Positions 1 through 64,000 of a DNA stretch of 64,000 nt are shown piece by piece. The DNA is taken from positions 4,176-68,175 of the forward strand of contig JANXCT010000003.1 in the NCBI GenBank assembly GCA_025059875.1, in the 5' to 3' direction. Source of the stretch: Candidatus Kapaibacterium sp. Lineage in GTDB: Bacteria > Bacteroidota > Ignavibacteria > Kapaibacteriales > HRBIN21. Every line of letters begins with the position of its first letter. Position 1 is the first letter of the stretch. The notes beneath the pieces are model-generated. The model ran no database searches. It saw only the letters and a list, made by a program, of their open reading frames with translations, and was not told the origin of the DNA. The position numbers and the translations under genes are program-made.

Positions 1-794
1 GGTTGCTGATTCAGCGCCAGCAAGGTATCCCCGGCCGTAAGCCCAGCACGTCCCGCGGGCTTAAGGGCGTCTGTAGCCAAGACGACAACACGGCTTGGGT
101 CTGGAAAGAGCTCTAGCTCGCGCTCTCTGACCAGCAGCGAGAGGAGCGTGGACTTTGGGATGCTGAGCCGATGGCGCTCCCCACCAGCAGGGCGCTCCAA
201 TTCAATGACCCGCTCCTCGCCCCGGAAATCCGTGGACACGAGTCGCTCCAACACCTCGTTCCAGGAGCTCACCTCCATCCCGTCAATGGCAAGAATACGG
301 TCGCCGTCCCGGAGGCCCAGCTCAGCACCGAAGGAGCCTGGCGGTACGTAGGCAATGGTTGTCGTCTTCCACTCTTGCCCTCCTCTGAGGAGCGCCAGAC
401 CCGCGAAGATGCCAATGGCCGTGAGCACATTCATGATGACGCCAGCGGAGAGCACCAGCGCCTTCTGCCAGAAGGACTTGCTCCGGAATTCCCATGGCCG
501 CGGTGAGGAATCGCCTGCTTCCGGGTCTTCCTCCACCATACCGGCAATCCGGACGTAGCCACCGATGGGCAAGAGGGAGAAGCGGTAGTCCGTTGCGCCT
601 CGGCCAAGCCACCCTGGAGGGAGCGGCCCAAAGCGCCACCCGAGACCACGCATGTATCCAAACAACCGAGGACCCATGCCAATCGAGAACACATCCACAC
701 GGATCCCCACCGCACGAGCCGCTAGGAAGTGCCCCAGCTCGTGCACCGTCACGATGATGGCAATAGTGGCCAGGAAGTAGATGAGCTCTTGCAC
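1..794 (-). CDS. rseP: RseP-type site-2 zinc metalloprotease (M50), N-terminal part; the gene continues past the window edge
   Basis: The minus-strand translation from a GTG at 794-792 reads 'VQELIYFLATIAIIVTVHELGHFLAARAVGIRVDVFS...' with an HExxH motif, followed by a PDZ-like segment. This is the conserved dxr-rseP gene order, and the frame stays open to the window edge. The ORF track omits it because it is incomplete. Confidence 0.8.
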   Translation of the reverse strand, partial: MQELIYFLATIAIIVTVHELGHFLAARAVGIRVDVFSIGMGPRLFGYMRGLGWRFGPLPPGWLGRGATDYRFSLLPIGGYVRIAGMVEEDPEAGDSSPRPWEFRSKSFWQKALVLSAGVIMNVLTAIGIFAGLALLRGGQEWKTTTIAYVPPGSFGAELGLRDGDRILAIDGMEVSSWNEVLERLVSTDFRGEERVIELERPAGGERHRLSIPKSTLLSLLVRERELELFPDPSRVVVLATDALKPAGRAGLTAGDTLLALNQQ

Positions 795-809
795 GGGGCT
801 GTTCCTACG

Positions 810-1979
810 CTATGGAACTGACGTCGGTGTTCCATCGGCAATGAGTGCATGGACGAAGAGCCGCGCCTGACGGTCTATCTCCAGCACCTGCTCCAGTGTC
901 GGGTGCGGCAGGACGTCGAAGTACCCTAGAGCTTCTTCAACCAGTCGAGGAATGTCCACAAAGCGGATTGCTCCCCGAAGGAAGGCCGCCACGGCGACCT
1001 CGTTGGCAGCATTGAGGACAGCCGGTGCAGAACCACCATGCCGCAACGCCTCCAAAGCCAGCCCCAGGCAAGGGAAACGTTCGGTGTCGGGTTCCTCAAA
1101 CTCCAAGCGTCCGAGGGCTGCAAGGTCCAGTCGTGGCAGGGCCAACGGATGCCGCTGCGGGTAGCTGAGGGCATAGGCAATCGGGATACGCATGTCCGGG
1201 AGCGAAAGCTGCGCTTTGACCGAGCCATCTCGGAAGTACACCAATGCATGGATGATGCTCTGCGGATGGATGAGGACGCGGATGCGCTCCAGCGGCATCC
1301 TAAAGAGCCAATGGGCCTCGATGACCTCCAGCCCTTTGTTCATGAGCGTTGCCGAATCCACCGTGATCTTGGCACCCATCTGCCAGTTCGGGTGACGCAG
1401 CGCCTCCTCAACTGTGACTTCCGCCAAGCGCTCCTTCGGCAGCGTGCGGAAGGGGCCGCCAGAGGCCGTCAGCACAAGCTCCTCCACACTCCCGTCTGGC
1501 TCGCCTTGGAGGCACTGTAGGATGGCGCTGTGTTCACTATCGATCGGGAGCAAGGGGACGCGGTGCTCTTCGACTGCGCGCATCACCAGGTGGCCAGCGC
1601 TGACGAGCACCTCTTTGTTGGCCAAGGCAACGGGAATCCCAGCCTGGAGCGCTGCCAGAGTTGGAAGGATGCCGCCAGCTCCGACTAAGCTCACGACAAC
1701 CAAACCATTGCTGCTCTCTGCCGCAGCCTCCTGTAGCCCCTCAAAGCCGCAGAGGACTGGCCCCGGGAACGGAACCTGGCGGCGGAACTCCTTCCAGGCT
1801 TGCTCATCCACAATCACCACGCCTGCAGGCTGGAAAGTACGGACCTGTTCGGCCAGAAGCTCTACGTTGGAGTGGGTTGCGAGGTAGCCAATGCGAAATG
1901 GCTCAGGCCACTGACGGAGCACTTCCAGGGTCTGCCGCCCGATGGAGCCGGTGGAGCCCAAGATGGTAATGGTGCGCAT
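810..1979 (-). CDS. dxr: 1-deoxy-D-xylulose 5-phosphate reductoisomerase
   Basis: 389 aa. N-terminal 'ITILGSTGSIGRQTLEV' NADPH-binding motif and full-length DXR similarity. Confidence 0.95.
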   Translation of the reverse strand: MRTITILGSTGSIGRQTLEVLRQWPEPFRIGYLATHSNVELLAEQVRTFQPAGVVIVDEQAWKEFRRQVPFPGPVLCGFEGLQEAAAESSNGLVVVSLVGAGGILPTLAALQAGIPVALANKEVLVSAGHLVMRAVEEHRVPLLPIDSEHSAILQCLQGEPDGSVEELVLTASGGPFRTLPKERLAEVTVEEALRHPNWQMGAKITVDSATLMNKGLEVIEAHWLFRMPLERIRVLIHPQSIIHALVYFRDGSVKAQLSLPDMRIPIAYALSYPQRHPLALPRLDLAALGRLEFEEPDTERFPCLGLALEALRHGGSAPAVLNAANEVAVAAFLRGAIRFVDIPRLVEEALGYFDVLPHPTLEQVLEIDRQARLFVHALIADGTPTSVP

Positions 1980-3583
1980 CAGGAGCGGTACTCGTCGGTG
2001 ACATCACGCTGCCGGCGCAGTGAGAAGCATCGGAACTGGTCCATCGGCAAACGTGGCTCGGGCTGGACGCGCAGCCAGACGCGATAGCGCAGCATGAGCC
2101 GCAGACGCCGGGAGAAGATTCCCTGCGTGAGCTGACGTGCTACCGTCGGGTGGACCCGGACGAGTACCCGCCATTCCCGGGTGTGTGTCCGGAAGTTCCG
2201 TAGCCATCGCTCTAGGGAGTTGAGCACAACGACGCTGCCGTAGAGGCGTCCACTCCCTTGGCATGTCGGACAAGGCTCGGTGAGCTTCTCCAGGATGTTT
2301 CGCCCAACGCGCTGCCGGGTGAATGGCAGCATCCCTAGGTGGGTCATCGGGTAGACGACCGTCTTAGCGCGGTCACGCGCCAGCTCGCGTTTGAGCTCTT
2401 CATAGACCTGCTGCCGATGCCTCTCCTGCTGGAGGTCAATGAAGTCTACGAGCACAATTCCGCCAATATCCCGCAGCCGCACCTGGCGAGCAATTTCCCG
2501 CGCTGCCTCGAGGTTCGTACGTAGAGCATTGATCTCCTGACTCGGATCGCTGAGACTACGTCCAGCGTTGACGTCAATGACGGTCATTGCCTCTGTGTGA
2601 TCGATTACCAACGAGCCGCCACTAGGCAGCGGGACCCGGCGCTGGTAGAGGCGAGCCACCTCCGACTCGATCTCGAAGCGGTCGAATAGTGATTCCTTGT
2701 CCGTGTAAAGCTCCAGTCGAGGCAGGAATCCTGGAGCAACTCGCTTGAGGTACTGTCGGAGGGCGTTGTAAATGGGCCGGGAATCCACCAGGATGCGCTC
2801 TACCTCTGGGGAGAGGAACTCCCGCATCGCTTCAATGTAGATGGGGTCCTCGGGGCGAAGGAGCTGTGGTGCCCTCCGAGTGCGTGCCTGCCGTTCAATG
2901 CGCTGCCATTCCGCCAGCAGCCACTTGAGCTCCTGCTGCAGGACTTCAGGGCTCTGTCCCTGGGCTGCCGTCCGGACGATGCAGCCGTAGTCCTCTGGCA
3001 GCACTGAGCGTACAACCCGCCGGAGGCGACGGCGCTCCTCTTCGTCGGTAATCTTCTGCGAGACTCCAACCCCAGAGCCCAAAGGTGACAGCACCACGTA
3101 GTGCCCTGGGATGGTGACGTGAGTCGTCACACGGACCCCCTTCTCCGCGTAGGCATCACGCATCACCTGCACAAGCACTTTCTGCCCTGCCTCCAGAGGG
3201 ATGACCACTTTGCCAGCCCGTCGAGTCTGGAAGACAGGGTAGCTCGGTGGACTGCCGTTTTCTCGTCCGGAGCGGATCCTCTGCCGTGCTGCAGGTGTAC
3301 TAGAGGCCGACTCCTCCTGTCCTTCCTCCTGAATGGCTGCCGTCAGTTCTGCTACTGACTCCGCCACATCGGAAAAGTGCAGGAAAGCATCCTGCGGCAG
3401 TCCAATGTCTACGAACGCTGCGTTGATGCCTCTCACGATCCGCTTTACCCGTCCCAAGTAGATGGCTCCCACAAGCCGTTCCCGGTCCGGGACATCAATC
3501 CAGAGCTCCGTCAGCCTCCCATCCTCCAGGACCGCAACACGGATTTCGCTGAGGAGTTCTGCAATGAGGATCTGGCGCCTCAT
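1979..3583 (-). CDS. rng: Ribonuclease E/G family protein (RNase G-like)
   Basis: S1 domain 'AIYLGRVKRIVRGINAAFVDIG' and the catalytic core. Start chosen at the internal Met 'MRRQILIAELL' by alignment with the RNase G N-terminus; the track ORF extends to 3637. Confidence 0.85.
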   Translation of the reverse strand: MRRQILIAELLSEIRVAVLEDGRLTELWIDVPDRERLVGAIYLGRVKRIVRGINAAFVDIGLPQDAFLHFSDVAESVAELTAAIQEEGQEESASSTPAARQRIRSGRENGSPPSYPVFQTRRAGKVVIPLEAGQKVLVQVMRDAYAEKGVRVTTHVTIPGHYVVLSPLGSGVGVSQKITDEEERRRLRRVVRSVLPEDYGCIVRTAAQGQSPEVLQQELKWLLAEWQRIERQARTRRAPQLLRPEDPIYIEAMREFLSPEVERILVDSRPIYNALRQYLKRVAPGFLPRLELYTDKESLFDRFEIESEVARLYQRRVPLPSGGSLVIDHTEAMTVIDVNAGRSLSDPSQEINALRTNLEAAREIARQVRLRDIGGIVLVDFIDLQQERHRQQVYEELKRELARDRAKTVVYPMTHLGMLPFTRQRVGRNILEKLTEPCPTCQGSGRLYGSVVVLNSLERWLRNFRTHTREWRVLVRVHPTVARQLTQGIFSRRLRLMLRYRVWLRVQPEPRLPMDQFRCFSLRRQRDVTDEYRS

Positions 3584-3651
3584 CGTACCTTCCAACGCTC
3601 CGCCGGAAGACTTCCGCAGGAAAGACGAAGGCTGCAAGCGTTATCGTACAC

Positions 3652-4284
3652 TTACCGGAAATGCCCGTTGCTCCTCACACGACGCACGAAGAGCTCCAAC
3701 TGCTCCAGTCGGGGGAGGAGACGCTCCAGGTGTGCCCGCAGCCATTCCAACCGTTGGCGCTCGGAACGGAGCTCCAAGAGGTGCTGGCGCTGGAGGACCT
3801 CTAGCCCAAGCTGTCGGCCGATGAAGAATGAAAGGGGCTCGGCTTGGCGACTATCTGCTAGGATCAGCTCCTCTACATCTGGCGTCGTCCCACGGAGAAG
3901 CTGCAGGAACCGAGCATAGAGCTCCACACATGCTTGCCGCAGCTCGTCGGGGGCAGTATCCTCCTCGTCGAGGAGCCACTCCACCTCGGCCGTCCAGTAT
4001 GGGTGCGTGCGCTCGTCTAGGCTGAGTGTCTGGTAGCGTTGGACTCCTTCAACGGCAATGTCCATGCGCCCATCACGGTAGCGGCGGAAAACCTCTCGCA
4101 GAGCACTCACACAGCCAACTCCGTAGAAACGACCCTGCCACAGCAGATTGATCCCCATCCGTTCCCGGCCATCTAAAACCCGCTGCACCAGCAGCTTGTA
4201 CCGAGGCTCGAAGATGTGGAGCGGTATCACCTCGCCCGGTAGCAGCACAGTCGGTAGCGGGAAGACAGCAATCCGTTCAGCCAC
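3652..4284 (-). CDS. LON N-terminal (substrate-binding) domain protein
   Basis: 'VAERIAVFPLPTVLLPGEVIPLHIFEPRYKLLVQRVL' is a LON N-domain signature. Probable GTG start at 4284-4282, directly after the panC stop. Confidence 0.55.
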   Translation of the reverse strand: MAERIAVFPLPTVLLPGEVIPLHIFEPRYKLLVQRVLDGRERMGINLLWQGRFYGVGCVSALREVFRRYRDGRMDIAVEGVQRYQTLSLDERTHPYWTAEVEWLLDEEDTAPDELRQACVELYARFLQLLRGTTPDVEELILADSRQAEPLSFFIGRQLGLEVLQRQHLLELRSERQRLEWLRAHLERLLPRLEQLELFVRRVRSNGHFR

Positions 4285-5152
4285 GCTGCCCCTCCAACAG
4301 CGGTACTTGGACGAGCTCGTTGTCAATGAGGCGCGTCGTCCCAAGCCGAGCAGCGACGAGGAGGACGAGCTCCTGGCCCGGGCTGAACGTGTCCGGCTCT
4401 TCCAGCGTGTACGCCTCGGCAGCAGCAGCGTAGTCCACCTGCAGCTCGGGGACGGTGAGGAGCTCCCGCTCCATCGTCTCAACGATTGCCTGTCGTCGGC
4501 GCTCTCCGAGCAGAACGAGCTCTCGTCCGCGCTGCAGGGCACGGTAGAGTACTGTTGCCTTCTGACGCTCCTCGGCTGATAGGTAGACGTTCCGAGAGCT
4601 CATTGCCAGGCCGTCCGGCTCCCGAACCGTCGGTGCGACGACGATCTCGGTATCCACGTTGAGGTCCCGCACGAGCTGCCGAACGACTAACGTCTGCTGC
4701 CAGTCCTTCTGCCCGAAGATCGCCACGTGAGGTTTCGTCGCTAGAAAGAGCTTCAGCACGATCGTGGCTACGCCCTCGAAGTGTCCAGGCCGGAAGCGGC
4801 CTTCAAACTTGCCGCTGATGCCGCGGACGCTAACCACAGTCGTGTAGCCTCCTGGGTACATCTCCTCCACACTGGGGACGAAGAGCACGTCGCAGCCGAC
4901 CTCTTCTGCCAGCCGGCGATCGCGCTCCAGATCGCGTGGATACCGCTCGTAGTCCTCGCCTGGGCCGAATTGCGTGGGGTTGACGAAGAGGGTCGTAACG
5001 ACCACGTCGGCAAGCTGCCGAGCACGCCGCATGAGACTGAGGTGCCCCTCGTGGAAGTAGCCCATCGTTGGGACCACAGCGATACGCCGTCCAGCACGGC
5101 GTTGCTGATCGGCGTACTGCTGCATGTGGTGCACCGTTACGATGAGCTCCAT
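4277..5152 (-). CDS. panC: Pantoate--beta-alanine ligase
   Basis: 'AVVPTMGYFHEGHLSLMRRAR' HIGH-like motif and full-length PanC similarity. Confidence 0.95.
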   Translation of the reverse strand: MELIVTVHHMQQYADQQRRAGRRIAVVPTMGYFHEGHLSLMRRARQLADVVVTTLFVNPTQFGPGEDYERYPRDLERDRRLAEEVGCDVLFVPSVEEMYPGGYTTVVSVRGISGKFEGRFRPGHFEGVATIVLKLFLATKPHVAIFGQKDWQQTLVVRQLVRDLNVDTEIVVAPTVREPDGLAMSSRNVYLSAEERQKATVLYRALQRGRELVLLGERRRQAIVETMERELLTVPELQVDYAAAAEAYTLEEPDTFSPGQELVLLVAARLGTTRLIDNELVQVPLLEGQRG

Positions 5153-7056
5153 TCCTCCGCTTGGGCAATGAAGCGCTCAATGACGGCCAACCCTTGGCGC
5201 CAGAAGGCCGGCTGTGTGACATCAATCCCGAACTGCTGGAGCAGAACCTCAGGAGCTTCCGAACCACCAGCAGCTAACAGCTCGCAGTAGCGCGGTAAGA
5301 ACGCCTCTCCCTTGCGCTGGTACTGCTCGTAGAGCGACAGGACTAGTAGCTCGCCGAAGGCATAGGCGTAGACGTAGCCGGGTGTATGGAGGAAATGCGG
5401 AATGTAGCTCCACCAGAGAGCGTAGTTCTGCGTCAGCTCCACGCTGCCTCGGAACATGGCCTGCTGTGTCTCCATCCAGTAGGCAGAGAACTCCTCGGTC
5501 GTCAGCTCCCCTTTCGTCGCACGCTGGCGGTGGATGGCATCCTCAAAGCGGTTCATCGCCACCTGCCGGAAGACCGTCGCCAGGAGGTCATCCAGCTTGC
5601 CCAGGAGCAGCGCCAATCGAGCCCGGCGGTCATCGGTCTGGCGCAGCAACCGCTGGAAGACGAGCATCTCTCCGAATGTTGAGGCCATCTCCGCCAGCGT
5701 CAGCGGCGCATGCGTCTGCAAGACGCTGTGCTGCCGCGAGAGGTACTGATGGATCCCATGCCCGAGCTCATGGGCAAGGGTCAGCACATCCCGAGTCGTA
5801 CCTGTGAAGTTGAGGAAGACATACGGGTGCACCGATGGCACCGTAGGAGCAGCGTAAGCCCCTCCTTGCTTGCCCGGGGTGACAGCAGCATGAATCCAGC
5901 CCTGCTCGAAGAAGCGGTCAACGATGCGGCCGAACTCTGGAGAGAAGTCCCAGTACGCCTGGCGGACAATCTGCGAGGCTTCGCGCCAGTGCCACCGATG
6001 TAATCCCACCGGCAGCGGTGCATAACGGTCCCACTCATAGAGCCGATCCAGCTGGAGGAGCCGACGCTTCAGCGTGTAATAGCGCTCCACCAGCTCGTAG
6101 CCCTCAACAACGGTGCGGATGAGTACCTCAACAGTAGAGTCGCTGACCTCATTCTCCAGGTTCCGCGGAGCTAACCAGTGGGGATAGCCGCGGAGTTGGA
6201 CGACCGTAGTGTGCCAGTCAGCCAGGAGCGTGTTGAAGATGAAGGTTAGGAGTCGAGCATTCGCACGCAGGCCTTCAGTGAAGGCTTCCGAAGCGCGACG
6301 CCGCAGCTCTCGGTCGGGATGGTGGAGGAGCGCCAGCAGCTCCTGCTGCTGGTATGGCTTGCCATCTAAGGTGTAGACGGCACCGCTGGTGAGCTCATCG
6401 AAGAGTCGAATCCAAGCAAAGCGGCTGGTTGTCTCCTTCAGTACCAGCACCTCCTCCGCTGCCTCCTCCAAGGTGTATGGCCGGAACTGGAGGGTATGGG
6501 CCAGCCAATGCCGCCAGCGTCGAATGCGAGGTGAGCTCAGGATACGCTGTTGGAAGTCCTCCGGAGCATGTATCCACTGCAGGGGCACGAACACCAGAGC
6601 GCGCTCTGCAATCGCGCTCTGCTCCCTAACTCGCTGCAAGAGAGCGCCAAGCTGTGGGTTCCCCGTGTCAGTCGACCACAGCAAGTACACGTAGCTATTG
6701 AGCCGAGAGCTCGTCTCCAGCAGGGCTTCATATTCGCGGAGCAGAGCCTCTACTTCCTCTTCGGTCGCTGTAGCGAATTTCCCACGCCAGCGTTGGGCAA
6801 AGGCTTCTGCCCGCTGCGGGAGTTCCTCGAGGTCAGAGCGGAACTCGCGGGAGTCAATTCCCGGATAGAGGTCTTTCAAGTCCCAAACGACGGTTTCGGC
6901 TCCAGAATCCCGGTTCTGCTCCCCCGTTATCGTCCCAGACTGGAGGCCTTCAGCTTTCAGAAGTGCTCGATAGTGCATTCTCGCACTGCTATGCTTATGG
7001 CACAATACGGTACAACATTCGCGGGAACGGAATCGTTTCCCGGATATGCTGGGCAC
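5137..7056 (-). CDS. pepF: Oligoendopeptidase F (M3 family)
   Basis: 'HELGHGIH' zinc motif and M3B peptidase architecture. The true start may be the Met at 6978, which would avoid overlap with asnS. Confidence 0.85.
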
Positions 7057-8347
7057 CGGTGATCCACTTGACCGTGCGCTCTATCCCAAGCCCGAAGCCA
7101 CTGTGGGGTACCGAGCCGTAGCGGCGTAGGTCCAGATACCACTGGAACGCCCCCTCCGGCAAGCCATGCTCGCGGATGCGCTGGAGGAGTGCATCGTAGT
7201 CGTCCTCCCGCTGGCTGCCTCCGATGATCTCCCCTCCACCTTCAGGAGCCAACATATCCATGGCGAGGACAAGGTCAGGGTTTTCCGGATCTCGCTTCAT
7301 GTAGAAAGCCTTCACAGCCGCAGGATACCGATGGATGATGCAAGGCTTGTCGAATTCCTCCATGATAGCATCCTCTTGGGGTGCACCGAAGTCCTCGCCC
7401 CATGGAAAGTCTACGAGCTCCTCGCTCCCATCGGGCAATTTCCGGTGGAGCTTGACCCCTTTGCGGCGCACAATCTCCACGGCCTCGGTGTAGCTGATTC
7501 GATAGAATGGACGCCGCACCTTCTCTAGCATCGATAGGTTCCGCCCCAGTGTCCTCAGCTCCTGCTCGCAGTGGCGCAGCACGTACTGTACGATGTACTC
7601 AACCAAGTCTTCGGCCAGGTCCATGTCGTCCTCCAAGTCAAAGAAGGCTGCCTCTGGCTCCACCATCCAGAACTCCGTCAAATGGCGGCGAGTCTTCGAG
7701 CGCTCAGCTCGGAAGGTGGGCCCCAGAGTGTAGACCCGGCCGTGGGCCATTGCTGCAGCCTCCGCGTAGAGCTGGCCCGATTGGGAAAGGTAAGCCTTGC
7801 CCAGGTCGAAGTAGTCTAGCTCGAAGAGCGTTGTCGTCCCCTCGCAAGCATTGGCAGTCAAGATTGGAGCATCGATTCGCACGAAGCCATTCGCATCCAG
7901 GAACTCACAGATGGCTCGGATAACCGCCGCCCGAACCCGCATGATAGCATGCTGACGTGTCGAACGGAGCCACAGGTGGCGATGCTCCATGAGGAATTCC
8001 ACGCCATGCTCCTTCGGCGTGATAGGATAGCCACGCGAGAGGTGGAGAATCTGGAAATCTCGCACCTGGAGCTCATATCCTCCTATGGCCCGCTCATCTC
8101 GGCGAACGATCCCTCGGACAATGACCGAAGATTCTTGTGTCACCTCCTTCACCGCCGCAAAGACCTCCGGGATGACCTCAGGCTGGAAGACGACCAACTG
8201 GCAGAAGCCCGAGCCATCCCGAAAGCGCAGGAACTGAAGCCGCCCTTTATCCGTGCGGTCTGCAATCCACCCTCTCAAGGTAACCTCCTCTCCGACGAGC
8301 TTCGGCAAGTCGGCAATTCGCTGGTAGCTGCGGTAGCGTGAACCCAT
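6995..8347 (-). CDS. asnS: Asparagine--tRNA ligase
   Basis: Class II aaRS motifs, an N-terminal OB-fold, and 'FRAE...LTEFWM' with a C-terminal '[13 protein letters not shown]'. Confidence 0.95.
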
Positions 8348-8429
8348 TACTCTGGCCTGCTATAAGGCTCGCAAAATTACGCAACCCCGGAAGGGCTCTT
8401 TCCCGATGGAGCATCTACGACCTAGGGCG

Positions 8430-8437
8430 TAATTTTG
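8430..8437 (+). promoter_or_regulatory. Bacteroidetes-type -7 box (TAATTTTG) for the rpmE-rpsR operon
   Basis: Matches the TAnnTTTG consensus, 36 nt upstream of the ATG at 8473. It lies in the second arm of an inverted repeat whose first arm is the -7 box for the divergent asnS gene. Confidence 0.45.
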
Positions 8438-8472
8438 CAGTCAGCCGTAACTCTGAGACTGCGGATTTGGCC

Positions 8473-8661
8473 ATGGCGAAAGTACAGAGCTTTGCCGACA
8501 AGGTTCGGAAGGCAGAACAGCGAGGAAAGGGCCCCGTCATGGTGCAGGTCATCAAGGGGTACCGATCTGAGCGCGGAACGATTCGCTTCCTCAAGCGCTT
8601 CGTCCGCGTCAATGACCTGAGCGAAGTAGACACGTTGGACATTCAGAAGGACGGCCAATGA
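8473..8661 (+). CDS. Small conserved protein, DUF4295-like, translationally coupled to rpmE
   Basis: 62 aa, '[39 protein letters not shown]...'. It resembles small Bacteroidetes proteins found beside r-protein genes. Its TGA stop overlaps the rpmE ATG (ATGA). Confidence 0.5.
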
Positions 8662-8918
8662 AGAAGGGCATTCACCCTTACTACCGCCCGGTTGAGGTCG
8701 TGATGACCGATGGGACTACGTTCGTCACCCGCTCGTGCGCTAAGCGTGACCGGCTGGTCCTGGAGATTGACTCCAAGAGTCACCCCTTTTTCACTGGCAA
8801 GCAAATCCTTGTCGACACCACCGGTCGTGTTGAGCGCTTCCAGCGCCGACTCCAGAAGACGGAGCAACTCCGCCAGCAGAAACAACTCCAACGGCAGCAA
8901 GAGACCTTACAGGAGTAG
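8658..8918 (+). CDS. rpmE: 50S ribosomal protein L31 (non-zinc form, with a Q-rich C-terminal tail)
   Basis: '[14 protein letters not shown]...SHPFFTGKQ...GRVERFQRR'. The CxxC zinc ligands are absent. Confidence 0.9.
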
Positions 8919-8921
8919 ACC

Positions 8922-9158
8922 ATGGCTGTCACCGTTCGCAAACGCAAAGCTCGTCGGCGCCCCAATCCCTTAGGGCGTAGCCGTTACGTTGACTACCTGA
9001 ACATTGCTCTGCTTCAGAACTTCATCAACGAGGAAGGCAAAATCCTGCCTCGGCGTCTCACTGGAGTTACAGCGGTACAGCAACGCCGAATTGCGAAGGC
9101 GATCAAGTACGCGCGCCACCTCGCCCTCCTGCCGTTCGTTGGCTATGACCTGAAGTAG
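8922..9158 (+). CDS. rpsR: 30S ribosomal protein S18
   Basis: '[34 protein letters not shown]' is the S18 signature. Confidence 0.9.
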
Positions 9159-9281
9159 CGCCTCTCTACAATGGCGCTATCCTCCTCAGAAGAGGACTCT
9201 TTGCGCATCGCCGAGCAGAATCCATCGTACACAGTACGGCCCTCCAGGGAAACCCTGGAGGGCCACTTCCGTTTTAGCCAC

Positions 9282-12200
9282 TCACTGCCCGATGACCAGT
9301 CGCCTCGTCTCCGTGTACGGACCCGAACGCAGGCGGTAGAAGTAGATCCCTGGTGCAAGCTGCTCCACCGGCAGCGCGACTCTGTAGACTCCCGCCTCTA
9401 AGACCCCTTCCACAAGCGTCAGCACCCGCTGTCCCATCGCATCGTACACCACTAACTCCGTCGGAGCAGCCATCCCGATGGAGAACTCTACCTCTACCTG
9501 CCGCTGCCCACGAGCCAGCGGCTGCGGATGCACTTGTTGTAGGCTGTACCCCTGTGGACTCAGCCTCACTCGACGGAGGTCGTAGACGCATACTGGCACC
9601 ACCTGAAAGCTGCTGCCGGTTGCTGTAAAGATAACGCAAGCATTCCCTGGAGCTTCTACATTCAGCTTGATCTCGCTCTCCTTCGCCAGCGGAGCTAGAT
9701 ACGCCGTGAACAGCACCCGTACCAACTCCCCGGGTTGGCCGGTGAAGTATTCACCCTGCGGAGCCAGCAACCAGAAGCGGAGCTCCCCACCGGCTACCTG
9801 CACATTCTCCAGCCGCAGCCTTGCTGCAGCCGGGCCTAGCCGGATGCTTCCAGCTTCCGGGGCAATAACTGTGGGATCGAACGTCATCCGCACCCGAAGT
9901 GCCGTAATGGCTGCTCGCTGGATGTCATCGCCTGGCTGGACTTGCACCGGAACCCAGAACTGCGTCCCCGGTATCCCACTCCATGGACCGCCAGCGATCT
10001 GGAAGCTCCGCTGGAAGAAGAGTGCCTCTACCGATAGCCGGGCTCGCACCTCCGGTCGCTCCGAGCTGGTGTTTGCAATCACAAGCTCAACGTCGTAGTT
10101 ACCTGCCTGCGGTACCATATAGACTACAGGGATGTCCACCCCCGCCCCAGGCTGCAGCTCGAACGGTGTAGTAGGTGCTGCTGGACCGAGCTGGAAGGTT
10201 GCCCCTGGCGTAGCGTTCTCCAGACGTATCTCTGTAATCCGAATCGGAGCTGTTCCTGTATTCGCCAGACGCGCATTCAGAGTGCCCTCCGTCCCAGCAC
10301 AGACGGTCGTCCGTGCACCCGTCAAGGCCAACCCTTGGCTGATCCCATTCCCCAGCCAGACGCAGACGGCTTCCGCATTATTCTCGGCATCACTAACTAG
10401 TCGCAGCTCTGCTTGGACGGGCCCTGCCTGCTGAGCTACGAACTCACCCGTAAAGGTCACCCGCTCGCCAGGTTGCAGCACTCGAGGAAGGCCAAGGGCC
10501 GCCTTGTTGTATCGGAACCCGAGCGTTCCAAAGGTAGCCCCTGTCTCCCCTACACTCCCTGCTGGCACAGCCACGATATCCTCTATCCTCACAGCGTCTT
10601 GGAACTCCCACTCCAAGCATTCAATCGTCACCGTCCCTGTATTGGGTGTCGGAGCATTCACCAATGTCGTACCGAAGTCTACCTGTGGTGTCATCCGTAC
10701 CCGCGGCACAATCCCAATCCCTCGCAGGCTAACTGTCACCGGGACCCCGGTGGTGTTCTGCAAGGTTAGCTGCAGCTGGTAATAGCCCGTCGCTTGCGGG
10801 TCAAAGCGCACTGGCACGAGCCTTTCTTCACCCGGCTGGAGTGTCAACCCCACGAAGTCCCCACGGTCGTAGAGGAATCCCGTCGTTGGCCCCGAGGGCA
10901 CAGCATCTGTCACTGTCAGCTCCTGTGTCCCAACGTTGCGGATGAGCACCCCACTGCGCCCGTTATCATCGTACGGGCCACGTCCCACTCGGCGCCGTCC
11001 CCAGTCATATCCTTGTGCCCAAATCTCCGCCCTCACTCCCACACCCTGTAGCAGCGCCACGCTGTCCACCCGACTGGCATTGCTGCTGAACTCAATGGCG
11101 TCCGTGTACGACCGGACCTCTGAAGGAAGGAAATTGACCTGCAGAGTACGTACCTCACCGGGACGTAGCACCAGCGGATTGGTTGGCGAGATGGTCGGCC
11201 AGTTCACCAGACGGAAAACTCCTGGTTCCCTCGGGCCTCGATAGCCCGTGATGACCAAGTCCGTCCGACCTGTGTTGCGCACTTGAATCCATCCCGCAAC
11301 CTCTGTCTTTACGGGAACGGATCCGTAGTCGTAGTCGCTGACCTGAATCTCTGGCTCGTCCACCCGTGCCCTAAGTTCTGTCAGGTAGCGAAAGCTACAT
11401 TCATCTCCGATTCCTACTGAGTCCACAAAGCTGCCGACGGCTGTCGCTGTGAAGCGGATCTGGTACTCCACCTCCTCGCCCGGCCGCACCACTAATGGCA
11501 GCGTTGGCGGTGACACAAACGCAAAACCTCTGTTCCCGTCCTTCAGCCGTAGCTGCGTGATCCGCATCGGCTGGTAGCCAGCCACGTCTGGCACACTGAT
11601 CCGAACCGTTAGCATCCGGCTCTGCCCTATCTGCAGTAGTCCATAGTCGAGCAGTGCTGGCTCCATGCGCACTACAAACGGAGAATACTCCGCTGTAATG
11701 CAGGTGTCATTCCCCCGCCGATCGGAGAAGACCACTACCGCCCGTGCTGGCTGGAGTGGGTCCTGCACTTCGAGGCGCCACCGCACCGCTGCTGTAGTAC
11801 CCGGTATCAGCTGATCTAGCAGCGTCAGTGTGTAGTTGTAACTCCGCTCCGCATCCAAGCGTACCTCCGACAGGTTGCTGCGAATGGCTGCGTCCGTAGG
11901 ACGATCGCTCACGAACCCCTCCGCTGTCCCGTCGCATTGCTGCGTCCACGTCACTAGCGGTGGCAGCGTGTCAGCCGGGTCCAGCATCCTGCCGAATGCC
12001 ATCGTCGTTACAAAACCGTACGAGTCGTAGTCAGAGCCTCCGTAAGAGTATGCCATGAAGGGGAAGTTCCCACTCCGCGAGCGGATCTCAAAGACTCCGT
12101 TGTACGGCAGGCGCAGCAGCTTGAACGCCCACATCCGCCCGTTGACCCGAACTCGGAAGGGAATCCGTGTGGGGTCGAACTTAGAGCGAATCGGTGTCCA

Positions 12201-13508
12201 AACGAGCTGTCCCCCAATGAACTCCCCGAACTCTAAATCGCTGGGCACTGTCCCGTCTGGATTGAGCGGGAAGACCAGATTGATGAAGTTTCGCGGGAAG
12301 GGAGCCACCGCCCCTCCACGGGCACCAGGAGTGGAGAAGATGACATGGGTCTGGGCCTGCTCCAACGGCGGTAGTGCCATCTGGAAGGGGTCCGTAGGCT
12401 GCGGTGGATCGGTCTCTTGCCCTTTGTTGTACTGCACTACATAAATCGGCTTGTCAGCAGAGATCACGATTGGCCGAGGTCCTGCCGGATCCGGGTCTTC
12501 AATATCCAGCCATGCCTCCCCACGCAGTCCACCAAACCCCTTGGTGATGACGGCGTACTCTTGACCATCCAGATACACCCGCGTATTGGGCTCTTTGGCA
12601 AAGATGCGGACGACGGAATTCTGATTCCGCATTCGGTTTGCGCCGAAGATCGGCGTCACGAAGTACGTCTTGCCCCATGCGTACATGGGTAGCTCCATCT
12701 CCACGATGAAGTCGCACCATCGCATGGAGGTGGGCACGTTCGCACACTGGTTCCCTGAGATAACCGCCACCGGCTTTGTAGCCACAATCCGACTTCCACT
12801 CAAGTCAGCTTCCGGCCCGTAGCTGCTGATTGCCACTACATCTCCCTTCTGCAGCGTCCATCGCTTCGTCTGTCCAGGCCGCATGCCCCCACGTGTCCTC
12901 GTGTAGGGGTTCCCATACAGTGTGAAGAAGACCTCCGTGTTGTCATAGGCTGCCACAATCACCGTCTCCGAGGGCAGATAGTACCCTGGGTACATCGCCG
13001 ACATGTCCGGATAAGAGGCTACGACGTACTCAGTGCCCAACATCGACACCGGTATCGCCATGAAGGCGTCCGTCGTGTAGACGAAGCGCGTCACGCCGTA
13101 GACGGCAATCGGGACCTCCGACACGATATGGACCCCCGCTTTGGAGTAGATTTGATCCTCCGACGGAGCATCCCCCGTAGGAGCCTTTGTGTATGGCTGG
13201 CCGATTGCGGGCGTCAGCGTCACCTCCACAACATCATGCGGGATAGTGTAGACCTCCCGGTAGAAGCCCTTGCCTGGGACCTCTACGACGACCTTCCCGC
13301 GCGCCCAAGCAGCGATGTAGATAACCACATTGTTCTGTGCCCCGAAGACTTCTTCATAGCAGGGGGGGAAGGAGAGGTAGAATTCTGTGCCAACATTGCT
13401 GTTCTTGAAGCGCTGGAAGCAGACCTGACCTGTCTGCGCCGCTACGTTACTGACCGCTAGGAGCAGCATTCCAACGATGCTCCCCCACAGAACTCGCTGC
13501 AGTGTCAT
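9282..13508 (-). CDS. Large T9SS-secreted surface protein (adhesin-like). It has an IgGFc-binding-like N-terminal domain, repeated Ig-like domains and a T9SS C-terminal sorting domain.
   Basis: About 1408 aa from Met 'MTLQRVLWGSIVGMLLLAVSNVAAQ' (signal peptide). The C-terminus 'ELVVYDAMGQRVLTLVEGVLEAGVYRVALPVEQLAPGIYFYRLRSG' is a typical Por_Secre_tail. Confidence 0.8.
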   Translation of the reverse strand: MTLQRVLWGSIVGMLLLAVSNVAAQTGQVCFQRFKNSNVGTEFYLSFPPCYEEVFGAQNNVVIYIAAWARGKVVVEVPGKGFYREVYTIPHDVVEVTLTPAIGQPYTKAPTGDAPSEDQIYSKAGVHIVSEVPIAVYGVTRFVYTTDAFMAIPVSMLGTEYVVASYPDMSAMYPGYYLPSETVIVAAYDNTEVFFTLYGNPYTRTRGGMRPGQTKRWTLQKGDVVAISSYGPEADLSGSRIVATKPVAVISGNQCANVPTSMRWCDFIVEMELPMYAWGKTYFVTPIFGANRMRNQNSVVRIFAKEPNTRVYLDGQEYAVITKGFGGLRGEAWLDIEDPDPAGPRPIVISADKPIYVVQYNKGQETDPPQPTDPFQMALPPLEQAQTHVIFSTPGARGGAVAPFPRNFINLVFPLNPDGTVPSDLEFGEFIGGQLVWTPIRSKFDPTRIPFRVRVNGRMWAFKLLRLPYNGVFEIRSRSGNFPFMAYSYGGSDYDSYGFVTTMAFGRMLDPADTLPPLVTWTQQCDGTAEGFVSDRPTDAAIRSNLSEVRLDAERSYNYTLTLLDQLIPGTTAAVRWRLEVQDPLQPARAVVVFSDRRGNDTCITAEYSPFVVRMEPALLDYGLLQIGQSRMLTVRISVPDVAGYQPMRITQLRLKDGNRGFAFVSPPTLPLVVRPGEEVEYQIRFTATAVGSFVDSVGIGDECSFRYLTELRARVDEPEIQVSDYDYGSVPVKTEVAGWIQVRNTGRTDLVITGYRGPREPGVFRLVNWPTISPTNPLVLRPGEVRTLQVNFLPSEVRSYTDAIEFSSNASRVDSVALLQGVGVRAEIWAQGYDWGRRRVGRGPYDDNGRSGVLIRNVGTQELTVTDAVPSGPTTGFLYDRGDFVGLTLQPGEERLVPVRFDPQATGYYQLQLTLQNTTGVPVTVSLRGIGIVPRVRMTPQVDFGTTLVNAPTPNTGTVTIECLEWEFQDAVRIEDIVAVPAGSVGETGATFGTLGFRYNKAALGLPRVLQPGERVTFTGEFVAQQAGPVQAELRLVSDAENNAEAVCVWLGNGISQGLALTGARTTVCAGTEGTLNARLANTGTAPIRITEIRLENATPGATFQLGPAAPTTPFELQPGAGVDIPVVYMVPQAGNYDVELVIANTSSERPEVRARLSVEALFFQRSFQIAGGPWSGIPGTQFWVPVQVQPGDDIQRAAITALRVRMTFDPTVIAPEAGSIRLGPAAARLRLENVQVAGGELRFWLLAPQGEYFTGQPGELVRVLFTAYLAPLAKESEIKLNVEAPGNACVIFTATGSSFQVVPVCVYDLRRVRLSPQGYSLQQVHPQPLARGQRQVEVEFSIGMAAPTELVVYDAMGQRVLTLVEGVLEAGVYRVALPVEQLAPGIYFYRLRSGPYTETRRLVIGQ

Positions 13509-13644
13509 AGTCCACCCCGCTGGGTAACTGTGCAACATCCTAGCACTATGTGCCCCAAAGTTACAAATTCTGCCCGGACTAGGCTTAACTGCCAAAGTCG
13601 TCCGTGCGACTATGTCAAACCGCAAAGAGCGCCCTTTTCCTCCC

Positions 13645-15876
13645 TTACGGACGCAGAAGGAGGACCTTGGCTTGCGCCCACTCTCCCGTCGCCGCCGAGA
13701 GGGCCGTAATGATGTAGACCCCCTCGGGAACCAGTTCCCCCCGCTCGTTGCGACCGTCCCAATACCCCATACGACCGCTCGTCTGGAAACGTGCTACTAC
13801 AAGCCCCTCAAGCGTTAAGACCCGGACGATGCTCTGCTCTGCAAGACCATCAATTCGAAGCACTTCGTCCTGCTCTGGCACAAACGGCTGTGGAAAGCAG
13901 CGTAGAGAGTAACTTCCTTGCGGCAGGCGCGCAGAAGTCTCAAGCACTGCCAGCCCTGCCCGAGTTCCAGCGAAGACACGGCCACTCTGATGTTCTATCG
14001 TCACGCCACGCACCCCATTGCTCGGGAGAGGGCTATTCTCAGCCGTCAGGCGCAATAACACAGCCGTAGCATCTGGGTTTACAACCCAGAGTCCCGCGTC
14101 AGTGGCCAACCACTTGTTGTTGTGGACATCCACAGCTATGGCGTACACGGCCTGCTCGCGCAAGAGACTGACGTTCCGGACTACCGGGATGCTTCCACTG
14201 AGCACAGCCCCAGGGTTGAGAACGACGCCAACCCCGCTCGGAGTTCCCACCCACACCATTCCCTCGCGATCTACCGCTAAGGCGTAGATGATGTTACTCG
14301 GCAGCGCCGAGCTTGCCGTGGTTAACCGACCGAGTACCTCTGGACGCCCTCCTTCTGCTTCGCGGAAGTAGAAGAGTCCATCGCTGACAAGGGAGCCGAA
14401 CCACTTCGTCCCGAAAGGATCCACCACGAGTGGAAGATTCTGCCGCTGGCTCGTGGGTAGCCCAGTGGCGAAAGACTCTACCTGGCCGTCTGGAGTACGT
14501 CGGAAAAGCGCACCACTAACACACCAGTGGCATATCCCCCACAGGTTGCCCATAGCATCGGCGGCCAGCTCGCCAATGGCAAGGTACATCGTATCCGACG
14601 GTATCCCTCGGAGTGGTGTCGTGGTGGCGTCATAGCGCGTCAGGACGAACCCTGTGTCCGTAGCCATCACCTGCATGAGCCCCCGACCCCAGCTTGCGAA
14701 CCAAGCTTCCCTACCTGCGGCCGAGACAAAAGCTCGGTGGTACTCGTTTACACCTAGCTGCGGTGCGGTAGCCGTAGTAAATCCATACCACTGTCCACGG
14801 TAGAGGCAGGCAAAGCCGCGCCCAGCCGTGCGATCCGTAGCACACCAGAGGTTCCCCTCAGCGTCAACAGCACACGAGAGTAACAAGTTCGTATGTGGAG
14901 AGTTTGGTCGTAGCGGATGCCAGCGCTGTCTATCCCAACCCCACAGCCCCTGCTCTTCGGCACCCACCATTAGATAGAAGCTCCCCCCGACGACGCTCCC
15001 CCACATCCCCGACAGCGTGGCTGTTGGAGCCACGAGCTGTTGACGGGTCGGCAATTCCTGCCATACTTCCCCTCGCGTCGCCACCCAAAGGCTGTCCCGA
15101 TGGCCCGCTATTCCAACAACAGGTTGCGAATACGCGCGGAGCTGCCCGACAGCGCCGTCTCGGTAGAAGAAGACCTCCGTCGCCGTTGCTACAACCAGTA
15201 CCGACGCCATCGGCAGCAAGAAGCGCACCCCTGAACTCAGCTCTCGGCTCTGGATGACACGCCACGCCGCCGGGTCCCCAAGGAAAGGAGCATCCAACCC
15301 AATGGCGGCCAGTCCCGATGCTGTCCCTACCCACAGAGTATCCCGCCATGCGCAGAGAGCGGTCACTGCTGTCCCGGCTTGGAAGCCTCCGATCCGTAGG
15401 ACTGATTGGGCAATGATCCGGCGACGTAGCTCCAGCAGAACCAGTCCAAAGCCCGTTCCTAAGTAGGCATAGGGACCGCGGAGGAGGATTGCTGTGATCT
15501 GCTTCGAAGGGAGCCCCGGCTGTGTATAGATGTCGGTGACGTGGTACCACTCCCCACTGCTGTCCCGTACCTCCACGATACCATCGAAGCTGCCGGCCAC
15601 AACATAACCGTCACCGGCGGCAATGGCAGTAAAGTCGTGTGTCAAGAGCCCCTCCGTGCGTCGCACAGTTGTCAGCTGTCCTGTCTGTGGGGTGTAGGCA
15701 AAGAGTCCTCCGCTAGTGGCAGCCCAGAGGCGTTCGCCATCGGTGGTGACACCTCGGACCGTGAGGAGCGAAGTGTGGAGCTCCCACCGCTCGATCCGCG
15801 GAACAACGTCAGCGAGAGCGGCACTGCTACCAAGTGCAACGCCTAGCAGCACGCATTGCAGCCCTCTCTGCATCAT
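13645..15876 (-). CDS. T9SS-secreted beta-propeller protein (two-component-regulator-propeller-like repeats plus a T9SS C-terminal domain)
   Basis: Signal peptide 'MMQRGLQCVLLGVALGSSAALA', repeated propeller blades, and a C-terminal 'VRVLTLEGLVVARF...GVYIITALSAATGEWAQAKVLLLRP' sorting domain. Confidence 0.75.
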   Translation of the reverse strand: MMQRGLQCVLLGVALGSSAALADVVPRIERWELHTSLLTVRGVTTDGERLWAATSGGLFAYTPQTGQLTTVRRTEGLLTHDFTAIAAGDGYVVAGSFDGIVEVRDSSGEWYHVTDIYTQPGLPSKQITAILLRGPYAYLGTGFGLVLLELRRRIIAQSVLRIGGFQAGTAVTALCAWRDTLWVGTASGLAAIGLDAPFLGDPAAWRVIQSRELSSGVRFLLPMASVLVVATATEVFFYRDGAVGQLRAYSQPVVGIAGHRDSLWVATRGEVWQELPTRQQLVAPTATLSGMWGSVVGGSFYLMVGAEEQGLWGWDRQRWHPLRPNSPHTNLLLSCAVDAEGNLWCATDRTAGRGFACLYRGQWYGFTTATAPQLGVNEYHRAFVSAAGREAWFASWGRGLMQVMATDTGFVLTRYDATTTPLRGIPSDTMYLAIGELAADAMGNLWGICHWCVSGALFRRTPDGQVESFATGLPTSQRQNLPLVVDPFGTKWFGSLVSDGLFYFREAEGGRPEVLGRLTTASSALPSNIIYALAVDREGMVWVGTPSGVGVVLNPGAVLSGSIPVVRNVSLLREQAVYAIAVDVHNNKWLATDAGLWVVNPDATAVLLRLTAENSPLPSNGVRGVTIEHQSGRVFAGTRAGLAVLETSARLPQGSYSLRCFPQPFVPEQDEVLRIDGLAEQSIVRVLTLEGLVVARFQTSGRMGYWDGRNERGELVPEGVYIITALSAATGEWAQAKVLLLRP

Positions 15877-16343
15877 TCACGCAAGCGCCGCAGGAGATTG
15901 ACCATCTCCAACGCCGTCAGAGCAGCCTCTGCTCCCTTGTTCCCAAGCTTCCCACCTGACCGCTCGAGGGCCTGCTCCAGCGTGTCCGTCGTCAACACGC
16001 CGAAGACACAGGGAAGACGCACCTGAAGAGCGCTCTGCATGATCCCAGCCGCTACCTGGGCGGCAATGTACTCAAAGTGTGGGGTCTCGCCCCGAATGAC
16101 GGCTCCAAGCGCAATGACAGCATCGTATCGGCCACTCCGGGCCAGCTCTTGGACAACTAGCGGGATCTCAAAGCTCCCCGGACAGTGCACGACCGTAATC
16201 GCATCGTCCGCCACCCCATGCTGGCGCAATGCGATGAGAGCCCCCGCCAGAAGGCGCTCGGTGACGAGTTCGTTCCACCGTGCGACAACGATTGCAATCG
16301 AGACACCCTCGCCGTACAGTCTCCCCTCTATGGCCTGCGGCAT
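15873..16343 (-). CDS. ribH: 6,7-dimethyl-8-ribityllumazine synthase
   Basis: Full-length RibH similarity ('IAIVVARWNELVTERLLAGA'). Confidence 0.95.
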   Translation of the reverse strand: MPQAIEGRLYGEGVSIAIVVARWNELVTERLLAGALIALRQHGVADDAITVVHCPGSFEIPLVVQELARSGRYDAVIALGAVIRGETPHFEYIAAQVAAGIMQSALQVRLPCVFGVLTTDTLEQALERSGGKLGNKGAEAALTALEMVNLLRRLRE

Positions 16344-16358
16344 GGCAAGCCCACAAAT

Positions 16359-17918
16359 TCACTCCCACTCAATCGTGGCTGGCGGTTTGCTGGAGATGTC
16401 GTAGACGACACGGTTGATCCCCCGCACTTCGTTGATGATACGGTTTGCAACCGCTGCCAGGAACTCCTCTGGCAACCGAGCCCAGTCAGCGGTCATCCCA
16501 TCGGTGCTGGTCACAGCCCGTAGAGCACACACGTACTCGTACGTACGTTCATCCCCCATGACTCCGACGCTCTGGACAGGGAGGAGTACGGCGAAGGCTT
16601 GCCAAACACTGTCGTAGAGTCCTGCCTTCTGGAGCTCCTCCACGAAGATGGCATCGGCACGCCGCAGTAGCGTAAGCCGCTCAAGAGTCACCTCCCCAAG
16701 GACGCGAATGGCCAGCCCTGGCCCGGGGAAAGGATGGCGCCGCAGGAACCCCTCTGGGATTCCCAGCTCTCGTCCGACGGCCCGCACTTCGTCCTTGAAG
16801 AGCTCACGTAGAGGCTCCAGCAGCTTGAGCTGCATGCGCTCCGGGAGGCCGCCAACGTTGTGGTGGGTCTTGATCGTCGCCGATGGGCCTCGCACAGAGG
16901 TAGACTCAATCACATCGGGATAGAGGGTCCCCTGGGCTAACCAACGGGCATCGGGGAAACGCTGGGCTTCACGCTCGAAGAGCTCTATGAACGTGTGCCC
17001 AATGATCCGGCGCTTCAGCTCTGGATCCACAACCCCCCGAAGTCGGCTCAGGAAGAGCTCGCTGCCGTCCACGACCGTCAATGGAATGCGGAAGTGCTGC
17101 TGGAAGAGATCCGCAATTGTTTGGCTTTCCCCCTCGCGCATGAGGCCAGTGTCTACATGGATGCAGTGCAGACGGTCACCGATGGCACGATGGACGAGGA
17201 CTGCCGTCACTGTAGAATCCACCCCACCGCTCAAGGCGCAGAGGACCCGTTCCCTATTGACCGTGCGGCGAATCTCTTCCACGGCAGCTTCGATGAACGC
17301 TGCTGGCGTCCACTCTGCGCGGCAACCGCAGATACGGCGAGCGAAGTTCTCCAGCATCTGGCGCCCGTACGGAGTATGCTCGACCTCGGGGTGGAACTGC
17401 ACTCCCCAGAACTGGCGCTCCCGATAGCGGATAGCAGCAATGGGGGCATTCTCCGTGTAGCCGATACGTTCAAACCCTTCCGGCAAGCGGCTGAGGGCAT
17501 CCCCATGGCTCATCCACACCGTCGTCGGGCTAGGGATGCCGGCGAAGAGATCGCTGCTATCCAGGATATGGAGCTCGGCGCGACCGTATTCGCGCCGGTT
17601 CGCCTGGATGACCTCCCCGCCGAAGAGGTGCCCCAGCAACTGGAGTCCGTAGCAGATTCCCAAGATCGGAACACCGAGCTCAAAGACGCCCGGATCCGGA
17701 TACGGCGCCCCAGGCTCGTAGACGCTAGCTGGCCCCCCTGAGAGTACGATTCCCTGCGGGGCCAGGGCTCGTAGCGTGGAAGCCGGTGTACTGTACGGCA
17801 CAATTTCAGCGTATACGCCGCTCTCCCGAATCCGGCGGGCAATCAACTGCGTATACTGGGAGCCGAAGTCCAAGACAACGATCCGCTCACGATGCTCCAT
17901 CAGTGCAGGCAGCCACAC
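16359..17918 (-). CDS. guaA: GMP synthase (glutamine-hydrolysing)
   Basis: GATase 'GICYGLQLL', a 'SGGVDSTV' PP-loop and a GMP synthase C-terminal domain. Confidence 0.95.
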
Positions 17919-17947
17919 CAGTCGCTACAAACTTAGGGCGCTTGCCC

Positions 17948-17955
17948 TCTCACGG
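17948..17955 (-). promoter_or_regulatory. Bacteroidetes-type -7 box (TAAGTTTG on the minus strand) upstream of guaA
   Basis: Plus-strand 'CAAACTTA' is TAAGTTTG (TAnnTTTG) on the minus strand, about 30 nt upstream of the guaA ATG. Confidence 0.4.
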
Positions 17956-18371
17956 TGGCTTCCCAGCAGGTATAGAGCGGCTATCCTGTGCTGCCGAAGC
18001 CTGTGGGGAGCGTTCGTAGAGGAAAGCCTTGCCTCAAGATGGCCACCACTCCCCGACCCGAATACCTCCGTGTGGCCACAGCAGTGTGGTAGCGGTGCTG
18101 CAGCCACGGCAGCCCTCCCAAACTGTCCGTTAGCCACGACTCACGGCGTCCCTTCCTGCCAGGCCGCCAGGACATTTTCCAACCGAAGAGACGCTACCAT
18201 TCGCCCGTTGCAGAGACGGCCAGATGAGGTACCTGGGAGCTATATCACGGGCGCCGCCCGAGAGGACCTTCTCCTTGTGGATTAACGCTGCCACCTCTGC
18301 GATGGCCTCGCAAAGGACCGACCACCAACTCGCTCCTCCCGGAGAACTAGCAGAAGAAGTCTGCTACGCCC

Positions 18372-20228
18372 TCACTTCAGGCATGGCCGTTCGCTATCCA
18401 AGCAGAAATCACGCACGTGAATGACTGGCACACCAGCTTGCCGTTCCGTCCCGCCTCGCTCCTCTAGAGTGTAGAGGATACTCAGCGGTTGCCGCTCCCC
18501 CACAACATCGAGGTAGTGCACGCCATTCAATACGCCATCCATCCAGACCCCTTGCTGTTCCAAGCGGCAGCTATTGTCGGAACGGCAGCGGTGGAGGCGG
18601 ACGCGATGTGCCAGGAAGACTGGGCGGAAGTTCTCGTACCCGAACGGCGCCAAACGGCGAAGCAGCAGCAAAAACTGCGGCGTAATCTTGGCAAAGTCTA
18701 GCACGGCATCGACTCGGAGCTCGGGACGTTCAGCAGGCTGCAGCTCACTCTGACTAGCGAATCGCTCCACAGCTTCGCTGAAAGCCCCTACCTGGTCCTC
18801 CCGCAGAACGACACCGGCTGCAAACGGATGGCCACCGTAATCGCATGTATGGGCTGAACACGCCGCCAGCAGCTCCAGTAGGTTCACCGCTCCTCCACTT
18901 CGCGCCGAGCCCTTCACGAAGCCACCAACACGGCTCAGCAAGATGACCGGAACTTGGAAGCGTTCTGCGATCCGCGTAGCTACAATGCCCAGTACGCCAG
19001 GGTGCCATTGCGGGTTGTAAAGCACCACCGAACGGTATCCTTGGCGCGTCAGCAGCTCCTCAGCTTGCCCTATGGCCTCAGCATAGACCTGCTCAGCGAT
19101 TGTGCGGCGCCGGAAGTTCTCGCACTCCAGCTCCTGAGCGATCCGGAACGCAACACCTTCGTCCGTCTGGAGCAGCAGCTCCACAGCTCGGCGGGCATCC
19201 CCTAGCCGTCCGGCAGCGTTAATCCGCGGTGCTAGTGCTAGCAGGATGTCGGCCGTCGTGACGTTCTGCGAAGGCATCCCAACGCACTGCAAGAGCCCTA
19301 ATAGCCCCGGCCGAGGTTGGGTCCGGATTCGCTGTAACCCCAAAGCCGTCAGTACACGGTTCTCCTCCACAAGAGGAACGAGGTCTGCCACCGTTGCCAA
19401 TGCCACCAGGTCCAAATACTCAAACGCCTGCTCCGGCTCGCCCCACCGCTGTGCCGCTGCCCAAACGAGCTTGAAGACAACCCCGCAGGCAGCCAACAGT
19501 GGGAATGGGAAACCACTATCAGCGAGCCGGGGATTCAAGATGGCTGTAGCCTCTGGCAGAGGTCCGGTCGGTTCGTGATGGTCGCAAATGATGACATCCG
19601 CTCCTCTCTCGCGAGCATACGCAACTGCCTCCGCAGCGTTGATACCGGAATCCACGGCAACGATGAGCGTGGCCCCCGCATTGACTGCCCGCTCTACTCC
19701 TTCTACCGTCAGCCCGTAGCCCTCTTGGAACCGGTCAGGGACATGGTACCTCACCTGGAGGCCCCAGCGCGACAGAAAGTCTACTAGGACGGCAGTGCTG
19801 GCAGTGCCATCCACGTCGTAGTCCCCGTGAACCCAAACTAGTTCCTGCTCGTAACGTGCTCTCTCCAACCGAGCGACCGCTGCCTCCATATCATGGAAGA
19901 GCCACGGTGAATGGAGCTGTTCGGCCGAAGGATGGAGGAACCGTTGGGCGGCCTCAGGAGTCCGAATGCCACGAGCTGCGAGGATTGCCGCAATCCCCTT
20001 CGGCATTCCAGTGGCACGGGCTAGCGCTGCAATCTCTTCCTCTGTGGCCAAACCACGCCACGTCCAGCGGTATTTCACTGTTGCCCCTGCAGAGTGTGGG
20101 ACTGACCCGGACGCAAAGTTAGGAGCCGCAACGACGCCAGGAGAAACTGAGCTGCTTCGTTGCCTTTGCGCTGCAGCGTATCTTTGCGACAGCGAGGGGG
20201 AGCTTAGGACGTACAGCTCCGCAGACAT
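18372..20228 (-). CDS. recJ: Single-stranded-DNA-specific exonuclease RecJ
   Basis: DHH and DHHA1 domains ('VHGDYDVDGTAS', 'GGHPFAAG'). Confidence 0.9.
   Translation of the reverse strand: MSAELYVLSSPSLSQRYAAAQRQRSSSVSPGVVAAPNFASGSVPHSAGATVKYRWTWRGLATEEEIAALARATGMPKGIAAILAARGIRTPEAAQRFLHPSAEQLHSPWLFHDMEAAVARLERARYEQELVWVHGDYDVDGTASTAVLVDFLSRWGLQVRYHVPDRFQEGYGLTVEGVERAVNAGATLIVAVDSGINAAEAVAYARERGADVIICDHHEPTGPLPEATAILNPRLADSGFPFPLLAACGVVFKLVWAAAQRWGEPEQAFEYLDLVALATVADLVPLVEENRVLTALGLQRIRTQPRPGLLGLLQCVGMPSQNVTTADILLALAPRINAAGRLGDARRAVELLLQTDEGVAFRIAQELECENFRRRTIAEQVYAEAIGQAEELLTRQGYRSVVLYNPQWHPGVLGIVATRIAERFQVPVILLSRVGGFVKGSARSGGAVNLLELLAACSAHTCDYGGHPFAAGVVLREDQVGAFSEAVERFASQSELQPAERPELRVDAVLDFAKITPQFLLLLRRLAPFGYENFRPVFLAHRVRLHRCRSDNSCRLEQQGVWMDGVLNGVHYLDVVGERQPLSILYTLEERGGTERQAGVPVIHVRDFCLDSERPCLK
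20180..20187 (+). promoter_or_regulatory. -7 box TATCTTTG for the arginase-family/ABC operon, embedded in the recJ 5' coding region
   Basis: Matches TAnnTTTG, 40 nt upstream of the ATG at 20227. The surrounding 13-mer GCGTATCTTTGCG recurs at 31050. Confidence 0.4.
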
Positions 20229-21237
20229 GTTGCTGACACCGGAAACGGTGCTCGCACTGCGCCCTACAGCACCTGAAGTCTTCTTCAGTCGCTACCTACC
20301 GGACGACCCGCGCCTCGGGGAACTCGTCCTCCGCGGTATCCCAACGGAGGCGCAGCGCCTCGATGCTGTCTTCCTCGGTATCCCCCAGGACCTCGGCGTC
20401 ATCCAGAACGCTGGACGCCCCGGCGCTGCAGAGGCGCCCGCTGCGATTCGCTCAGCCTTCTACCGGCTGACCCCCGACACTGGGACGTCGGCTGGGCTAG
20501 ACCAGCTCAGCATAGCTGACCTCGGCGACATTGACCCAACGGACAAGTCGCTGGAGGAGCTCCATGCTCTACAGGAGCGCTGCATCTCGGAGCTCCTCAT
20601 TCACGCCCCGTGTGTCATTGTCCTCGGCGGAGGACACGATATCGCCTACCCTAACGCAGCCGCGCTCCTCCGGCACTCCCCTTGTGGCATCCTCGTCTTC
20701 GACGCCCACCCCGACGTGCGACCGCGCATTGACGGCAAACCGCATTCCGGCTCTGCCTTCCGCCAACTGCTGGAAGAGCTCCGCTTTCCAGCGGAGCGCT
20801 TAGCCTACATCGGCCTCCAGCCCTACGCTATTGCCCGCGAGCACCGGGAGTACCTCCAGCAGCGAGGGGCACATCTCTGCTTCCTCCCAGAACTCCTCCG
20901 GCGAGGGATGGCGTCGGTCTTACCGGAGCTGTTCGCCGCCATCTCCGATGGCGGCCAACTTCCTGTCTACGTCTCCATCGACATGGACGCCATCCCTGCG
21001 GCATTTGCCCCTGGAGTGAGCGCGCCAGCTACCATCGGTATTCCGCCAGAGCAGCTCTTGTGGGCAGCCCATTTCTTGGGCTCCTCTCCGAACGTCCGCC
21101 TCCTGGACATCGCCGAGCTCAACCCGCGATACGACCTAGACCATCGGACAGCCCGTCTAGCAGCCCTCATCCTGGCAACGTTCCTCGCAGGGCTACTCCA
21201 ACGGCCCCAGAGCTCTGCATCTACGGAGAACTCCTAA
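20227..21237 (+). CDS. Arginase-family hydrolase (formimidoylglutamase/agmatinase-like)
   Basis: 'VFDAHPDVRP' and 'SIDMDAIPAAFAPGVSAP' are arginase-fold Mn-binding motifs. The start was placed at the internal Met; this ATG overlaps the recJ start codon on the opposite strand by 2 nt. Confidence 0.75.
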   Translation: MLLTPETVLALRPTAPEVFFSRYLPDDPRLGELVLRGIPTEAQRLDAVFLGIPQDLGVIQNAGRPGAAEAPAAIRSAFYRLTPDTGTSAGLDQLSIADLGDIDPTDKSLEELHALQERCISELLIHAPCVIVLGGGHDIAYPNAAALLRHSPCGILVFDAHPDVRPRIDGKPHSGSAFRQLLEELRFPAERLAYIGLQPYAIAREHREYLQQRGAHLCFLPELLRRGMASVLPELFAAISDGGQLPVYVSIDMDAIPAAFAPGVSAPATIGIPPEQLLWAAHFLGSSPNVRLLDIAELNPRYDLDHRTARLAALILATFLAGLLQRPQSSASTENS

Positions 21238-21270
21238 TTTGGTGCTTCGCACATCGCTCGGGAGAGTGCC

Positions 21271-23274
21271 ATGGTTCGCCTGACGGCCACATACAGTAGG
21301 GTTGCACTCTGGAGCTTATTTGGTAGCGCCCTCCTTTTGGCAGCCTGCCAGCGTGGCGCCCGTTCAGACCAGGAGTTGGAACGACTGGCAGCGAAGACTC
21401 AGAACACCTCTCTCTGGAAGCAGTACGACACCCCTGTGGGTGCCGACTCTACTGTCCCTGCTGAACTGGGAGGTCCAGGGTTTGAACGGATTGCGGATTC
21501 CCTTGGGTTCCGAACGTACGTTCCAACCCCAGAGGAGCTGCCTTTCTTCGGCGACCCTAGGGCGAAGACTGGCGGGAAGATTCGCATCGTCGTGACCCGC
21601 TTCCCACTCAACTTCCGGCCGTATGGGCAGCACTCCAACTACGTGGAGAACTCTATCATCGCCTCACTGGTCTACGAAACCCTGCTGGGTCTCCACCCGC
21701 TCACGCGGGAATTCGTCCCCGCATTAGCCTCGCACTGGAAAATCCTGCCCGACCGCAAGACGTTCCTCTACCGGATTGACCCGAATGCCCGCTTCTCCGA
21801 TGGCAAGCCCGTGACCGCTGAGGACGTTGTGGCTACGTGGCGCCTAGTAATGGACGAGACGATTCTAGAGCCCTCGCTCCAGCTCGTCTTCGGCAAGTTC
21901 GAGGAACCCCGAGCGCTCAGTAAGTACCTGGTAGAAGTGCGCAGCAAGACCCTGAATTGGCGCAACTTCCTCTACTTCTCTGCTGCGCTCCCAATTCTCC
22001 CTGCCCACGTCATTGGGAACATGACGGGCAAGGAGTTCTTAGAGCGCTTCCAGTACGAGATTCCGCCTGGTTCCGGAGAGTACATCCTGCTGCCGGAGGA
22101 CGTCCAGAAGGGCAGATCCTATGCCTTGACGCGCCGCAGCGACTACTGGGCTAAGGACTACCCAACGGCTCGCTACGTTGGGAACTTCGACCGCATTGAG
22201 TTCGAGGTCGTCAAGGACAACCCGTTGCTGGCGTACGAGATGTTCAAGAAGGGAGACAGCGACTTCTTCATTTTCGGCGCTCTCACGACCGAGCATTGGG
22301 TCAAGGACACAGCCTACGAAGCGCTCCAGAAAGGCTGGATCCAGAAGCGGCGTGTCTACACCGACGGTCCCGTTGGTACCATAGGCATCGCCTTCAACAT
22401 GCGCAAGCCCCCGTTCGATGACATTCGCGTGCGCAAAGCCTTTGCCTACCTGCTCAACCGAGAGGCCCTCATCCGGGAGTTGCTCTACGACGAGTACGAG
22501 CCTATGGACTCCTACTACGCCAACACGGTCTACGAAAACCCTAACAACCCCAAGGTGCGCTACAACCCAGAGCTGGCACAGCAGCTCTTGGCCGAAGCTG
22601 GCTGGAAGACTCGTAACGCCGAAGGGATTCTGGTCAAAGACGGGAAGCCCTTCGTTGTGGAGATGGGCATCCCCAAGGCGATCGAGCGTTTCATCACTCC
22701 CTACCAGCAGGAGCTCCGCAAGGCCGGCATAGACCTGCAGCTGAAGTTCCAAGACCCCAATACGCTCTGGCGCAACGCGATGGAGCGGAACTTCTCCCTC
22801 TTCTTCGTGAGCTGGACAGGACTCCAGACCCCGAATCCAGAGACCTCGCTACGCTCAGAGCTGGCCGACAAGAACGACAACAACAACATCGAAGGGTTCA
22901 AGAACCTCCGCGTAGACCAGCTTTGCGACATGTACGACACTGCTTTCTCACGCGAGGCACAAATCCGCATCATCCGCGAGATCGACAGCATCACGATGGC
23001 ATCGTACAAGAACGTGCTCATGTGGTACCCTCGCGGCATCCGGATTGCGTACTGGAACAAGTTCGGAATGCCCGAGTATGTCCTACCACGCTTCACACAG
23101 ATAGGCTACGTCGAGCTGGCCATCATCAGCACATGGTGGTACGACCCCGAGAAAGCACAGCGGTTAGCGGAAGCTCGCCGCACAGGTGGAACGCTCGCCC
23201 GCGAGCCTGTCGAGGTGCGGTACTGGAAGGAGTTTGACGAGCAGCGCCTCCTGGCGCAAGTTCGACCACGCTGA
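21271..23274 (+). CDS. ABC transporter substrate-binding lipoprotein (peptide/nickel family 5, YejA-like size)
   Basis: Lipobox 'LLAAC' and a 667-aa SBP_bac_5 architecture. Confidence 0.85.
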   Translation: MVRLTATYSRVALWSLFGSALLLAACQRGARSDQELERLAAKTQNTSLWKQYDTPVGADSTVPAELGGPGFERIADSLGFRTYVPTPEELPFFGDPRAKTGGKIRIVVTRFPLNFRPYGQHSNYVENSIIASLVYETLLGLHPLTREFVPALASHWKILPDRKTFLYRIDPNARFSDGKPVTAEDVVATWRLVMDETILEPSLQLVFGKFEEPRALSKYLVEVRSKTLNWRNFLYFSAALPILPAHVIGNMTGKEFLERFQYEIPPGSGEYILLPEDVQKGRSYALTRRSDYWAKDYPTARYVGNFDRIEFEVVKDNPLLAYEMFKKGDSDFFIFGALTTEHWVKDTAYEALQKGWIQKRRVYTDGPVGTIGIAFNMRKPPFDDIRVRKAFAYLLNREALIRELLYDEYEPMDSYYANTVYENPNNPKVRYNPELAQQLLAEAGWKTRNAEGILVKDGKPFVVEMGIPKAIERFITPYQQELRKAGIDLQLKFQDPNTLWRNAMERNFSLFFVSWTGLQTPNPETSLRSELADKNDNNNIEGFKNLRVDQLCDMYDTAFSREAQIRIIREIDSITMASYKNVLMWYPRGIRIAYWNKFGMPEYVLPRFTQIGYVELAIISTWWYDPEKAQRLAEARRTGGTLAREPVEVRYWKEFDEQRLLAQVRPR

Positions 23275-23283
23275 GCGGCTTCC

Positions 23284-24525
23284 ATGTGGGAGTACTTCCT
23301 TCGCCGCTTACTGCTGACGATCCCTACCTTCCTAGGAGCCACACTCGTTGTGTTTGTCATCATCCAGCTAGCACCTGGAGGCCCCTTAGAACAGCAGATT
23401 ATGGCGCTCCGTATGGCCATGGGTGGGGAAGCCGCCGCTGGGGGCGTTGCAGGGCAGACTGGCGCAATGATCCCCGAGAGCGCACTCCAAGAGCTCCGAC
23501 GGTACTACGGCTTCGATAAGCCGATCCTCATCCGTTACCTGACTTGGCTGGGGCTCTGGCCGCGGGAGCTGGAGAGCTACATCGCCACCCCAGGGCGAAT
23601 CCGCAACATCGGCGGTGGTCAGCAGGTGCTGGTGGAGAAGACTCCCGAAGGCTACCGCCTCATTGACCCGTCAACAGGCAACCCGCTGACGGGCTGGCAT
23701 GTTGAACCGCAGCCGAGCGAACGTGGCGAGGAGCGTGTCCGCATCTACCGCACGGGATTCAGCGGTATCCTCACAGGAGACTTCGGCAAGTCGTACACCT
23801 ACAACGAACCCGTGCTGCAGCTCATCCTCCAGCGCCTACCCGTCTCGTTGCAGTTCGGGCTCATTGGCTTCATCCTGAGCTACTCCATCTGCATCTACCT
23901 CGGCATCCAGAAGGCCCTGTCGCACGGTACGCCGTTTGATTTGGTCTCCAGCACCCTGGTCTTCATCGGCTACTCCATTCCTGGATGGGCGCTTGGGGCC
24001 TTCCTGCTGATGCTCTTCGGCACCCAGTCCTTCGTAGAGCTCTTCCCTTTGGGCGGCTTCCAATCGGAGTACTACGAGCAGCTATCGCTGCTGGAGAAAA
24101 TCTTGGACCGTGCATGGCATTTCGTCCTGCCAACAATCGCCTACACCGTCGGCAGCTTCGCTTCGTTGACCGTGCTCATGAAGAACTCGCTCCTGGAAAA
24201 CCTGAGCCAAGACTACATCCGGACCGCGTTCGCCAAGGGGCTCTCAGAGAAGCGCGTCATCTGGCTCCACGCCCTCCGCAATTCCATCATCCCGATTACT
24301 GCCAACATCGGCTACATCATCGGGCTGTTCCTGGCAGGCTCGTACCTCATCGAGCTCGTCTTCAACATTGACGGCGTTGGGAAGCTCTCCATAGAGGCTG
24401 TCTTCGCCCGCGACTACCCAATCGTCTTCGGGTTTACCGTTCTGGCCGTGCTCGTACGGCTCTTTGGGGCCATCCTCTCCGACTTAGCGCTGGCACTAGT
24501 TGACCCACGCATCCGCTTCAAGTAA
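23284..24525 (+). CDS. ABC transporter permease (OppB/YejB-like)
   Basis: N-terminal 'LRRLLLTIPTFLGATLVVFVIIQLAPGGP' and a BPD_transp_1 core. Confidence 0.85.
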   Translation: MWEYFLRRLLLTIPTFLGATLVVFVIIQLAPGGPLEQQIMALRMAMGGEAAAGGVAGQTGAMIPESALQELRRYYGFDKPILIRYLTWLGLWPRELESYIATPGRIRNIGGGQQVLVEKTPEGYRLIDPSTGNPLTGWHVEPQPSERGEERVRIYRTGFSGILTGDFGKSYTYNEPVLQLILQRLPVSLQFGLIGFILSYSICIYLGIQKALSHGTPFDLVSSTLVFIGYSIPGWALGAFLLMLFGTQSFVELFPLGGFQSEYYEQLSLLEKILDRAWHFVLPTIAYTVGSFASLTVLMKNSLLENLSQDYIRTAFAKGLSEKRVIWLHALRNSIIPITANIGYIIGLFLAGSYLIELVFNIDGVGKLSIEAVFARDYPIVFGFTVLAVLVRLFGAILSDLALALVDPRIRFK

Positions 24526-25695
24526 GTGATGGCAGTCCCTCTGGAACAGCAAGAAGCCCAGCAATCAGAGCTCGCCGAACGGTCTGCCCAGTCTTTGAGC
24601 ATCTACCAGCGTCGCTGGCGGAAGTTCCGGAGCCTGAAGCGGGGCTACTACTCCTTGCTGATCCTGACGGGAGCCTATGTCCTCTCGTTCTTCCTGCCGC
24701 TGCTCGTCAACAACAAAGCCTTGGCTGTCCGCTATGAGGGACGCTGGTACTTCCCAGCGGTCGAGTCGTGGCTGAACTCGCTCCCCCTCATCGGAGGGCT
24801 CTTCAGTTCTGGGTTCTACAGTGGCGAATCCCTTGGGCAACGCGGGAACCCTGGAGAGTGCAACTACCGACTCCTCCAGCGCCAGTACGAACGGGAAGGG
24901 GGCCGCAACCTCGTCATCCTGCCACCCTACCCCTACAGCCCGATCGAGGACGTGACCGTAGAGGGGAACATGGCCTTCCTGGCGCCGTTGGAGCAGGATC
25001 CGACGGGCTCCGTGCGCCTTCTGGGGACTGATGACCGAGGACGTGACGTCTTTGCACGGATGGCGTACGGGTTCCAAATCTCCCTCTCGTTCGCGCTCCT
25101 GCTGGCACTGCTGGAGTACCTCATCGGCGTGCCGATTGGAGCCGCCTTGGGCTTCTTCGGTGGCCGGTTCGACATCCTGGCCCAGCGACTCATAGAGATT
25201 TGGGCAACAGTGCCGTTCCTCTTCCTGGTCATCATCGTCGCCTCCATCGTGCGCCCGAACTTCATCCTCCTCTTGCTGCTGCTGGCACTCTTCACATGGA
25301 TCGGGATCACCGTGCTCATCCGCGCAGAGTTCTACCGTGAGAAGGCCAAGGACTACGTTGCCGCAGCTATTGCTATTGGTGTCCCACGCTGGAAGGTCAT
25401 GTTCAAACACATCCTCCCAAACTCGCTCGTGCCCATCATCACGTACTTCCCCTTCTCCGTCGTTGCCGGTATCGGCGCTCTGGTCAGCCTGGACTTCTTA
25501 GGGTTTGGGCTACCGCCGCCGACGCCGAGCTGGGGAGAGATGATGAGCGTTGGACTCCAACACTTGGCGACGGGCAAGTGGTGGCTGATGCTCTCGCCCA
25601 TGACAGCACTCTTCCTGACGCTGACGCTCATCGTCTTCATCGGCGAATCCGTCCGCGAGGCCTTTGACCCGAGGACCTTCTCACGCTTGCGGTGA
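24526..25695 (+). CDS. ABC transporter permease (OppC/YejE-like, with a long N-terminal extension)
   Basis: BPD transport domain with an EAA loop. The start is immediately adjacent to the preceding stop. Confidence 0.85.
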   Translation: MMAVPLEQQEAQQSELAERSAQSLSIYQRRWRKFRSLKRGYYSLLILTGAYVLSFFLPLLVNNKALAVRYEGRWYFPAVESWLNSLPLIGGLFSSGFYSGESLGQRGNPGECNYRLLQRQYEREGGRNLVILPPYPYSPIEDVTVEGNMAFLAPLEQDPTGSVRLLGTDDRGRDVFARMAYGFQISLSFALLLALLEYLIGVPIGAALGFFGGRFDILAQRLIEIWATVPFLFLVIIVASIVRPNFILLLLLLALFTWIGITVLIRAEFYREKAKDYVAAAIAIGVPRWKVMFKHILPNSLVPIITYFPFSVVAGIGALVSLDFLGFGLPPPTPSWGEMMSVGLQHLATGKWWLMLSPMTALFLTLTLIVFIGESVREAFDPRTFSRLR

Positions 25696-25698
25696 GGA

Positions 25699-26715
25699 GT
25701 GATGGCGGAGAAGTCACCGCTGCTACGGATTCGCAACCTGCGTACCTACTTCCGGATTGAGGAGCAGTGGGCAAAGGCGGTGGATGGCGTCTCGCTGGAC
25801 ATCTTCCCTGGCGAAGTCCTCGGACTCGTGGGGGAATCGGGCTCGGGAAAGTCTGTGACAGCGCTCTCCATCCTCCGGCTCATCCCGGACCCGCCTGGGC
25901 GCATTGTGGACGGAGAAATCTGGCTCAACGGCACCAACCTGCTGGCCCTACCGCTGGAGGAGATGTACCGAATCCGCGGCGGCAGGATTGCGATGATCTT
26001 CCAAGAGCCCATGACCTCGCTTAACCCTGTCTTCACCATTGGCATGCAGGTCACGGAGACCATCCTGGCGCACGAGCGTGTGAGCGAAGCCGAGGCGCGG
26101 GCCCGCGCGATAGAGCTCCTCCGCCGCGTTGGAATCCCTGATGCCGAGAAGCGGCTCAATGACTACCCCCACCAGTTCTCTGGTGGGATGCGGCAACGCG
26201 TCATGATCGCCATGGCGCTGGCCTGCAACCCAGAGCTGCTGATTGCCGATGAACCGACCACGGCGCTGGACGTGACAATCCAGGCGCAGATCCTGGAGCT
26301 CATGCTCGAGCTCCAAGCACAGCGCGGCAACGGGGCCATCCTCTTCATCACGCACGACCTGGCCGTGGTGGCGCAGATCTGCCAGCGCGTCGCCGTCATG
26401 TATGGGGGCAAAATCCAAGAGATGGCGCCCACCGAGGAACTCTTCCTCAACCCGCTCCATCCCTACACGCGCGGACTCCTCGAGTGCATTCCCCGCCCGA
26501 CAGCTCCAGGGCAGAAACGTCGCCGGCTCTACGCTATCCCTGGCAACGTGCCGAGCATCCTGCAGCTCCCACAGGGCTGCAAGTTCTGCACTCGCTGTCC
26601 CGTCAAGCTGGACATCTGCGACACGGTGGAGCCGCCTCTGGTAGAGGTTGCCCCCAACCACTTCGTGCGCTGCCATCTGGTCTCACCGATGGAGGGAGGG
26701 CTCCGGTATGAGTGA
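25699..26715 (+). CDS. ABC transporter ATP-binding protein (OppD-like)
   Basis: Walker A 'GESGSGKS', signature 'FSGGMRQRV', and a C-terminal oligopeptide-ATPase extension with a Cys cluster. Confidence 0.9.
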
Positions 26716-27739
26716 GCTCCTGCTGCGGGTAGACGACCTGCGGGTCCACTTCCCCGTCTACGGTGGCGTGCTCCAGCGCATCGTCGGCTGGCTTCCCGCC
26801 GTCGATGGAGTGAGCTTCTCCATCCACCGTGGTGAGACGTTGGGGCTCGTTGGAGAGTCCGGCTCGGGGAAGACCACCGTCGGGCGGGCTATCGTGGGGA
26901 TTATTCCCTTCTCCTCCCCTGATGCCCGCATCAGCGGCCATGCGTGGCTCCACCCATCGGGAGAACTAGAGCCGGTAGACCTCCTCCAGCTCTTCTCCCG
27001 TCACCGCCGCAACGGCTACCCACAGCGGCTTCGGCTCCGCTACCGACGCCACGTCCAGATGGTGTTCCAGGACCCCTTCTCCTCGCTCAATCCTCGGCTG
27101 TCGGTTGGGCAGATTGTGGCCGAGCCTTTGGAGGTTCACTTCCCCGAGCTGTCGCGGGCCGAAATCCAGGAGAAAGTTGTCTGGCTGCTGGAGAAGGTAG
27201 GGCTGCAGCCCGAAGACCGCATGCGGTACCCCCACGAATTCTCCGGCGGCCAGCGCCAGCGCATTGGCCTGGCCCGAGCCCTCGCCACGCGTCCGGACCT
27301 GGTCATCTGCGATGAGCCGGTCTCCGCACTGGACGTCTCCATCCAGGCGCAGGTCATCAACCTCATGGAGGACCTGCAGGAGGAGTTTGGGATGGCCTAC
27401 CTCTTCATCGCGCACGACCTCTCGGTGGTGCACCACATCAGCGACCGCATCGCCGTCATGTACCTGGGGCACATCGTGGAGATCGGCTCCGCCGACACGA
27501 TCTACTTCAGCCCTCGGCATCCGTACACGAAAGCGCTCATCTCCGCTGTCCCCATTGCTGACCCACGACAGAAGCGGGAGCGCATCGTCCTCCGAGGCGA
27601 AATCCCCTCGCTGCTCCGCAAGCCACCCGGCTGTCCCTTCCACCCCCGCTGCCCAATTGCCCAGCTAGAGTGCACGCAGCAGATGCCTGCGCTAGAGGAG
27701 AAGGAGCCCGGCCACTGGGTGGCGTGCCCGTACGCTTAG
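26708..27739 (+). CDS. ABC transporter ATP-binding protein (OppF-like)
   Basis: Walker A 'GESGSGKT' and 'FSGGQRQRIGLARAL'. The start was placed at the internal Met '[10 protein letters not shown]', overlapping the upstream stop. Confidence 0.9.
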   Translation: MSELLLRVDDLRVHFPVYGGVLQRIVGWLPAVDGVSFSIHRGETLGLVGESGSGKTTVGRAIVGIIPFSSPDARISGHAWLHPSGELEPVDLLQLFSRHRRNGYPQRLRLRYRRHVQMVFQDPFSSLNPRLSVGQIVAEPLEVHFPELSRAEIQEKVVWLLEKVGLQPEDRMRYPHEFSGGQRQRIGLARALATRPDLVICDEPVSALDVSIQAQVINLMEDLQEEFGMAYLFIAHDLSVVHHISDRIAVMYLGHIVEIGSADTIYFSPRHPYTKALISAVPIADPRQKRERIVLRGEIPSLLRKPPGCPFHPRCPIAQLECTQQMPALEEKEPGHWVACPYA

Positions 27740-28335
27740 CGGTAGAAGCGACTGAAGGCCGCAGCCACAAGCTGTCGATAGCGCCACGCGTAGACGGCAA
27801 GAGTCCAGAGTGCCAGGAGTGTTACCACCAGGAAGAAGCCCCAGACGCCATCGCTAGTCAGCATCCGCTCGGCGAACTCAGCATGAGGCTGCCGACCGTC
27901 CCGCCAGAGGGCAACCAAGAAGACTACGACAACGAGCCCTCCTAGTTGCACGAAGGTCTTGGCCTGCGCTGCCGGTAGCGTCCGCAGCAGCTCTCCCTGC
28001 TGGATGGCATGCCAGCGCAAAAGCGTCGTAGTGATGTCCCGCGCCACCAAGATGGCCACCATCCACGCTGGCGCAATCCCCAGCCAGCCCAGCGGCAACA
28101 GGACCGAGAGTGCCAGTACCTTGTCCGCCAGCGGGTCCAGGAATGCTCCTTCAGGAGTGCTCTGCGCGTATCGACGAGCAATCCAGCCGTCAACCCCGTC
28201 AGTGAGAGCTGCAATGGCAAACAGAAAGGCTCCCAGCCACACCACCCACGCCTGCTCCACCCCCAGACATACCCCCACAAACGGCGCCAGCACCAGGCGC
28301 GTCAACGTCAGTATGTTGGGGATGTTCAGCACCAT
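27736..28335 (-). CDS. pgsA: CDP-diacylglycerol--glycerol-3-phosphate 3-phosphatidyltransferase
   Basis: 'PNILTLTRLVLAPF' followed by 'DGVDGWIARR...DPLADKVL', the CDP-alcohol phosphatidyltransferase motif. Confidence 0.85.
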   Translation of the reverse strand: MVLNIPNILTLTRLVLAPFVGVCLGVEQAWVVWLGAFLFAIAALTDGVDGWIARRYAQSTPEGAFLDPLADKVLALSVLLPLGWLGIAPAWMVAILVARDITTTLLRWHAIQQGELLRTLPAAQAKTFVQLGGLVVVVFLVALWRDGRQPHAEFAERMLTSDGVWGFFLVVTLLALWTLAVYAWRYRQLVAAAFSRFYR

Positions 28336-29093
28336 GCCCGCCGAATCGCCGAGCGGACGATTGCACAGAACTCCTCAGCTCGCAGCGATGCTGTACCCAC
28401 CAGAACCCCAGCAACTTCGGGAATGCCGAGGATGGACTCCGCGTTGCCGGCGTGGACGCTGCCTCCGTAGAGGATAGGGACCTCCGACGGAAGGCCCTGC
28501 TGCAGTAAGGAGCGGCGCACCACTGCATGGGCTTCGGCAATCTGCTCCGGTGTCGCCGCAACCCCTGTCCCGATGGCCCACACGGGCTCGTAGGCCACCA
28601 GGAGTCCTGTCCACATCGTCGCTGGTACACGTCCCAAGACGCCGCTGAGCTGGCGTTCGATAACGGCTGCCGTCTGCCCCGAACGCCGCTCCTCTAGTGT
28701 CTCGCCGATGCAGAGGATGGGCCGCATGCCGAACTCTACTACCCGCTGTAGCTTACGGGCAAGCTGCGCGTCGCTCTCACAGGCGTAGCGGCGCCGCTCC
28801 GAGTGCCCTACGAGCACAAGCTGGCATCCCAGTTCCGCCAGCATACGAGCCGAAACCTCCCCTGTGTAAGCTCCCTCCACCTCTTCGTGGCAGTTCTGTG
28901 CCCCCCAGAGGACTGGGCTCCCTTGGAGGGCTCGAGACACCGCCTCTAGGTTCGGAAATGGCGGGCAGACGGCTACCCGTACTCGGGGGCAGCGCTCGAG
29001 CTCGTTGGCAAGCTCCCCGCGCAGACGCAGTGCCAAGCAGTGGGCCTCCGACGGTGTTGTGTGCATCTTCCAGTTCCCCACCACCCACCTCAT
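28326..29093 (-). CDS. tpiA: Triosephosphate isomerase
   Basis: 'WVVGNWKMH', 'VGHSERR' and 'AYEPVWAIGTG'. The start is at the internal Met 'MRWVVGNWKMH'; the track ORF over-extends upstream. Confidence 0.9.
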   Translation of the reverse strand: MRWVVGNWKMHTTPSEAHCLALRLRGELANELERCPRVRVAVCPPFPNLEAVSRALQGSPVLWGAQNCHEEVEGAYTGEVSARMLAELGCQLVLVGHSERRRYACESDAQLARKLQRVVEFGMRPILCIGETLEERRSGQTAAVIERQLSGVLGRVPATMWTGLLVAYEPVWAIGTGVAATPEQIAEAHAVVRRSLLQQGLPSEVPILYGGSVHAGNAESILGIPEVAGVLVGTASLRAEEFCAIVRSAIRRAWC

Positions 29094-29620
29094 TGGCGGC
29101 GCCCACGCACGCGGAAGACCCGGTACGTCTGGAGATCGTGGCTCGCCTCGAATCCAACGCCCTCGATGACCTCCCTCGGCGTTATGATAGTGACCGGTGC
29201 TGAGGAGAAGAACTGCTGCCGCTGGCGGTCCCACCACAGCTCCGTCGTCTGCAGGCTCCGCCCCTCCGGATGCGAGCGGGCAACGACCCGACCGAAAGCG
29301 GCCATGAGTCCAGAGCGCTCCTCCACACGGGCACTATCGGCCGAGAGTTCACCGACGAGCTCCCCAGAACGGAAGAAGCGGGCTTGGACGTGCCCACGCA
29401 GCACCGTCTGGTCCCGCTCCGGCAGCACCCATGCCGTGTCGGCCGTGACCTCAGCGCGTGGAGTGCCTGCCGAGTCCAGGAGCCGAACCCACACCTTGAC
29501 GGCAAGCTGTGGTGGTAGTGCCTGCAGCGACTCCTCCGGGAAGAGCTCCCCCTCCGGACGCACGCCCCCGGGGGAGCAGGAGAGCAGGAGCAATCCCATC
29601 ACGACACCCCAACCCCGCAC
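29090..29620 (-). CDS. LptC/OstA-like periplasmic lipoprotein (putative LPS-export component)
   Basis: Lipobox 'LLLSCS'. A 176-aa beta-jellyroll-like segment 'VTIITPREVIEGVGFEASHDLQTYRVFRV'. The gene is co-oriented with kdsA. Confidence 0.45.
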   Translation of the reverse strand: MRGWGVVMGLLLLSCSPGGVRPEGELFPEESLQALPPQLAVKVWVRLLDSAGTPRAEVTADTAWVLPERDQTVLRGHVQARFFRSGELVGELSADSARVEERSGLMAAFGRVVARSHPEGRSLQTTELWWDRQRQQFFSSAPVTIITPREVIEGVGFEASHDLQTYRVFRVRGRRQ

Positions 29621-30396
29621 CGCTGGGCCGCCTGCCAGAGTTCCACCACCTCCTGCAGGAATCCCTCCACCATCGCCAGCGGGAGCTGAGTCTCCGGGTC
29701 GCTCAGCGCTTGCGTCGGGTCTGGATGGGTCTCGAAGAAGATGCCGTCCACTCCGACGGTGACGGCAGCCCGAGCCAGAGCCCGAACGAACTCCCGGCGC
29801 CCGCCAGAACGCTCCCCAACATTGGGCTGCTGAACCGAATGGGTGGCATCGTAGAGCACCGGACAGCCAGTCTGCCGCAGAATCAGCAGTGAGCGGAAGT
29901 CCACCACCAGGTCACGGTAGCCAAACATCGTCCCCCGCTCGGTCAACCACACCTCGCTACCGCCCCCCAGACGGACCTTCTCCACCGCGTACGCCATGCT
30001 TTCCGGGGCCATGAACTGGCCCTTCTTCACGTTCACCGGCTTGCCCGTAGCGCCGGCGGCCATGAGGAGGTCCGTCTGGCGGCAGAGAAAGGCCGGAATC
30101 TGCAGGATGTCCACATACTGCGCCGCCAGACCTGCCTCCGCCGGCGTGTGAACATCTGTTAGCACGGGAATGCCATACGTACTGCGAATCTCGGCCAGGA
30201 ACTCCAAGGCTCGTTCGTCTCCTATGCCGGTGAAGGAGTGGGCACTCGTGCGGTTTGCTTTGCGGTAGGACGCTTTGAAGACCAGCCGCACGGGCAACTC
30301 AGCGCAGACGCGGCAGAGGTAGTCGGCGACGGTGTGGAGCAGCTCTCGGGATTCCACAACGCAAGGTCCGGCAACAATGAGCAACGCCTTCTCCAT
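29599..30396 (-). CDS. kdsA: 3-deoxy-8-phosphooctulonate (KDO8P) synthase
   Basis: 'MEKALLIVAGPCVVESRELL...VFKASYRKANRTS' aligns with KdsA N-termini. The start was chosen at MEK. Confidence 0.9.
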   Translation of the reverse strand: MEKALLIVAGPCVVESRELLHTVADYLCRVCAELPVRLVFKASYRKANRTSAHSFTGIGDERALEFLAEIRSTYGIPVLTDVHTPAEAGLAAQYVDILQIPAFLCRQTDLLMAAGATGKPVNVKKGQFMAPESMAYAVEKVRLGGGSEVWLTERGTMFGYRDLVVDFRSLLILRQTGCPVLYDATHSVQQPNVGERSGGRREFVRALARAAVTVGVDGIFFETHPDPTQALSDPETQLPLAMVEGFLQEVVELWQAAQRCGVGVS

Positions 30397-31021
30397 GGCC
30401 AGCGGCAAAATTAGGCAAGCTCTCTTGCTCCTTCTGCTTGCGGGAAGCGTCGCTGCAGCCACCACTCCGCGGGACTCCCTACTCCGGCTGAACTCTGGCG
30501 GGCCTCGCTGGATCAGCGGTGAGGAGCTGCTCATGGCGCTCTACGGCTACGTGCTCACCCCTGTGTGGCTGGCTTTCGGGACGGCCTCGCTCGTCTCTCC
30601 GACTGTGCTTCTGGATGCATCGCGCCAGCAGTGGGGCTGGTCCATAGGGACCGGGGTTGGATGGAGTCCGGAGTCCACCGCTCAGCGCTTCTCGCTCCTC
30701 CGCCTCCAGGTAGATTACGAACGGCTGGGAGCCGCCCAGTTCAGCACGACGCTCCTGGCTGATTGGAACGCTGTGCCCATCTTTCTGCCCGAGCTCTTCC
30801 GCCTGGGAGGCAGCTTGGGGCTGGGCCAGAGCTGGCGTGCACCCGAACGCCGCCCGTACCTGCAGGCTGAGGCCTGGCTCCGGAACGCGATGGGGATTTG
30901 GTACATGGGCCTCTTCCCCCAGCACTCGCTGGGGCTGCGCCTGCGCTATTTCCCCGCCGTGTCTGCGCTACCCGCACGCTGGCAGCTCGCCCTCGGCTGG
31001 TGGGCTACCTTCGTGTGGTGA
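30377..31021 (+). CDS. Putative outer-membrane beta-barrel protein (hypothetical)
   Basis: Signal peptide 'KIRQALLLLLLAGSVAAA', alternating amphipathic strands, and a C-terminal aromatic 'ATFVW'. The exact start is uncertain (Met at 30377 or 30395). Confidence 0.45.
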   Translation: MSNAFSMASGKIRQALLLLLLAGSVAAATTPRDSLLRLNSGGPRWISGEELLMALYGYVLTPVWLAFGTASLVSPTVLLDASRQQWGWSIGTGVGWSPESTAQRFSLLRLQVDYERLGAAQFSTTLLADWNAVPIFLPELFRLGGSLGLGQSWRAPERRPYLQAEAWLRNAMGIWYMGLFPQHSLGLRLRYFPAVSALPARWQLALGWWATFVW

Positions 31022-31052
31022 AGCACCCCGCAACCCGCCGCTAGCCCTGGCG

Positions 31053-31060
31053 TATCTTTG
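31053..31060 (+). promoter_or_regulatory. -7 box TATCTTTG upstream of the RM gene
   Basis: Matches TAnnTTTG, 26 nt upstream of the ATG at 31087. Confidence 0.4.
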
Positions 31061-31086
31061 CGCTGCGTGCACCCTGCGCAGCCCCG

Positions 31087-34000
31087 ATGACCCCATTTGA
31101 CCAAGCACTATCCGACTACCTCAGCCGACTGGAGCAGCTACGCCACCAGGGAGCCAGCGAAGACAGCATCCGCCACGTGTTCCTGCACTTCCTGCAGACC
31201 GCCTTCCCGGAGCTCTCGGCCGCCCGGCCCATCCAGGTGGAGCAGCACGTGCCGGGCCTCTCCGTCCGCGGAGGCTTCGCCGACGCCATCTGCGGCGACC
31301 TCATCTTTGAGTTCAAGCGGAAGCTCGACGACCAGACCCGCTCCGATGGCCAGCAGCAGCTCCAGCGCTACCTGGCCGCACAGCCGCAGCCTGAGCACTG
31401 CGTCGGCATCCTCACTGACGGCCAGACCCTGGAGGTCTACGTCCTGCGGGACGGATAGCTCCAGGAGCTGGACCAGTTCCGACTCGACGCCGGCCGAGCC
31501 GATGAGTGCCGGCTGTGGCTGGATTGCTACCTCTTCCACGAGAAGCAGCTCCGTCCGACGGCCCGGGACATCGCCCTACGCTTCGGGGAGCGGAGCCCGA
31601 CCTTCCAGGGGAGCCTGCAGTTGCTAGACAAGGCATGGCAACGGCTCAAAGCGGATCCATCGGCGCAGACGGAGTACACCCAGTGGCAGAGCCTGCTCTC
31701 CATCGTCTACGGCAGCCCCATAGGCACCGAGCAGCTCTTCCTGCGCCACACGTACCTGGCCCTCTTCGCCCGCCTGCTGGCCTTCGTGGTGCTCCAACGC
31801 AGGGTCCCGCAGGATAGCGAGCTTGCGGGGCTACTCACCGGGCAGACGTTCGAGCAGCTCGGCCTCTACAACTTCGTCGCCGACGACTTCTTCTCCTGGA
31901 TTGACGACGCAACCGCCTCTCCCCTGCTCCGCTCCCTGGCAACCCGCCTGACGACCTCCTACGACCTCTCCGCCATCCGCGAGGACCTCCTGCAGGAGCT
32001 CTACCAGGAGCTCGTGGACCCGGCCACTCGGCATGACCTCGGGGAGTACTACACGCCCGACTGGCTTGCCGAGCTGACGCTGCGCGAAGCGGGCATCCTG
32101 CAGGCCCTTCCGTTCCAACCTCCCGACGACCGGCTCTTCCTGCTGGACCCCGCCTGCGGCTCCGGGACCTTCCTCTTCGTGGCCATCCGGCTGCTGCGGG
32201 AGTCGGGGCTCTGCGGAGCTGAGCTGGTGGACTTCTGCGTGCACTTCCTGGCGGGGATTGACGTCCACCCGCTGGCAGTTGCAATTGCCCGCACCAACTT
32301 CGTCCTGGCGCTGAGCCAGGATTTGAGGGAGTACAGCAGGGACCTGCACGTGCCCGTCTACATAGCCGACAGCCTCACCGTCTCCCACCGCCGCCAGCGC
32401 GTCATCTCCGTCCCTGTTGACGTCGACGACATCGCGCAGCTCTCCGGCAAGTGCGGGGAGTCCCTACCGAGGGAGTTCTCGCTGCCGGCCACGCTGAGCG
32501 AAGACCAGCTCAACGCTGCCATTGACGCCCTGCTGGGGTTTGCCGAGCCTTCCATCACCGACGTAGATGCGCAGCAGGGCTTCCACTCCCGGCTCCTCCA
32601 GCTCGGACTCCCACGTGGACAGTACTACCTGTGGCATGCAAACCTGCGCCTCATGCGCTGGCTCCTGGCCTCGCCCCCGACGGACACGGTCTGGGGCTTC
32701 GTGCTGAAGAACGCGTACCGCCCCAAGCTACTCGCCGCTCGGAAGTCCGCCCTCGTCGTGGGGAATCCGCCGTGGTTGGCCTACCGCTACATCCAGCGGC
32801 GCGACTACCAAGACAAGGTGCGCAGGCTGACCCTGCAGGACTACGGCCTGCTGCAGGGCTCCCAGGCCCACCTCTTCACCCAGATGGAGCTGGCGACGCT
32901 CTTCTTCGCCTTCTGCGCCGACCGCTACCTCGCCGACGGCGGCACCATCGCGTTCGTCATGCCCCGGAGCGTCCTGACCGGCACCAAGCAGCACGACGTC
33001 TTCCGCCAGCGGTTCGTAGCCACAGCGGCGCTCATCGTAGACTGCGAGCGGGTCAGCCCGCTCTTCAACGTCCCCTGCTGCGTGCTCGTATGGCGGAAGC
33101 ACTCCTCCGGAGCCCACGCACAGGGCATCCCTCTGCTGGTCCTGGAGGGCAAGCTGCCGGAGCGTAACGCACCGCTGCAGAGGGCGTTACGCATACTCCG
33201 GCGGTGGCAGGGATCCTACACCCTTCCCAGCACCGCTACGGCGAAGAGCTTCTACCACCCAAAGGTTACCCCGGGTGCTACAATAGTGCCCCGCTGCCTC
33301 TGGTTCGTACGCCCCCGGGCCGAAGCACTCGTCATCAGCCAGCAACGGCCACCGTTGGAGACCGACCCTACCGTAGAACCTCGGACCAAGCCGCCGTGGA
33401 AGGGCCGGCGGCTGCAGGGGAGGGTAGAGGCGGACTTCCTCTACGCAACGCTCCTCTCCGACGACATGCTGCCCTTCGGCTGGCGCCGCCTGGCGCTCGT
33501 CGTGCTCCCCATAGACGCCACCACCCGCCACCTCATCACTGCCCAGCAGGCCATCACGATGGGGGCAACGGGACTAGCCGACTGGCTGAAGCAGGCAGAG
33601 TCCATCTGGAACCGGCACAGGAAGTCACAGCTCGATCTGCTGGGCCGCCTCAATTGGCAGAACGACCTTACCGACCAGAGCCCTACGGGCGTGTACAAGC
33701 TGCTCTACAACACCAGCGGGACGTACCTCTGCGCATGCGTCGTGGACCCCAGCGATGCGAGCGTCCAGCAGGTCCATGGCCTGCCGGTGAAGGGCTTCTT
33801 CGGGCAGTACACGACCTATTTGTTTGAGACGCTCGATGGCGACGAGGCACATTACCTCTGCGCCATCCTCAACGCTCCGTGCGTGGACGCAGCCATCAAG
33901 CCGTTCCAGCCAAGAGGTGCCTTCGGTGCCCAGAGCGGGAAAGGAACTCCTTCCCATCCCGCGCTTCAACCCACAGGACCCGCTGCACGTGCAGCTAGCG

Positions 34001-34165
34001 GAGCTCAGCCGGCAGTGCCACGCGAAGGTGAAGCAGAGCGTTGCTGCGATGGACCAGGCGTTGCTGAAGCAGCCCATTGGCCGGCTGCGCCAGCGGATTC
34101 GGCAGCAGTTGCAGACCGAGCTGGAGCAGATTGACCACCTGGTGCAGCTCTTGGGGTTGCCGTAG
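31087..34165 (+). pseudogene. MmeI-family type IIG restriction-modification enzyme (N-terminal PD-ExK nuclease, gamma-class N6-adenine methyltransferase, then a target-recognition domain), disrupted by an in-frame TAG and a C-terminal frameshift
   Basis: The N-terminal 'RGGFADAICGDLIFEFKRK' aligns with the MmeI D-x9-E-x-K nuclease motif. Methyltransferase motifs are 'GEYYTP', 'LLDPACGSGTFL' (motif I) and 'VVGNPPW' (motif IV). Both segments are in frame 1 and are separated only by the TAG at 31456-31458. The true C-terminus '...KELLPIPRFNPQDPLHVQLAELSRQCH...LLGLP*' lies in the +1 frame from about 33938 and ends at 34165. Confidence 0.75.
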
Positions 34166-34264
34166 CGGAGTGGCTGCGCACTCGCCATCGGACGCACCTC
34201 GTATTTTCGCCCGCGGGACTTCGGCCGTACGTCCAACACTCCGCGGAGGCTTGCTCGAGTTCCG

Positions 34265-35566
34265 ATGTGTGCCCTCCTCGTACTGCTCTCCACGTTCTGC
34301 TGTGCGGCCCAGCAACTGATATGGCTGGGGCGGCTCCCCAACGGGGGCACGAGCGAGGCAATGGCTGTCTCCGACGACGGCACGGTCGTGGTCGGCCGAG
34401 CCGAGAACGTGAACTACCAGTGGCGGGCCTTCCGCTGGACGGCCTCGGGCGGGATGGTGTCGTTGGGGACCTTCGGGGGGAGCTTCAGCGAGGCATTGGG
34501 CGTGGCGGCGGATGGCTCTGCCGTCGTCGGCCGGGCCCAGGACACGCTCGGACGCTGGCGGGCCTTCCGCTGGGAGGCCTCCACGGGGATGCGTGACTTG
34601 GGGACGCTCGGCGGACGGGAGAGCGAGGCGGTAGCCATCTCGCCAGCAGGGGTTGTCGTCGGACGGGCTATGAACGGGAGCCTGCAGTTCCGTGCCTTCC
34701 GCTGGAGTACTACCTCCGGCATGCAGGAGCTGGGCACCCTCGGCGGGCTGGAGAGCGCAGCGCTGGCAATTGCCCGCGATAGCTTGGTGGTCGTCGGTTG
34801 GGCCGAGAACACTGACCGGCAACCGCGGGCCTTCCGCTGGACACCCTCCGGCGGGCTCCAGCCGCTCGGCACCCTCGGTGGAGCCCGTAGCGAAGCCTAC
34901 GATGTCTCTGCCGACGGCTCTGTCGTTGTGGGACGGGCCGAGAACAGCGACCGCCTCTGGCGGGCCTTTCGCTGGACGGCAGCAACCGGGATGCAGGAGC
35001 TGGGAACCCTAGGTGGTCGGGAGAGCGCTGCGCTGGCCGTCTCCGCCGATGGTTCCGTCGTGGTGGGCTGGGCTACCACCCCAACCGGAGACTGGCGGGC
35101 CTTCCGCTGGACATCGGCCACAGGGCTCCAAGACCTCAATGTGCTCTACGCGCGCGCCGTCGGACGCTCGCTGTTGTATGCAGCCCGTGACATCTCCGCC
35201 GACGGGCGGTACATCGTCGGCTACGGCATCAACGCCGCCACAGGGCGGCAAGAGGCCTATCTGCTGGACACCCAAGGCGCGAGCGATGCCGAGGAGTTAC
35301 CCCTCCGCCCGTCAGCGCTCAACGTGGAGCTGCAGCCGGTGGTTGGAGGGACGATAGGCTCCGCCTCGTACCAGCTACCTTCGGCTCTGTGGGTCTCGCT
35401 CAGCGTCGTGGACCTCCTCGGCCGCACTGTGGCATCGCTCGCCGAAGGTTGGCATTCTGCCGGCGTACACCGCGTCGCGCTCCCTCCGCTGCCAGCAGGG
35501 ACGTACATGCTACTCCTCCGCACAGAGCATGGGACACTCTCGCGCCCGTTCGTCGTACTGCGCTGA
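34265..35566 (+). CDS. HAF-repeat protein with a T9SS C-terminal sorting domain
   Basis: Six to seven tandem HAF units of about 43 aa ('RAFRWT..GM.DLGTLGG.ES.A.AVSADGSVVVG'). Signal peptide 'MCALLVLLSTFCCAAQQ'. C-terminal 'LSVVDLLGRTVASLAEG...GTYMLLLRTEHGTLSRPFVVLR'. Confidence 0.85.
   Translation: MCALLVLLSTFCCAAQQLIWLGRLPNGGTSEAMAVSDDGTVVVGRAENVNYQWRAFRWTASGGMVSLGTFGGSFSEALGVAADGSAVVGRAQDTLGRWRAFRWEASTGMRDLGTLGGRESEAVAISPAGVVVGRAMNGSLQFRAFRWSTTSGMQELGTLGGLESAALAIARDSLVVVGWAENTDRQPRAFRWTPSGGLQPLGTLGGARSEAYDVSADGSVVVGRAENSDRLWRAFRWTAATGMQELGTLGGRESAALAVSADGSVVVGWATTPTGDWRAFRWTSATGLQDLNVLYARAVGRSLLYAARDISADGRYIVGYGINAATGRQEAYLLDTQGASDAEELPLRPSALNVELQPVVGGTIGSASYQLPSALWVSLSVVDLLGRTVASLAEGWHSAGVHRVALPPLPAGTYMLLLRTEHGTLSRPFVVLR
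34340..35240 (+). repeat. Tandem DNA repeats of about 130 bp encoding the HAF units
   Basis: The periodicity is visible as recurring 'gccttccgctgga...ggcaccctcggcgg...' blocks. Spurious repeat-derived ORFs appear in several frames across this stretch. Confidence 0.7.
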
Positions 35567-35594
35567 GTCCACATAGCCTACGGGCTTTCCCCCA

Positions 35595-37775
35595 CTACGG
35601 GCTCTCCCCCACACGCCATCGGACGCCGACGTAGACCAGCCGTGCCTCCAGCGGTCCCCAGACCAAGGAGGCATCGAAGTAGGGCCCACGCGGATTCCCT
35701 GGGTCCACGACAGCCGAGTGTTGTAGGGCATTCGTCAGGTTCTCCACCCCAACGTAGAGGTCCCAGACTCCGAAGCGGCGCGTCACTTGCCCATTGACTC
35801 GGAAGACTGCGGGGAAGCGCTCTCCCCAGCGGAGGCTATCGGGATTGCCCGTCGCCGTCGGTAGCCGACCACCGCTGTTCCAGACGAGCGTTGCATCCAC
35901 CTGCCACTGGTGGCCTGCAATGGCATAGCTCACCGTTGCCAGCACCCGGTGGGGCGAGACCAAGGGACGGCGCCGCCACTGCCCGCCCGTCTGCGCCCAG
36001 GTATCCCACCAGCGGTAGGCCAGCCGGAGCTCGACTCCGGCCACCCTCCCCTCTGCCTGCAGCAGGAGCGAGTTCGCGTAAGCCTGACCAGCATTCTGCA
36101 GCAGCAGTCGGCGCGGGCTCCAGTCCAAGTCCGGCACCACTTGGTTCCGGAACTCCGTCCGGTATGCCTCTAAGTCCAGCGTCCACAGCCCTCCGACGGG
36201 CAACAGTAGGGTCAGCGAGCCGCCGTAGTTCCAGCCCCACTCCGGCGAGAGAGGCCCGAAGGTAACCTGGCGGGAGCTCAGGAAGAAGGGTAGGTTGTCC
36301 GCCACGACGTTCGGCACACGCATCCCTCGACCGCCAGAGAGGCGCACCGTTACGCCAGTCCAAGGCTGCCACTTGAGATAGGCCCGTGGTGTTAGGAATG
36401 CCCCGTACTGGCTATGCCAATCTGCCCGGAGCCCGGCCACTACCGTGAGGCCGGAACGGAGATAGAGCGTCGCCTCCAAGAAAGCCCCAGGAACGAGCTC
36501 GCGTCGGTTCCACGCCGTATCAGCGAACCGCTCATCGTAGGAGTCCACCAGCAAGTTTGCTCCGTAGCGTAGGCACGTCCCGTCCTCCCACTCGCTGACG
36601 AAGAGTGCGGCGAACGTTCCCATGGACTGCGTGCCCTTGTACGGATAGCGCCCCAGTGTCGCCCGCACCTGCTGCCCCACCAGCGCCGTCCGCACCCCGA
36701 ACTGAGTGATGTCGGAGAGCCTCTGGGTGCTCTTGCCCACAAGCTCACCTCGACGCCCGAGGATGTGGAGCAGATACGACCGCTCTGGGACTGCCGTCCG
36801 GAGCGTACCGCCATGGCGCTCATCCACCACGGCTTTCGCAAAGACCTGGAGCTCGGGCTCCTCCGAGTGCAATAGCCACACCATACCCCCGAGCTGCCGC
36901 GCCAAGGGCATGTCAATGAAGCCATCGCGGTTGACATCCCGCTCCCACCCTGACCATCGGCCGTTGAGGAAGCCCATACCCTGCCACGAACGAGATATTG
37001 TCCGGGTTGAGGCTAGATTTAGCTCAAGCCTTCCAGCAGAGCTGGCGAATAGGTTGGCGAAGAGCGGGGGGCTATCGTACGGCTTGCGGTAGTCGACGCA
37101 GACCGTTCCGGTAAGCCCCTCGTAGCCATCTGCAACAGACGTCGCTCCCTTGGAGATGGCAATCCCCTGCAGGAATGGCCCCGGGATGTACTCCCACTGG
37201 AACGGGAGCGAAAGCCCACGGAAGAGCGGCACCGCCTCCACGAGCGTCTGCACGTACACCCCGCTCAGGCCCAGCATCTGAATCTGCCGCAGCCCCGTCA
37301 GCGGGTCGGAGAAGGTGGCCTCCACCGTCGGGCTCTTCTCGAAGGATTCTGCCAGTGTACAGCAGGCAGACTGCTCCAATTGCTGAATGCTGATGAGCTC
37401 CGTCTTCACCGGTGCTGGAGCAATCGTCGGGGCTGCAGCCTCAACCGCGACTTCCCCGACCTCGTAGTCCGCTCTCAACACGATGACCAGCGGCCCCGTC
37501 ACCCCGGCAGGCAGGACGGTATCCCGGCTGCGGTACCCAACGGAGCTCACCCGCAGGGTGTCCACGCCATCCGGGCGCGGGAGGCGGAAGTGACCGTCGG
37601 AGTGCGTCAACACCCCAATCTCGCTCCTTACCCACTGCACGCGGGCTCCAGGCAGTGGGCAGCGGGTTCCATCGGGCTCTTCGCCGTAGACGATCCCTTC
37701 AACGTACGGCTGCGCCACCGCCGATAGCACAGCAAGCATAGCAGACCAGATGCCCACAACCATGAGGGCAAGCAT
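35595..37775 (-). CDS. TonB-dependent outer-membrane receptor (N-terminal carboxypeptidase-regulatory-like domain, plug and barrel)
   Basis: Signal peptide, 'VEGIVYGEE...GARVQWV' CarbopepD_reg-like domain, plug domain, and a 22-strand barrel ending in an aromatic residue. Confidence 0.85.
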   Translation of the reverse strand: MLALMVVGIWSAMLAVLSAVAQPYVEGIVYGEEPDGTRCPLPGARVQWVRSEIGVLTHSDGHFRLPRPDGVDTLRVSSVGYRSRDTVLPAGVTGPLVIVLRADYEVGEVAVEAAAPTIAPAPVKTELISIQQLEQSACCTLAESFEKSPTVEATFSDPLTGLRQIQMLGLSGVYVQTLVEAVPLFRGLSLPFQWEYIPGPFLQGIAISKGATSVADGYEGLTGTVCVDYRKPYDSPPLFANLFASSAGRLELNLASTRTISRSWQGMGFLNGRWSGWERDVNRDGFIDMPLARQLGGMVWLLHSEEPELQVFAKAVVDERHGGTLRTAVPERSYLLHILGRRGELVGKSTQRLSDITQFGVRTALVGQQVRATLGRYPYKGTQSMGTFAALFVSEWEDGTCLRYGANLLVDSYDERFADTAWNRRELVPGAFLEATLYLRSGLTVVAGLRADWHSQYGAFLTPRAYLKWQPWTGVTVRLSGGRGMRVPNVVADNLPFFLSSRQVTFGPLSPEWGWNYGGSLTLLLPVGGLWTLDLEAYRTEFRNQVVPDLDWSPRRLLLQNAGQAYANSLLLQAEGRVAGVELRLAYRWWDTWAQTGGQWRRRPLVSPHRVLATVSYAIAGHQWQVDATLVWNSGGRLPTATGNPDSLRWGERFPAVFRVNGQVTRRFGVWDLYVGVENLTNALQHSAVVDPGNPRGPYFDASLVWGPLEARLVYVGVRWRVGESP

Positions 37776-37890
37776 TGTCTCCTCCAGCGTTTGTGGAACA
37801 CGCTACTGCGCAGCACGGAACGGGTGCTGTAACCTGTACACGCAGCCCCGTAGGGAGGACGCCCCTACAGACCCACTCCCGCTGGAGGCT

Positions 37891-38370
37891 TCAACACCGG
37901 AGGATACAGAGTGCCGTGAGGTCTGGTGAAGGCTGGTGGTGCGTTCCTCTCAGAGAGGTCCGAGTTTGCCAGCTCCAGAGGATAGGAAGGGCCAGCTTCA
38001 GGTGGCCAACGATAGCGGTCGGCAGCACGAGCCCCTCTTTCCCTTTCTCCGGAAGCCCCTGCGGAATGAGCTCAGTGATGCTCTCGTAACAGTGCCCGTC
38101 AAAACAGCATGGCGGCAGCTCATCCGAGGCCGGCTCGGAGCAGTCTTCTGCAGCGACACAGCAGCTAGCCTCCTCTTCCGCTGACGGCATTGCCTGGATG
38201 TGGAGGGACGAGAGCGTGCAGGGCTCCGTCAGGCACAAGCGGGAACAGAGGATGAGCGGCAACACGAGAGTCACGCTGCCGTAGAGGCCCAGGAGGATAC
38301 CGCTGAGCGCTCGGTACCGATGTCGGAGCGTCCATCTCATCGCAAGCTGAGGTGACGATGCCGATACCAC
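37891..38370 (-). CDS. Hypothetical small membrane protein with a Cys-rich motif
   Basis: One TM helix 'ILLGLYGSVTLVLPLILC', then 'CCVAAEDCSEPASDELPPCCFDGHCYES'. GC3 bias is consistent with coding in the first ~100 codons, and it is co-oriented upstream of the TonB receptor. The start is uncertain. Confidence 0.35.
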   Translation of the reverse strand: MVSASSPQLAMRWTLRHRYRALSGILLGLYGSVTLVLPLILCSRLCLTEPCTLSSLHIQAMPSAEEEASCCVAAEDCSEPASDELPPCCFDGHCYESITELIPQGLPEKGKEGLVLPTAIVGHLKLALPILWSWQTRTSLRGTHHQPSPDLTALCILRC

Positions 38371-38487
38371 GATATTGCTCGATTCGCCCCTACCGCGCCC
38401 ACTTCCTAGGGAGCACTCCGCTCAAGGAAGGCTCCCCTAGAGCTCCGTCCTCGCACCCCTGCCAAATCGCTAGCATGCTGGAAGTGG

Positions 38488-38511
38488 CGGGTTTGTATTT
38501 TTGCTGACCGG
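38488..38511 (+). promoter_or_regulatory. -7 box TATTTTTG followed directly by the palindrome CTGACCGGCTGGTCAG
   Basis: Matches TAnnTTTG at 38488-38495. The 16-nt palindrome at 38496-38511 overlaps the predicted transcription start (TSS), upstream of the PNPOx-MenA fusion gene. Confidence 0.4.
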
Positions 38512-38531
38512 CTGGTCAGTCGAACCATGCT

Positions 38532-39899
38532 TTGGGTCTCCTGATGGATATCCAGGCACTGCGAGCGGCCAAGCAGGTCTTCCGCGAGAACAAGGCCTTG
38601 ACGCTCGTCACTCACGGTAGCGATGGGCTGTGGGCCGGTAAGGCCTACTTCGGCGAGCAAGACGGCTACCTCTACGTCGCTCTGGAGCAGGGCCGGAACT
38701 ACCGCAACGTCATCGAGAACCCGCGTGTCTTCTTCGTGATCGAGCGTGGCGTCCCCGACCGCTTCATCCAAGGCGAAGGGATAGCTGAACCCTTGGGGCC
38801 TATCACAGAGCGGCCCGAGCGCAGCATCATCTTCCGCAAGGCGTTGGAACTGGTGCTCTTCGCCAAGCTCATCCCCGGAGTGACGCTCTTCCGGATTCGC
38901 CCCACCCGGCTCTTCGTATCGGACTTCACTCGGGAATGGAAGCCGCGAGCTGTTGTAGAGGTCACCGATGCCGTCCTGGACTACTTCCGCAACCAGCTTC
39001 GAGACAAGCCCTCAAAGGTGGCTGTCTTCTGGAAGGCTGTCCGCTCGTTCTCGTTTACGGTCACGCTGGCGCCAGTCCTTCTCGGCTCGCTCGTTGCACC
39101 GGTCTTCCACTGGGGCCTGTTCTTGCTGACCCTCTTGGGCACACTCCTAGCGCACGCCGGAGTAAACGTCATCAGCGACTACGTGGACTGGCGGCGTGGG
39201 GCAGATACCTGGAAAGTCCTCGGCTCCAGCCGCGTCTTAGTGGATGGCCTCATGCAACCGCAGACTCACTTGCGGTTTGGGATCATCCTCATGGTAGCGG
39301 CTGCCATCATTGGCGCCATTCTGGCATCCCTCAGCGGTCCAGCGATTTGGTACCTGATGGCAGCAGGGGCTGCGATTGGCATCTTCTACACCGTCCCGCC
39401 AATTGGGCTCAAGTACCGCGCACTCGGCGACATCGCCGTCTTCCTGGCCTTTGGCCCTTTGATGGCGCTGGGTGCCTACTACGTGCAGACCTCGCAGTTG
39501 GATTGGCTCCCCGTGTGGCTCTCCATCCCGATTGGCCTGCTGACGATTGGCATCCTCCACGGCAACAACTACCGCGACATTGCCGAGGACCGAGCGGCCG
39601 GATACCACACGGTAGCGAGCCTCTTAGGGCCACGAGGTTCAGCATACTACTACGCCGTCCTTGTAGTGGCGGCATACGTGTCACTTCTGCTCCTCGTTAG
39701 CCTGAAGCTGCTCCCAGTATGGTCGCTCGTGGCGCTCTTGACACTACCCGTTGGGTGGCGTAACATTCAGGTGGCCTTCAACCACGCTCGTGTTGCCTTC
39801 AGCTTCCTAGACCTGCTGACGGCCCAACTCCACTTGCTGTTCTCGCTAGCCGTCGTCGCGGGTCTGATCCTCCAGCGACTTGTGCCAGTAGTGTGGTGA
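38532..39899 (+). CDS. menA: Fusion protein: an N-terminal pyridoxamine-5'-phosphate-oxidase-like (FMN-binding split-barrel) domain joined to 1,4-dihydroxy-2-naphthoate polyprenyltransferase (MenA, UbiA family)
   Basis: The C-terminal half carries both MenA motifs, 'NVISDYVDWRRGAD' (compare E. coli 'NLANDYGDAVKGSD') and 'HGNNYRDIAEDRAAGYHTVASLLG' (compare 'NINNLRDINSDRENGKNTLVVRLG'), plus about 8 TM helices. The first ~150 aa are a soluble PNPOx-like domain. The track start is a TTG; an ATG follows at 38544. Confidence 0.75.
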   Translation: MGLLMDIQALRAAKQVFRENKALTLVTHGSDGLWAGKAYFGEQDGYLYVALEQGRNYRNVIENPRVFFVIERGVPDRFIQGEGIAEPLGPITERPERSIIFRKALELVLFAKLIPGVTLFRIRPTRLFVSDFTREWKPRAVVEVTDAVLDYFRNQLRDKPSKVAVFWKAVRSFSFTVTLAPVLLGSLVAPVFHWGLFLLTLLGTLLAHAGVNVISDYVDWRRGADTWKVLGSSRVLVDGLMQPQTHLRFGIILMVAAAIIGAILASLSGPAIWYLMAAGAAIGIFYTVPPIGLKYRALGDIAVFLAFGPLMALGAYYVQTSQLDWLPVWLSIPIGLLTIGILHGNNYRDIAEDRAAGYHTVASLLGPRGSAYYYAVLVVAAYVSLLLLVSLKLLPVWSLVALLTLPVGWRNIQVAFNHARVAFSFLDLLTAQLHLLFSLAVVAGLILQRLVPVVW

Positions 39900-39903
39900 C
39901 CGA

Positions 39904-40536
39904 ATGGGCCTCTCCTTTGCTGGTTTTCCGTTTGGCGGGGTCATTCTGGCGGCAGCCTGGTGGTTCGTGCTCTTCTCGCCGTGGACGGCGCCACAGAACT
40001 CCTTCTGGCTGGGGATGGCGATGGCTACAGGGACACTGCTCGGCTACAGCGCCTGGGTCCTCCGCCGAGAGTGGCAGCCCCTCTTCCGAGTAGAGGCCCG
40101 ATGGATTGCTCTAGGGATCGGATCAGCCTTCGCACTCTACGGTCTCTTCTGGGTCGGCCACGCACTGATGGTCGCCCTCTTCCCTGGAGCGAGCGCCCTC
40201 GTCAACGCTGTCTACGCCCGGCGCGCTGAAGCCCCTGCCTGGCTCATTGCTCTCCTACTGGCGGTGTGGATCGGTCCGGCGGAAGAGGTCTTCTGGCGGG
40301 GCGTCCTCCAACGCTACCTACAGACGCGGCTTCGGCCCATCTGGGGACTACTAGTCGCCACAGTGCTCTACACATTGGTACACATCTGGGCCGGCAACCC
40401 GCCGTTACTACTCGCTGCCTTCGTCGCCGGGATGGCCTGGGGTGCGCTCTTCCTCTGGACGGGCTCCCTCATCCCAGGCATCATCTCCCATGCCCTCTGG
40501 GACGTGCTGATGTTTGTCCTACTGCCACTCCAGTGA
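39904..40536 (+). CDS. CPBP-family intramembrane metalloprotease (CAAX protease-like)
   Basis: 'EEVFWRGVLQ' (EExxxR), 'FxxxH' and 'HALWDV' motifs within a multi-TM protein. Confidence 0.8.
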   Translation: MGLSFAGFPFGGVILAAAWWFVLFSPWTAPQNSFWLGMAMATGTLLGYSAWVLRREWQPLFRVEARWIALGIGSAFALYGLFWVGHALMVALFPGASALVNAVYARRAEAPAWLIALLLAVWIGPAEEVFWRGVLQRYLQTRLRPIWGLLVATVLYTLVHIWAGNPPLLLAAFVAGMAWGALFLWTGSLIPGIISHALWDVLMFVLLPLQ

Positions 40537-40538
40537 GA

Positions 40539-41570
40539 ATGCGTGCTGTCGTGCTCCAAGCCCATGGCGAGCCGCACGAGGCCCTCACCTACCGAGTAGA
40601 CCTCCCTGAGCCAACGCCAGCCCCTGGCGAAGTAGTCCTACGGGTTCGGGCAACCTCGCTGAACCGAGTAGATACTGTCATCCGCCGCGGCTATCCTGGA
40701 TTGACACTACAGTTTCCACATATCCTCGGTGGCGATATCGTTGGCGACGTCGTTGCCTGTGGCGAGGGTGTGCAGTTGCTGCGGGAAGGGACGAGGGTGC
40801 TCGTCTACCCAATCGTGTGGTGTGGCACCTGTTCCCTGTGCCGCAAGGGACTGGAACATCTCTGCCTCCGGTGGCAGTACTTCGGCATGCACCGGGCTGG
40901 TGGCTATGCCGAATACGTTGCTGTCCCAGAGCGTTGCTGCATCCCTCTCCCCGAACACCTGTCGGATGTAGAAGCGGCATGCCTCGGCGTCGCTGGTCTC
41001 ACCGCTTACCATGCCATAGAGGCGGCTGGCGTCAGCGAAGGCAGCATACTGCTCGTCTGGGGAGCAACCGGAGGTATGGGCACCTTCTTACTCCAATTGG
41101 CCCGACACCGAGGTGCTTACGTCATCGCCACCACTCGCAGGATGGAGCAGGCCGAACTCTTACACTCCTGGGGGGCCGACTGGGTCCTGCCAACCCTTCC
41201 GCCAGAGGCTGTCCTGCAGGCCGTCCAGGAGCGCTTTCCTGAGGGCATTGACGCAGTCATAGACTACGTCGGCCCGGCCACCTTCCCTATCAGCTTCGCA
41301 CTCCTACGCAAGGGTGGTCGCCTCATCTTCTGTGGGATCCTCACCGGTCGGGAGACCACACTGAGCATCCACCAGACCTACTTACGACACGTCAGCCTAC
41401 ACGGCATCTACCTGGGGACCCGTGCTGAGTTGCAGGCGCTCATCGGGCTGGTGACCGACGGTATAGTGCGTCCCTACGTTGCAGGCGTCCACCCACTTTC
41501 GGAAGCACCACTGCTGCATCAGCGGATGGAAGCGGGGGCAATTGTAGGCAAGACAGTGATGGTGCCGTGA
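40539..41570 (+). CDS. Zinc-type alcohol dehydrogenase / NADPH:quinone oxidoreductase (MDR superfamily)
   Basis: 'MRAVVLQAHGEP...', 'GGDIVGDVVACGEG', 'VWGATGGMGTFLLQLA' (Rossmann fold). The track ORF over-extends upstream. Confidence 0.85.
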   Translation: MRAVVLQAHGEPHEALTYRVDLPEPTPAPGEVVLRVRATSLNRVDTVIRRGYPGLTLQFPHILGGDIVGDVVACGEGVQLLREGTRVLVYPIVWCGTCSLCRKGLEHLCLRWQYFGMHRAGGYAEYVAVPERCCIPLPEHLSDVEAACLGVAGLTAYHAIEAAGVSEGSILLVWGATGGMGTFLLQLARHRGAYVIATTRRMEQAELLHSWGADWVLPTLPPEAVLQAVQERFPEGIDAVIDYVGPATFPISFALLRKGGRLIFCGILTGRETTLSIHQTYLRHVSLHGIYLGTRAELQALIGLVTDGIVRPYVAGVHPLSEAPLLHQRMEAGAIVGKTVMVP

Positions 41571-41703
41571 GGCGGTTTCCATCCCCGTCCCTGCGGCTCC
41601 GTACAAGGCTGTACCGCGCCACCACTGAGTCCGCCGTTCGTTGGTCTGAAACGGCCGTTCATTGCGCGAAAACCACCGTTTGTAAAATTTCGCTCCTACC
41701 CCC

Positions 41704-41734
41704 TTGACATGTTGGGACAGATACCATAACTTTG
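41704..41734 (+). promoter_or_regulatory. Bacteroidetes sigma-A-type promoter (TTG, 20-nt spacer, TAACTTTG)
   Basis: TTG at 41704-41706 and TAACTTTG at 41727-41734, in a local AT-rich patch. It sits about 300 nt upstream of the 791-aa T9SS cargo gene. Confidence 0.55.
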
Positions 41735-41739
41735 TACTC

Positions 41740-41791
41740 AGCCAACAATCCTGTCGCTCGCCTCGGGAGCAAAAGGGCAGGGTTGTTGGCT
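41740..41791 (+). ncRNA. Predicted 5'-terminal stem-loop of the leader transcript (14-bp stem, one G-U pair, 24-nt loop with an inner 4-bp helix)
   Basis: AGCCAACAAUCCUG (41740-41753) pairs with CAGGGUUGUUGGCU (41778-41791). It begins at the predicted TSS. Confidence 0.4.
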
Positions 41792-42032
41792 AAGGTAGCG
41801 CTATCCTCTACAGGTATAGAAGGAGCCTCTACTGGCACTGCTCCGAGCAATACAGGAAGAGCGATCCCGAAAAGGCGAGAGCACGGGGGAGCTCCTACAA
41901 CGGTCCCGACCTAAGAAGACTATCCAACGGATGATAGCCGTACCGGACCCTCTTCTCTTCCGGGGTCAACCGCCCATGGGCTCACCCCCTGATCGTCTCG
42001 ACCACAGACTGAGGCAGACGCTTCCTTGAAGT

Positions 42033-44408
42033 ATGTTCCACAAATGTTGGAGGTCACTAATGACGAAGGGACATCGTTGGACCCACGGGCAGCATCGTTC
42101 CGACCCGCTTCACGACTCGAAGTGCCTGCTCCGGAGACAGCCAGTACGCTCACTCCGGGCCCTGGTGTGGGGAGCCGTGCTCACTCTCCTGCCATCCCTG
42201 CTGCCGGTCACGACCATTGCTCAGCAGGACTGCCTGACCTTTGACGCCACCGGCGTGAATCACTGTGCACAATGGTTCATGTCGGTCTCGCGCTGCAACT
42301 GGATCGCGACCCCACCTGCGGGGCATCCATCGCCAGCAATGCAGTTCATAGATAGTGCAGGAGGCCCCTCTATAGCAACAAATGCAACACCGTTCTTTGC
42401 CGGGAACTGGCTGCAGAAGGCCCAACAGGGCTGCCTCTGCTTTGACTGGATGATAGACCTCCAGTACCCTTCCTCGCCCCCGCCCACATTCAAAAACCCC
42501 GGCATCGGCATATGGACGGGGACGGCGCCTCCCCCTGTCGCCAACGTAACGAACGCTCTGCGGGCCGAACTCATTGCTCTTCCAGGTGCGCCGGACATGC
42601 AAGAAGACCAATGGTATCGTATCTGCCTTCCCATTGGTCCTTGTGTCGGCGGGAAACTGCCCACAGATGGGAGGTTCACTTGGCTCCTCTCCAACCTACC
42701 ACCCGGCATGGACACCTGCACGGCCTGGAACATGCTCATTGCGAACGTTACTGGTATCTATCTGGGAATTGACTACCACAACTCGCCTTCCGAGCAGGTG
42801 TACTTCGATAACTTCTGTTTTCGCTGTGCGCAGGACCCAGGGGTCTCTGGACTCTGCCGCGAGCTGTGGTCACGGGTGCAGCAGCGCCTTGACTCCGCCT
42901 GCTGCACGATCCAATGGCAGGTTCCGAGCCTCGGGGGAGCCTTTGCCGTAGCGTCTCTGCAGTACTTTGTCTCTGGCGGCCTTGTGGACACTTTCTACGC
43001 CACGGGCTGTCCCTACACAACGAGTCCGCCCGATCTCCACAACACAGTCAGCGGAACTCTTACCTTCAGCCCACCGTGTACCAATCCCTTAACGCTCTTC
43101 AGCGAGATTACGCCAACGACTGCCAGCGGGGAAGTGACTGTCCAGATCTGCGCTCGTCTCATTGGTACTGGCCAGATTGTTGAGTGCTGTGACACCGTCA
43201 TTATCCGATGCCCTCGTGCCCCCATTACGCGCTGCGACAGCCTTGCCGTAGAGCCTTTCATTTGGCCCGGGCTCAACCTTTCAGGGCGGACCTTTACCAT
43301 CTACAACCTGAAACAGCCAGCCTCGCCCATCAGGGAGGTTCGCATCCAGCTCGTGCCCGACCCCAACCCGGGGAATCCAACGTTCAAGTGGAACGGCGGT
43401 GGCCTCTTGGTCGACGGAGGCCCCCGTCCGTGGGGCGTGGCGAACAGCGGTATACCGTACTACAGCCAAATCAGCATGTGGTGCCCTCCACGAGGCCAAG
43501 CCCCACAGGGTCCGGCGGCAAGCAATACAGTCCGGTTCAACTTAGGCGTGGACTACACGCTAAACTGGAGGGGGAGCGCCCAGCTGACAGTCATCCACTG
43601 CGACGGGGATACTTGCCGACTAGCGTACGACAACTGGTGTGCGAAGCCCAATCGTAGAGATTGTCTACCCATCGTGCTGCCCCCAGTGAAAGGGATCGAA
43701 CTACTAGTTCGTCCAACCGTTAGGTCGGCATACCTGCTCGAAGCACAGATTGATACCTCCTTGGTACCGGGCACAGGTGATCTCCACGCCTGTCATGCTT
43801 CCATCGTCCCGATAGCGAGGAATTGGCGAGTCATTGGGGCCAGCGTTGACGACCAGCTCACCCGCGATGAGCGCGAGTCAGGACGGTACCACCAGTGGTC
43901 TGGCGACACCAGAGTCTCCGACGGATGGGCTATCGTGAGCCTCACCCCATGCAAAAGGCCGACGAACCCCATAAAGAATCCTTGGCGACTACTGGCAACC
44001 ATAGCTTCGAACGAGCCGACGACTGACACCCCTCGGGTCGCCATCACTTTCTACGACCAGGATGGCAATCCACTTACCAGCGATACCGTACGCGCAACGA
44101 CACGGCTGACGCCGGTATCGGTAGAGACCACCCAGCCCGGCGGCGACCAGAGCGGCATCCTGCGAATTATTCCGAATCCAGCCGCAGACGAGGTGCGTGT
44201 CGAGTACCGCCTTGCCCAACCTAGCGATGTCGTCGTTGAGCTCTGCGACGTGCTGGGTCGGTGCCGCATGGCAGCGCAGTTGGGCTGGATGCCGGCAGGG
44301 ATCAATACATTCGGGATGAGCACGGCGGAACTGCCGGTGGGCAGCTACATGCTGCGCCTGCGCACGGCTGACGGGGTGCTGACGGCATCGCTGCAGGTGG
44401 TGCGGTAA
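42033..44408 (+). CDS. Uncharacterised Cys-rich secreted protein with a T9SS C-terminal sorting domain
   Basis: Signal peptide 'LRALVWGAVLTLLPSLLPVTTIAQQ', about 38 Cys in 791 aa, and a C-terminal 'RIIPNPAADEVRVEYRLAQPSDVVVELCDVLGRCRMAAQLG...GSYMLRLRTADGVLTASLQVVR'. The start may be Met 42060. Confidence 0.75.
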   Translation: MFHKCWRSLMTKGHRWTHGQHRSDPLHDSKCLLRRQPVRSLRALVWGAVLTLLPSLLPVTTIAQQDCLTFDATGVNHCAQWFMSVSRCNWIATPPAGHPSPAMQFIDSAGGPSIATNATPFFAGNWLQKAQQGCLCFDWMIDLQYPSSPPPTFKNPGIGIWTGTAPPPVANVTNALRAELIALPGAPDMQEDQWYRICLPIGPCVGGKLPTDGRFTWLLSNLPPGMDTCTAWNMLIANVTGIYLGIDYHNSPSEQVYFDNFCFRCAQDPGVSGLCRELWSRVQQRLDSACCTIQWQVPSLGGAFAVASLQYFVSGGLVDTFYATGCPYTTSPPDLHNTVSGTLTFSPPCTNPLTLFSEITPTTASGEVTVQICARLIGTGQIVECCDTVIIRCPRAPITRCDSLAVEPFIWPGLNLSGRTFTIYNLKQPASPIREVRIQLVPDPNPGNPTFKWNGGGLLVDGGPRPWGVANSGIPYYSQISMWCPPRGQAPQGPAASNTVRFNLGVDYTLNWRGSAQLTVIHCDGDTCRLAYDNWCAKPNRRDCLPIVLPPVKGIELLVRPTVRSAYLLEAQIDTSLVPGTGDLHACHASIVPIARNWRVIGASVDDQLTRDERESGRYHQWSGDTRVSDGWAIVSLTPCKRPTNPIKNPWRLLATIASNEPTTDTPRVAITFYDQDGNPLTSDTVRATTRLTPVSVETTQPGGDQSGILRIIPNPAADEVRVEYRLAQPSDVVVELCDVLGRCRMAAQLGWMPAGINTFGMSTAELPVGSYMLRLRTADGVLTASLQVVR

Positions 44409-44425
44409 CCTTCAGCATCGGCGGA

Positions 44426-44461
44426 ATTGCTACAGCGGCTCCCTCGCCCGAGGGAGCCGCT
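44426..44461 (+). terminator. Rho-independent terminator
   Basis: GCGGCTCCCTC-GCCC-GAGGGAGCCGC (11-bp perfect stem) followed by TCCGTTTTTT. Confidence 0.8.
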
Positions 44462-44629
44462 CCGTTTTTTCAAAACTGCCAAGGCCCCTAAGAGCAAGGC
44501 TTCCGCAGCGCATCCCAGAGCTAGGCCAGAAGGCGGCTATAACCACGGCATACCGGCAGCTTGCGATGGTCCTATTAGAATCACACAACCGGGTCTTACT
44601 TTTGGAAAGGCAAATTCCACTGCCAGTGG

Positions 44630-46567
44630 ATGGCAACACTGCCGACAATGGCACAGATTCCGGCGCTCAGGTTAGGCATCTTGAGCCTGGTTAGCGCCGC
44701 TTGTGCATTCGCACTGCCAGTGCAATGGAGCTCCGGCCTCGTGGCCCTTACCCTCTGTGGAACGCTGCTCATCGCTATCTTCTTCCTGTGGTGGCGACAG
44801 ATTGTGCTGTGCTATGCAATCGCCGCGATTGGCATTGGGGTCTTCCTGGCGTCGGCATGGCGCTGGGCGTTGCCTCCTATGACGGATGCTGTCGTACAGC
44901 CATTCCCCGCGTACATAGAGGGTAGGATTGTCGACATCCTACGGGTCCAGCCTCCGCGGCTGCGCTGCATTGTGGAAGGGCAGGTGGATGCCCAGCCCCT
45001 ACCGCCGATGCAGGCCCGAGTCCTCCTCTCTATCGCGGAGATAAGAGGCACGGAACCCTGGACACAACCTGGCCGGACGATCCGAGCAACCATCCGCCTA
45101 CGCCCTCCACGACCCGCCATACTACCGACTGACTTCCCCGAGTGGGACTACTGTGCGCACCTTGACGTCCAATGGGTGGGCTTCGCACATGCGTCGGATG
45201 TCAGCCTCTGGGAGGAGCAACCTCGCTCTCGCACAGACCTTCTGGAATTCCTGGCACACCAACGACAGCGCCTCCGCCAGTGGATTGCAGACCTCTATCC
45301 CTCAGATGTCCGCCCGCTGGCGCTAGCATTGCTGGTCGGAGACCGCTCGGAGCTTGCCCCTCAGCAACGCCGCGAGTTTGCCCTTACGGGAGCTGCCCAT
45401 GTACTCGCCATCAGCGGACTCCACGCTGGAGTTGTGGCCGGGATAGTTTTCATTGTGCTTGGCTTCCTCCCTTACCACTGGCTGCGATGGCTCTGCGCAA
45501 GCCTCTTGCTTGTGCTCTTCGTTGGCCTCACTGGAGCCCAACCCTCAGCACTCCGAGCTGCTGGAATGGCAATCCTCGGAAGTGCTCTGTACTTGCTCCA
45601 GCGGCAGCCACACCCAGTCAACGTCGTCGCTGCTGTGGCTTTTGGGTTACTGCTCCTCCAGCCCGAACTGTTCTTCTCTCGCTCTTTCCAACTCTCGGTC
45701 TTGGCTACCCTTGGAATTGTCGGACTCTTCGGGCCATTTGCTCGGTGGCTCCAGCAACTTGGGCCTGCCCTGCCCCAATTCTTACGAGACATGGTAGCAC
45801 TGACACTAGCAGCAACGTGCGGGAGTGCCTCAGTTGCTGCGATGGCCTTCGGAATCTTCTCCCTGCTCTCGGTCCCGATCAACGTAGCTGCTGTGCCAAT
45901 GAGCGGGGCGGCGCTGGTAGCTGGACTCCTGGGGATGCTCTCCTACGGCATAGCACCGCCCATTGGCGAACTCTACACAAGCGCCGCCATCGCATGCTTG
46001 CGCGGGCTGGCATGGCTAACCCACCACGCTGCCCAGCTCCCGTTTGCTGCCCTAGAAGGACACAGTGCAGCCATTGCAGCTGTCGGAGTCAGCGGTGGCC
46101 TTCTATGGCTCTTGAAGGCTCAGCGCTGGATGCATGTCCTCCCGCGGCTCTGCGTCGTTGTCGCTGGGATCGCCTTGGGGAGTTATTGGCTCCGACCGAG
46201 CATACAGCCACGGCTTGTTCCTCGCGAGCGGCTTGTTGCAGCATTCCTGCCGACAGCACCGGACACAACCGTGGTTGTACTCATCGACCGACTCCCGCGG
46301 CACAAACCAAGGCGAGATCCAGCCCTAGAAGACTACCTCCGTGCCCTTCCGGGGCATCTCTCCATCGCCTATACTGGCTACACGGGCGAACTCCTTGCTC
46401 TTCAGTGTTTCCGCTCTCGCGCCAACGTCTCCGTGCTCCCGGCCCCTCCGGTCCTGGTGGACTACATCCACCAGCTCTTCCACTCGCCGCAGCCGCTGCA
46501 CCAACTCTACCGGCCTCTCTTGCTTCCCGCTGATCTGGATAGAATAGCTTCAGAGCAGCTCGAATGA
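44630..46567 (+). CDS. comEC: ComEC/Rec2-family DNA internalisation-related membrane protein
   Basis: 'FALTGAAHVLAISGLHAGVV' competence-domain signature, multi-TM. The upstream TACTTTTG at 44588-44595 may be its -7 box. Confidence 0.8.
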   Translation: MATLPTMAQIPALRLGILSLVSAACAFALPVQWSSGLVALTLCGTLLIAIFFLWWRQIVLCYAIAAIGIGVFLASAWRWALPPMTDAVVQPFPAYIEGRIVDILRVQPPRLRCIVEGQVDAQPLPPMQARVLLSIAEIRGTEPWTQPGRTIRATIRLRPPRPAILPTDFPEWDYCAHLDVQWVGFAHASDVSLWEEQPRSRTDLLEFLAHQRQRLRQWIADLYPSDVRPLALALLVGDRSELAPQQRREFALTGAAHVLAISGLHAGVVAGIVFIVLGFLPYHWLRWLCASLLLVLFVGLTGAQPSALRAAGMAILGSALYLLQRQPHPVNVVAAVAFGLLLLQPELFFSRSFQLSVLATLGIVGLFGPFARWLQQLGPALPQFLRDMVALTLAATCGSASVAAMAFGIFSLLSVPINVAAVPMSGAALVAGLLGMLSYGIAPPIGELYTSAAIACLRGLAWLTHHAAQLPFAALEGHSAAIAAVGVSGGLLWLLKAQRWMHVLPRLCVVVAGIALGSYWLRPSIQPRLVPRERLVAAFLPTAPDTTVVVLIDRLPRHKPRRDPALEDYLRALPGHLSIAYTGYTGELLALQCFRSRANVSVLPAPPVLVDYIHQLFHSPQPLHQLYRPLLLPADLDRIASEQLE

Positions 46568-47224
46568 CGGGGCCTTTGGCAACCGATCCCGACAGAACAG
46601 TAGAAGCTGCCCACTGTGGATCTCCACGTGCACAGGGGCTCGCCGGACGACGTTTCGTGCGCTCTCCCGCACTCCCCACCGCAGCAGCTCGCCACGTAGC
46701 TCCCAGATGAATCCTGTTGTTGTAACACTTGCCTCTGGCTGCGGGACCAACGAGACGGTCTCCCCGACCTCCAACCCCACGACCGCAGACGTGGTTAGTG
46801 GTATCCCGTAGCGATGGCTGTCGTAGAAGCACAGTTCTAGAGTTGTTGCATAGCGCACGGCAACGCTCCAGTTGATGAGCGTATGGTCGGGTTCCTCTCC
46901 CTGGAAGCCGACGACTAAAAGACGCTTCCAGCCCCGCTGCTGCGCAAAGCAGAGCACTTTCTCGAAATCATTCGTGTCCTGGTCCACAATCTGCACCAGT
47001 GGAATGTCGTTGAACAGTTCCCGCTCAGGGGACACGAGCAGCGTATCCAGGTCCCCGACGATATACGACGGCAGAAGCCGGTAGTGGCGGTAGAGCTTAA
47101 CAGCCGCTCCGTCAGCGGCGATGAGTGGAGCGTAAGAGCACCGTTTGAACACGCCCTGTTCTGGTATCGTTCCGTCAAGGCAGACAATAGCATCGAAGTT
47201 GCTGGAGAAGGTCACCCGCAGCAT
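46550..47224 (-). CDS. Thiamine diphosphokinase
   Basis: 'IVCLDG...APLIAADGAA...YIVGDLDTL' is a TPK catalytic motif. The start was chosen at 'MLRVTF'. Confidence 0.7.
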   Translation of the reverse strand: MLRVTFSSNFDAIVCLDGTIPEQGVFKRCSYAPLIAADGAAVKLYRHYRLLPSYIVGDLDTLLVSPERELFNDIPLVQIVDQDTNDFEKVLCFAQQRGWKRLLVVGFQGEEPDHTLINWSVAVRYATTLELCFYDSHRYGIPLTTSAVVGLEVGETVSLVPQPEASVTTTGFIWELRGELLRWGVRESARNVVRRAPVHVEIHSGQLLLFCRDRLPKAPSFELL

Positions 47225-48027
47225 GTGCGCTCCCACCGGTCGAAGATAGCAAGGAGGCGCTCCACGCCGTCCGTTAAGGCCGCCGGACCAGGCTGCAGGA
47301 TGATGGATGAGGGGATCTCGTAGAGCTGGTTCGTGCGCACGGCGGGAATAGCATCCCACCCTGGCCGCTGTCGCAGACGCTCAGGCTTGAACATCTTCCC
47401 ACACCACGACGCGATGATGATCTCAGGACTGCGGCGCACGACCTCATCCGGATCCGCGATAATGCGCCGCTTCGCATCAGGATAGCGGCTCAACTCCTCA
47501 AAGACATCCTCACCACCGCATATCGTAATGAGCTCGCTCACCCAGCGAATCCCGCTAATGAGGGGATCGTACCACTCCTCAAAGTACACCCGAGGACGAC
47601 GTTGCCGCTGAGCCCCACGTTCAGCAGCACGCTGAAGACCAGCCATGAGCTGCTCGACATACCTCTCAGCCTCCGCACTCTTCCCAATCAACGCTCCCAG
47701 GCGCAGAATCATTGAGAGGATCCCTTCGACAGAGCGATGGTTGAAACAGATGACCTCTACCCCCTGCCGGATGAGCTCGGCACATATAGATGCTTGCAGG
47801 TCCGACCACGCTAAGACTACATCGGGCTCCAAAGCCAGGATGGCGTCAATCTTCGCATCCAGGAACGTGGAGACCTTTGGCTTCTGGCGAGCTTCACGCG
47901 GCCGTGTGACGAACCCCGAAACTCCTACGATGAGATCGCCAGCACCCAAGGCATAGAGGGTCTCTGTCGTCTCCTCGGTGAGACACACGATCCGTTGTGG
48001 TAGCCGCGGCTGGAGATGGAGCCCCAT
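47212..48027 (-). CDS. Periplasmic-binding-protein-like protein (BtuF/FhuD cobalamin/siderophore-binding fold), no obvious signal peptide
   Basis: 'RIVCLTEETTETLYALGAGDLIVGVS', '...PDVVLAWSD' and 'PEIIIASWCG' are class III SBP signatures. There is no adjacent permease or ATPase. Confidence 0.65.
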   Translation of the reverse strand: MGLHLQPRLPQRIVCLTEETTETLYALGAGDLIVGVSGFVTRPREARQKPKVSTFLDAKIDAILALEPDVVLAWSDLQASICAELIRQGVEVICFNHRSVEGILSMILRLGALIGKSAEAERYVEQLMAGLQRAAERGAQRQRRPRVYFEEWYDPLISGIRWVSELITICGGEDVFEELSRYPDAKRRIIADPDEVVRRSPEIIIASWCGKMFKPERLRQRPGWDAIPAVRTNQLYEIPSSIILQPGPAALTDGVERLLAIFDRWERTCCG

Positions 48028-48348
48028 CAGGATTTCTACGAACGCGTCTACGCCCTCGTCCAGCAGATCCCGCGCGGCAAAGTTACAACGTATGGGCATA
48101 TCGCCCGAGCCCTAGGAATCCGCGCTGGAGCACGATTGGTGGGCTGGGCACTCTATGCAGCCCGAGGCTCACCTGAAATCCCTTGCCATCGCGTTGTGAA
48201 TCGCCGAGGAGAGCTCTCCGGCAAGATGCATTTCGCTACCCCAACGCTCATGCGCGAGCTCCTCGAGAGCGAGGGCGTGCAGGTTGTCGGTGACCGTGTG
48301 GACCTCCGAAAGTACCTCTGGCTTCCACCATGCGCAGAGCAACTGTAA
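48016..48348 (+). CDS. MGMT-family protein (O6-alkylguanine-DNA alkyltransferase DNA-binding/active-site domain only)
   Basis: 110 aa, 'VTTYGHIARALG...PCHRVVNRRGELSG' with the PCHR active-site cysteine. Confidence 0.7.
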   Translation: MEPHQDFYERVYALVQQIPRGKVTTYGHIARALGIRAGARLVGWALYAARGSPEIPCHRVVNRRGELSGKMHFATPTLMRELLESEGVQVVGDRVDLRKYLWLPPCAEQL

Positions 48349-48391
48349 AAAGTTACCCCTGTGCCCACGGGCGGGGCGTGGGACACAGGGG
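48345..48391 (-). terminator. Rho-independent terminator for groESL (stem shared with the convergent MGMT gene)
   Basis: CCCCTGTGCCCACG...CGTGGGaCACAGGGG stem. On the minus strand it is followed by TAACTTTTTAC. Confidence 0.7.
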
Positions 48392-48451
48392 TATTAGGGG
48401 GGACGGTATGTGTGTGGAGGGAACTTGGGACAAGTTCCATAGCTATAGACG

Positions 48452-50104
<1,653 letters not shown>

Positions 50105-50404
50105 CTACTTTGCCTCTGCATTAATGATGGCGTAGATGTCGCTTTCGCGCATAATAAGGTATTCCTCGCCGTCAATGGTGACCTCGGTGCCAGCGTACTT
50201 ACCGAACAGCACTCGGTCACCAACTTTGACCTGCAGCGGTATGAGTTTTCCGTCTTCCGTTAGCTTTCCTTTCCCAACAGCAACAACTTCGCCCTGCTGC
50301 GGCTTCTCTTTTGCAGTGTCCGGGATGATGATACCACCCTTCGTTACTTCCTCCGGTGGGGCTGGCTTGACAACCACTCGGTCATACAAAGGGGTGAGCT
50401 TCAT
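50105..50404 (-). CDS. groES: Co-chaperonin GroES
   Basis: '[44 protein letters not shown]'. Confidence 0.95.
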
Positions 50405-50462
50405 CGGCATCCTCTCTGCTTGTTGTACATCAACCACAAAGCTTATAACGATTACGGGGCTG

Positions 50463-50489
50463 GGGGGTATTGTTAGCACTCCCCTACGA
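50463..50489 (-). promoter_or_regulatory. CIRCE operator (HrcA binding site) upstream of groES
   Basis: TTAGCACTC-N9-GAGTGCTAA is a perfect match to the CIRCE consensus. A TAATTTTG -7 box lies just upstream on the minus strand (50507-50500). Confidence 0.9.
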
Positions 50490-50601
50490 GGAGTGCTAAT
50501 CGCCGGCCGCAAAATTACGAAGTAGAGCCAGATTCACGGAGCACAAGTTCGGCAACTACCTGAACTCTTTGCTGGAATCCTGCCCTCTATCTGACTCCGA
50601 A

Positions 50602-51035
50602 TCAATCCTCAGAAATCTGCCTCCGGGCCCGCGCCAACTGAGCGGTTCGGAAGTTGATCTCGGCTTCCCGAAGCTCTTGGCGGGCCCGCCGGAGTTCGTC
50701 CCGCGTCTGGGCTGCATTGAGCTGGGCTCGTGCTGACTGGAGCCGCTGAGCCGCCTGCTGGAGATCTATCTCCTCCCCTGCAACGATGCTCTCTACGAGT
50801 ACTGCAACGTGGTTGTGGAGGACTTCGACGAACCCACTACCGATAGCGTAGTAGACCGGCGTCAGATCAGGCAGCAGGATTTTGAGCACCCCTGGCTCCA
50901 GAGTCGAAAGAATGGGAGCATGCTGGTAGAGCACTTGGAATGGAGCCACCGTCCCCGGGAGAGTCACAGCAACCGCCTTGCCCTGGAAGACCGTCCCTCG
51001 AGGAGTGATGATATCGACGTCGAGAGCCCTGTCCA

Positions 51036-51036
<1 letters not shown>
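50602..51036 (-). CDS. atpC: F0F1 ATP synthase subunit epsilon
   Basis: 'LDVDIITPRGTVFQGKAVAVTLPGTVAPFQVLYQHAPILSTL'. Confidence 0.9.
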
Positions 51037-52496
<1,460 letters not shown>

Positions 52497-52526
52497 TCAA
52501 GTCCCGCAAAACTAAGCAAATCCCCT

Positions 52527-53261
52527 TCAGCGCTCTACTGAGAGCTTCTTCAGCTGGGAGATGTGCCAAGTGATGTTGATCTCCTTCGGACAAGCCTCCA
52601 CGCAGTTGAAGATTGTGTGACAGCGCCAGACGCCGTTCTCTGTACCGACAACAGCTAAGCGCTCTTCTGTTGCACCGTCACGCGGGTCAAAGATGAAGCG
52701 GTATGCCTTCAGCATAGCTGCTGGAGCCAAGTAATCAGGATGTGACCACAGAGATGGACACGATGCGGAGCAGCATCCGCAGAGAATGCACTTCGTAGAT
52801 TCCATGATCCGCTCCATCTGCTCCGGAAAGACACGGTACTCTCGCCCATCCTCTGGAGGCTCTTCCTTCGGAATCAGGTAAGGCTTGACGGCCTCGTACT
52901 TGCGGAAGAAGGGCTCCATATCAACCACGAGGTCCTTGATGATCGGGAAGAACGGCAGCGGCTCGATCGTGATCGGTCGGCGGAGGTCCAAGTCTTTGAG
53001 CAGTACGGTACAGGCAAGCGCGTTCTTGCCGTTGATCTTCATCGCATCAGAGCCACACATCCCATGAGCACACGAGCGACGGAAGGTCAGCGTACCATCC
53101 TGCTCCTCTTTGATACGGTGGAGAATGTCCAGGACACGGTCGGTCGGATGGGTATCTTCGACGGTAAAGAGCTGGTAGTGCGGACGAGCGTCCGTCTCAG
53201 GGTTATACCGCAGGATCTTTACCTGGAGCCGCATGGGTCTACTTGGCATCTCTCTAAGCAC
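52527..53261 (-). CDS. sdhB: Succinate dehydrogenase/fumarate reductase iron-sulfur subunit
   Basis: 'CAHGMCGSDAMKING' (2Fe-2S) and 'CILCGCCSASCP...CHTIFNCVEACPK' (4Fe-4S/3Fe-4S) Cys clusters. Confidence 0.9.
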   Translation of the reverse strand: MLREMPSRPMRLQVKILRYNPETDARPHYQLFTVEDTHPTDRVLDILHRIKEEQDGTLTFRRSCAHGMCGSDAMKINGKNALACTVLLKDLDLRRPITIEPLPFFPIIKDLVVDMEPFFRKYEAVKPYLIPKEEPPEDGREYRVFPEQMERIMESTKCILCGCCSASCPSLWSHPDYLAPAAMLKAYRFIFDPRDGATEERLAVVGTENGVWRCHTIFNCVEACPKEINITWHISQLKKLSVER

Positions 53262-53381
53262 CTGCGCACAAACTTACGACCTCACCTGAGTTTCCCTTCA
53301 TTGACCTTCGTCATCCCTCCAGTGGGACATCGCAGTCATACGTCTACCTGAGCTTAGCTACCGAGCACATACTACGAGGAT

Positions 53382-54587
53382 ATGGCTACAGGCTCAGTCA
53401 TCCTCATTGGCCCGGCACATCCCCTACGCGGCGGAGGGATTGCAACGTACACAGAAACCTTAGCGGCAACGTATCGGCGCTTAGGACGGCGAGCTGCTAT
53501 CGTCACATTCCGCTACCAGTACCCGCAGTGGCTCTTCCCGGGCAAGACGCAGCTCAGTTCTGAGCCGCCACCTACGGGATTGGAGATCTACCCCATCCTC
53601 CACTCACTCTGGCCAGTCAACTGGCTCAAAACCGCTCGGCAAATAGCCGAATGGAATCCCGAGGTACTCCTCGTTAACGTTTGGCTCCCCTTCTTTGCCC
53701 CATGCTTAGGCACGATCGTACGCGCTGTACGCCGACGGCGACCAACGATCGTTTCGGTTGGCATCATTCACAACGTAACACCCCATGAGCATTTCCCGGC
53801 TGCAGATGCCTTAACTCGCTATGTCCTGCGGCCACTTGACGCCTTCTTGCTCCTTTCCGAAGCCGTGGCCCGCGAGCTCCAGCGCTTTGATGCCTCCAAG
53901 CCGCGGCGCGTGTCGCTTCATCCGCCATTTGAGTATGGCGAGCTGGTTTCGCAAGAAGAAGCACGCCAGCGGTTGGGCCTACCACTGAACGCTCCAGTCG
54001 TGCTCTTCTTCGGCTTGGTCCGCCTGTACAAGGGAGTTGATCTTCTCTTGGAAGCCCTGCCGCGAATACCCCTGCCTGCTTACACCGTCATTGCCGGCGA
54101 GTGGTACATAGATCCGGCTCCATTCCTGCGCCGTGCCCGTGAACTTGGGGTGAGCGAGCGACTCGTCGTCCTCAACCGCTTCATCCGGCGTGAAGAAGCG
54201 CCTCTCCTCTTCAGTGCAGCCGATATCGTCGTGCAACCATATCGCAGTGCGACTCAGAGCGGAGTTACTCCCTTGGCACTCCGCTACCAACGTCCTGTTG
54301 TGGTTACCAACGTCGGTGGGCTTGCCGAGTACGTTGAGCCTGGGAAGACTGGCTACGTTGTCCCGCCTACTCCGGAGGCTATTGCGGCAGCTCTCACAGA
54401 CTTCTTCGTACACCGTCGAGGAGTGTCGTTTGCCCCCTTTCTCCAAGCTGCCGCTCAGCGGTGGAGTTGGGACAACGTCGTCACGACCTTAGACGAACTT
54501 GTCGAAGGAGTGCTCCAGCAGCGCCAGCAACAGAACCGCACGCAGACACGCCCCGGAAAGGAAGCCCTACGCCAAGGCCTCCCGTAA
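53382..54587 (+). CDS. Glycosyltransferase family 4
   Basis: GT-B fold with an 'EX7E'-type C-terminal domain ('FGLVRLYKGVDLLLEA', 'PLALRYQRPVVVTNVGGLAEYV'). Confidence 0.75.
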   Translation: MATGSVILIGPAHPLRGGGIATYTETLAATYRRLGRRAAIVTFRYQYPQWLFPGKTQLSSEPPPTGLEIYPILHSLWPVNWLKTARQIAEWNPEVLLVNVWLPFFAPCLGTIVRAVRRRRPTIVSVGIIHNVTPHEHFPAADALTRYVLRPLDAFLLLSEAVARELQRFDASKPRRVSLHPPFEYGELVSQEEARQRLGLPLNAPVVLFFGLVRLYKGVDLLLEALPRIPLPAYTVIAGEWYIDPAPFLRRARELGVSERLVVLNRFIRREEAPLLFSAADIVVQPYRSATQSGVTPLALRYQRPVVVTNVGGLAEYVEPGKTGYVVPPTPEAIAAALTDFFVHRRGVSFAPFLQAAAQRWSWDNVVTTLDELVEGVLQQRQQQNRTQTRPGKEALRQGLP

Positions 54588-55580
54588 GCGTGCCGAGGCG
54601 TAGTCCAATATCCAGACTACGGCAGCAATCACCAGCACAATTAGGCCAACCTCATGCCAGCGAGCTAGCCCCTGGTACTGCATCAGAAGCGTTCCAATAC
54701 CGCCACCCCCCACCAAGCCGATTACCGTTGCCATCCGGACGTTCGTATCCCAGCGGTAGATCGTGAACGCCAAGAAGGGCAGCACCACCTGCGGCACGAT
54801 CCCGAACCAGACGACCTGGATCGGATGCGCCCCTGTCGACTCCACTGCCTCAATGAGTCCAGGGTCGACGGATTCCACCTGCTCCGAGTACAGCTTCGCT
54901 AACGCGGCCACTGTATGTACCGTCATCGCCAACATCCCAGCAAAAGGGCCAATCCCAACCCAGACGGAGAAGATGACAGCCCAGATGAGTGGCTCAACCG
55001 AGCGTGTGAAGTTGATGAGCACCCGAAGGACCGCGTAGAGCGCAAACGTCAAAGGATGGCGTCGCATTACGTTCCGCGCTGCAAGGAATCCAAGGAGCAA
55101 TGCTGGCGCTAAGCCGGCCAAGGTGGCCATCAGCGCAATGTAGATGGTCTGCACCATCGCCGCGAGAGCTTTATCCAAGATGGAGAACTCGGGGGTCAAC
55201 AGCGCCCGGAAGAGACGGCCCGCGCTCTCCAAGCCCTGTGGCGAGAAGAGCTCCAGCGGCGAGATCTTCGTCACCACCCAGCCTGCCCAAACCGTCAGTA
55301 CTAACAGCGACAGTCCCCAGTGAAGAGCTCCAGCTTGCTGCCACGGACGGAGCCCATGCCCGCCAGCACTAATCCATGCGCCAAGCGTGCAATGGCATCC
55401 TAGTCCAATCGCCACCGTCAAAGCTCCGCCTCCCACGTACGCTGCCAACTCGACGGCAGAGATGACCTCTGAACCGCTCCCCACCACCATGTGCTGCCAC
55501 ACAACCCGATGGAGAACAACGGCCGCGTACGTGCCCAACAGGAAGTCCACCACGATACCCTGCCAACGGCGGTGCGTCAT
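54567..55580 (-). CDS. phnE: Phosphonate ABC transporter permease
   Basis: PhnE-type BPD permease. The start was taken at 'MTHRRWQ', overlapping the phnC stop. Confidence 0.8.
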   Translation of the reverse strand: MTHRRWQGIVVDFLLGTYAAVVLHRVVWQHMVVGSGSEVISAVELAAYVGGGALTVAIGLGCHCTLGAWISAGGHGLRPWQQAGALHWGLSLLVLTVWAGWVVTKISPLELFSPQGLESAGRLFRALLTPEFSILDKALAAMVQTIYIALMATLAGLAPALLLGFLAARNVMRRHPLTFALYAVLRVLINFTRSVEPLIWAVIFSVWVGIGPFAGMLAMTVHTVAALAKLYSEQVESVDPGLIEAVESTGAHPIQVVWFGIVPQVVLPFLAFTIYRWDTNVRMATVIGLVGGGGIGTLLMQYQGLARWHEVGLIVLVIAAVVWILDYASARLREALA

Positions 55581-56341
55581 CGGATCTCCACCTCCTGTGC
55601 TTCCTCGCCGTAGATGTGGCGGAACCACTCGTCGGTGATTTCCGTTGGAGCCCCCTCGAACACTATGCGCCCTGCGCGGAGCGCGACGACACGGTGAGCA
55701 TAGCGCCGCACGAGGCTCAAGAAATGGAGGCTGCAGACGACTGTGACGCCAAAGCGCTGGTTGACCTCCTCCAAGTACCGCATGACAGAGTGAGACGTTG
55801 CCGGATCCAGACTAGCCACAGGCTCATCCGCCAAAAGGGCCTGAGGACGCTGCATGAGGGCTCGGGCAATTGCCACCCGTTGTTTCTGTCCACCGGAGAG
55901 CATCCGGACACGGTCGTAGGCCTTGTCAGCAAGTCCGACCACTTCCAAGTTGTGCAGTGCCTCTTCGATGAGCTCTTGCGAGAAACTCCCCACGAGCGAA
56001 CGCCAGACGCTGACACGCCCCAGAGCACCTACGAGCACGTTCTCCAAAACCGTCCGACGCTCAACGACGTTGAATTGCTGGAAGATCATCCCAATCCGCT
56101 GACGGAAGCGGCGTAGTTCCCGTCCCTGGAGATGGGTCACGTCCTGCCCATCGAAAAGGACTCGCCCTGTCGTTGGCTCGGTGAGCCGATTGATACAGCG
56201 CAGCAGTGTAGACTTCCCAGAGCCACTCAGCCCAATGACAGCCAGGAACTCCCCCCGCTGCACTTGCAACGAGACACCATCCAACGCCTTAACACCATTT
56301 GGGAAGACCTTGCTGACGTCGTGGAGCTCAATGAGTGCCAT
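55577..56341 (-). CDS. phnC: Phosphonate ABC transporter ATP-binding protein
   Basis: 'GLSGSGKSTLLRCINRL', 'LSGGQKQRVAIARAL'. Confidence 0.85.
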   Translation of the reverse strand: MALIELHDVSKVFPNGVKALDGVSLQVQRGEFLAVIGLSGSGKSTLLRCINRLTEPTTGRVLFDGQDVTHLQGRELRRFRQRIGMIFQQFNVVERRTVLENVLVGALGRVSVWRSLVGSFSQELIEEALHNLEVVGLADKAYDRVRMLSGGQKQRVAIARALMQRPQALLADEPVASLDPATSHSVMRYLEEVNQRFGVTVVCSLHFLSLVRRYAHRVVALRAGRIVFEGAPTEITDEWFRHIYGEEAQEVEIR

Positions 56342-57309
56342 CAGCGCAGCAACCTCTCTACATCGCCAACATATCGGCGCAGGAGTTGCCGAAGTCCGTC
56401 GTAGTCTTGGTCCCGCACGGGTGCGAACCCCTCCACGCTGTAAATCTCAAAGAGAGCCCGCCGACCTTCCGGCGTAGACTGGAATGCCAAAAGACCGCGC
56501 ACGAGCCGCTCCACAACAGGCTCGGGCAAATCTGCCCGCACGACGATGGGGTCATTCGGAATGGAATCCGTCAGTGCGATGATCCGCACCTTCTCCACAA
56601 CATCTGGGAACTGCTTTAGGACGCGAGCTCGAGCATCACGGATTTCCCCCGTAACGGGGTCTGGCGGCGAGTAGTACGTTGCTCCGGCATCCACCTGGCG
56701 CTGGTAGACCATCGTCACCACGTTGTCGTGGCGCATCGCGAAGACCTCTTCCGCAGGACGGACACCTGCCTGTTCCAGGAGTGCTTTGGGCAAGATGTAG
56801 CCAGAGGTAGAGGCCGGGTCAACGTAGGCGATGCGCTTTCCGGAGAGCTGCTCCAGTTCTCGGATGCCGGTATTCGTGTGGGTGATGATCTGGCCACGGT
56901 AGCTCAGCTCCCCATGTCGCCGGACGACTCGGAGTACAGCCCGGACCCCATACCGTTCGCGGGCCAATAGGTAGCTGAAGGCATTCATCGCAGCGATATC
57001 AGCCTTCCCTGCTCCGAAGGCTTCTACGACGGCTATGTAGCTCGTCGGTACCGAAGCCTCGACGTGATAGCCCGTAGCTTGCCGGAGGAATCTCACAAGC
57101 GCCTCGGCGCTCTCTGTCACCTTCTGGGCGTCCACAGCCGGCACCAGCAATAGCCGTATAGGTCGTCCCGGTGTACCCAGGGCCTGGGAGACAAACAACG
57201 GCTGAAGCGAGAGCTTCGCAACACCGGCCAGCAACAGAATGCCATAGCCTAACAATAGGCGCAGTAGCCGCCGTCTGTGTTGCCCGAATTCCATAGGTTT
57301 GCGCGTCAA
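56341..57309 (-). CDS. phnD: Phosphonate ABC transporter substrate-binding protein
   Basis: PhnD/SsuA-fold SBP adjacent to phnCE. Confidence 0.8.
   Translation of the reverse strand: MTRKPMEFGQHRRRLLRLLLGYGILLLAGVAKLSLQPLFVSQALGTPGRPIRLLLVPAVDAQKVTESAEALVRFLRQATGYHVEASVPTSYIAVVEAFGAGKADIAAMNAFSYLLARERYGVRAVLRVVRRHGELSYRGQIITHTNTGIRELEQLSGKRIAYVDPASTSGYILPKALLEQAGVRPAEEVFAMRHDNVVTMVYQRQVDAGATYYSPPDPVTGEIRDARARVLKQFPDVVEKVRIIALTDSIPNDPIVVRADLPEPVVERLVRGLLAFQSTPEGRRALFEIYSVEGFAPVRDQDYDGLRQLLRRYVGDVERLLR
57294..57301 (+). promoter_or_regulatory. -7 box TAGGTTTG upstream of the Q-rich lipoprotein gene
   Basis: Matches TAnnTTTG, 42 nt upstream of the ATG at 57343. It lies inside the phnD start region on the opposite strand. 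Confidence 0.35.
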
Positions 57310-57342
57310 AAGAGGGCCTGTGTCACGCCAAATTACAACGCC

Positions 57343-57777
57343 ATGTACCTACCTGTGCTGTTAGCTCTTCTGCTGCTCCTATCGTGTGCTCCGAGCCGTC
57401 AGCCCGAACCAGCAGCCGAGCCGCAAGAGCTCCGACTGGATACAGCTCCTAAACCAGTCGCGGATACAGCTGCTGCGCAGCCGGCTGCAGTTCCTCAGCA
57501 GAGTGCCGACACAGCGAAGCAGACGGCAACTCCACAGAAGACCGAGCAGAAAGCCCAGCAGCAAAAAGCCCAGCAACAGCAGCCTCGTCGGCTACCGCCA
57601 GCTCCGCAGACGGTAACGCCTCCTGAGGAAGGGATCCAGATCCGCACAGAGAAGAAGCCACGCGACGGCGCCACTCAGCAACAAGCCCCCCAGCAGCAAG
57701 CTCCTCAACAGCAGCAGAGTGGTGCCGAAGAGGGCGGCCTGCAGATTCGAACTGAGAAGAAGCCGCGTAATCCGTAA
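57343..57777 (+). CDS. Low-complexity Q/A/P-rich lipoprotein with a duplicated 'EEG(I/L)QIRTEKKPR' motif
   Basis: Lipobox 'LLLLSC'. The 15-aa motif occurs twice, at the middle and the C-terminus. Confidence 0.5.
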   Translation: MYLPVLLALLLLLSCAPSRQPEPAAEPQELRLDTAPKPVADTAAAQPAAVPQQSADTAKQTATPQKTEQKAQQQKAQQQQPRRLPPAPQTVTPPEEGIQIRTEKKPRDGATQQQAPQQQAPQQQQSGAEEGGLQIRTEKKPRNP

Positions 57778-57811
57778 AGCTGCTCCTGAGGACGAGAGTG
57801 TAGAGGCCGCC

Positions 57812-59071
57812 ATGAACCTGCACGAGTTCCAAGCGAAGGAGCTCCTACAACGATACGGCGTCCCAATTCCATTGGGACGGGTCGTCCGGACTGCTGAAGA
57901 GGCTGGGGCCGTCACTTATCGAGACTTCGTGCTGCGGAACATCAATGCCATCGTTGTGAAGGCACAGATCCACGCTGGTGGGCGCGGGAAAGGTCAGTTC
58001 GTCCATGCCGAGACCGGCGAACCCCTCACTTGGAACGGGGAACCGCTGCGGGGCGTGGTGCTCCTACGGGAGGGCAACATCGCCGACAAAGCCTACCGGG
58101 TAGGCCTGTTGATGCTGGGGAATCGGCTAGTCACGGCACAAACAGGTCCCGCAGGACGCCGTGTGCGTTATCTGCTCCTCGAAGAGGCACTCCCGATTGC
58201 TCAGGAGCTCTACGTGAGCATCACATTGGACCGCAGCCGTCGCCGGCCCCTGCTTATGGTCTCTGGCGAGGGAGGTGTGGAGATCGAAACGATTGCAGCC
58301 GAACGTCCTTCGGCATTGCTACGCGAGCACATTCACCCCTTCTTAGGCCTCCAAGCCTTCCAAGCACGCCGTATTGCCTTCTGGATCAGACTGGAAGGCG
58401 AGTTGATCCCTACCTTCACGGAGCTGCTCCAGAGGCTTGCCCATGCTTACGACGAGCTTGAGTGTAGTCTGCTGGAGTTGAACCCGCTGGTCCGTACCCA
58501 GGACGGACGCTTCATCGCCCTGGATGCCAAAGTGAGCTTGGATGACAACGCCCTCTTCCGCCATCCGGACCTAGCCGCATTAAGGGACACCGAGGAAGAA
58601 GACCCGCGGGAGGTGGAAGCCTCTCAATACCACCTCAGCTACGTCAAACTCGATGGGAACGTTGGCTGCATGGTCAATGGAGCTGGTCTGGCAATGGCAA
58701 CGATGGACATGATCCAACTCGCGGGAGGCCGACCAGCGAACTTCCTGGACGTGGGGGGTGCAGCTAACGTAGAGCGGATTGCCCATGCTTTCCGGATTAT
58801 GCTCTCCGATCCCGACGTCCGGGTAGCCTTGGTCAACATCTTCGGGGGAATCGTGCGCTGTGACCGCGTCGCTCAGGGAATCGTTCAGGCACTCCAGCAG
58901 ATAGAACCGACCGTTCCGATTGTCGTCCGGCTGGAAGGGACGAATGCCGAAGAGGCAGCCCAAATCCTCCACGCTTCGGGGTTGCGGTTCCGCGTCGCTC
59001 GGAGCTTGGAGGAAGCTACAGCCCAGGTTCGGGAAGCTCTCCAAGAGGCCGGTGCACAGGCAGTAGTGTAG
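57812..59071 (+). CDS. sucC: Succinate--CoA ligase (ADP-forming) subunit beta
   Basis: 'MNLHEFQAKELLQRYGVPIP' ATP-grasp N-terminus and 'GNVGCMVNGAGLAMATMD' CoA-ligase C-terminus. Confidence 0.9.
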   Translation: MNLHEFQAKELLQRYGVPIPLGRVVRTAEEAGAVTYRDFVLRNINAIVVKAQIHAGGRGKGQFVHAETGEPLTWNGEPLRGVVLLREGNIADKAYRVGLLMLGNRLVTAQTGPAGRRVRYLLLEEALPIAQELYVSITLDRSRRRPLLMVSGEGGVEIETIAAERPSALLREHIHPFLGLQAFQARRIAFWIRLEGELIPTFTELLQRLAHAYDELECSLLELNPLVRTQDGRFIALDAKVSLDDNALFRHPDLAALRDTEEEDPREVEASQYHLSYVKLDGNVGCMVNGAGLAMATMDMIQLAGGRPANFLDVGGAANVERIAHAFRIMLSDPDVRVALVNIFGGIVRCDRVAQGIVQALQQIEPTVPIVVRLEGTNAEEAAQILHASGLRFRVARSLEEATAQVREALQEAGAQAVV

Positions 59072-60082
<1,011 letters not shown>

Positions 60083-60094
60083 GCAGCCACCTCA

Positions 60095-61297
60095 ATGATA
60101 CTCCGCCTGCACGAGCTGCCGATTGCTGGACGCCGTGCCTTGGTACGCGTCGACTTCAACGTCCCGCTCTCCGAGGACGGGGCTATCGTCGACGACACCC
60201 GCATTCGAGAGGCGCTACCAACACTCCAAGAGCTTCGCTCAGCCGGAGCGATACCAATCCTCCTCTCCCACCTCGGACGCCCGAAGGGTAAGCCCATGCC
60301 GCATCTGTCGTTAGCTCCTGTTGCCCGCCACCTGGCAACACTGCTGGATTGCACTGTACACTTTGCTCCCGACTGCATCGGCGAGCCTGCCCAGCGAAGC
60401 ATTGCCGACGCCCGCCCAGGGGATGTCGTCGTCTTAGAGAACCTCCGCTTCCACCCAGGCGAGGAGTCCAACGACGAAGCCTTTGCCGCGCAGTTGGTTC
60501 ACGGGACTGAAGTCTACGTCAACGACGCCTTCGGGACCATTCACCGAGCACACGCAAGCGTTGTAGCGCTTCCGCGTCGGATGCGGTGGAAAGGCATGGG
60601 GTTGCTAATGGAGCGCGAAATCACGGCGCTCCGACGACTCCGAGACACTGCCGAACGCCCGTACGTCGCCATCCTGGGTGGGGCGAAGGTATCTGACAAG
60701 CTGGATGTGCTGCAGGCCCTGCTCCAGCGCTGCGACGTGCTCTTGCTCGGCGGCGGCATGGCCTTCACGTTCTTGGCAGCCCGTGGAGTCCAAATCGGCA
60801 ACTCCCTCGTAGAGCCTGACCTCATCCCCACAGCTCACCAACTCCTCCAGCAGGCCGATGCTCTCGGCAAGCAGATCCTACTTCCCGTCGATGTCTACTG
60901 CGCTCCGGAACTGCGCAATGGGGCTCCCGTGCAGCTCGCCTTGCTCTCGGAGGGAGGCATTCCCGAAGGCTGGAGAGGAGCCGATATCGGGCCACAGACA
61001 GTAGCGCTCTTCGCACGCCAACTGGAGTCTGCTCGCACCATCTTCTGGAATGGCCCGCTTGGCGTCTACGAAATCCCTGCATTCCGCGCTGGGACCCTTG
61101 AACTAGCCCGCGCTATTGCTGAAGCCACCCGCCGGGGGGCTTTCAGCCTGGTCGGTGGCGGCGATTCCGTTGCAGCGCTACGGCAGTTAGGGATGGAGAG
61201 TGCTGTAAGCCACCTCTCTACTGGTGGTGGCGCATCGCTGGAATTCTTGGCGGGACGCACTCTACCTGGCCTAGAGGCCTTGGAGGGGCAATCTTAG
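60095..61297 (+). CDS. pgk: Phosphoglycerate kinase
   Basis: 'RVDFNVPL' N-terminus and 'GGGASLEFL' C-terminus. Confidence 0.95.
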   Translation: MILRLHELPIAGRRALVRVDFNVPLSEDGAIVDDTRIREALPTLQELRSAGAIPILLSHLGRPKGKPMPHLSLAPVARHLATLLDCTVHFAPDCIGEPAQRSIADARPGDVVVLENLRFHPGEESNDEAFAAQLVHGTEVYVNDAFGTIHRAHASVVALPRRMRWKGMGLLMEREITALRRLRDTAERPYVAILGGAKVSDKLDVLQALLQRCDVLLLGGGMAFTFLAARGVQIGNSLVEPDLIPTAHQLLQQADALGKQILLPVDVYCAPELRNGAPVQLALLSEGGIPEGWRGADIGPQTVALFARQLESARTIFWNGPLGVYEIPAFRAGTLELARAIAEATRRGAFSLVGGGDSVAALRQLGMESAVSHLSTGGGASLEFLAGRTLPGLEALEGQS

Positions 61298-61344
61298 CCG
61301 ATGGGCTACGTCTTACAGCGCCAGGTACGGAAGTACCCCAGGCG

Positions 61345-62277
61345 ATGACCTACTACGACACCTGGCGCCGGCGCCGCTTCCTGGCCGATAATCCAGCCCT
61401 GCGAGCAATCATCCTCCTCAACATTGCCGTCTTCGTTGTCCAGCACCTCTTCCTAGCCCTCTTCCGGTACCACGGCACACCGCTGGAGGTGTTCTTCGTA
61501 GAGTACTTCGCCCTCCAGCCTCTGCTGAGCGGTTCCTTCTTCCCCTGGCAGCTCCTGACCTACCAGTTCATGCACGCTGGTTTGGAGAACATCTGGCACA
61601 TCGTCTTCAACCTCTTCATCCTCTGGATGTTCGGGATGGAGCTAGAGCAGCTCTGGGGAAGCCGGCGCTTCACGTGGTACTACCTACTCTGCGGGATTGG
61701 AGCTGGCCTCCTCCACCTCCTCGTCCAGCTCTTCTGGACCTACCCTGCCCCAACGGTCGGCGCATCGGGAGCCGTCTACGGCGTGCTGCTTGCCTTCGGT
61801 CTGACCTTCCCTGACCGCCCTGTCTTCATGTTCCCCTTCTTCATCCCCATCCCGGCCCGCATCCTTGTCATCCTCATGGCAGGCATTGAGTTCATCTCTG
61901 GCGTCAGCAGCGCTGGCTCGCCAATTGCGCACTTTGCCCACCTGGGAGGCGCCCTCACCGGTTTCCTCCTGCTGCGCTTCGGAGACCGCGTGGGACTCTT
62001 CTCAGCTCTCGATCGAGCGTGGTTCTGGGCACGTCGAGCACGTTTCCGGCTCTCCGCTCCACCACGGCGCAGGAGCAGGAGAGGTGTTTCGCAACCTCAA
62101 ACGGTGCGCCTTGTCCCTGCTGAGGAGGTCCTCCTCTACTTTGAAGGGCAGCCTATCACCCAGAGCGACATTGACGCCATCCTGGACAAGATTGCGGCCT
62201 TCGGGTACGAAAGCTTGTCGGAACGCGAACGTCGCATTCTCTACGAAGCAAGTCGCCGTCTCCAAGCAGAGCCATGA
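61345..62277 (+). CDS. Rhomboid-family intramembrane serine protease
   Basis: 'GASGAVYGVL' (catalytic Ser) and 'AHLGGALTG' (catalytic His). Confidence 0.85.
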   Translation: MTYYDTWRRRRFLADNPALRAIILLNIAVFVVQHLFLALFRYHGTPLEVFFVEYFALQPLLSGSFFPWQLLTYQFMHAGLENIWHIVFNLFILWMFGMELEQLWGSRRFTWYYLLCGIGAGLLHLLVQLFWTYPAPTVGASGAVYGVLLAFGLTFPDRPVFMFPFFIPIPARILVILMAGIEFISGVSSAGSPIAHFAHLGGALTGFLLLRFGDRVGLFSALDRAWFWARRARFRLSAPPRRRSRRGVSQPQTVRLVPAEEVLLYFEGQPITQSDIDAILDKIAAFGYESLSERERRILYEASRRLQAEP

Positions 62278-63419
62278 GCGAACTCATCAAGCTACCTGTT
62301 GCTGCAGAAACCTCTGCGGCTATCACCGAGCAGCCCTATGCGACTCGACCATACCGGCGCCGCCGGACCCGGCGCGTCTGGGTAGGGAATGTTCCCGTCG
62401 GAGGGAATGCTCCGATCTCGGTGCAGACGATGACCAAAACCAAGACCGCCGACGTAGAAGCTACGGTAGCCCAAATCCTGCGTTGCAAAGAAGCCGGTGC
62501 CGACATCGTGCGTGTCACCGTCAACGATTGGGAAGCCGCCGAAGCCATCCGGGAGATTGTTCGCCGTGTGGACATCCCCATCGTCGCTGATATCCACTTC
62601 AACCACGTCTTTGCCCTCAAGGCCATAGAGGCCGGAGTTGCCAAGGTGCGCATCAATCCTGGGAACATCGGCTCTCGAGAGCGCATCCGCCAAGTCCTCA
62701 CGGCTGCCAAAGAGCGGGGCATCCCCATTCGGATCGGCGTCAACTCGGGCTCGCTGGAGAAGGATATCCTGGAGAAGTACGGCTACCCTACCCCTGAGGC
62801 ACTGGTGGAGAGCGCTCTCCGGCATGTGGAGATCGCCCAGGACTTCGGCTTCGATGACATCGTCATCTCTGTGAAGTCCACCGACGTGCGGCTGATGATC
62901 GAAGCTTACCGCCTTCTGGCAGACCAGGTTGATTTCCCGCTCCACTTGGGCGTGACCGAAGCAGGACTGCCCGGTCCAGGGATCATCAAGTCAGCCGTCG
63001 GAATTGGCACCCTGCTGGCCGAAGGAATTGGAGACACCATCCGCGTGTCCCTCACGGACGAGCCGGAACGGGAGGTCGAAGTCGGCAAGGAAATCCTCCG
63101 CTCGCTCGGCTTGGCGCAGCGTAGCGTGGAGATCATCGCCTGCCCGACCTGCGGACGAATTGAGGTGGACCTGTTCCGCATCTCCCGAGAGCTAGAGGAG
63201 GCCGTGCGGCGCTCGGGAATCCGCAAGCCCGTCAAGATTGCCCTCCTGGGCTGTGCCGTCAACGGTCCTGGGGAGGCCAGTGAGGCGGACATTGGCATTG
63301 CGGCAGGCCGTGGCGTGGCGATCCTATACAGAAAGGGCGAAGTCGTCCGCCGTGTGCGAGAGGAAGAGATCGTCTCGGCCATCTTGGAAGAGCTAGAGCG
63401 GTTCCAGCCCGAGGAGTAG
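62274..63419 (+). CDS. ispG: 4-hydroxy-3-methylbut-2-en-1-yl diphosphate synthase
   Basis: 'VQTMTKTKT', TIM-barrel plus a C-terminal 4Fe-4S domain 'CPTCGR...GCAVNGPGEA'. Confidence 0.95.
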   Translation: MSELIKLPVAAETSAAITEQPYATRPYRRRRTRRVWVGNVPVGGNAPISVQTMTKTKTADVEATVAQILRCKEAGADIVRVTVNDWEAAEAIREIVRRVDIPIVADIHFNHVFALKAIEAGVAKVRINPGNIGSRERIRQVLTAAKERGIPIRIGVNSGSLEKDILEKYGYPTPEALVESALRHVEIAQDFGFDDIVISVKSTDVRLMIEAYRLLADQVDFPLHLGVTEAGLPGPGIIKSAVGIGTLLAEGIGDTIRVSLTDEPEREVEVGKEILRSLGLAQRSVEIIACPTCGRIEVDLFRISRELEEAVRRSGIRKPVKIALLGCAVNGPGEASEADIGIAAGRGVAILYRKGEVVRRVREEEIVSAILEELERFQPEE

Positions 63420-63427
63420 CCTGCCCG

Positions 63428-64000
63428 ATGGAACTGAGCCTTGAGGGGAGGCGGGCGCTCGTCTGCGGCAGCACACAAGGAATTGGAAAAGCCATCGCTG
63501 AAGCCTTCGCACGCGCCGGCGCCTCCGTGACACTGCTGGCACGCTCCCCAGAACGCCTGGAGGCCGTCCGAGCAGCTCTCCCTACCCCTGCCGGACAGCG
63601 CCACCATGCCATCGCTGCCGACTTCAGCTACCCCGAAGAGCTAGATCGAGTCGTGCGCGAACACCTGGACCAATCGGGCCTTGTCTACCACATCCTGGTG
63701 CACAACACCGGTGGGCCTCCACCAGGGAAGCTCATAGAGGCACCGCTGACCGCCTTTGAGGCCGCTTTCCGCCAGCACCTCTGGACAGCCCATCTTCTCA
63801 TGCAAGCCCTGCTGCCGGACATGCGGGCCGAAGGATACGGTCGGATCCTGCTCGTGCTCTCCACCTCAGTGCGTCAGCCGATTGAAGGGCTGGGAGTCTC
63901 CAACACTGTCCGCGCTGCATTAGCAAGCTGGATGAAGACTCTGTCGGCCGAGGTAGCTCCCTGGGGGATTACCGTCAACGCCATCCTGCCCGGAAGTATT
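63428..64000 (+). CDS. SDR-family oxidoreductase (3-oxoacyl-ACP reductase-like), 5' part; continues beyond the window
   Basis: 'ALVCGSTQGIGKAIAEAFARAGA' is a TGxxxGxG Rossmann motif. No stop codon is reached. Confidence 0.8.
   Translation, partial: MELSLEGRRALVCGSTQGIGKAIAEAFARAGASVTLLARSPERLEAVRAALPTPAGQRHHAIAADFSYPEELDRVVREHLDQSGLVYHILVHNTGGPPPGKLIEAPLTAFEAAFRQHLWTAHLLMQALLPDMRAEGYGRILLVLSTSVRQPIEGLGVSNTVRAALASWMKTLSAEVAPWGITVNAILPGSI

Follow-up and report, generated by a model that had tools for sequence, protein, structure and literature searches.

A Kapabacteria-type Bacteroidota carries what is probably a young pseudogene for a solitary single-chain restriction-modification enzyme

The gene remnant at positions 31087–34165 (+) of the window, by which we mean the whole 64,000-nt stretch of DNA analyzed here, raises the question of whether a restriction-modification gene with a broken reading frame is decaying, is being turned into a solitary methyltransferase, or only looks broken in the assembly. 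An initial annotation, made from the sequence alone, called it decaying or possibly domesticated. We put the probability at roughly 0.8 that it is a young pseudogene of a solitary single-chain restriction-modification enzyme, carried by a Kapabacteria-type Bacteroidota. The ancestral gene had about 1035 codons, and two lesions break it, as the word "decaying" implied: no uninterrupted open reading frame (ORF) holds all of its domains, the coding sequence being cut by a TAG at 31456 and by a 29-nt deletion with a frameshift at 33944/45. Decay is slight, with all catalytic motifs intact and disabling lesions numbering two in 3.1 kb.

The three parts proposed for a single chain, namely a nuclease, a methyltransferase, and a target-recognition domain (TRD), are all present and in that order. 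The N-terminal fragment (31087–31455 (+), 123 codons in frame 1, closed by the TAG at 31456–58) holds the core of a PD-(D/E)xK nuclease, originally part of the same polypeptide as the domains downstream. Its motif, GFADAICGDLIFEFK, lies at 31273–31317 (+), and the predicted catalytic triad consists of D66 (31282–84), E75 (31309–11), and K77 (31315–17), spaced as D-X8-E-X-K; a 41-sequence alignment of the family shows no variation at D or E and at least 90% conservation at K. The AF2 model of an intact homolog, P0003, places an alpha/beta core, predicted to be the nuclease domain, at residues 76–141. The homologous part of a second ORF, of 837 aa, runs from a TTG codon at 31621 to 33945 (+) and covers the rest of a spacer, a gamma-class N6-adenine methyltransferase, and the TRD. 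Motif X (LGEYYTPDW, 32038–64), motif I (LLDPACGSGTF, 32140–72), and motif IV (NPPW, within 32755–84) follow each other in the gamma-class order of an N6-adenine methyltransferase, and Pfam models for N6_Mtase (4e-11, 43 bits), MmeI_Mtase (32.0 bits), and Eco57I (25.4 bits) all match the window above their cut-offs. The identical protein in the public record, P0001, is named "N-6 DNA methylase" by NCBI. A fused TRD is supported by structural comparison: when Foldseek aligns the family model to CamA, DrdV, and MmeI, the alignments extend over 780–1150 columns and take in the beta-rich region beyond the methyltransferase at residues 665–930.

The first lesion is a premature TAG at 31456–31458 (+), a C-to-T transition in a CAG codon (Gln124), and it falls just after the nuclease core, as had been noticed at the outset. 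A contig from a sister metagenome-assembled genome (MAG), JBCNUX010000031 of GCA_039630485.1 (L001 below), is syntenic with the locus and reads gga CAG ctc where the window reads gga TAG ctc; protein P0002 has Q at this position. Past the TAG, frame 1 remains open up to 34134. The 54 in-frame codons that follow it (31459–31620 (+)) are homologous to the family, show 96% amino acid identity to L001, and contain no ATG, GTG, or TTG. The TAG can be taken as an ordinary stop in this genome, since the gene's own terminator is also TAG; reassignment of the codon, or read-through of it, is ruled out on the same grounds.

The second lesion lies at the junction 33944–33945 (+), where a net deletion of 29 nt has removed nine codons (ERxIHRRPF) and shifted the frame. 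All 24 homologs displayed in the alignment read G-K-G-ERxIHRRPF-E-V-L-P-I-P, and the window passes directly from GKG to ELLPIPRF. Frame 1 is readable to 33945 and frame 2 from 33944. The R, R, P, and F of the lost motif are at least 95% conserved among 109 full-length homologs, and four columns conserved at that level disappear with the deletion; the conserved C-terminal region lost to the gene includes invariant R, P, F, L, L, R, and R positions in the family alignment. What follows in frame 1 (33946–34134 (+), 62 codons plus a stop) is an out-of-frame tail of the 837-aa ORF with no family homology, so that the C-terminus of P0001 ("...GKGTPSHPALQPTGPAARAAS...RAGAD") resembles that of no homolog. 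The true C-terminal helical region survives in frame 2, detached from the rest, as 73 codons plus TAG at 33944–34165 (+); it ends in "...IDHLVQLLGLP*", matches positions 1025–1081 of the PADLOC model PDLC03630 (1.6e-5), and aligns with the helices at residues 988–1046 of the P0003 model. The change of frame in a conserved C-terminal region that the initial annotation had described is thus real, but it is no simple slip, and the expectation that correcting sequencing errors would restore an intact ORF of 1025 aa does not hold because nine residues, present in each of the 109 full-length homologs, are physically missing. The L001 contig bears on the first lesion only, as it ends about 250 nt (about 83 codons) before the deletion site. 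Among JGI metagenome contigs we found no closer relative that keeps the C-terminus and could date the deletion, the best match being 64% identical. Phase variation is ruled out, as neither lesion lies within a repeat tract.

A putative promoter precedes the gene. A Bacteroidota-type -7 promoter-like element of the form TAnnTTTG, TATCTTTG, lies at 31053–31060 (+), 27 nt before the ATG, and the syntenic locus in L001 keeps it as TATTTTTG. The window contains 18 copies of the motif where 6.9 would be expected, and none of 100 shuffles reaches 18. The canonical motif reported earlier is borne out, being both enriched and conserved, and it probably functions as a promoter; given its conservation, the remnant may still be transcribed. 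Since neither the promoter motif nor the bulk of the coding sequence is spoiled, the inactivation would be young.

How the gene came to this place can be read in part from its neighbors, which are tpiA, lptC, kdsA, a hypothetical gene, a HAF-repeat gene, and a TonB-dependent receptor. The setting is indeed that of a lone gene among housekeeping genes. Of the flanks named in the initial annotation, kdsA (DAHP_synth_1, 7e-63) and the HAF-repeat protein (TIGR02913, 2.5e-58) stand; the supposed outer membrane protein, the 229-aa neighbor, matches no Pfam or NCBIfam family, and the HAF protein's T9SS tail reaches 18.8 bits, under the cut-off of 23. The order tpiA-lptC-kdsA-hypothetical-RM is common to L001 and the window, with 93.8% nucleotide identity, and the RM ORF of L001 is open for 871 codons, to the end of the contig. 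In a more distant relative, L003, the 229-aa hypothetical gene and a 433-aa HAF gene are separated by 132 nt, and no RM gene intervenes. Because the flanking genes are adjacent there, the likely course of events is a gain of the gene followed by its breakage. It would have arrived between the 229-aa hypothetical gene and the HAF-repeat gene in an ancestor common to this genome and the sister MAG, and two irreversible lesions would have struck it afterward in this genome. Neither exact insertion boundaries nor a target-site duplication was found, the intergenic DNA of L003 being too diverged to align; any flanking repeats, direct or inverted, stay within chance expectation, and the base composition is not foreign, the gene having 65–67% GC, the same as its flanks.

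Comparison with L001 and with the family allows the extent of decay to be gauged beyond the two lesions. At the 198 columns that are at least 95% conserved, the window deviates 8 times, compared with a median of 2 in intact members. Derived replacements number 51 in the window lineage and 26 in that of L001 (p = 0.006, relative-rate test). This excess was set aside as evidence of relaxed constraint specific to the RM gene, ten flanking genes polarized with L003 giving 42 versus 28 (Fisher p = 0.49). At columns at least 70% conserved, the window has nine derived replacements and L001 none; this result is suggestive, and it is the sole signal of decay that remains from the relative-rate test. 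Pairwise dN/dS is 0.42 for the gene and 0.03–0.18 in the flanking genes. A value of 0.42 could be normal for a defense gene with a fast-evolving recognition domain.

The alternative that survives best, although we consider it improbable, is that domestication is underway, with translation from the TTG at 31621 yielding a protein that lacks the nuclease and still methylates, so that a type IIG enzyme would be turning into an orphan methyltransferase. In its favor, the gene retains its promoter motif and has motifs X, I, and IV unbroken, and NCBI annotates the 837-aa ORF as a protein. In the structural model, the TTG falls in a spacer helix (residue 179 of the window corresponds approximately to residue 188 of P0003, in the helix at 180–196), just past the nuclease domain, so truncation there would be roughly domain-wise. 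The best structural match of the methyltransferase and TRD part is moreover CamA, a solitary methyltransferase, which means that stand-alone enzymes with this architecture exist. The start codon and the C-terminus argue against it. The initial annotation had placed an in-frame Met (MLDKAWQRL) at 31621, but the codon there is TTG and not ATG; it is the only in-frame ATG, GTG, or TTG between the TAG and 31700, and the first in-frame ATG, at 32653 (aa 523), lies downstream of motifs X and I. Translational coupling is implausible with the TTG 162 nt beyond the stop. The product would also lack ERxIHRRPF and the 73-residue conserved C-terminus and would end in 62 unrelated residues; a complete translatable ORF with all the parts conserved in its family, as an orphan methyltransferase would need, is absent. 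Finally, constraint does not appear stronger after 31621 than before it: window-specific replacements amount to 42 in the 690 codons of the methyltransferase and TRD and 9 in the 178 of the nuclease part, dN/dS is 0.44 after 31621 versus 0.48 before the TAG, and seven of the nine replacements at conserved columns lie downstream of 31621. With a TTG as its only start, the C-terminus lost, and no apparent extra constraint on the methyltransferase, the suggestion of possible domestication does not find support. The complete scenario, in which the remnant is in mid-turn to an orphan methyltransferase, with a promoter-driven transcript and a C-terminally altered product started at TTG 31621 that methylates an asymmetric site, is very improbable.

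The lesions could instead be artefacts of metagenome assembly, or minority alleles, in an organism that carries an intact and active type IIG gene. The genome is a MAG, so its consensus may run over a mixed population, the sister MAG is intact across the first lesion, and the remainder of the gene looks unspoiled. Against this, window positions 27340–36740 (9.4 kb), both lesions included, recur at 100% identity in the Logan assembly of SRR15826900, and thus a second assembler, possibly working from the same reads, arrived at the same sequence. Sequencing errors do not typically take the form of a clean C-to-T change or of a 29-nt deletion lying clear of homopolymers and repeats, and error would make an odd pattern if it struck one gene twice independently amid neighbors whose ORFs, on a coarse look, show no sign of interruption. 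At that coarse level, long ORFs tile the remainder of the window and give no hint of poor sequence quality. Assembly error is hence unlikely, and an intact, active gene in the organism quite improbable.

Multi-subunit relatives of fused restriction-modification enzymes exist in general, and the N-terminal ORF retains a promoter, an ATG, and the D/E/K residues, but a split system, in which the 123-aa nuclease and the methyltransferase/TRD fragment are made separately and cooperate, or in which the TAG is read through, is barely credible when the conserved nuclease/spacer region is itself interrupted by the stop, 54 homologous codons with no start follow, TAG is the normal terminator, of the RM gene as well, no such split occurs in about 100 full-length homologs among the matches listed, and the C-terminal deletion applies here too.

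If the locus is a young pseudogene, the enzyme from which it descends is better judged from its intact relatives. Among the matches listed there are about 100 intact full-length homologs of 1005–1215 aa, from many phyla, at 43–64% identity; at the two loci inspected, they too stand alone amid housekeeping genes. This large and widespread parent family, uncharacterized and of type IIG, is mostly found in metagenome-assembled genomes. It is not covered over its full length by any curated model, and it has its own invariant C-terminal ERxIHRRPFE motif. The best curated match is PDLC03630, "REase_MTase_IIG" (about 1100 positions, PADLOC/REBASE-derived), at 2.3e-64 for the middle part of the window gene and 1.5e-84 for P0003. 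It aligns only at model positions of about 240–700 and at the extreme C-terminus, and since neither the nuclease domain nor the TRD is aligned, it represents a related family and not the same one.

The gene had been assigned to the MmeI family, and we find that the link holds only at the level of the superfamily: the window family is a separate family in the same broad superfamily as MmeI. The methyltransferase core passes the Pfam cut-off of 27 bits for MmeI_Mtase (PF20473), with P0003 at 40.1 bits beside the 32.0 of the window, over the first 90 or so of 259 profile positions only. MmeI_hel, MmeI_TRD, and MmeI_C do not match at E ≤ 0.1 in Pfam searches of the window pieces or of the intact homologs P0003 and P0103, and a family profile matches MmeI (PDB 5HR4) weakly (E = 5e-4, about 110 positions, motifs X and I only), no better than it matches type I M subunits. 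For the N-terminal domain, MmeI_N (PF20464) scores 16.4–17.9 bits on the window, below its cut-off of 27; of 22 family N-domains it matches 14 at E ≤ 0.1, the best at 2e-6. A profile built from the N-domain retrieves nothing from the PDB at E < 0.05, not even MmeI. The triad is present, but support for its earlier equation with D70/E80/K82 of MmeI comes only from the sub-threshold MmeI_N score of 16.4 bits; on the positions given in the initial annotation, MmeI would have nine residues from D to E where the window gene has eight. Strict membership in the MmeI family would also entail cleavage some 18–20 nt from an asymmetric site and methylation of a single strand. In single-chain domain order the family resembles both MmeI (type IIL/IIG; Foldseek 1.7e-13, 963 alignment columns) and DrdV (PDB 7LO5; 4.8e-14, 1147 columns), at only about 11–13% sequence identity; unlike either, it has the invariant ERxIHRRPFE, and the window copy is broken.

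By predicted fold, DrdV, MmeI, BrxX/PglX, and BpuSI match the family model about equally well, and the best match is CamA, the solitary adenine methyltransferase of Clostridioides difficile (PDB 7LT5 and others; E = 6e-16, TM 0.66–0.70 normalized to CamA, identity 11–13%). CamA has neither nuclease nor helical spacer and is an intact, conserved gene, whereas the window ORF has no ATG start and is missing the conserved C-terminal part. PglX/BrxX of BREX systems (PDB 8C45, 9EWZ) share a related gamma-class methyltransferase and TRD fold (E about 1e-13), with weak NCBIfam and PADLOC matches and a PglX score of 35.3 bits against a cut-off of 400; no brx genes occur among the neighbors, and to our knowledge PglX has no N-terminal PD-(D/E)xK nuclease. 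Membership in BREX PglX or in type I systems is ruled out by scores and gene context. Frameshifted or phase-variable type IIG genes of Campylobacter and Helicobacter are likewise single-chain restriction-modification genes turned off through reading-frame lesions, and they switch reversibly at homopolymer tracts. The lesions in the window, in contrast, lie outside any repeat, one a point nonsense change and the other a 29-nt deletion, and so are irreversible.

The ancestor would have been a single polypeptide with a helical spacer between its N-terminal PD-(D/E)xK nuclease and its gamma-class N6-adenine methyltransferase, followed by a TRD and a C-terminal helical region. If it acted as solved type IIG/IIL enzymes do, it would have read an asymmetric site, methylated an adenine within it, and cut unmodified DNA at a distance. 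The nonsense mutation at codon 124 would stop translation just past the nuclease core, and because one chain carries both activities, it would abolish nuclease and methylase alike. With both lost at once, the unmethylated cell would face no killing restriction. The net 29-nt deletion, for its part, would remove ERxIHRRPF and leave the last 73 codons out of frame, and the window copy has presumably lost all activity.

Beyond annotation, the significance of the locus is small. The public record of the 837-aa ORF as an "N-6 DNA methylase" would be better described as a pseudogene fragment of a type IIG enzyme of about 1035 aa, and for anyone seeking a new specificity the sensible target is an intact member of the family and not the window copy. 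What the locus does offer is a series of three states, with the site empty in one genome, holding an apparently intact gene in another, and holding a freshly broken one in the third, which illustrates the fast gain and loss of solitary restriction-modification genes in housekeeping regions that is already well known.

The RM gene occupies 31087-34165 on the plus strand, and the initial annotation had its anatomy right, since the open reading frames, the motif order and the family scans agree. A 123-codon N-terminal ORF runs in frame 1 from ATG 31087 to a TAG at 31456-58 and carries the nuclease motif GFADAICGDLIFEFK (31273-31317, with D66, E75 and K77); frame 1 is then open until 34134, and a frame-2 stretch from 33944 finishes with '...IDHLVQLLGLP' and a TAG stop at 34163-65. 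The middle piece has LGEYYTPDW, LLDPACGSGTF and VVGNPPWLAY in the gamma-class order X, I, IV and matches Pfam N6_Mtase (4e-11), MmeI_Mtase (32 bits, cut-off 27) and Eco57I (25.4 bits); the N-terminal piece gives just a sub-threshold MmeI_N match (16.4 bits vs a cut-off of 27). In PADLOC, the middle piece matches the type IIG model PDLC03630 (2.3e-64), as does the frame-2 tail at the model's C-terminal end (1.6e-5), and the NCBIfam PglX and MAD2 models score the window pieces far under their cut-offs.

A protein database search with the conceptually repaired window protein gave three kinds of match: the 837-aa ORF of the window itself, which NCBI names 'N-6 DNA methylase [Candidatus Kapabacteria bacterium]'; a 91% identical partial protein from a Chlorobiota MAG; and about 100 full-length homologues (1005-1215 aa, 43-64% identity) from Armatimonadota, Gemmatales, Fervidibacter, Dehalococcoidia, Bacteroidia and other taxa. 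The contig of the partial protein, L001, is syntenic with the window over tpiA-lptC-kdsA-hypothetical-RM (93.8% identity over 12.6 kb), and its RM ORF continues for 871 codons without interruption until the contig ends. At the first lesion the window has gga TAG ctc and L001 gga CAG ctc, a single C to T transition at 31456.

The second lesion had been described as a C-terminal frameshift; the frame does change, but the event is not a simple frameshift. When the window is aligned with 109 full-length homologues, its ...GAFGAQSGKG is joined directly to ELLPIPRF..., whereas every homologue shown has nine extra residues, ERxIHRRPF, between these segments (four of the nine columns at least 95% conserved), and the family homology runs in frame 1 until 33945 and in frame 2 starting at 33944. 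The window is thus 29 nt (27 + 2) short relative to the family, through a real deletion with a change of frame rather than a slip of one base. With these codons deleted, undoing the supposed errors would not restore the intact 1025-aa protein envisaged in the initial annotation. Immediately 3' of the lesion are the helices of the C-terminus (988-1046 when P0003, an intact homologue, is modelled with AF2), which the lesion leaves untranslatable.

Both lesions are also present in a 9401-nt Logan assembly contig of SRR15826900, 100% identical to window 27340-36740, although the two assemblies were possibly built from the same reads. No homopolymer or repeat was found at either lesion, and a coarse look finds the remaining window tiled by long ORFs. 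TAG is an ordinary terminator in this genome, because the RM gene's own stop is TAG. An intact allele may nonetheless coexist in the population.

The proposal of a decaying type IIG gene is thus borne out by its two lesions, whereas domestication as a methylase, initiated from an in-frame Met at 31621, is not supported. That codon is TTG, the only in-frame ATG, GTG or TTG in the ~240 nt following the first lesion, and the first in-frame ATG comes at codon 523, beyond motifs X and I. A putative product from 31621 would lack the invariant ERxIHRRPF motif and the 73-residue C-terminus, and would end in 62 unrelated residues. Nor does constraint appear stronger after 31621: dN/dS against L001 is 0.44 there and 0.48 upstream of the TAG, while four flanking genes have 0.03-0.18. 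Window-derived replacements have a similar density on both sides of 31621 (42 in 690 codons after it, 9 in 178 before), and of the nine that fall at conserved columns, seven are located after it. Derived replacements in the RM gene number 51 in the window lineage vs 26 in L001, an excess that is not specific to this gene, as the counts are 42 vs 28 in ten flanking genes when L003, a more distant relative, is used for polarisation (Fisher p=0.49). Decay has not gone far: every catalytic motif is intact, and the promoter-like TATCTTTG is kept at 31053-60. Of 198 highly conserved columns the window departs from the family at 8, half of these inside the second lesion; the median for intact members is 2. 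The gene therefore died recently in our view, and the remnant is unlikely to retain methylase activity.

TAnnTTTG occurs at 18 sites in the window (for example 8430-8437, 20179-20186, 31053-31060 and 38496-38503) vs 6.9 expected from shuffles, and 18 was reached in 0 of 100 shuffles. This excess is consistent with Bacteroidota-type -7 promoters in this Kapabacteria-like genome; 'Candidatus Kapaibacteriota' is a synonym under taxid 976 in the NCBI taxonomy, and taxid 976 is Bacteroidota. The HAF-repeat gene 3' of the remnant (34265-35566; TIGR02913, 2.5e-58, six repeats) is preceded at 34202-34209 by TATTTTCG, one mismatch from TAnnTTTG, and a perfect TATTTTTG stands at the equivalent place in L003 (~8950-8990, minus strand). 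From this comparison the RM gene therefore seems to own a separate promoter motif, while that of the HAF gene has the look of slight degradation. Direct repeats of 80-105 nt within the HAF gene (34352-34993, ~135-nt spacing, 68-73% identical) are the signature expected from protein repeats. On the other side, the longest ORFs of kdsA (29599-30534, minus strand, 311 aa) and a divergent hypothetical gene (30332-31021, plus strand, 229 aa) overlap by ~200 nt; other annotations of this DNA put kdsA at 288 or 265 aa and the hypothetical gene at 162 or 217 aa, which leaves their true starts uncertain. The 229-aa protein, previously called an OMP, has no Pfam or NCBIfam match.

Assignment to the MmeI family survives at the level of superfamily architecture and fails for strict membership. 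A family profile built from 41 sequences matched PDB chains only via motifs X/I and IV (CamA 2e-6, type I M subunits ~3e-6, DrdV 6e-6, BsaXI 1.5e-5, MmeI 5e-4). With the P0003 model (pLDDT 79.5) as Foldseek query, CamA was the best match for the MTase and TRD part (6e-16), and DrdV (5e-14), BrxX/PglX (~1e-13), MmeI (1.7e-13) and BpuSI (3e-13) matched over most of its length, all at 11-14% sequence identity. Pfam MmeI_N matched weakly in 14 of 22 family N-domains, the MmeI spacer, TRD and C-terminal models did not match, and the N-domain profile found no PDB chain. The gene thus belongs to a distinct, uncharacterised type IIG family, with MmeI/DrdV-like architecture and outside the strict MmeI family; by analogy, the ancestral enzyme would have been one chain that recognised an asymmetric site, methylated adenine and cut at a distance.

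L003, a Bacteroidota MAG, has the whole neighbourhood in common with the window (kdsA 85% identical in the best segment), and there a gap of 132 nt, which contains no RM gene, separates the homologues of the 229-aa and HAF-repeat genes. Most simply, a solitary RM gene would have entered here in an ancestor shared by the window genome and L001 and been inactivated later in the window lineage; the alternative is loss from L003. The RM gene has the GC content of its flanks, a search around it found neither flanking repeats nor traces of mobile elements, and an attempted alignment of the insertion boundaries with L003 was not possible. Its dS against L001 (0.11, 31087-33692) is about half that of tpiA, lptC and kdsA (0.22), with the 229-aa gene intermediate (0.145; flank compared, 28326-31021), despite similar overall nucleotide identity in gene and flanks; possible causes are effects of codon composition or a tract that recombined later.

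The two intact homologues whose loci were inspected are likewise lone genes amid housekeeping genes, one of them adjoined by a small N6_N4 methyltransferase gene. This 297-aa N6_N4_Mtase gene (5076-5969 of L112, a Dehalococcoidia MAG, GCA_025060295.1) shares its strand with the type IIG gene and stops 32 nt upstream of it, so a companion methyltransferase may work with some family members; no such neighbour is present at the window locus or the Gemmatales loci L110 and L111. Eco57I-type systems work with a companion methyltransferase. In both Gemmatales assemblies a 2.3-kb stretch without a called gene (9108-11448) lies directly 3' of the intact homologue. The phenomenon at this locus is already well known: turnover of R-M genes is fast, and type IIG genes with frameshifts are common.

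Follow-up and report, generated by a model that had tools for sequence, protein, structure and literature searches.

The window, the whole 64-kb stretch of DNA that was analysed, carries on its plus strand a single gene coding for a two-domain inner-membrane enzyme, in which a soluble barrel is joined to a prenyltransferase. Two further genes follow at a distance of a few nucleotides, and the three form an operon.

38544..39899, plus strand: whole fused gene, 451 amino acids and stop codon (ORF list, NCBI match and AF2 model)
39904..40536, plus strand: CPBP / Rce1-like glutamic intramembrane protease (PF02517, 70.9 bits), 4 nt past the stop codon of the fusion
40539..41570, plus strand: medium-chain dehydrogenase/reductase (MDR) with ADH_N and ADH_zinc_N domains (Pfam and NCBIfam), 2 nt past the stop codon of the CPBP gene

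The open reading frame spans 38532..39899 (plus strand) and gives 455 amino acids if it is started at the in-frame TTG at 38532; the ATG at 38544 is likely to be the start codon. The 451-residue product matches at 100% identity the NCBI entry MCS7176970.1/MDW8012993.1, a protein of Ca. Kapabacteria. The organism is a thermophilic MAG of this group and not a member of Rhodothermota, which the first-pass annotation named beside Bacteroidota for a survey of the architecture. The 5' region (38250-38650) gave zero Rfam matches to known RNAs or riboswitches. Within the fused gene the following features were distinguished.

38544..38963, plus strand: N-terminal cytoplasmic split-beta-barrel domain (N-domain), residues 1 to ~140 (PF01243, PDB profiles and Foldseek)
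38763..38780, plus strand: FIQGEG signature of the N-domain family, with F74, Q76 and G79, part of the core shared by fused and standalone members (alignments and conservation counts)
38937..39044, plus strand: conserved linker from the barrel to TM1, residues 132-167, with WKPR and amphipathic helices, colinear in 27 sequences
39015..39896, plus strand: MenA/UBIAD1-type prenyltransferase of the UbiA superfamily (C-domain), nine TM helices (PF01040, UBIAD1 8djk_B and the model)
39165..39206, plus strand: first Asp-rich motif NVISDYVDWRRGAD, N208-x3-D212-x2-D215-x5-D221, at the cytoplasmic end of TM2
39564..39590, plus strand: second Asp-rich motif NNYRDIAED, N341-N342-x-R344-D345-x3-D349, at the cytoplasmic end of TM6

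It had been claimed from the letters alone that the two domains are translationally fused, and evidence of two separate genes, such as a frameshift or an intervening terminator, was named as the thing to look for. There is neither a stop codon nor a frameshift between the domains in 38544-39899. Only one weak terminator-like site was found, in the coding region of TM1, against 2.2 expected by chance; an internal terminator or promoter separating the domains was ruled out. The AF2 model of the full protein has a mean pLDDT of 91.5 and a pTM of 0.85, and Foldseek parses it into a split-barrel part, with strands spanning residues 18-139, and a UbiA part, with nine helices after residue 168. The linker is modelled as helices at residues 142-150 and 158-166. 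For a protein of 150 + 300 residues, a pTM of 0.85 suggests that the predicted placement of the domains relative to each other is reliable.

The comparative data point the same way. A total of 311 homologues was collected, with full-length matches down to 45% identity, and the fusion was found in about 60 species-representative genomes of at least 8 phyla, mostly of hot-spring bacteria. The carriers include Kapabacteria, Kryptoniota, Acidobacteriota, Chloroflexota, Tectomicrobia, WOR-3 and Spirochaetaceae. In a neighbour-joining tree the fused sequences fall into essentially one clade, and an alignment of 27 sequences (A1) has invariant residues in the N-domain, the linker and the C-domain; the fusion is old and under selection. 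There is a negligible probability that the gene is an artefact, whether by a frameshift or an assembly error that joined two genes or as a long ORF arising spuriously from a high GC content. The sequence is MAG-derived, has 61% GC and contains many spurious ORFs overlapping real genes, which is a general risk only; against it stand the high-confidence two-domain model, the lack of a terminator between the domains, and the colinear architecture of 445-480 amino acids with its conserved linker, which recurs at identities of 40-97% in about 60 assemblies made independently of one another. Colinearity across so many species means that neither chance nor assembly has produced the fusion, and that it is genuine is as good as certain.

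Searchable papers held no specific description of the fusion, of MenA together with CPBP, or of the quinones of Kapabacteria or Kryptonia, in agreement with the initial remark that no MenA with such an N-domain was known. The paper on Coq12 of S. pombe notes in passing that some split-barrel orthologues of Coq12 are fused to a 'prenyl transferase'. The proteome of the window has an IVYWREL index corresponding to about 80 C. Calculated by locus, the medians are 62 C for fused and 49 C for unfused genes, a noisy estimate that is suggestive only, as locus L001 comes out at 44 C and that organism's full window at 83 C.

A Pfam scan matched UbiA (PF01040) at residues 179-409 with 128.1 bits (E 4.7e-37) against a cutoff of 34.2. 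PNPOx_N (PF01243) covered residues 12-126 with 16.9-20.2 bits, below its cutoff of 28.1. At the family level the latter model matches 20 of 20 aligned N-domains, with a best E of 7e-11, and many homologues already carry a precomputed PF01243 annotation.

Foldseek matched the C-domain to 8djk_B, 6m31, 7bpu, 4od4 and 4tq4. Both Asp-rich motifs, recognised as those of MenA at first sight, are indeed present: NVISDYVDWRRGAD aligns with NLANDYGDAVKGSD of E. coli MenA and NNYRDIAED with NNLRDINSD, and their residues are invariant in the 27 homologues of alignment A1. Positive-inside counts of the loops place the N-domain and both motifs in the cytoplasm; in the predicted topology the N-domain thus faces the same compartment as the motifs that bind Mg-diphosphate. 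The possibility of a C-domain of the heme O synthase type was rejected, as such matches reached just E ~1e-4, far below the MenA-type matches.

The first-pass annotation called this domain a bona fide MenA, which overstates the case. E. coli MenA scores 509-684 bits on the MenA models of NCBI, the fusion protein 109-152 bits. The fusion passes TIGR00751 marginally (109.4 against a cutoff of 102.15) and is far below the cutoffs of NF004749, NF004751, NF004750, NF004753, NF004754, NF009926 and TIGR02235. UBIAD1 has a similar, mostly sub-cutoff pattern and falls just short of TIGR00751 with 90.4. By BLASTP the fusion is 35% identical to UBIAD1 over 292 residues (131 bits) and 28% identical to E. 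coli MenA (78 bits), the single bacterial MenA used in this comparison. UBIAD1 is also the sole PDB sequence match (8djk_B, E 1.4e-35), is matched in fold by Foldseek with an E of 5e-10, and adjoins the fused clade in the neighbour-joining tree, which has no support values. In sequence the C-domain is thus nearer to UBIAD1 than it is to the E. coli enzyme, and it probably belongs to a UBIAD1-like branch in which orphans are frequent.

UBIAD1 (PDB 8djk/8djm) is the eukaryotic homologue of MenA, a menadiol geranylgeranyltransferase making MK-4. In common with the fusion it has nine TM helices, the two Asp-rich motifs and, in loop HL2-3, the pattern S/DxRxLVDxxLxP. It differs in being eukaryotic, in using GGPP, in regulating HMG-CoA reductase as well and in having no split-barrel domain. 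E. coli MenA (b3930; TIGR00751) belongs to the same superfamily branch, its Asp-rich motifs align residue for residue, and databases label the fusion as MenA. The differences from E. coli MenA are the low identity and model scores, the additional N-domain of 150 amino acids and the absence of Men partners in bacterium HR11.

HR11 (GCA_002898535.1) is the one fusion-bearing genome on which the pathway content rests. Its entry in Table S1 of PMC13386864 has MenA=1 and zero for MenB-F, MenH and MenI, together with MqnA, C, D, E, L, P, UbiX and MenG. According to these entries the fusion is an orphan there, in a futalosine-pathway genome that has its own MqnP; with MenB-F absent, neither DHNA nor DHNA-CoA is made, and the fusion, like UBIAD1, can thus occur outside a DHNA pathway. 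The same table gives the same Men/futalosine pattern for GCA_001442925.1, a candidate further carrier of the fusion. Orphan 'MenA' matches are common in genomes with a ubiquinone, a futalosine or no quinone pathway. No men genes were found among the ORFs scanned in the 64-kb window, and tblastn with E. coli MenB-F over about 1 Mb of DNA found none near fused genes; this search returned a generic crotonase in L003 and a MenF-like gene beside an unfused homologue from Verrucomicrobia (L065). In the Kapabacteria genome of the window, the fused gene might be an ordinary MenA.

The N-domain was initially described as a PNPOx-like FMN-binding domain. The fold is borne out by the model with Foldseek and, at the family level, by PF01243; to infer the binding of FMN or an activity as PNP oxidase from the label is not warranted. 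Profile searches of the PDB gave GSP26 (3ec6, E 2.6e-4), HutZ (3tgv) and Rv2991 (1rfe, E 0.011), and Foldseek gave 2iab, 5bnc, 2i02, 3tgv, 6vna, 3ec6 and 2hq7, with a probability of 1.00 for 2iab, 2i02, 3ec6, 2hq7 and others and target-normalised TM-scores of 0.65-0.79. PdxH proper was rejected: the barrel alone is present, NCBIfam gave zero matches on the N-domain, and the structural fit to E. coli PdxH (1dnl, 1jnw) is poor, with an rmsd of about 10 and target-normalised TM-scores of 0.38-0.40. The nearest relatives are GSP26 and other small PNPOx-like flavin proteins (3ec6, 2hq9, 2i02, 2iab; PF01243, PF16242), which have the same fold and size of about 140 amino acids, with target-normalised TM-scores of 0.66-0.79. 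From these the N-domain differs by an identity below about 20% and by a signature of its own (W30, N55, F74-x-Q76, K99, R117, D127). It forms a small family of its own in the PNPOx / 'FMN-binding split barrel' superfamily, with only 36 representative clusters among 1.84 billion proteins.

A core of W30, N55, F74, Q76, K99, R/K117 and D127 is kept in fused and standalone members alike, while K33, E48, F64, G85, E92, R93, K108 and R135 are conserved in fused members only. The strict polar core suggests a putative autonomous ligand-binding unit, and the pairing of one standalone homologue with an NADH-dependent FAD reductase speaks for it too. As to the ligand, a flavin is the likeliest, because the nearest sequence relatives are the flavin-binding proteins of GSP26 type (3ec6, 2hq9). 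In the alignment with GSP26 (3ec6), R/K/H51 falls on the first Lys of its SKK stretch, a motif that binds the flavin phosphate in this family; the match is only suggestive. The conserved core has many acidic and amide residues, which would be unusual for an anionic-flavin site and counts against a flavin. A further point on that side is that small split-barrel flavoproteins usually place the cofactor at a dimer interface. The HutZ/HugZ/HOZ heme proteins are structural neighbours as well (3tgv, 5bnc, 6vna, 6m0a). Unlike them, the N-domain has no conserved His or Cys across 61 fused and 16 standalone sequences, has no iron or heme genes around it and is partnered with a MenA-like rather than a heme O synthase-like domain. 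Heme ligation of the HugZ/HutZ type is disfavoured because no His or Cys is conserved; Pden_1323 and HupZ do bind heme without the His-bearing C-terminal loop (PMC11602992).

The N-domain could also be non-catalytic, a sensor (of heme, quinone redox state or a small molecule) or a dimerisation or stability domain on an ordinary MenA-like enzyme. Among the structural neighbours are sensors and chaperones of heme as well as proteins with no known cofactor (5bnc, 3tgv, 6vna, 6m0a and CREG 1xhn), the residues conserved in fused members only could make an interdomain interface, and unfused relatives evidently function without the domain. The split-barrel fold does not predict FMN binding, the superfamily including heme binders and documented non-enzymatic proteins (PMC11602992). 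Against a heme sensor stands the missing His/Cys ligand, an argument weakened by the heme binders that have no such His. The polar core is also found in standalone homologues, which points to a dedicated ligand site and away from a scaffold, and since Myxococcota retain the N-domain in a gene of its own next to the MenA-like one, it is unlikely to be purely structural. We consider the non-catalytic explanation as a whole to be improbable.

The surroundings of the gene had been described as quinone-centred. This holds in part for the CPBP gene, whose adjacency is conserved in L006-L009, L036, L062, L066, L068, L069, L073 and L093; the pair of a MenA-like gene and CPBP occurs in Kapabacteria, Omnitrophica, Planctomycetota, Bdellovibrionia and Pseudomonadota. 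CPBP also pairs with unfused MenA-like genes in other phyla and accompanies only a subset of the fused lineages, most fused loci being without it. The reading of the third gene as a quinone oxidoreductase is not supported. On the Zn-ADH/MDR gene no named NCBIfam model, those for quinone oxidoreductases included, was above its cutoff, and synteny with this gene is limited to close Kapabacteria (L006, L007, L008, L036). A universal conserved neighbourhood was sought by clustering of neighbours and rejected, as only lineage-specific or partial associations emerged; the window has no neighbours in common with the loci from HR11, Tectomicrobia, Hydrothermales and Dehalococcoidia.

The gene context in other lineages supports a quinone role better than the locus in the window does. 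In three species of Spirochaetaceae the fusion lies next to a polyprenyl synthase gene and to the complete nqrABCDEF operon. Alkalispirochaeta has an unfused homologue in an operon of an NDH-2-like gene, the MenA-like gene and a polyprenyl synthase. In Myxococcota a polyprenyl synthase, MarR, an unfused MenA-like gene and a standalone homologue of the N-domain are all adjacent, and this arrangement is a split-gene version of the fusion. Standalone homologues of the N-domain were dropped as a guide to function, as their contexts are mixed: one is paired with an NADH-dependent FAD reductase, and others lie beside a VOC/glyoxalase protein or on short contigs.

Taken together, gene context supports a function in the synthesis of respiratory prenylquinones. 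The competing explanation is a non-respiratory enzyme of the UBIAD1-like branch, prenylating some other aromatic compound (a secondary metabolite, a flavin-like cofactor or a peptide), with the CPBP/Rce1-like partner acting on the product. Eukaryotic Rce1-type proteases recognise prenylated substrates, and the pair with CPBP is conserved in five groups, from Kapabacteria to Pseudomonadota. The scores below every MenA equivalog cutoff except one would fit as well, and so would the frequency of orphan 'MenA' matches in ubiquinone, futalosine or quinone-less genomes. We nevertheless regard it as very unlikely: in other lineages the gene or its unfused homologue is adjoined by NQR or NDH-2-like NADH:quinone oxidoreductases and by polyprenyl synthases of the long-chain type, the resemblance to MenA and UBIAD1 is close in both Asp motifs and in loop HL2-3, genes of biosynthetic clusters are absent around the fusion in most lineages, and CPBP is missing from most fused loci.

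A role of the fusion in prenylquinone synthesis is accordingly the reading that we prefer and consider probable. The C-domain would add a polyprenyl tail to a head group of the naphthoquinol type, giving a menaquinone-type respiratory quinone; the case for this step is fairly strong, and the enzyme need not be the classical DHNA octaprenyltransferase of the Men pathway. The N-domain may, less securely, be a module for conditioning the head group. It would bind a planar redox ligand, for which a flavin is the likeliest candidate, and/or the naphthoquinone itself, and would deliver the reduced quinol head group to the mouth of the active site beneath. Aromatic prenylation by the MenA/UBIAD1 family requires a nucleophilic quinol, as for UBIAD1 with menadione, so that a built-in reductase or binding domain would permit the use of oxidised, scavenged or heat-labile head groups. 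Such use would fit both the enrichment in thermophiles and the occurrence in HR11 without DHNA synthesis. Precedents for the logic of reduction exist: mycobacterial FDOR-A proteins such as Ddn are split-barrel, F420H2-dependent menaquinone reductases acting on membrane naphthoquinones, and NDC1/NdbB carries out a quinone-to-quinol reduction required in phylloquinone synthesis. Unlike the fusion, these are separate polypeptides, with no specific sequence relation to the N-domain beyond the superfamily (Rv2991 1rfe, E 0.011). The whole chain, with conditioning of the head group by the N-domain included, is put forward tentatively and falls somewhat short of an even chance.

The fusion could instead be a classical MenA of the Men pathway with channelling, in which the N-domain binds DHNA or hydrolyses DHNA-CoA and hands over the head group without redox chemistry. 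Fused enzymes usually perform consecutive steps, and the DHNA-CoA thioesterase step, just before MenA, is poorly conserved. The aromatic W30/F74, the basic K99/R117 and the polar N55/Q76/D127 would suit a planar hydroxy-naphthoate bearing a carboxylate, or a hydrolase site; TIGR00751 (menA) is passed, if barely; and an MBL-fold hydrolase recurs beside the fused gene in Kryptonia and Acidobacteria. The enrichment in thermophiles fits too, as on chemical reasoning free DHNA would oxidise or decarboxylate fast when hot. Contrary to this, HR11 has the fusion and, lacking MenB-F, would make neither DHNA nor DHNA-CoA, the search of about 1 Mb of DNA found no Men genes near fused ones, and standalone members of the N-domain family sit away from quinone genes. 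We know of no thioesterase with a split-barrel fold, which also counts against channelling, and the explanation is in our opinion doubtful.

A bolder version of head-group conditioning, which we rate as a speculation with a low probability, is that of a self-sufficient enzyme for salvage or remodelling of head groups, a bacterial relative of UBIAD1. The barrel would turn scavenged naphthoquinones in the oxidised state, such as menadione, 1,4-naphthoquinone or 2-carboxy-naphthoquinone, into quinols, and the prenyltransferase would add the polyprenyl tail at once. Bacteria without a Men pathway could in this way build or re-tail menaquinone in hot, oxidising settings, and the widespread pair of MenA-like gene and CPBP would be a second, so far unrecognised part of such a UBIAD1-like system.

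Although the biosynthesis of menaquinone is regarded as well charted and MenA serves as a drug target, genome surveys have turned up many orphan MenA-like genes in organisms unable to produce the substrate of MenA. The automatic label "1,4-dihydroxy-2-naphthoate octaprenyltransferase" probably claims too much for this branch, which affects predictions of quinone content made from pathways. The fusion hints at a possible partner function for one branch of orphan MenA-like proteins. If conditioning of the head group by the N-domain is true, it would add a step to prenylquinone synthesis or define a salvage route for it, might account for the way in which thermophiles cope with labile naphthoquinols, and would provide a tractable bacterial model of UBIAD1-type chemistry.

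An ORF was annotated in the first pass at 38532-39899 (+), and it is present in the ORF list; its first ATG, at 38544, gives a 451-aa product with 100% identity to an NCBI protein of a Candidatus Kapabacteria MAG, named "1,4-dihydroxy-2-naphthoate octaprenyltransferase". The host is therefore a Kapabacteria/Chlorobiota-group bacterium and does not belong to Rhodothermota. The GC content of the window is 61%. Growth temperature is predicted from the IVYWREL index formula, and the IVYWREL fraction of 0.446 over 36 window ORFs gives a predicted optimum of about 80 C. No other men or mqn genes were found among the window ORFs scanned. The genes considered are as follows.

38544-39899 (+), fused gene, 451 aa
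39904-40536, CPBP/Rce1-like protease gene, starting 4 nt past the fusion
40539-41570, medium-chain dehydrogenase (MDR) gene, starting 2 nt past the CPBP gene
42033-44408, downstream of these three genes, large ORF of 791 aa; C-terminus resembles, by eye, a type IX secretion (Por) sorting domain
31621-34134, ORF of 837 aa; possible type IIG/IIL restriction-modification enzyme, given weak N6_Mtase, MmeI_Mtase and Eco57I matches in the precomputed annotation of the identical contig
51036-52466, ATP synthase beta, housekeeping respiratory
52527-53261, SdhB-like, housekeeping respiratory
62274-63419, IspG, housekeeping isoprenoid

A Pfam scan of the window protein gave a strong UbiA domain (residues 179-409, 128 bits) as well as PNPOx_N at residues 12-126, a weak match that stays under the threshold (16.9 bits, cutoff 28.1). 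Sequence inspection and a terminator scan found no stop codon, frameshift or credible terminator between the two domains. Upstream of the fused gene, no known RNA element was found.

The same architecture recurs widely. Searched against 5.8 billion proteins, the product has 311 homologues. Among the best 120, nearly all have a length of 445-480 aa, with query coverage of 94-100% and identity down to 45%, and many carry precomputed PF01243 and PF01040 annotation. Scanning GTDB species representatives, we found the full-length fused architecture in about 60 species, belonging to the following groups.

Kapabacteria/Chlorobiota, Kryptoniota, Acidobacteriota, Tectomicrobia and Spirochaetaceae
Chloroflexota: Dehalococcoidia, Thermoflexus and one Chloroflexia
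WOR-3/Hydrothermales/Caldipriscus

An alignment of 27 fused-gene homologues is colinear, with a conserved linker, invariant residues in both halves and every residue of both Asp-rich motifs invariant. The AlphaFold2 model has two confident domains (pLDDT 91.5, pTM 0.85). The translational fusion proposed in the first pass is thus real, and the chance that it is an artefact is negligible. In a neighbour-joining tree of the prenyltransferase halves, calculated without support values, essentially all fused sequences form one clade, which suggests that the fusion arose once, in the distant past, and later spread across phyla; a tandem-duplicated pair from Chloroflexia branches close to this main clade. 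The pair consists of two copies of a divergent fused gene on a Chloroflexia chromosome (L058, 5962-7323 and about 7400-8743), whose HL2-3 loop, SARDSDDRTLVD, is strikingly like HKKSDDRTLVD of UBIAD1.

The C-terminal domain had been called a bona fide MenA. Both Asp-rich motifs do line up with those of E. coli MenA at every position. However, the domain is nearer to UBIAD1 (35% identity, 131 bits) than to E. coli MenA (28%, 78 bits), and UBIAD1 is its sole sequence match in the PDB. Scored with NCBI's curated MenA models, the E. coli enzyme reaches 509-684 bits. The range is about 75-200 bits for UBIAD1, for the fusion and for its unfused relatives; of the cutoffs, the window protein clears just that of TIGR00751, a permissive one, and barely so (109.4 against 102.15). 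Membership of the MenA/UBIAD1 branch therefore holds, but not the status of a demonstrated DHNA octaprenyltransferase. The inferred cytoplasmic loops carry 3, 2, 1 and 1 Lys/Arg residues; the outer segments, which are four loops plus the C-terminal tail, carry 0, 0, 0, 1 and 0. By these loop charges the N-domain and both Asp motifs are cytoplasmic, and the N-domain therefore sits on that side of the membrane to which the active site opens. Together the data show a real, conserved, two-domain membrane protein, with split barrel and catalytic motifs both cytoplasmic.

The PNPOx assignment of the N-domain holds at family level, the window protein by itself being below the Pfam cutoff: PF01243 was matched by 20 of 20 aligned N-domains (best E 7e-11). 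No NCBIfam model matched the N-domain. A profile search against PDB sequences gave general stress protein 26 (3ec6, E 2.6e-4), HutZ, Rv2991 and an FAD-binding protein, and Foldseek with the N-terminal part of the model gave many split-barrel structures, flavin-binding as well as heme-binding. When 1.84 billion representatives were searched exhaustively with HMMER, only 36 clusters came up, in which fused proteins of about 450 aa are mixed with standalone ones (140-160 aa, 30-35% identity); judged by sequence, this is a small and distinct family within the PNPOx superfamily.

W30, N55, F74, Q76, K99, R/K117 and D127 are conserved in fused and standalone N-domains alike and therefore mark a putative ligand site of the N-domain itself. 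Conserved in fusions only are K33, E48, F64, G85, E92, R93, K108 and R135, which may form an interface with the membrane domain. A purely regulatory or structural N-domain is considered unlikely. No conserved His or Cys was found in the family, which argues against HutZ-type heme ligation. In the split-barrel superfamily the cofactor is not predictable from the fold, and some members bind heme without a His loop (2024 study, PMC11602992). The nearest sequence relatives favour a flavin. At L087 (5001-6736) and L088, the gene for a standalone homologue, P0127, directly precedes that of a 414-aa NADH-dependent FAD reductase of PadH/ferredoxin-reductase type, a hint that members of this family act together with a redox partner; genes for TusA and DsrE are close by.

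No universal neighbour of the fused gene was found among the compared loci. In three Spirochaetaceae species the fusion stands back-to-back with a polyprenyl-diphosphate synthase gene and a complete nqrABCDEF operon (Na+-NADH:quinone oxidoreductase). Two Myxococcota-type loci hold adjacent genes for a polyprenyl synthase, a MarR-family regulator, an unfused MenA-like protein and a standalone N-domain homologue; this operon is the split-gene counterpart of the fusion.

L054 7304-13229, L046 2516-8204 and L044 2038-5585, fusion, polyprenyl synthase and nqrABCDEF
L079 4790-7904, Alkalispirochaeta overlapping operon of NDH-2-like, unfused MenA-like and polyprenyl synthase genes
L085 4224-7818 and L083 4216-7503, Myxococcota-type operon; L085 has an extra small membrane ORF between the unfused MenA-like and standalone split-barrel genes

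These contexts support a role in respiratory prenylquinone synthesis. An MBL-fold 'metal-dependent hydrolase' (NCBIfam PRK00685, 264 bits, above cutoff) recurs adjoining the fused gene in the group of bacterium HR11 and Acidobacteria and in Kryptonia (L002 9585-10292, L016, L018, L020, L022, L025).

In the window, the fusion, CPBP and MDR genes form one predicted operon. Four further species of the Kapabacteria group have the CPBP gene immediately after the fusion. It also directly follows MenA-like genes that are unfused, in Kapabacteria, Omnitrophica, Pirellulales, Phycisphaerales, Bdellovibrionia and a Pseudomonadota MAG. Stop and start codons at these junctions, fused or unfused, often overlap. 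CPBP genes following a MenA/UBIAD1-like gene are:

L062 2772-3398; L066 2774-3445; L068 6897-7517
L069 6892-7524; L073 6888-7577; L093 10924-11457

The window copy retains, by eye, EExxxR, FxxxH-like and HxxxD motifs. The pairing is robust yet unexplained, and a literature search found no link between CPBP proteases and MenA/UBIAD1-like genes. Prenylation of a non-quinone acceptor, with the CPBP protein acting on the product, is improbable. The MDR gene is conserved in close relatives only; by eye, its translation keeps a four-Cys structural-zinc-type cluster, CGTCSLCRKGLEHLC, and has GGD in place of the catalytic GHE of Zn-ADHs. The locus had been described as quinone-centred, which is overstated; the label 'quinone oxidoreductase' is unproven, since the MDR protein reaches no named NCBIfam cutoff.

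Pathway content for one fusion-bearing genome, bacterium HR11 (locus L002, protein P0024), was taken from Table S1 of a 2026 quinone-pathway survey (PMC13386864). Its row gives MenA as 1 and MenB, C, D, E, F, H and I all as 0, with MqnA, C, D, E, L, P, UbiX and MenG present. By this table the fusion in HR11 is an orphan, in a futalosine-pathway organism that has a prenyltransferase of its own and lacks any route to DHNA. That a redox-independent N-domain serves a classical MenA, by DHNA channelling or as a thioesterase, seems doubtful. In the same table 'MenA' is commonly found with no other Men genes, together with a futalosine, a ubiquinone or no quinone pathway (GCA_002898535.1, GCA_001442925.1, GCA_003132585.1, GCA_002897695.1 and others), so orphan MenA-like enzymes seem to be a general, unexplained phenomenon.

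We infer with fair confidence that the fused enzyme prenylates a naphthoquinol-type head group to give a menaquinone-type quinone. More tentatively, and at rather less than even odds, the N-domain would bind a flavin and/or the quinone head group and present the head group as reduced quinol to the active site, whereby oxidised, scavenged or heat-labile head groups would become usable. This mechanism would fit three observations: that the enzyme is UBIAD1-like, that the fusion is an orphan in HR11, and that it is enriched in thermophiles (median predicted growth temperature 62 C at fused and 49 C at unfused loci, though the estimate is noisy).

Databases already contain the fused proteins under an automatic MenA name, with the Pfam architecture precomputed, and the fusion is not categorically new. 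The first-pass annotation knew of no MenA with such an N-domain, and our literature search likewise found no paper describing the split-barrel/MenA-like fusion; the sole hint comes from the S. pombe Coq12 paper, which mentions in passing a fusion to a prenyltransferase for some of the split-barrel orthologues. The fusion is a clean, testable lead on orphan MenA-like enzymes and on head-group handling in quinone biosynthesis.
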